Assembly (NCBI GenBank): GCA_024233865.1
Contig: JACKPA010000012.1
Coordinates: 192,001-204,607 of the forward strand
DNA: 12,607 bases
Source of the DNA: Leptospiraceae bacterium
GTDB taxonomy: Bacteria; Spirochaetota; Leptospiria; Leptospirales; Leptospiraceae
Direction: 5' to 3'
In this document: positions 1-12,607 of the stretch, piece after piece
How the letters are laid out: each line of letters opens with the position of its first letter
Position numbering within the stretch: position 1 is the stretch's first letter
Notes under the pieces: model-generated
Databases searched by the model: none
Seen by the model: the letters and a program-made list of their open reading frames with translations, nothing else
Told to the model about the DNA's origin: nothing
Position numbers and translations under genes: made by a program

Positions 1-331
1 ACAATTGGACCTCGTCTTTTCTGGAAACAACGATATGGAAGGAAGAATTTAAATATTTAATGTATTTTTCCAAATTGGGGATTTCGCCCATAATCATAAT
101 ACTTGCTTCCGGAAATAAGCCATGGATTTTTATTCCTTCTTCCAAGTAATTTACGGCTAAAATATCAGCTCCAGCCTTAATGGATAGCTCTGCAATGGTT
201 TCCAAACCATGACCGTAAGCGTTAGATTTAATTACAGAAGCAAAGAGTGTATGTTTTGGAAGTATGTTTCTAAAAGATTGAATGTTTGTTACAAGAGCCG
301 TTTTTGATATTTCTACCTTTGTAAGTTCCAA
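1..331 (-). CDS. alr: alanine racemase, N-terminal ~110 aa; gene runs off the window start so the C-terminal part is missing
   Basis: Minus-strand translation from TTG at 331-329, immediately preceded by an in-frame TAA, gives (M)ELTKVEISKTALVTNIQSFRNILPKHTLFASVIKSNAYGHGLETIAELSIKAGADILAV... This matches the alanine racemase N-terminus, including the PLP-lysine motif V.K(A/S)NAYGHG. The ORF track omits it because it is truncated by the window edge. Confidence 0.6.
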   Translation of the reverse strand, partial: MELTKVEISKTALVTNIQSFRNILPKHTLFASVIKSNAYGHGLETIAELSIKAGADILAVNYLEEGIKIHGLFPEASIMIMGEIPNLEKYIKYLNSSFHIVVSRKDEVQL

Positions 332-351
332 TTTTTATTGCTTTAAAACCT

Positions 352-852
352 TTGTTTATGTATGGTATACTATATATGAATAATACATCTTCTTTAAATT
401 TGAAACATTTGTCAAATAAAAAGAAAAACTTATATATATATTCTGTTATCTCTTTGTTTGGAATAGTGCTGGCGACTTTGTTACCTTCGCAAGATACGGG
501 TTTTTCAATCTGCTTGTTTTATAATATAACCGGAATACCTTGTCCGGGTTGTGGAATGGGGAGAGCTATTATTCATTTTTTTCATTTACACTTTATAGAA
601 TCCTTTTATTATCATCCTTTTGGGATTTTTGTGGCTCTGTTTATGGTCTACTTTTCTTTGTGTATGGTTTTCCCTTTTCTGGGAAGCCTCATTTTTAAGT
701 ATCAAAAGTTTTGGAATTTTTTTATGAGTATTGTTGTTGTGTTGCTACTTGCATTTTTTGCTTTTCGAGTTTACTATGTGGTATTAGCACCTGAAAAGTT
801 GTCTCCTTATTTTTATAATTTTCAGAATAGGACTTCACTATGGAAATTTTGA
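352..852 (+). CDS. small polytopic membrane protein, DUF2752-like (CPGCG motif); true start may be ATG 376 rather than 352
   Basis: 166-aa ORF with several hydrophobic helices and the motif GIPCPGCGMGRAIIHF, characteristic of the DUF2752 family (CPxCGxTR-type motif). Its stop overlaps the panE start by 13 nt. Confidence 0.5.
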   Translation: MFMYGILYMNNTSSLNLKHLSNKKKNLYIYSVISLFGIVLATLLPSQDTGFSICLFYNITGIPCPGCGMGRAIIHFFHLHFIESFYYHPFGIFVALFMVYFSLCMVFPFLGSLIFKYQKFWNFFMSIVVVLLLAFFAFRVYYVVLAPEKLSPYFYNFQNRTSLWKF

Positions 853-1757
853 TTGTAGGTTCAGGGGCAATAGGTGGATTTTATGGTGGAATGTTATCTT
901 TATTGCCAGAGGTAAATATTCATTTTTTGTGTCGTTCGGACTACGATGTTGTGGCAAAAGAGGGGATCGAGATTGCAAGTCCTTGGAAAAATTTTCATTT
1001 TTACCCTACCGGGGTTTTGAAACAAGGAATGAGGTCACCCGTTGTCTTTGATTACGTGGTTGTTACCCTTAAAGTTTTACCTAATATTTTTCTTGCGAAA
1101 GTGATTGGAGACTATGTTAATAAAAAGACATCAATTCTACTTTTACAGAATGGTGTTGGTATAGAGCAAGGTGTTGTACAAGCATTTCCGGAAAATGAAA
1201 TTTTAAGCGGGCTTGCTTTTACTTGTATCCATCGAACGGCTCCCGGAAAAATCAAACATCTGGATTATGGACATTTGAGCATTGGCTCTTTTTCCAAAGA
1301 ACAGTCAAAAACTGCGTCCCAATTGTCCGAATTATTTAATAAAGCCGGTGTGAAGTGTGAAGTTGCAAAAGATATTGTTTCTGCCAGGTGGAAAAAATTG
1401 GTATGGAATGCACCTTTTAATCCTATATCAGTTTTATCCGGTGGACGTGATACAACTGCCATTCTTCAAAATAAAAAGACTTTGCAATTGGTCCAAAACG
1501 TGATGCAAGAAGTTTGTCATCTGGCAGAATTGGACGGTCACAGGCTTGCTGATGATGTTGCCTCTAAAATGATAGAAATGACACTATCCATGGAACCATA
1601 TAAAACGAGTATGCTTCTGGATTATGAATCACACCGGGAAATGGAAGTAGAAGCCATTTTAGGAAATCCTTTAAAAATAGCGAAACAACATAACGCAAAG
1701 TTACCCTATATGGAAACTCTTTATGCCTTGTTATCTATAATGAACCACGAATCATGA
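840..1757 (+). CDS. panE: 2-dehydropantoate 2-reductase (ketopantoate reductase, ApbA/PanE family)
   Basis: N-terminal Rossmann motif MEILIVGSGAIGGFYGGML. The central and C-terminal ApbA family motifs are present (KDIVSARWKKLVWNAPFNPISVL; TSMLLDYESHREMEVEAILGNPL). 305 aa is the typical length. Confidence 0.8.
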   Translation: MEILIVGSGAIGGFYGGMLSLLPEVNIHFLCRSDYDVVAKEGIEIASPWKNFHFYPTGVLKQGMRSPVVFDYVVVTLKVLPNIFLAKVIGDYVNKKTSILLLQNGVGIEQGVVQAFPENEILSGLAFTCIHRTAPGKIKHLDYGHLSIGSFSKEQSKTASQLSELFNKAGVKCEVAKDIVSARWKKLVWNAPFNPISVLSGGRDTTAILQNKKTLQLVQNVMQEVCHLAELDGHRLADDVASKMIEMTLSMEPYKTSMLLDYESHREMEVEAILGNPLKIAKQHNAKLPYMETLYALLSIMNHES

Positions 1758-1812
1758 GATAAAAATAAAAACTTTTATAGTTTGCCGGTGAACTTTGGAG
1801 CGAACTGTGACT

Positions 1813-3282
1813 TTATTGTTTAGAGCTAACGGCAAGGTACATGGAAACTGCTTCGTAAATAACGGTTTGTAAGGGATTCGAGTTTTCGATTTTTGAGTTT
1901 CCCTTTCCGTGTTCATATACTACGCTAAGGTTAAAAGACGCGCTAGGTAGATTCCAAGATATTCCCAAACAATAACCTATTGTATTGATATACTCACCTC
2001 TGGATTTTTCTCCGAATAACTCTCCTATTTGAGGTACATACAAAATGGAAACCTGTTGATTTGAGGTGTTAGCGAGGTTTAAAATAGAATCTTCGCCAAA
2101 ATTACTAATAGAATTTATGAGCAAGGTATCTGCCCATTTTATTTTTTTTGTATTTGCCCTATTTGTAAAAACGCCACCTCGTAAAGAAAGTGTTTCTTTA
2201 GGAAAATATTCCAAGCCAAAAGCGAGGTTCAGAGTAGGTGACCTGTAAAGCTCACTATTCTCATTTTCTGTTAAGATAACGTGTTTTATGGATGATCCGG
2301 AATAAAAGTATCTGGTCTGATCTTGTGAGCGTCTATATCCGTCAGTGTAAACTGTATCAAAAGCCATTAAAAATTTAGAATTTGGAAACCAGGCAATTCC
2401 TATTCTATATTCATTTATTTTTGGGGTCTCTGCCGAAAAAACAGGGCCCGAAAACCCGAGACTATCGTTAATTTTTCCGCCGCTACCACTCTGACTTCCT
2501 TGCATTACGGCAACTCCGTCTTGTGAAGTATTGCTTGTGCTTACAATAAATGAATTTTGGTACCTTTTTCCTCTACTGCTTGGCATAGTTCGACTTACAC
2601 TAAATCCAAGAGATACTTTGGGGCGGATTGCATACAATAAACCAAAAATAGGGTAGATACCATTGGTAGTTCTATCATCCCTCGATGTCTGTACTAATCC
2701 GGTATCCGAAGTTCTGAATAAACTACTTGAGGCTAAATATTCGATATCCCTAAACATATATAGAGAACCACCAATAGAAAGCTTGGGAGTTAGAAGCATT
2801 GATAAGCTCGGACCCAGTAATATTTGGTTTGTTTCACTTGTTTCTTGACGTATTGCATCTTTTACATCCGGAAAGTATAGTGAAAGGTTTAGTTGCTCAT
2901 ATCTTCTGGAACTTTGGCTGATTTTATTGACTAGGGAAAGCCCGAACTTATATTTCCCAAAAGACTTGATAGAGCCTATAAAATTTGGTGAAAAATTATT
3001 CAAATTTTCAACTAAGTTTTGTCCCGGTCCCCATATATCCTGGTAGGTTTTTTGTACGCTATTGTAGCTAAAAATGGACATGGAAATGGAATCATCATAA
3101 GAAAAAGAAAGACCGGCAGGATTGTAATACGTTCCGGATGGATCATCGGAAATAGCTGTAAATGCTCCTCCCATTCCCGTAGCTCGTTCTCCAAAAAATC
3201 CGTTGATGTTGTGAAATCCATCAGCATAAGAGCCGGCTAGTGCCAAGAAAAACAAAATTGTTATATTTATTTTTTTATACAT
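1813..3282 (-). CDS. outer-membrane beta-barrel transport protein, OMPP1/FadL/TodX family (long-chain fatty acid / hydrophobic compound channel)
   Basis: 489 aa with an N-terminal signal peptide (MYKKINITILFFLALAGSYADG). The mature N-terminus carries the family hallmark FGERATGMGGAFTAISDDPSGTYYNPAGLSF (the G..GGAf.A.aDDasa.yyNPAGL motif that forms the hatch domain). The rest is rich in alternating aromatic/small residues typical of a beta-barrel. Confidence 0.6.
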   Translation of the reverse strand: MYKKINITILFFLALAGSYADGFHNINGFFGERATGMGGAFTAISDDPSGTYYNPAGLSFSYDDSISMSIFSYNSVQKTYQDIWGPGQNLVENLNNFSPNFIGSIKSFGKYKFGLSLVNKISQSSRRYEQLNLSLYFPDVKDAIRQETSETNQILLGPSLSMLLTPKLSIGGSLYMFRDIEYLASSSLFRTSDTGLVQTSRDDRTTNGIYPIFGLLYAIRPKVSLGFSVSRTMPSSRGKRYQNSFIVSTSNTSQDGVAVMQGSQSGSGGKINDSLGFSGPVFSAETPKINEYRIGIAWFPNSKFLMAFDTVYTDGYRRSQDQTRYFYSGSSIKHVILTENENSELYRSPTLNLAFGLEYFPKETLSLRGGVFTNRANTKKIKWADTLLINSISNFGEDSILNLANTSNQQVSILYVPQIGELFGEKSRGEYINTIGYCLGISWNLPSASFNLSVVYEHGKGNSKIENSNPLQTVIYEAVSMYLAVSSKQ

Positions 3283-3647
3283 ATTTAGCTAGGATTTTTG
3301 TTAGCAAACTGATTCAGATCAATCAAAATACTATGATTAAAATGATTTTCGGGATTTATACTCAACGCGGAGTGGTTTTCGGAATTCACAAAGAGTACCA
3401 GCCATCTTGGCTGTGAATTTACAGGCTGGAAGTCTGTAGTACTTTCCGAAAATCATTCTGTTTTACGCAAAAGAAGACATAATTAACGAATTTATTCCTC
3501 CCCATTCGGTTTAAATTCAATTTTGGCTTCATTTACCCCCGACGTCTTATAATTTTTATACTTCCAAAACCGGAAATGCAGGTTGTAGAATGCGGTACTT
3601 ACCTTTATGTATTGCCAGTATAGTGCAAACCATTCCTTAGTTATCTA

Positions 3648-4571
3648 CTACTTTTCTCGAATGTTTAAAGTCAACTGCCTCACATCATAATTTCCACCCA
3701 CTTTTTGCAGAGACAAACGAACTCCTTTTGTTCCTTTCCAACTTCCACCAACAATTCCTTGGTACATTCCGTTTTTTCCCAAAGATACCGTTTCTTTTTG
3801 TGGTAATACAACCGGTTTTTCAGAAGCAATAACCACTATCTTGTCATATCCTTCCGGTGGGGCAGCCAGTAATTTGTATTTTCCGGGAGCGTTTTCTGGC
3901 GGGAATTTTAATTCCGTATTGCTGGGAACTCGATTGTCGCTTTGGTATTTATTGGGAAAAACTTGCACAATTGCACCGTCCATAGTGTAAACAAGAATGG
4001 TGACATACACTTCTTTTATTTTAGATGTAATTGTGTATTCTATCTCGATAGGTTCTCCGAATTTAACCCCTTCGTTTTCTAACTCTGCATTAGAGAATAC
4101 TTCCATTAACTCTATTTCGGTTTTTTTATTCGGTGATTTTAGATTGATTAGTTGTATCAAGCTTGCTTCTACTTCCAAAATATTCAAGAGTTCCGATACA
4201 TTTTTTTCCGTATAACTTTCCCAAGCACCAAGAATACGGGTCGTTTCGACTTGAACTAATTTGAAAGAAGTTGACTTATGGTTGTCAAACAAAACGATAT
4301 AATATGCACCTAGCGTTTTGCCGATTTTGGGACCATCTTTTACCAAGCCTGATTGTTCTAAATTGCTTTCTTTTAGCAATTTGTTGAGCTGCTTTCTCTC
4401 CACCGGTTGTGCAAAATCGGTTTTAAGTAATTTTCCCTCTATTGCAGTCATGAATTTGGAAGAACCACCGGCAACCGCTATCATTAGTTTGCCGTTTATT
4501 AACTGGGGGAACGCCGATAAGTTTAGCGGGAATTGTAAAATGAAAATAACTAAAAAAACAAAAATTCTCAT
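3648..4571 (-). CDS. secreted hypothetical protein; N-terminal CsgG-like motif region plus C-terminal DUF4384-like domain
   Basis: 307 aa with a cleavable signal peptide (MRIFVFLVIFILQFPLNLSA) and no lipobox cysteine. N-terminal region: LMIAVAGGSSKFMTAIEGKLLKTDFAQPVERKQLNKLLKESNLEQSGLVKDGPKIGKTLGAYYIV, resembling the CsgG-family signature ER..L..L.E..L..SG.V....IGK.LGA.Y. C-terminal region: KEVYVTILVYTMDGAIVQVFPNKYQSDNRV..KYKLLAAPPEGYDKIVVIAS, resembling DUF4384 (conserved ..DG.i..lFPN.. core). Both family assignments are from memory. Confidence 0.45.
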   Translation of the reverse strand: MRIFVFLVIFILQFPLNLSAFPQLINGKLMIAVAGGSSKFMTAIEGKLLKTDFAQPVERKQLNKLLKESNLEQSGLVKDGPKIGKTLGAYYIVLFDNHKSTSFKLVQVETTRILGAWESYTEKNVSELLNILEVEASLIQLINLKSPNKKTEIELMEVFSNAELENEGVKFGEPIEIEYTITSKIKEVYVTILVYTMDGAIVQVFPNKYQSDNRVPSNTELKFPPENAPGKYKLLAAPPEGYDKIVVIASEKPVVLPQKETVSLGKNGMYQGIVGGSWKGTKGVRLSLQKVGGNYDVRQLTLNIREK

Positions 4572-4626
4572 AATAATTACTTTTATAAAATATTGTAAAA
4601 AACCTTCAAGAAGAAACTATAATAAA

Positions 4627-4658
4627 TTGACATATTTAGTATTCCTAAGTTTAGATAA
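4627..4658 (+). promoter_or_regulatory. candidate sigma70-like promoter for the PAS gene in a 110-bp divergent intergenic region
   Basis: TTGACA at 4627-4632. AT-rich -10 candidates (tttaga / tagata / gataat) lie 17-20 nt downstream. A GGAGAG ribosome-binding site is 7 nt before the ATG at 4683. The -10 assignment is ambiguous. Confidence 0.2.
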
Positions 4659-4682
4659 TAATACAAGAGTTGGAGAGAGTAA

Positions 4683-6131
4683 ATGGAAGAAAATGGAACC
4701 CTGGGTAATAACCCATTAGATGCAGTGGATGATATTCCAGAAAATATGACAAAAAATAAACAAGAATCACAAATAGAAATAGAAAAAGAGTCATTACTAA
4801 AAGAAATTGATATATTGCAAAAACAAATTTATTTGCATACTCAAAGACAAGAGTTAATTTGTAAAGCTACCAATTCCGGATTGATAGAAATCAATATAAT
4901 AGATGGCCAAGTTGACCATTCTGAGACGACTTTTAGACTATCAAATGAATTTACTTCTCTTTTAGGTTATAGTGAAGATGAACTCCCAAATAATATTACG
5001 GACTGGTTTGCTCTCCTGCACCCGGAAGACTTGGAATTTGTAAGAAAGCGGTTTTATTCTCATTTGGAAGATAAATCTGCTGAAACTTCTTTCGTTATTA
5101 AGTGCAGAATTTTAGATAAAAATGGTAACTATTTGTGGATGCAAGGTTCAGGAGATACTCTGAGAGATGAGATGGAAAATCCAATATTTTTTCTTGCTCA
5201 ATTTAGGGTGATCCAGAAAGAAAAAATTCAAGAAACGGAATTTGAAATTATATCAACACGGTTCGATCTGCTCAACCAAGCAACCAGTGAAGGCTATTGG
5301 GACATGGTTATACCTGCTGACATGAATGTAGTGGATGATACTTATGTTTGGTATTCTGAACAGTTTAGAAAGATGTTGGGTTATCAAGATGAAAGTGATT
5401 TCCCTAATCGAATGGATAGTTGGTCTGTTTCGTTTCACCCGGAAGATATTGAGAGGGTTTTTGAGCAATTTCAGCAACACATTATGGATAAATCCGGTGA
5501 AACGGAATTTGATACGGAGTATCGTTTGAAGCTCAAGTCCGGAGAATTTCAATGGTTTCGTTCCAGAGGTGCAATTTTGTTGGATGAAGTAAAGCAACAC
5601 TTTAGGAGCGTAGGCTCATTAAAAAACATCAATGAGGAAAAGCAAATTGAGTTAGAGATTCAGTCTTTGTTAAAAGAGATCAATCGATTGACAGAGTCGG
5701 CAATTGAAGGAAAGATATTTAGTAGATTTGATACTTCCAATTTCCAAGACTATAACTTTGTCCATATTACACAGGAATTAAATTCTTTGCTAGATTCTAT
5801 CGTGCAGCCGATAGACGAAGGAATCATGCTTCTTCAAAAATTACAAACCGGAGATTTTAGTCAAAAACTGGAAATTGAATGTAAAGGAGAACATTTGAAA
5901 CTAAAAGAATCTATCAACTCCATTCAAAAATGGTTCTCTGAAATTAGTTCTTATTTAAGTAAAATTGTCAACGGAGATGGCAATGCCACATTAGAAAGAA
6001 TCTCTGATATAGATCCGCTTTATGAAAATTTGGAAAAACTAAAAAATAAACAACCAAAATTAACAACAAAAATAAATCCAACACCTGAAACTAGTGTAGA
6101 ATTAAAAATAACTATACGTTCGGAATCCTGA
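4683..6131 (+). CDS. cytoplasmic signalling protein: coiled-coil / PAS (PAS_3-like) / PAS (PAS_3-like) / coiled-coil / HAMP-like segment, with no recognisable output domain
   Basis: 482 aa with no transmembrane segment. There are two PAS-fold units with PAS_3-type motifs (W..LLHPEDLEFV...F..KCRILDKNGNYLWMQGSG and W.VSFHPEDIERV...EYRLKLKSGEFQWFRSRG). A HAMP-like stretch follows (GIMLLQKLQTGDFSQKLEIECKGEHLKLKESINSIQKWFSEI). There is no methyl-accepting, kinase, GGDEF/EAL or DNA-binding domain before the stop at 6131. Confidence 0.65.
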   Translation: MEENGTLGNNPLDAVDDIPENMTKNKQESQIEIEKESLLKEIDILQKQIYLHTQRQELICKATNSGLIEINIIDGQVDHSETTFRLSNEFTSLLGYSEDELPNNITDWFALLHPEDLEFVRKRFYSHLEDKSAETSFVIKCRILDKNGNYLWMQGSGDTLRDEMENPIFFLAQFRVIQKEKIQETEFEIISTRFDLLNQATSEGYWDMVIPADMNVVDDTYVWYSEQFRKMLGYQDESDFPNRMDSWSVSFHPEDIERVFEQFQQHIMDKSGETEFDTEYRLKLKSGEFQWFRSRGAILLDEVKQHFRSVGSLKNINEEKQIELEIQSLLKEINRLTESAIEGKIFSRFDTSNFQDYNFVHITQELNSLLDSIVQPIDEGIMLLQKLQTGDFSQKLEIECKGEHLKLKESINSIQKWFSEISSYLSKIVNGDGNATLERISDIDPLYENLEKLKNKQPKLTTKINPTPETSVELKITIRSES

Positions 6132-6155
6132 TCTTGAAGTTAAATTTTTTAAAAA

Positions 6156-6193
6156 TTTTTTTCTTCAATTCATTTTTATGATTGAAGAAAAAG
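6156..6193 (+). terminator. AT-rich hairpin about 25 nt after the PAS gene stop; possible bidirectional intrinsic terminator
   Basis: Inverted repeat tttttcttcaattca (6156-6172) / tgattgaagaa (6179-6189) around a ttttta loop. The upstream arm is a T-run and the downstream arm ends in aaaa, so the structure is plausible on either strand. The stem is AT-rich and therefore weak. Confidence 0.3.
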
Positions 6194-6248
6194 CCATTTG
6201 TTTTCTTATGTTGTTATTCTTATATGGAAAAAATTGAAATTTATAAAG

Positions 6249-6280
6249 TTGACAGCATGTTTCACAGATATAGGTAATTT
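6249..6280 (+). promoter_or_regulatory. possible promoter (-35 TTGACA) for the RNA-binding protein gene, implying a ~150-nt 5' UTR
   Basis: TTGACA at 6249-6254 followed by tataggtaat about 14-17 nt downstream. The -10 is imperfect and the spacing ambiguous. Confidence 0.15.
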
Positions 6281-6433
6281 CTGTTAGACCATGGTGCAGG
6301 AATAGAATTAATCCACTACTTGTTTTTGTTAAAGCCATTAATTTACGCCTAAAACAGACTACGGAGTCGATCCCTTTCTAGCTTGTTTCCAAACAACTTT
6401 CAAATTTACAAAACTATTTATTGGAGATATAAA

Positions 6434-6751
6434 ATGAACATATATGTAGGAAACCTTTCTCACTCTACAACAGAGGACACCTTAAGTAAATCTTTTGGAG
6501 TTTATGGTGCTGTTGAATCAGTAAAAATCATCACAGATAAATACAGCGGACAGCCTAGAGGTTTTGCCTTTGTTGAAATGGCTAACAAAAGCGAGTCTCG
6601 TAAGGCAATCCAAGAGTTAAACGAAACTGAGCTAGATGGCAGACAAATTAAAGTGAATGAAGCGAAACCAAGAGAAAACCGAAGAGACTTTAATAGTGGC
6701 GGTGGTGGTAGTGGCGGCGGCGGTCATCGTCGTAACAACAATCGTTGGTAA
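6434..6751 (+). CDS. RRM-domain glycine-rich RNA-binding protein (Rbp-type, about 105 aa)
   Basis: MNIYVGNLSHSTTEDTLSKSFGVYGAVESVKIITDKYSGQPRGFAFVEMANKSESRKAIQELNETELDGRQIKVNEAKPRE contains RNP2 (IYVGNL) and RNP1 (RGFAFVEM), followed by a GGGGSGGGGHRRNNNRW tail. A GGAG Shine-Dalgarno sequence lies 8 nt upstream of the ATG at 6434. The longer ORF-track start at 6383 has no ribosome-binding site and adds a non-conserved extension. Confidence 0.85.
   Translation: MNIYVGNLSHSTTEDTLSKSFGVYGAVESVKIITDKYSGQPRGFAFVEMANKSESRKAIQELNETELDGRQIKVNEAKPRENRRDFNSGGGGSGGGGHRRNNNRW
6698..6724 (+). repeat. in-frame GGY/AGT simple-sequence tract encoding the GGGGSGGGG tail of the RNA-binding protein
   Basis: ggc ggt ggt ggt agt ggc ggc ggc ggt is a low-complexity triplet repeat inside the CDS. 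Confidence 0.5.
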
Positions 6752-6832
6752 AATTTTACCAAAACACTCCCTTGGTGTCTTCTGCTTGAGCGAAGTCTAA
6801 GGGAGCCAAAGGTTGTTTTTTTATACCCCTAC

Positions 6833-6861
6833 AAGGCAGCACCTCTTGGCTGCCTTTTTAA
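6833..6861 (+). terminator. rho-independent terminator of the RNA-binding protein gene
   Basis: Perfect GC-rich stem aaggcagc (6833-6840) / gctgcctt (6849-6856) with an 8-nt loop, followed directly by a tttttaat T-run. A second, looser hairpin (ctccctt 6765-6771 / aagggag 6799-6805, followed by ggttgttttttt) lies between the stop codon and this terminator. Confidence 0.6.
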
Positions 6862-7041
6862 TAAGCTAAATACAATTCGGAATTGAATATTTCCATAATA
6901 GATGTCCTTGCTTTATTTGAATGTTAAGATTTGTATCCCTTGACTATTCTAATCGAATAAAAAAAACTTAAAATAAAAAATTAATTTATCTTTTCTATTC
7001 CTAAAAAATTAATACTTTTAGCATTAACTTTGGAAGGTTTT

Positions 7042-7542
7042 ATGAAATACTTTTTGTTATTTATATCATTTAGCTTGTGCTTTTTGACAGTTCCTATGTT
7101 GGCAGAAACCAAATTCATTGTAGGTTGGGCTGAAAAAGTGAAGATTTTTCCTGGCAATTTTACCGTAAAAGCCAGAATTGATACGGGAGCAAAAACCTCG
7201 TCTATAAATACTCCTTTTTATGAAACATTCGAAAAAGATGGAAAAACTTGGGTGCGTTTTGATTTTATGGATAAAAAAGGGAAAAAAAAGACCATAGAAA
7301 AAGAAGTCCTAAGAACTTCAAAAATTAAAAGAAAAGGTATGAAGTCCGAAGAGCGTCCGGTTGTAAAATTGGAAATATGCCTTGGTAATGTTTATAAAGA
7401 GTCTGAAGTAAATCTTGTGGATAGAAGTAATTTTAATTATCAGATTCTGATAGGAAGGAGTTATTTGGAAAATGATTTTCTGGTAGATTCTTCCAGCCGG
7501 TTTACAAAAAAACCGAATTGTAAAATTCCGGGGAAAAAATGA
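7042..7542 (+). CDS. secreted retropepsin-like aspartic protease (the 'putative ATP-dependent zinc protease' / DUF785 family that accompanies RimK-like ATP-grasp genes)
   Basis: Signal peptide MKYFLLFISFSLCFLTVPMLA, then KFIVGWAEKVKIFPGNFTVKARIDTGAKTSSIN containing the aspartic-protease D-T-G-A motif (D at nt 7180-7182). Size (about 165 aa) and position immediately upstream of the 7TM-transglutaminase and ATP-grasp genes match the known three-gene arrangement. The alternative TTG start at 7030 (ORF track) is less likely than the ATG at 7042, which follows ggaagg. Confidence 0.65.
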   Translation: MKYFLLFISFSLCFLTVPMLAETKFIVGWAEKVKIFPGNFTVKARIDTGAKTSSINTPFYETFEKDGKTWVRFDFMDKKGKKKTIEKEVLRTSKIKRKGMKSEERPVVKLEICLGNVYKESEVNLVDRSNFNYQILIGRSYLENDFLVDSSSRFTKKPNCKIPGKK

Positions 7543-9077
7543 AAAATTTTCATCTTTTTTTCCTTTGCTTTTTTTTGATTGCAATTGGTTTTGGCTTATT
7601 TTTTTACAAATATTCCTACCTTGATTTTCCTATAGTTCCTAACAGTATTGTGGAAGTATGGAATTTGGAGATCAAAATTCGGTTTGAAACAGAAAAGCAG
7701 TCGGTTAAAGTCAGGCTGAATATCCCCAAAAATACGCAAAGGTATACAATTACTTCCGAATCTTTTGTTTCGGGAAGTTTTGGCTTGGTGACGGACATAA
7801 GTAAAGGCAATCGAAGAGCGATATGGTCAATTCGTAAAAGCAGCGGAATAAAAAATTTGTACTACAGAGCTGTCATTCAAAAAAGAGGAAAACCTAGAAA
7901 AGAGGTTCCAACAGAAGCAGAAATAACCGAACATAGATTGGATGATGCACAAAAACTAGCTGCTCAAAATATAATAACTGCCATATATACCAAATCTGCT
8001 GATATGGATACAATGATTTCTGAGCTTTTTCAGCGACTCAATAAGGAAGAACCGGATGAAAACGTGTTGGTTCTTTTAGGAAAGGAGTCAACAGCAGAAC
8101 AGAAAGTAAAAATGGCAGTTCGAATTCTTGCTTTGGCGAAAATTCCTGCTCGTGTGGTTTATGGAATTGATCTGAAGGAACAAAGGGGTTTGAAACAATT
8201 GCGTACTTGGCTAGAAGTATACTTTGATAAAACATGGAGAGCTTATTTACCAAAAACAAGGCTTCCGGAAATTCCGGAAAATTACTTTAGCTTGTATAAG
8301 GGTAACTATCCTTTGGTAAAGCTTAAAGGTGGAGATAAATTGCGATTTGTTATATCGGTAAGTCCGAACCAAGAAGAAGCAATCAAAAAAGCAGTAGAGC
8401 ATGGGAGAATTCATTCTCCTAATTTCTTAAAATTTTTATCTTTGTTCGGACTTCCTATTCAAACACAATCCTTGTATAGAGTCATATTGCTTATACCTAT
8501 TGGCGTTTTTTTGGTTGTGCTGCTTCGAAATGTTATTGGGCTAAAAACCTTTGGAACTTTTATGCCTGTTCTTATTGCACTCTCGTTTCGTGAAACCCAA
8601 CTTTTATGGGGGATTTTTTGGTTTGTTACACTAATTGGTCTTGGAGTTTTGTTTCGGTTTTATTTGGAAAATTTAAAACTCCTCCTTGTGCCACGTTTGG
8701 CATCGGTTCTTATTGTGGTTGTCTTACTAATGTTGATGCTAAACGTCTTTACACAAAATCTTGGTTTGGAGCTTGGATTATCCATTGCACTGTTTCCAAT
8801 GGTGATTTTGACAATGACTATCGAAAGGATGTCTATAGTTTGGGAAGAACGCGGAGTTAAAGAAGCATTGCAGCAGGGAGCTGGTACATTAGTTGTTGCC
8901 ATTGTAGCCTATCTCATTATAACAAATCAATTTGTTGGTCATATCGTTTTTGTTTTTCCGGAAGTTCTTTTGGTATTTTTAGCGTTCACAATACTGCTTG
9001 GTCGATATACAGGTTATCGTCTTTCTGAAATTGGTCGCTTCAAGTCTTTGATTGCAAAAGAGAATGGTAAAATATAA
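7539..9077 (+). CDS. membrane protein: N-terminal anchor helix, inactive transglutaminase-like domain, C-terminal 7-transmembrane domain (Transglut_i_TM / 7TM_transglut architecture; 'UUP1-family'-type)
   Basis: 512 aa. One N-terminal helix (FHLFFLCFFLIAIGFGLFFY). The central region carries a transglutaminase-like core ...LGKESTAEQKVKMAVRILALAKIPARVVYG..., in which the catalytic Cys of the G.C..fA...RA.GIPAR motif is replaced (TAEQ), hence predicted inactive. The C-terminal ~200 aa form about 7 hydrophobic helices (GVFLVVLLRNVIGLKTFGTFMPVLIALSF...). The start overlaps the protease stop (ATGA, 7539-7542). Confidence 0.7.
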   Translation: MKNFHLFFLCFFLIAIGFGLFFYKYSYLDFPIVPNSIVEVWNLEIKIRFETEKQSVKVRLNIPKNTQRYTITSESFVSGSFGLVTDISKGNRRAIWSIRKSSGIKNLYYRAVIQKRGKPRKEVPTEAEITEHRLDDAQKLAAQNIITAIYTKSADMDTMISELFQRLNKEEPDENVLVLLGKESTAEQKVKMAVRILALAKIPARVVYGIDLKEQRGLKQLRTWLEVYFDKTWRAYLPKTRLPEIPENYFSLYKGNYPLVKLKGGDKLRFVISVSPNQEEAIKKAVEHGRIHSPNFLKFLSLFGLPIQTQSLYRVILLIPIGVFLVVLLRNVIGLKTFGTFMPVLIALSFRETQLLWGIFWFVTLIGLGVLFRFYLENLKLLLVPRLASVLIVVVLLMLMLNVFTQNLGLELGLSIALFPMVILTMTIERMSIVWEERGVKEALQQGAGTLVVAIVAYLIITNQFVGHIVFVFPEVLLVFLAFTILLGRYTGYRLSEIGRFKSLIAKENGKI

Positions 9078-10019
9078 ATGTTTGTAACGTTATCAAAGCT
9101 CGTTCAAAAAAAGGTTCTTGGCATTAACCAACGCAACGCTGACTATATACTCAAATACAATCCCCGTCCTTTATATCCTCTTGTGGATGATAAGTTACTC
9201 ACAAAGAAATTGGCAATAGAAGCTGGTATGAATGTACCACAACTCTATGGTGTAATTGAAGTGCAGCACCAAAGGCGAGAGTTGGCAACCTTATTAAACA
9301 AACATTCTGATTTTGTGATCAAGCCAGCTTGTGGGAGTGGGGGAAATGGAATTTTAGTTATCCAAGAAAACAAAAAAGACAAGTACCGTAAACCAAATGG
9401 GATGTTTTTAACCGAAGTAGATCTTAAATTCCATGTATCCAATATTATAAGCGGAATGTACAGTTTAGGGGGGCATCCGGACAAGGCGATTATTGAATAT
9501 CGCATCCAACCTGATCCTGTTTTTGAGTCAATTAGCTACCAAGGTGTTCCTGATATTCGAATCATAGTATTTTTAGGAGTTCCCGTTATGTCTATGGTAC
9601 GTCTTCCCACCTTTATGTCAGACGGAAAAGCAAACCTTCATCAAGGGGCAATAGGAGCAGGCATAGATATAGGCACAGGCAAAACTCTATCAGCTGTCTA
9701 TTTTGATGAAATCATTTATGAGCATCCTAACACTGGAAATTCGGTTGTAGGGATTCAAATTCCCGAATGGGATAAATTTTTAAATCTTGCCACTCGTTGT
9801 TATGAGTTGACCGGGCTTGGATACCAAGGAGTAGACATTGTTCTGGATAAAAACTATGGACCAATGATCCTTGAGCTCAATGCTCGTCCCGGACTCAATA
9901 TTCAAATTGCCAATAATGTGGGGTTATTAGAACGTCTCGAAATTGTTGAAAAGAATTGGAAAGATTTGAAATCGGCTTCGGAACGGATCGATTTTGCCAA
10001 AAAGCATTTTAAGGTGTAA
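9078..10019 (+). CDS. alpha-L-glutamate ligase-like ATP-grasp protein (RimK-related peptide/amino-acid ligase)
   Basis: 313 aa. N-terminal LGINQRNADYILKYNPRPLYPLVDDKLLTKKLAIEAGMNVPQLYG is the characteristic start of the RimK-related 'alpha-L-glutamate ligase-like' family. ATP-grasp features follow (KPACGSGGNGILVI; C-terminal YQGVDIVLDKNYGPMILELNARPGLNIQIAN, the Mg/ATP-binding D...E.N segment). The ATG at 9078 abuts the TAA of the upstream gene (9075-9077). Confidence 0.75.
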   Translation: MFVTLSKLVQKKVLGINQRNADYILKYNPRPLYPLVDDKLLTKKLAIEAGMNVPQLYGVIEVQHQRRELATLLNKHSDFVIKPACGSGGNGILVIQENKKDKYRKPNGMFLTEVDLKFHVSNIISGMYSLGGHPDKAIIEYRIQPDPVFESISYQGVPDIRIIVFLGVPVMSMVRLPTFMSDGKANLHQGAIGAGIDIGTGKTLSAVYFDEIIYEHPNTGNSVVGIQIPEWDKFLNLATRCYELTGLGYQGVDIVLDKNYGPMILELNARPGLNIQIANNVGLLERLEIVEKNWKDLKSASERIDFAKKHFKV

Positions 10020-10111
10020 GAAAATGTTTTCAAAAAGCTTGTATTTTCTTAGGTATTTGTAGAATATACTCACGGCTGGGGTCCCTACAAAAAAAAACAA
10101 ATAAAAACAAC

Positions 10112-12541
10112 ATGGATAAATGCTACCACTGTCAGACACCATTAAGTCCCCAAACGACCTATAAAGGTTCTATAAAGGGTGAAGAAAAACTCTTTTGTTG
10201 TAATGGATGCAAAACCGTTGCTGAGTTCATTTCCTTATCAGGAAATGAGAAATTTTACGATTTAAGAGGCTCTGTTTCTTTAGAGCCGGCTACTAGCATT
10301 CAAACATCCATAGATGAAAACCTGGATAGCGAATATACTTATAACGAATTTGTAACCGGAGTTGATCCTACAAAGCGGGAAGTTTTTGTCAATATTACAA
10401 ATATTCATTGTTCTGCTTGTGTATGGTTAAATGAAAAAGTTCTCTCCCAAACAGAAGGTATAAAGGGTATTCGGATTAATTTTGCCAATTCGAGAGCTCA
10501 TATCGTATGGGATGATACAATTCTTAAACTATCTAAAATTTTTACCATTATACAAGGAATTGGTTACAAACCCGTTTTATATGCTCCTTGGAAAAAAGAA
10601 AACCAAAACAGCCAGTTTGAAATAGACTTACTCATGCGATTGGGGGTTGCTGGGTTCTGTTTTGGAAATATTATGCTCTTTGGAGTGGCACTGTACACCG
10701 GTTATTTTAGTGGGATAGAAATTGGATTTAAAAAGCTCTTGCACTACGCTTCCTGGATTATGGCAACTCCAGCTTACTTATACTCTGGAATGCCTTTTTT
10801 AAGAGGAGCTTACTATGGGATCAAAAATAAATCCGTCACAATGGACTTGCTTCTAGTTTTAGGTGTCAGCTTAGCCTATTTTTATAGTGTTTACGTAACA
10901 CTTACGGATAGAGGAGAAGTCTATTTTGATTCTGTTTGTATGATATATTTTTTTATACTAATCGGAAAATACTTTGAAGCAAGGTCGAGAAATTCGGCAA
11001 GTCGAAAGGTACAAACCTTGCTGAGTAAGCTACCGGATATTGTAAGTCTCATCCAAGATGGTAAAGAGACAAAAATCTTGTCTCACCAAATACAAGTTGG
11101 TGAGACCATTATGATTTCTCCAGGAGAGCGGATCCCGATTGATGGAAATTTGCTACAAGGAGAAGTAAGTATTGACGAATCTTTTTTAACGGGAGAGTCC
11201 AAACCTGTTTTGAAACAAACCGGAATGATGTTACTTGCCGGTTCCATTAACTTGGACAAAAACTTATATATGCAAGCGACATCTACTTCCAAAGACTCCA
11301 ATCTGGCAAGGATCCAAAAAATGGTTGACGGAGCACTATTTGAAAAACCAAAAGTCCAACTGATTTTGGATAGGATTTCTTCTTATTTTATTTTGGTAGT
11401 TTTGTCTGTTTCCCTTTTGGTCTTTTTTTCATGGTTTTTTTACGGTGCAGGTTTTGAAACGGCTTTGCTCAATTCTATATCCGTTCTTATCATTGCCTGC
11501 CCCTGTGCTTTAGGTTTAGCTGTTCCAACAGCAATAGTTATGAACCATTTGGTTAGCTCCGAAAAAGGAATTTTAATTAAAAATGCGAGCGTTATTGAGG
11601 CATTGTCCAAGCCTAATTACCTAATATTTGATAAGACAGGAACTCTAACAGAGGGTAAGCTAAAGGTTATTAAAGATGAACTTGTCCAAGATAAAGTTAC
11701 GTTGGAATTGCTTTTAATGGTAGAATATGGCTCAAAACATCCTATAGCCAAGTCCATTCAAAATTATTTGTTAAGTCGGAATGTTAGTTATAATCCTTCC
11801 GAAGATGTTAGAATACAGATAGAAGAAAAGTCCGGTTTTGGTCTTGAAGGAGAAATTTGGAAAAACGATATATGCTACTTTGTGAAAGTAGGCAAACTTC
11901 ACTTTGTTTCAAACGATACCCAAGAAGATACAACAAATGAAATCGGAACGAGAATTCACGTTTCCATTAACGAAAGTTATAAAGGCTATTTGGTTTTGCG
12001 GGACACAATCAGAAAAGAAGCCAAAGAAGAAATCGAGTTGTTAAAAAAGCAATTAGATGGCATCATCATTTTATCCGGAGATGATTTGTCTGTTGTAAAA
12101 GAGGTTTCCAATCAATTGGATATCGAAACATTCTATCATGGGATGACTCCCAAGCAGAAATTGGAGCAAATAGAACGTTTGCAGCTGGAAGGAAAAAAAG
12201 TTATCACTGTTGGAGATGGTTTGAACGATGCCGGAATGTTAGCCAAATCCGATGCCGGTATTTCCATGCAGTTAGGAGCTGATATAACAATCGATAGAGC
12301 CGATATAATACTAATGAACAACCACCTTTCGGGAGTGAGGAGACTCTTTTTTTATTCTCAAAAAACTATGTCCGTGATTCGAGATAATATAATTATTTCA
12401 TTGATTTATAATTCGATTGCCATTCCATTGGCGGCATTCGGATTTTTAATTCCCATTATATGTGCTTTGTTTATGACTTTGAGTTCTCTTACTGTTGTCT
12501 CCAATTCTTTATTGATAAAATTCAGAACGCGGAAAATGTAG
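10112..12541 (+). CDS. heavy-metal (Cu+-type) translocating P1B-type ATPase with a FixI/CcoI-style N-terminal zinc-ribbon and one HMA-like domain
   Basis: 809 aa. N-terminus CYHCQTPL...LFCCNGCKTVAEFI (Cx2C...CCxGC, as in FixI/CcoI-type copper ATPases). An HMA-like domain has HCSAC in place of the usual MxCxxC (ITNIHCSACVWLNEKVLSQTEGIKGIRINF). Eight hydrophobic helices include the CPC metal-binding motif (IIACPCALG, about nt 11498-11506). Further motifs: TGES (LTGESKPV), DKTGTLT phosphorylation site (about nt 11630-11650), HP motif (GSKHPIAKSI), GDGLNDAGML hinge. Confidence 0.9.
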   Translation: MDKCYHCQTPLSPQTTYKGSIKGEEKLFCCNGCKTVAEFISLSGNEKFYDLRGSVSLEPATSIQTSIDENLDSEYTYNEFVTGVDPTKREVFVNITNIHCSACVWLNEKVLSQTEGIKGIRINFANSRAHIVWDDTILKLSKIFTIIQGIGYKPVLYAPWKKENQNSQFEIDLLMRLGVAGFCFGNIMLFGVALYTGYFSGIEIGFKKLLHYASWIMATPAYLYSGMPFLRGAYYGIKNKSVTMDLLLVLGVSLAYFYSVYVTLTDRGEVYFDSVCMIYFFILIGKYFEARSRNSASRKVQTLLSKLPDIVSLIQDGKETKILSHQIQVGETIMISPGERIPIDGNLLQGEVSIDESFLTGESKPVLKQTGMMLLAGSINLDKNLYMQATSTSKDSNLARIQKMVDGALFEKPKVQLILDRISSYFILVVLSVSLLVFFSWFFYGAGFETALLNSISVLIIACPCALGLAVPTAIVMNHLVSSEKGILIKNASVIEALSKPNYLIFDKTGTLTEGKLKVIKDELVQDKVTLELLLMVEYGSKHPIAKSIQNYLLSRNVSYNPSEDVRIQIEEKSGFGLEGEIWKNDICYFVKVGKLHFVSNDTQEDTTNEIGTRIHVSINESYKGYLVLRDTIRKEAKEEIELLKKQLDGIIILSGDDLSVVKEVSNQLDIETFYHGMTPKQKLEQIERLQLEGKKVITVGDGLNDAGMLAKSDAGISMQLGADITIDRADIILMNNHLSGVRRLFFYSQKTMSVIRDNIIISLIYNSIAIPLAAFGFLIPIICALFMTLSSLTVVSNSLLIKFRTRKM

Positions 12542-12607
12542 CATGATTAAATAACGTCAGTTCGATATAACATTTTGATTTCACCTAAAGGGCAACCACC
12601 GGGGGAT

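Follow-up and report, generated by a model that had tools for sequence, protein, structure and literature searches.

A PAS-PAS-HAMP protein without an output domain in a Leptospiraceae bacterium, very probably descended from chemoreceptor-type parts

What can a protein do that has sensor domains and a HAMP relay and then ends with nothing behind them? This question is raised by a gene of a Leptospiraceae bacterium (assembly GCA_024233865.1, contig JACKPA010000012.1), which lies within the stretch of 12,607 nucleotides that was analysed, here called the window. An earlier note on this DNA had described the product as a PAS-PAS-HAMP-like sensor lacking a signalling domain, and had considered a truncated chemoreceptor, a stand-alone sensor or an adaptor that pairs with a full-length receptor or kinase. 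We examined the protein by domain, homologue and structure searches, and compared it with the closest protein available. The features of the locus are collected in the table.

Table. Features of the gene and its product, with positions in the window.
Feature	Residues	Position	Strand	Basis
Whole ORF, PAS-PAS-HAMP array protein without output domain	482 aa	4683..6131	+	TGA stop
Putative promoter: TTGACA (4627-4632), 17-18 nt, weak -10-like hexamer TTTAGA/TTAGAT		4627..4656	+	read from sequence
Shine-Dalgarno-like GGAGAG, 5 nt 5' of ATG		4672..4677	+	read from sequence
Acidic N-terminal segment, mostly predicted disordered	1-26	4683..4760	+	AF2, pLDDT 36-48
Long N-terminal helix running into PAS1 (first "coiled coil" of the earlier note)	27-62	4761..4868	+	AF2
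PAS1, PAS_3 type	63-177	4869..5213	+	Pfam PAS_3, PAS, PAS_11
Inter-PAS helix	178-200	5214..5282	+	AF2, helix H178-200
PAS2, PAS_3 type	201-315	5283..5627	+	Pfam PAS_3 at 223-311
Linker and HAMP-A, non-canonical; AS1 helix (second "coiled coil" of the earlier note)	316-375	5628..5807	+	alignment to 3VOL, 9TRK
HAMP-B, canonical, connector C400-K-G-E-H404	376-420	5808..5942	+	Pfam HAMP_2
Segment C, third HAMP-like helical hairpin, SYLSKIVNGD...DPLYENLEKLKNK	421-457	5943..6053	+	collinearity with relatives
C-terminal tail PKLTTKINPTPETSVELKITIRSES, remodelled start of a fourth A-type HAMP	458-482	6054..6128	+	alignment to relatives
AT-rich hairpin, then T-rich tract		6157..6193	+	RNA folding of 6132-6215

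The open reading frame is a genuine gene. An identical protein is found in NCBI assembly GCA_020440835.1 (a Leptospiraceae MAG) and in Logan assembly SRR12358676, which possibly derive from one and the same sample. The sole orthologue, from an independent sample (SRR28370466), is 77% identical and 489 aa long, and its stop lies no more than five codons away from the equivalent position. The start codon, the Shine-Dalgarno sequence and the N-terminal motif are conserved between the two; TLGNNPLD and DIPxNM are kept within the first 26 residues, and the alignment shows TTGGAGAGA of the Shine-Dalgarno region to be invariant at the orthologue's locus. A TTGACA is also present 5' of the orthologue's gene, and the promoter in the table is a suggestion only, the consensus scan having made no call there. 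Past the stop we found the hairpin that had been noticed before: the 84-nt segment around it folds with a centroid energy of -13.4 kcal/mol (z = -2.2; 3 of 200 shuffles are equally stable). Transcription of the gene could plausibly end here by intrinsic termination; a consensus terminator scan missed the hairpin because that scan needs at least three G-C pairs and the hairpin is AT-rich. With a divergent gene upstream, its own Shine-Dalgarno sequence and this hairpin, the gene appears to be monocistronic. The next gene downstream encodes an RRM protein, its ATG at 6434, after a gap of 302 bp.

Domain searches bear out the reading as a PAS-PAS-HAMP protein without an output. Pfam reports PAS_3 twice, HAMP_2 and no further domain above its cut-off, with no kinase, cyclase or MCP-signalling domain among the matches; the MCP signalling domain PF00015 gave no match even at E <= 1, and NCBIfam returned solely partial PAS/HAMP matches to large sensor proteins. 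Likewise, the roughly 300 bp downstream do not hold a detached output domain, as had been supposed. The 302 bp contain no ORF longer than 57 aa and nothing with MCP-like similarity, Rfam has no match there or in the window, and tblastn of seven MCP signalling domains at E up to 100 detected no relic, the lowest E in the whole window being 0.26. A literature search on output-less PAS-HAMP proteins returned nothing specific. Could the short product be an artefact of sequencing or assembly, in which a frameshift or chimeric join cuts a longer chemoreceptor gene? Such breaks do occur among the relatives: several database poly-HAMP proteins that seem to lack an output carry junk C-termini, and behind P0066 an overlapping ORF goes on with HAMP_2, MCPsignal, CheW and CheR. 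For the gene studied here this explanation is close to refuted: the same end recurs in the independently sampled orthologue and the identical sequence in two assemblies (maybe of one sample), no frame, be it downstream of the gene or at another place in the window, shows MCPsignal-like coding potential, and the stop is followed by the hairpin and a separate RRM gene.

The two PAS domains are well defined. Pfam PAS_3 (PF08447) matches two stretches with E 2e-37 and 127.8 bits, against a gathering threshold of 25.6, and AF2 models both folds with pLDDT >90, the strands of PAS1 lying at 65-176. Aligned to each other, PAS1 and PAS2 reach a local score of 180 (shuffles 29 +/- 5), and are thus clearly paralogues. 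PAS2 is the best-conserved region of the protein, with 90% identity to the orthologue. Its closest solved PAS is PDB 3mr0 (E 2e-14); Foldseek matches the tandem PAS of FixL (8js5) with TM 0.76-0.78, FixL being a weak match by sequence. Leaving the family aside, the PAS pair is most closely related to five PAS-(PAS)-MCPsignal proteins. Identity over the PAS part does not exceed 44% for any protein but the orthologue in the collection searched, of which the MAG's NCBI proteome is a part. In the model of the helix ahead of PAS1, pLDDT is 48 over residues 21-30 and rises to 81-91 from residue 31 or so, and phmmer found no homologues of this helix beyond the two-member family.

This helix had been described as a coiled coil that recurs just before the HAMP part, suggesting an architecture of repeated coil-plus-sensor units. 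In the sequence at hand the recurrence stands: QESQIEIEKESLLKEIDIL and EEKQIELEIQSLLKEINRL, at about 4770-4829 and 5640-5696 (the starts given before are 6 nt off), are identical at 11 of 19 residues, with a score of 55 and z = 4.6, and 3 of 2000 shuffles do as well. In the orthologue the same comparison yields noise (z = -0.8). Moreover, the second coil is the AS1 helix of a HAMP, aligning to HAMP4 of Aer2 and to hundreds of other HAMP units. Since the resemblance is absent in the orthologue, the coil-plus-PAS duplication is unsupported; we ruled it out as a conserved feature, and the proposal of repeated units is likewise not supported.

The HAMP-like part of the earlier note is indeed HAMP but was drawn too small, for aa 316-457 make up a stack of three units. 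Pfam HAMP_2 (PF18947) matches aa 359-417 with 42.8 bits (threshold 24.3; E 5e-11). Residues 331-414 align with chain positions 143-225 of the Aer2 PAS-HAMP4/5 construct 3VOL and also with the AskA poly-HAMP structure 9TRK, and in poly-HAMP chemoreceptors HAMP-A finds its matches among the A-type units. Taken in isolation, neither the HAMP-A nor the segment-C piece has a significant Pfam match, and the HAMP units are not detectably alike among themselves. From its sequence pattern we infer that segment C is a HAMP as well: it is collinear with the relatives' conserved "AYvTKIANGDMTA..KAS..DQIHEWL" segment, its second helix being short and ended by Pro458. Comparing segment C with A-type and B-type HAMP profiles by hhalign gave no signal, a test without power, as A against B fails likewise. 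The AF2 monomer, built on a shallow alignment, has an all-helical C-terminal half with pLDDT 43-68 in the HAMP part and helices at 391-429, 437-442 and 446-455 at low confidence.

An exhaustive HMMER search with aa 315-482 gave 4954 matches. The best of these are poly-HAMP proteins, and the complete ones end in MCPsignal. Within each relative, aa 326-482 match one special unit at 75-98 bits, whereas ordinary units score 20-40 bits. This unit carries the motif C-x-G-D/E-H, with Cys, Gly, His, Trp and an NGD motif in common, and 37 poly-HAMP relatives each have a single copy of it (39 of 177 proteins if the query protein and its orthologue are counted); HAMP-B is homologous to it. Some residues that the relatives strongly keep are lost here (GVH to SIQ, DQIHEW to DPLYEN), and save for the orthologue no protein in the same collection is more than about 33% identical over the C-terminal part. 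The best C-terminal relatives bear names from taxa far apart (Terriglobales, Ignavibacteriales, Sulfuricella, Pseudomonadota), for which reason no donor lineage can be named. As each half has its closest relatives among MCPs, PAS-MCPsignal proteins for the one and poly-HAMP proteins ending in MCPsignal for the other, the PAS pair and the HAMPs qualify as input and relay modules of chemoreceptor type. The earlier attribution of the parts to soluble PAS chemoreceptors is thereby borne out.

The protein does not end at a domain border. In P0076, P0031 and P0112 its last 25 aa align with the opening residues of the following unit, and that unit is A-type (hhalign 99.7%). An HMM of the tail alone gives 9.2 bits to the orthologue's tail, with 0 of 1000 shuffles as good, and 0.7 bits to the tail of the window protein, with 19 of 1000 as good. 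Because the tail aligns to the start of a HAMP, the protein looks like a chemoreceptor cut short inside it; obvious fragments aside, the relatives of the C-terminal 168 aa run 100-790 aa past the point where this one stops. The stub itself is now proline-rich and predicted to be disordered, AF2 giving it no structure (pLDDT about 35), and its prolines P458, P466 and P468 are all kept in the orthologue. Homology to the A/B/C unit and the fourth-HAMP stub therefore point to descent from a chemoreceptor-type array, ending inside a HAMP. We consider this architecture, and an origin from chemoreceptor-type parts, very probable.

A protein of such descent might be a functionless remnant, a chemoreceptor gene minus its 3' half that is merely still open and has no selected role. 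Its end inside a HAMP, where relatives go on to more HAMPs and an output, would fit, as would the losses within the C-x-G-D-H unit and the tiny family of two members among 5.8 billion clusters. Comparison with the orthologue argues against it. Between the two genes 263 of 401 nucleotide differences fall at third codon positions, and pN/pS is 0.16 over the whole gene and 0.15 over the HAMP region, rising to 0.29 over residues 418-482 and to 0.37 over the last 25 codons (p = 0.028). Frame, length and end have been kept at a pS of 0.86, at which synonymous sites between the lineages are essentially saturated. Conservation, which begins with the start codon and its upstream signal, reaches up to the stop; beyond it the 3' flanks are unalignable, their similarity no greater than that of shuffled sequence. 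This is strong evidence that purifying selection has acted in both lineages on the entire ORF, the C-terminal part included, with modest evidence for the last 25 codons. It is a single pairwise comparison, because the family has only two members: a profile search with both in the collection of 5.8 billion clusters found no third, and GTDB species genomes and JGI metagenome contigs gave generic PAS matches only. Judged by the orthologue with the same end and by the selection on it, the protein is evidently not a recent wreck, and we regard a functionless remnant as very unlikely. Truncation thus holds as a description of where the protein ends but not as simple loss of function, and an orthologue of the same length, which the earlier note had named as evidence against truncation, speaks for a stand-alone protein as far as a single one can.

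Which known systems does it resemble? Receptors of the Aer2 type (P. aeruginosa, 3VOL; Vibrio, NF041847) are likewise soluble, with a PAS in line with a non-canonical and then a canonical HAMP, and positions 413-496 of the Vibrio Aer2 model NF041847 match aa 330-414. The match is local: the whole protein scores 39.6 bits, far from the equivalog cut-off of 1200. Unlike Aer2, it lacks the MCP signalling domain and the N-terminal HAMP1-3, and its PAS domains are of PAS_3 type. Chemoreceptor poly-HAMP arrays with one C-x-G-D-H unit are alike in that aa 326-482 are homologous to, and collinear with, the three-part unit, but they have 3-18 tandem units and, when complete, an MCPsignal end, whereas here there is one unit. 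Array types A and B were defined by Coles et al. 2026 (PMC13446029), and the alternation of A then B is seen here, HAMP-A resembling the non-canonical units (Aer2 HAMP4, AskA) and HAMP-B the canonical ones. Poly-HAMPs consist of many tightly concatenated, highly similar di-HAMP modules (PMC13446029); this protein has one di-HAMP and an extra hairpin, with dissimilar units. Because its HAMPs are few and dissimilar, it is by that definition multi-HAMP rather than poly-HAMP. Poly-HAMP arrays typically have no upstream sensor domain (PMC13446029), in contrast to the two PAS domains found here. Closest to the PAS pair are soluble PAS-PAS-MCPsignal receptors such as P0003 of Paenibacillus algorifonticola, with 36% identity over 60% of the query (44% over 40% for P0005), tandem PAS_3 domains and the common pattern WDM...FPN...W...HPED...YRLK.K.G...W. 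In these receptors, however, the pair is joined straight to the MCP domain without a HAMP, and not to a HAMP stack.

Short LOV proteins (PMC4416707, PMC4335406) too are dimeric PAS sensors, flanked by helices and not fused to an effector, but they lack the tandem PAS and the HAMPs; the photoactive LOV motif GxNCRFLQ is absent from our protein, whose only cysteines, C60, C141 and C400, stand in other contexts. As a functional analogy for an output-less PAS protein, CetB is the best candidate, a likeness of function and not one drawn from sequence comparison. In the bipartite energy-taxis receptors CetB/CetA of C. jejuni (PMC2628428) and CetB2/CetA2 of M. gryphiswaldense (PMC12442639), CetB contains PAS, has no output domain and passes its signal in trans to a second protein. 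It differs in being PAS only, with the HAMP on its partner CetA and the two genes co-transcribed, while here the HAMPs sit on the sensor protein and no MCP gene lies within +/-10 kb.

Such receptors lend some credit to the idea that the protein is a modulator or decoy, forming mixed oligomers or docking with a full-length chemoreceptor or kinase that bears a related PAS/HAMP array; it might add an input, act as a dominant negative, or be one half of a split receptor, the remainder of the fourth HAMP and a signalling domain being supplied by the other half. Both of its halves are of chemoreceptor type, it ends in the former AS1 helix of a HAMP, and bipartite PAS-plus-MCP receptors are known (PMC2628428, PMC12442639). 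Chemotaxis-type signalling does exist in the organism, as a CheB-CheR-PAS fusion gene within this 21-kb region shows. Yet no closely matched partner is visible, the best matches besides the orthologue being 44% (PAS) and about 33% (HAMP) identical, and the earlier idea of a 5' paralogous fragment, or of heterodimers with a paralogue, finds no close full-length paralogue in the collection including the MAG's NCBI proteome. Within +/-10 kb there is no chemoreceptor, MCP or kinase gene nor an obvious signalling partner, except the CheB-CheR-PAS_10 fusion, about 9 kb away with unrelated genes between; PADLOC defence models have no match. Besides, a stub with prolines P458, P466 and P468 and predicted disorder speaks against completing a helical bundle with another chain. 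We therefore hold a modulator to be unlikely.

The best explanation overall, to which we give a probability of about 0.5, is a soluble, probably homodimeric sensor made from chemoreceptor parts. Its N-terminal helix would lead into the two paralogous PAS_3 domains, followed in line, as in Aer2, by HAMP-A, HAMP-B with Cys400/His404, and hairpin C. The ancestral array would have gone on into more HAMPs and, by analogy with the relatives, an MCP signalling domain; the frame now ends just after the connector of the fourth HAMP has begun, and the stub of this HAMP may have turned, via its three prolines, into a conserved flexible tail. A signal at the PAS pair would alter helix packing in the HAMP bundle, and the readout would be altered binding of another protein to the distal bundle or to the tail. 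As there is no enzymatic or kinase-control module, this readout must be protein binding, in trans. That the protein acts in trans as a stand-alone sensor, in the manner of effector-less PAS proteins such as CetB or the short LOV proteins, we propose tentatively, at somewhat less than even odds. Alternatively, the A/B(C-x-G-D/E-H)/C unit, which is precisely the stretch of array that the protein has kept, could function autonomously, for instance as a platform for docking or as an element that responds to metal or redox state, built on the conserved Cys/His; the protein would then be a minimal construct made by nature, in which the PAS pair controls this module, itself the output. We find this improbable.

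Effector-less PAS proteins are common and this family has two members, so that the wider importance of the sensor proposed here is limited; the protein is a modest curiosity, not a new kind of system. We rejected the possibility that output-less relatives form a family, since the short poly-HAMP matches, although Pfam sees no output domain in them, have C-termini that are frameshift junk or contig ends. Most other database entries for output-less poly-HAMP proteins are thus frameshift or partial artefacts, and the protein described here is not. The case also points to a conserved Cys/His-bearing unit, present once per protein, in poly-HAMP chemoreceptors; the words cysteine, metal and zinc are absent from the structural paper on poly-HAMPs (PMC13446029). 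Should the protein prove to be a working sensor, it would be a natural PAS-HAMP input-and-relay unit selected without a fused output, and would offer a compact model for signalling by a HAMP stack alone and for the re-use of truncated receptors.

The open reading frame has the sequence GGAGAG 5 nt upstream of its ATG, in a window that is AT-rich (G+C ~35%). Pfam finds PAS_3 in two stretches of the product (E 2e-37; PAS, PAS_9 and PAS_11 match too) and HAMP_2 (PF18947) at aa 359-417 (42.8 bits; the gathering score is 24.3), and no domain other than PAS types and HAMP_2 rises above cut-off. NCBIfam matches are local only, to parts of large sensors, and all lie far under whole-protein cut-offs; positions 413-496 of the Vibrio Aer2 model match aa 330-414. 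In the 302-bp spacer to the next gene no ORF exceeds 57 aa and no Rfam family matches, and seven MCP signalling domains compared by tblastn with the whole window gave a best E of 0.26. The earlier note had described a PAS-PAS-HAMP sensor that stops without an output domain; the Pfam domains, the empty spacer and the absence of MCP similarity in the window show that this call was correct. The spacer also contains an AT-rich hairpin (6157-6193), matched in stability by only 3 of 200 shuffles.

The C-terminal third is related to HAMP arrays of chemoreceptors. With aa 315-482 as query, exhaustive HMMER returned 4954 matches, the best of them proteins of 600-2500 aa in which 3-18 tandem stretches match, the unit being ~90 residues. 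By Pfam, the best-matching relatives are HAMP_2 arrays, some starting with 4HB_MCP or PAS, and the complete ones terminate in an MCP signalling domain. A word-index homology search using the last 168 aa yielded zero matches and missed even the identical parent protein, whereas exhaustive HMMER gave thousands; negatives from word-index searches with short helical queries are not trustworthy. Among solved structures, residues 331-414 align with 3VOL, the PAS-HAMP construct of P. aeruginosa Aer2, over its di-HAMP (HAMP4/5), and with the AskA poly-HAMP structure 9TRK, whose 2026 description assigns the alternating non-canonical and canonical HAMPs of chemoreceptor arrays to types A and B (PMC13446029). 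On these alignments and this definition, the Pfam match comprises AS2 of a non-canonical HAMP-A (aa 316-375) plus a canonical HAMP-B (aa 376-420), and the supposed second coiled coil of the earlier note (KQIELEIQSLLKEINRLTE) is the lead-in and AS1 helix of HAMP-A. We regard the following segment C as HAMP-like from its pattern; it was confirmed as a HAMP neither by Pfam nor by profile-profile comparison, which is powerless here, failing for A versus B too.

That second coil had been taken to repeat the N-terminal one, making the protein a series of coil-plus-sensor units. PAS1 is a clear paralogue of PAS2 (score 180 versus 29 +/- 5 for shuffles). A 19-residue coil similarity, with 11 identities, does exist in the window protein (z = 4.6, equalled by 3 of 2000 shuffles), but the orthologue P0002 shows none between its own N-terminus and C-terminal part (z = -0.8). 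Since the second segment is a bona fide HAMP helix and the likeness is missing in the orthologue, a repeat architecture finds no support. The N-terminal helix has no homologues outside the two-member family. An AF2 monomer model built from a 22-sequence alignment (mean pLDDT 74, PAS domains >90) shows a long N-terminal helix (27-62), an inter-PAS helix (178-200) and, at lower confidence, an all-helical 317-455. Foldseek matches are tandem-PAS sensors, such as the FixL PAS-A/B dimer (TM 0.76-0.78) and Brucella LOV-PAS-HK. Established HAMP behaviour (PMC13446029) suggests a homodimer formed through a parallel HAMP four-helix bundle. Residues 1-26 (4683-4760) are acidic and apparently disordered, with TLGNNPLD and DIPxNM kept in the orthologue; alongside the conserved C-terminal tail, the N-terminus may provide another short motif for docking.

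The earlier note had named a truncated chemoreceptor as one option, and the protein does end within a HAMP. The unit that follows in relatives, D, is identified by hhalign as an A-type HAMP (99.7%). The last 25 residues (PKLTTKINPTPETSVELKITIRSES) are collinear with the start of D, e.g. '...aLvxDanxLsxaAveGkLxtRADAs', so the protein ends within the first few residues of the connector in a fourth HAMP. Against an HMM of the D-start region, the tail alone scores 9.2 bits in the orthologue (equalled by 0 of 1000 shuffles) and 0.7 bits in the window protein (19 of 1000). Obvious fragments excepted, all relatives run at least 100-790 residues past this end point. Prolines P458, P466 and P468, all kept in the orthologue, stand in place of helix-forming residues of the former AS1, and AF2 shows no structure in the tail (pLDDT ~35).

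The one orthologue nevertheless speaks against a simple loss-of-output truncation, by the earlier note's own yardstick of conserved length. The identical protein, annotated 'MAG: PAS domain-containing protein [Leptospiraceae bacterium]', is encoded on JAGRNI010000022.1 (GCA_020440835.1) and on a Logan contig from SRR12358676. The single orthologue (489 aa, 77% identity, same Pfam domains), from the independent run SRR28370466, aligns end to end; its stop lies within 5 codons of that of the window gene, and similarity is gone thereafter. Third codon positions hold 263 of the 401 nucleotide differences. Between the two, pN/pS is 0.16 for the whole gene (pS 0.86, pN 0.14; Fisher p 6e-121), 0.15 for the HAMP region aa 316-457 (p 7e-40), 0.29 for aa 418-482 (p 2e-8) and 0.37 for the last 25 codons (p 0.028); PAS2 (90% identity) and HAMP-A (84%) are best conserved. 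Selection thus acts across the whole ORF and contradicts a functionless relic, which we consider very unlikely on this one pairwise comparison. In the last 25 codons (6054-6128), pS is 0.46 versus 0.86 in the rest of the gene, which may be noise (18 synonymous sites only) or a constraint on the nucleotide sequence towards the 3' end. An output-less appearance is artefactual in several database relatives, which finish in Arg/Pro-rich frameshift junk or at contig ends. P0066, by appearance an output-less PAS-HAMP-polyHAMP protein, represents the first half of a chemoreceptor gene broken by a frameshift (L010:732-2603); an overlapping ORF (L010:2554-4344) carries on HAMP_2 and then MCPsignal, followed by CheW and CheR. 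For the window gene, an assembly artefact is essentially excluded. Profile search with both sequences found no third family member, nor did a one-genome-per-GTDB-species scan or JGI metagenome contigs, and exhaustive search of 1.84 billion representatives placed the family in a single 50% cluster.

In many relatives, one unit each matches aa 326-482 at 75-98 bits in pairwise HMMER, against 20-40 for ordinary repeats. Its strongly conserved signature is PIxEGNRvLxLIxGGNLRExvEIxC-K-G-D-H-xKMKxAvNGVHxWLxxLiAYvTKIANGDMTAxMxKASxxDQIHEWLxLmKNNIxAL. Of the 177 proteins compared, 39 carry the signature exactly once (window protein and orthologue included), C-[FHYS]-G-D-H variants appear in further proteins, and 259-662 residues separate the unit from the receptor tip. 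The window protein retains C400, G402, H404, W417 and NGD; other conserved residues are missing. The unit, with a near-invariant Cys and several His (EIxC-K-G-D-H...NGVHxW...KIANGDMTA...DQIHEWL), carries only the Pfam label HAMP_2; it is found in P0031, P0036, P0042-P0048, P0076 (aa 434-589), P0112 and others, and window aa 376-457 correspond to nt 5808-6053. The words cysteine, metal and zinc are absent from the 2026 poly-HAMP paper (PMC13446029). In chemoreceptor arrays the unit may be a metal, redox or docking site; that the retained copy is a functional module in its own right we think doubtful.

Features of the PAS-HAMP gene and its surroundings (L008, a neighbourhood locus on the source contig)
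Feature	Position	Strand	Remarks
489-aa ORF	1813-3282	-	No Pfam or PADLOC match; adjoins DUF4384 gene
DUF4384/CsgG-like putative lipoprotein gene	3648-4571	-	Divergent from PAS-HAMP gene, 111-bp spacer
PAS-HAMP ORF	4683-6131	+	ATG start, 482 aa
Segment C	aa 421-457	+	Helical hairpin 3' of HAMP-B
RRM-type RNA-binding protein gene	6434-6751	+	Downstream; 105 aa, Gly-rich C-terminus
RimB-like putative Zn protease / inactive-transglutaminase-7TM protein / sugar-transfer-associated ATP-grasp trio	7030-10019	+	Downstream
Heavy-metal (copper-type) P-type ATPase	10112-12541		Downstream of ATP-grasp trio
PanE, DUF2752 genes			Within +/-10 kb of PAS-HAMP gene
CheB-CheR-PAS_10 fusion gene	L008:1-1197	-	~9 kb upstream on source contig, at least 847 aa

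No chemoreceptor or kinase gene lies within +/-10 kb and no defence-system model (PADLOC) matches, so context names no partner. The CheB methylesterase/CheR methyltransferase fusion demonstrates chemotaxis-type methylation signalling in the organism; unrelated genes intervene between it and the PAS-HAMP gene. The downstream trio is a system of the peptide-ligase type. The RRM gene is preceded by a promoter-like pair, TTGACA (6249-6254) and TAGGTAAT (6271-6278), and a leader of ~155 nt (within 6249-6433) that matches no Rfam family.

The protein has a sensor-plus-relay architecture, both halves of which are of chemoreceptor ancestry. The PAS pair would sense a ligand or state and the HAMP bundle would re-pack. 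Because no effector is fused, the readout would have to be changed binding of another protein, either at the distal bundle (segment C together with the Cys/His unit) or at the flexible tail, which is conserved. Some effector-less PAS proteins act in this way, as CetB does with CetA (PMC2628428, PMC12442639) and as short LOV proteins do (PMC4416707). CetB genes lie next to the gene of their partner, whereas the PAS-HAMP gene has no such neighbour. It could instead serve a full-length receptor as modulator, decoy or split-receptor partner, which is possible but unlikely, as searches of the protein collection turned up no closely related partner. We conclude that the output-less PAS-PAS-HAMP protein is genuine and restricted to its lineage, descended from a chemoreceptor-type array and kept as a stand-alone protein. 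It shares with Aer2 the PAS placed in line with a di-HAMP, and is a variant of Aer2-like PAS/HAMP receptors and effector-less PAS sensors rather than a new category.

Follow-up and report, generated by a model that had tools for sequence, protein, structure and literature searches.

The three-gene module of the window, the whole 12,607-nucleotide stretch of DNA analysed here from an uncultured Leptospiraceae bacterium, is by its sequence a divergent spirochaete orthologue of the rloABC operon, and it probably works as one coupled unit, a circuit of producer, conduit and trimmer for an anionic envelope product. An earlier note on this DNA had regarded the module as an association known from comparative genomics only, without any biochemistry. 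This view is outdated, as the module corresponds to the rloABC operon described by Lormand et al. (mBio 2025, PMC12239564), and NCBIfam already includes RloA, RloA2, RloA3 and RloB models. For two points that the note had left open, what the ligase makes and what the 7TM protein does, no later paper with an answer was found in the literature searched.

The three plus-strand genes, the stop/start overlap between the first and the second and the abutment of the second and the third were found exactly as first read (Table 1), and from the geometry of these junctions we infer that they form one translationally coupled unit. The rloA ORF begins at a TTG codon (position 7030), but the ATG at 7042 is the preferred start because it is preceded closely by GGAAGG (7032-7037) and because the resulting 166-aa product matches the NCBI deposit. 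This start lies 290 nt from the stop codon of an RRM gene. Scans for sigma-70 promoters and terminators upstream of rloA gave nothing above shuffled controls, an Rfam search of the intergenic region matched no family, and no Glu-rich small ORF was present in the region upstream of rloA.

Table 1. Features of the rloABC locus, in positions of the window
Feature	Positions	Strand	Remarks
rloA	7042-7542	+	gene 1 of three; ORF listing and direct reading
rloB	7539-9077	+	gene 2 of three; ORF listing and direct reading
rloC	9078-10019	+	gene 3 of three; ORF listing and direct reading
AT-rich intergenic region 5' of rloA	6752-7041	+	presumed site of the operon promoter and 5' UTR
RloA signal peptide (predicted), aa 1-21, MKYFLLFISFSLCFLTVPMLA followed by ETK	7042-7104	+	hydrophobicity, n-region, A-x-A-like end
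RloA catalytic motif D47-T48-G49-A50	7180-7191	+	codons GAT ACG GGA GCA
ATGA stop/start overlap of rloA and rloB, 4 nt	7539-7542	+	direct sequence reading
RloB periplasmic transglutaminase-like domain, aa 28-300	7620-8438	+	catalytically dead
RloB 7TM domain and basic C-terminal tail, aa 301-512	8439-9074	+	
TAA/ATG abutment of rloB and rloC, 0-nt gap	9075-9080	+	direct sequence reading
RloC D253	9834-9836		
RloC E266	9873-9875		
RloC N268	9879-9881		

By family, RloA is predicted to be a secreted retropepsin-like aspartic peptidase (PF05618, 1.7e-36). It matched the RloA-type crystal structures 9g58 and 9g59 in the PDB (E about 1e-23) and also 2pma, and its NCBI entry (MCB1190573.1) is labelled "ATP-dependent zinc protease". 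The signal peptide claimed in the earlier note is present: the single hydrophobic segment of the whole protein spans residues 3 to 21 (Kyte-Doolittle 2.1), with K2 as n-region, and closes with an A-x-A-like site, so that cleavage would take place after residue 21. By sequence the active site is intact, and D47, G49 and A50 were conserved at 97% or more among 71 orthologues; a DTG with Ala after it is cited for RloA as the mark of a retropepsin (PMC12239564). Conservation was equally high for R105, R128 and C113 and reached 85-97% for C160. The two arginines are the counterparts of R114 and R137, with which P. aeruginosa RloA binds polyE, an equivalence reached via crystallised orthologues (9g58) and not by direct alignment with the P. 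aeruginosa protein, and the offset of -9 in their numbering is consistent with the shorter flap seen in the 9g58 alignment (the Pseudomonas enzymes have about 8-10 more residues there). In P. aeruginosa, the R114A and R137A substitutions remove both RloA cleavage and complementation (PMC12239564). C113 and C160 match the two cysteines of the periplasmic disulfide described for RloA; this pair and the signal peptide set RloA apart from RimB (PMC12239564). Read from sequence alone, the window protein has the PF05618 fold with its DTG(A) motif, the signal peptide, the disulfide pair and the polyE-binding arginines, a set of traits shared with P. aeruginosa RloA. The mature protein is basic (charge +13, pI 9.8), and the pI was above 8 in 85% of the RloA orthologues.

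RloB (512 aa; MCB1190572.1, "inactive transglutaminase family protein") is predicted to be an inner-membrane protein in which an N-terminal TM helix is followed by an inactive transglutaminase-like domain in the periplasm and then by a 7TM domain, and it matched PF14400 (Transglut_i_TM, 1.2e-43) and PF14402 (7TM_transglut, 3.1e-97). Its transglutaminase triad is lost, which bears out the earlier reading, because the Cys-His-Asp positions hold T/A, T and L. None of the 132 RloB-family rows in two overlapping alignments has the Cys; many members of the family retain the His and the Asp, but the window protein lacks both. With the triad missing and PF01841 at 20.8 bits, under its cut-off of 23, an active transglutaminase-like cysteine enzyme was rejected. 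The absence of Cys-His-Asp distinguishes RloB from its active comparators, P. aeruginosa TgpA (6g4h) and the Cytophaga transglutaminase-like protein 3isr, and the fused TM module is also different from that of TgpA-type active membrane transglutaminases. The best-conserved part of the protein is the 7TM domain, with eight invariant arginines and with buried-type Arg/Glu pairs among its invariant residues, and conservation is lower in the periplasmic half. An AF2 model of window RloB had a pLDDT of 78.5. The PDB search returned no solved relative of the 7TM domain and fold comparison gave weak matches only, so the label "exporter" for RloB is a conjecture.

RloC (313 aa; MCB1190571.1, "alpha-L-glutamate ligase-like protein") is by family a predicted cytoplasmic RimK-related ATP-grasp amidoligase, and no TM segment or signal peptide was found when it was scanned for them. 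It scored 475 bits against TIGR02291 (curated cut-off, 314), and with this all three family assignments of the earlier note hold. That the ATP- and Mg-binding residues of RloC are intact was confirmed both by conservation and by alignment: K82-P83, the G86/G89/G91 loop, E140-Y141, D159/R161 and K184-A-N-L-H-Q-G-A are conserved among 78 orthologues, and D253, E266 and N268 align to D248, E260 and N262, the Mg-binding residues of RimK 7qys.

The P. aeruginosa operon (PA14_41690/41710/41730, equal to PA1768-PA1766; PMC12239564) matches the module in its three families, in their order and in its tight junctions, its RloB carrying Transglut_i_TM plus 7TM_transglut and its RloC belonging likewise to TIGR02291. 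Yet the hosts are a Leptospiraceae MAG (Spirochaetota) in one case and a gammaproteobacterium in the other, and the sequences have diverged, with a shorter flap in RloA and the loss of the His and Asp in RloB. Against the narrow equivalog or exception models of NCBIfam, window RloA reached 123 (RloA3), 115 (RloA) and 114 bits (RloA2) where NF052262-4 require 210-280, and RloB 424 bits where NF052267 requires 900. As these scores lie under the narrow cut-offs, we file the window proteins in the broader Rlo-type family and not in the named Pseudomonas-type subfamilies; being distant orthologues, they could differ in specificity.

The gene order was compared in 83 fetched loci, 80 from species-representative genomes and three metagenome contigs. 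All 83 had RloC directly 3' of RloB in the same orientation, and in metagenomes anchored on RloC, RloB was directly upstream in 69 of the 70 informative loci. RloA was directly 5' of RloB in about 70 of the 83 (about 85%) and missing in cis from about 10-20% of loci; it was sometimes placed after rloC. Tight junctions are a trait of the whole family, as the A-B overlap measured 4 nt in 30 and 8 nt in 13 of 71 loci (43/71 together) and in 47 of 83 orthologous loci rloB and rloC abut or overlap. To look for a fourth conserved gene, all flanking ORFs were clustered, and every other family was limited to at most 7 of 82 loci. The closest relative of the window, represented by the three metagenome contigs, carries the triad as well, with junctions identical to those of the window (4-nt overlap, 0-nt gap), and its flanks are wholly different; its RloB is 64% identical, the highest value for any other RloB found. 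The module was present in Spirochaetota, Nitrospirota, Desulfobacterota, Bdellovibrionota, Planctomycetota and Pseudomonadota, among others, and the B-C pairing spans at least eight phyla. Three co-oriented adjacent genes are thus kept across genomes, as the earlier note expected. The pairing of RloB and RloC is near-obligate in both directions, and RloA accompanies them often but is detachable, which fits a system where B and C make a product and A trims it.

What such a product might be is suggested by the published work on P. aeruginosa. There RloA is secreted, forms a dimer of the retropepsin type and cuts stretches of eight or more Glu in vitro; the paper reports crystal structures of two RloA proteins, and the substrates used were alpha-linked, genetically encoded Glu runs (PMC12239564). 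Loss of all three RloA paralogues is lethal under hypo-osmotic stress and also causes biofilm, beta-lactam and cell-shape defects; when rloB or rloC is deleted as well, these defects are suppressed and survival under hypo-osmotic stress is fully restored (PMC12239564). Such a rescue from the lethality would follow if RloB and RloC generated a product and RloA removed it. The authors' search for the physiological substrate gave no genome-encoded candidate, and they suggest post-translationally polyglutamylated substrates and peptidoglycan homeostasis as possibilities (PMC12239564). Disruption of hm2192, the Shewanella homologue, led to increased membrane-vesicle release, and an exopolysaccharide suppressor screen hit PA1766-PA1768.

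By analogy with P. aeruginosa, from which the function of RloA, the osmotic and envelope role and the epistasis of rloB and rloC are carried over, we propose that cytoplasmic RloC would add amino acids one by one at the expense of ATP, its product being most probably poly-alpha-L-glutamate, free or on an acceptor. RloB, presumably in physical contact with RloC, would then move this product across or into the inner membrane and hold or present it in the periplasm by means of its eight TM helices, many conserved arginines, basic cytoplasmic tail and triad-less periplasmic domain. Finally, the Sec-exported, dimeric and disulfide-stapled RloA, with its basic substrate channel, would cut the runs of at least eight Glu and so keep the product from accumulating. 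The topology put forward in the earlier note, with synthesis in the cytoplasm, transfer through the 7TM protein or recognition by it, and processing outside, is the model that best fits the published genetics.

In Gram-positive bacteria the CapBCA/PgsBCA systems combine a cytoplasm-facing amide ligase, extrusion of poly-Glu through the membrane and an external depolymerase. The likeness to Rlo is an analogy only, as the protein families are unrelated: PgsB is of the Mur-ligase type whereas RloC is an ATP-grasp enzyme, the depolymerase is of the gamma-glutamyltransferase type and RloA a retropepsin, and the polymer is gamma-linked whereas the published RloA substrates are alpha-linked. It is conceivable, though we hold it doubtful, that RloB and RloC are an unrecognised synthase-exporter pair for periplasmic poly-alpha-glutamate or another polyanionic peptide, the 7TM domain being a new type of polyanion conduit and RloA a dedicated depolymerase. 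This conduit possibly shares its fold with the ion-translocating membrane subunits of Rnf, Nqr and Mtr.

The same operon could also serve a different chemistry, a reading that we judge unlikely but deserving of attention, in which RloC, instead of producing free polyglutamate, joins amino acids to a specific envelope precursor; this could be a membrane protein, a lipid-linked sugar or an intermediate of peptidoglycan or exopolysaccharide synthesis. RloB would be the flippase or scaffold of the tagged molecule, and RloA would remove or shorten the tag outside. The best Pfam match of RloC was PF14397 (8e-96), the "sugar-transfer associated ATP-grasp" family, so an acceptor other than polyE is possible, and the published phenotypes (cell shape, beta-lactam sensitivity, biofilm, vesicles) implicate the cell wall and exopolysaccharide, in line with the possibilities raised by the authors themselves. 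However, neither a glycosyltransferase nor any other envelope-biosynthesis gene is conserved beside the module, the reading is without a known acceptor, and, as RloA cuts only where at least eight Glu stand in a row, the tag would have to be a long polyE chain in this case too.

A fusion of an inactive enzyme domain to a multi-TM module is a common receptor architecture, and RloB resembles it. RloB might then be a receptor whose dead domain binds an anionic ligand of the periplasm or the cell exterior and whose 7TM domain relays the signal to RloC, with RloA setting the ligand level and the RloC product remaining in the cytoplasm. The basic periplasmic domain of window RloB (+15, pI 9.8) would suit such a ligand, and the V. 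cholerae operon is controlled by the cell-wall-stress system VxrAB (PMC12239564). We nevertheless consider signalling improbable: the charge of this less conserved domain varies from -16 to +18 across the family, the invariant residues of the TM domain with their buried-type Arg/Glu pairs are better suited to a transporter than to a relay, and the reading explains poorly why cells that lose a periplasmic protease die only if they have the cytoplasmic ligase.

The producer-conduit-trimmer circuit also has to be set against the RimABK/RimBK systems (Pseudomonas, and RimK of E. coli), which likewise pair an ATP-grasp enzyme of the alpha-L-glutamate-ligase type with a polyglutamate-cleaving retropepsin-like protease. 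There the ligase modifies RpsF (ribosomal protein S6) and the protease shortens the tail so added. Homology links RloC to RimK and RloA to RimB, and RloA cleaves RpsF-8E in vitro (PMC12239564). However, Rim is wholly cytoplasmic and without a membrane partner, whereas here RloB is obligatory and the protease, with its signal peptide and periplasmic disulfide cysteines, is predicted to be exported; window RloC scored 41 bits with rimK_fam (TIGR00768; cut-off 143) and RloA 54 bits with RimB (NF052261; cut-off 200), far less than the 475 bits of RloC with TIGR02291 and the 114-123 bits of RloA with the RloA models, and a rimB deletion does not interact with rloA deletions in P. aeruginosa (PMC12239564). 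With these cut-offs failed and a signal peptide on the protease, an S6 system of this type is effectively refuted and very improbable. A coincidental neighbourhood of three functionally unrelated genes, for which no support was found, is refuted by the synteny (the pairing of B and C over at least eight phyla, the unrelated flanks and the conserved overlapping junctions) as well as by the published epistasis of rloB and rloC over rloA (PMC12239564), and can practically be dismissed.

As an orthologue of a published operon, the window locus adds little new in itself. However, rloABC is not essentially gammaproteobacterial, as Spirochaetota and seven or more other lineages carry it with unchanged gene order and overlapping junctions. 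This distribution is relevant to the published proposal that the operon evolved out of rim genes and was of advantage to Gammaproteobacteria. The survey also sharpens the genetic model, with B and C near-obligate and A detachable. The Leptospiraceae version is a useful minimal member of the family, small, basic and fully triad-less, and this copy and the invariant residues of RloB (the S-A-D motif and the eight arginines of the TM domain) are concrete targets for mutagenesis and biochemistry. If RloB and RloC were indeed a synthase-exporter pair, periplasmic poly-alpha-glutamate would be widespread in diderm bacteria, as a polymer of the envelope or for osmoprotection that has escaped notice until now.

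In the window, rloABC is a divergent example, from outside the Proteobacteria, of an operon type that has already been named and partly characterised, and we regard both the orthology of the three genes with rloABC and their membership of one operon as very probable. The names of the NCBIfam models led to Lormand et al., mBio 2025 (PMC12239564), where three secreted retropepsin-like peptidases of P. aeruginosa, RloA, RloA2 and RloA3, are described and rloA shares an operon with the genes of an inactive transglutaminase plus 7TM protein (rloB) and of an ATP-grasp protein (rloC). Because of this paper, the claim of the earlier note that the module is without any biochemical characterisation is out of date. 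Its view that product and substrate are open still holds, as the authors call the physiological substrate, the activity of RloC and the role of RloB unknown, and a literature search found no later paper defining the RloC product or RloB function. Reported RloB matches are 96% proteobacterial (PMC12239564); Leptospiraceae, the family of the window's host, belongs to Spirochaetota.

Genes of the rlo module and its neighbours in the window
Feature	Position	Strand	Basis or remark
rloA (gene 1)	7042-7542	+	ORF list and direct sequence reading
rloB (gene 2)	7539-9077	+	ORF list and direct sequence reading
rloC (gene 3)	9078-10019	+	ORF list and direct sequence reading
Copper-type P1B ATPase (CopA-type), N-terminal ATPase-cat_bd domain	10112-12541	+	92 nt downstream of rloC
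Small RRM-type RNA-binding protein, Gly/Arg/Asn-rich tail	6383-6751	+	NF058537 'RNA-binding regulator', 109 bits
489-aa protein, no Pfam match	1813-3282	-	Weak N-terminal PorV/PorQ-like match, 39 bits, below cut-off
DUF4384 protein	3648-4571	-	Weak CsgG-like N-terminus

Direct reading of the sequence showed that the rloA stop overlaps the rloB start in ATGA (7539-7542) and that the rloC start abuts the rloB stop in TAA/ATG (9075-9080). The rloA ORF opens upstream at TTG 7030, and GGAAGG at 7032-7037 precedes the ATG at 7042. NCBI holds the 166-aa product from this ATG and the gene coordinates first proposed are therefore correct, the ORF list and the sequence being in agreement. No operon boundary signal could be assigned, since a promoter and terminator scan of 6300-10400 gave counts no better than shuffled controls, and there is no known leader or riboswitch at the module, as positions 6300-10300 gave no Rfam match at E up to 0.1. 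The terminator scan flags, on both strands, a near-perfect palindrome, TTCCGGAAATTCCGGAA, at 8263-8279 within the rloB coding sequence, where it probably occurs by chance. The GC content of the module (33-39%) equals that of its flanks, and the composition profile gave no sign of recent transfer.

All three proteins fall in the families assigned to them from the sequence alone. RloA matches PF05618 at 1.7e-36 and scores 114-123 bits on the NCBIfam RloA, RloA2 and RloA3 models, with RimB at only 54; it is deposited as MCB1190573.1, 'ATP-dependent zinc protease'. It carries a single N-terminal hydrophobic segment (aa 3-21, ending in PMLA/ETK), the retropepsin motif D47-T48-G49-A50, and C113 and C160, counterparts of a disulfide reported only for periplasmic members, and the mature protein is strongly basic (+13, pI 9.8). 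Among solved structures it is closest to 9g58 and 9g59 (E about 1e-23), with 2pma next. We take 9g58 and 9g59 to be the structures from the RloA paper, in which P. fluorescens RloA and P. aeruginosa RloA2 were crystallised and found to be pseudosymmetric dimers with a basic substrate channel (PMC12239564). The flap of the window RloA is about 8-10 residues shorter than that of the crystallised proteins. The Pseudomonas enzyme cleaved reporters with 8 or 10 consecutive Glu and none with 6 or fewer, and R114A and R137A abolished both activity and complementation (PMC12239564); these polyglutamate-binding arginines correspond to R105 and R128 of the window protein, at least 97% conserved among 71 orthologues.

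RloC (313 aa; MCB1190571.1, 'alpha-L-glutamate ligase-like protein') passes the TIGR02291 cut-off of 314 bits with 475 and matches PF14397 at 8e-96, while on the RimK family model it reaches 41 bits, below the cut-off of 143. Every ATP-grasp signature is intact and is kept in 78 orthologues: K82-P83, the glycine loop, E140-Y141, D159/R161 and the K-A-N-L-H-Q-G-A motif. D253, E266 and N268 align with D248, E260 and N262 of the RimK structure 7qys. Neither a TM segment nor a signal peptide was found in RloC.

RloB (512 aa; MCB1190572.1, 'inactive transglutaminase family protein') matches PF14400 at 1.2e-43 and PF14402 at 3.1e-97; a sequence search of the PDB found no relative. Its AlphaFold2 model, built with 50 homologues (pLDDT 78.5, pTM 0.57), has four regions: it begins with a TM helix, continues to about residue 300 as a beta-sandwich plus alpha/beta domain, then forms a bundle of membrane helices and closes with an amphipathic helix at the C-terminus. 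The soluble domain is predicted to be periplasmic because the C-terminal tail is basic and an odd number of TM helices follows the domain, in agreement with the published prediction (PMC12239564). The membrane domain is the most conserved part of the protein (TFGTFMP, IERMSxVWEE, FPE, GRYxGYRLxExxRF) and holds eight invariant arginines, with R330, R351, R373, R386 and R430 among the invariant ones. As the earlier note had proposed, the transglutaminase-like domain is, judged by its residues, truly inactive as a cysteine enzyme, because no row of two overlapping alignments (50 and 82 sequences) has Cys at the nucleophile position and the His and Asp are kept in only about 40-70% of members. In the window RloB all three triad residues are gone, their places being taken by T185/A186 (where helix 186-199 begins), T223 and L237.

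While these relic positions are variable, S153-A154-D155 (7995-8003), located between two periplasmic-domain helices, is invariant (50/50 sequences in one alignment and 80-82/82 in the other). The true functional site of the 'inactive' domain may lie at this S-A-D motif.

RloB belongs to a very large family (more than 6,700 matches). The nearest relative among the matches listed is 64% identical and lies on metagenome contigs carrying the same three genes, with the 4-nt overlap and the 0-nt gap, in entirely different flanks. That the best match stood at 64%, though the exact protein is deposited, is due to the clustered protein database, where the 90% cluster of the window RloB is represented by a 171-aa fragment. 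A scan with one genome per species gave more than 588 RloB loci. The best 80 came from Desulfobacterota, Nitrospirota, Bdellovibrionota/Oligoflexia, Planctomycetota (Kuenenia), Dadabacteria, SAR324 and alpha-, beta- and gammaproteobacteria, and were fetched together with the three nearest-relative contigs. RloC lay immediately downstream of RloB in 83/83 of these loci and RloA immediately upstream in about 70; in nine loci no RloA lay within 4 kb, and in one it was encoded on the opposite strand. In the reverse test, metagenome loci were fetched with the RloC profile, and RloB was directly upstream of RloC in 69 of the 70 informative ones; where there was enough sequence, RloA was upstream in 42/53 and after rloC in 2/53. 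Overlapping or abutting junctions were the commonest state at both boundaries. By the synteny counts in both directions, RloB and RloC thus form a near-obligate pair, with RloA as a third member that is often present but not firmly tied to it. The module is real, and its protein families and topology had been read well; of the three outcomes that the earlier note named as refuting it, none was observed.

Other arrangements were seen. The protease gene follows rloC in loci L095 (about 5017-5421) and L100 (about 4917-5339), and in L062 it lies 1.5 kb upstream in the opposite orientation. About 10-20% of loci have no protease gene within 4 kb (L016, L033, L044, L059, L068, L070, L079, L080 and L082 are listed), the Kuenenia locus and several Steroidobacter loci included.

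Clustering of all flanking ORFs of 82 loci gave no fourth conserved partner. A search of small ORFs upstream of the module found no Glu-rich precursor peptide, and a RiPP-like precursor in cis is unlikely because both this peptide and a conserved extra gene are missing. The CopA-type ATPase was rejected as a fourth member: it is a neighbour in no orthologous rloABC locus, and the genomic context is not conserved, since its closest relative (L164/L165, 70% identical) has no rlo genes nearby; there a FixS/CcoS gene follows the ATPase. NCBI calls the RRM gene as a 105-aa product from an internal ATG. The 489-aa and DUF4384 proteins are possible outer-membrane or lipoprotein components.

The best-supported reading of the module is a circuit of producer, conduit and trimmer. 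Cytoplasmic RloC would build an anionic chain, most probably poly-alpha-glutamate, since RloC is related to RimK and its operon partner is strictly specific for polyE; RloB would carry or present the chain at the periplasmic face, and RloA would degrade it. The specifics of polyE synthesis, export and trimming, taken jointly, have about an even chance of being right. The key evidence is epistasis, as protease loss is harmful only with RloB and RloC present (PMC12239564). A mutant without any of the three proteases does not survive in salt-free medium and has biofilm, beta-lactam and cell-shape defects; when rloB or rloC is deleted as well, the osmotic defect is fully rescued and the other defects in part (PMC12239564). 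In other papers, an exopolysaccharide suppressor screen had PA1766-PA1768 among its hits, and disruption of the Shewanella RloB homologue hm2192 increased membrane-vesicle release. Our analysis adds the reciprocal B-C pairing, the intact RloA and RloC active sites, the predicted compartment of each protein, the invariant arginines concentrated in the membrane domain of RloB, and the basic nature shared by RloA and the periplasmic domain of the window RloB.

A variant in which the chain would be built as a tag on an envelope precursor seems rather unlikely, and a model with RloB as a receptor is improbable. A Rim-type ribosomal role is contradicted by the RloA signal peptide, by the model scores (RimB 54 bits; RimK family 41 against 143) and by the published lack of genetic interaction, and we give it very little credence. 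With RloB and RloC adjacent in 83/83 and 69/70 loci, coincidental adjacency of the three genes has practically no chance of being the explanation.

RloBC could be a synthase-exporter of a new kind, whose product would be a poly-alpha-glutamate polymer present in the periplasm of bacteria from many diderm phyla. We hold this only tentatively; its demonstration would be of considerable interest.
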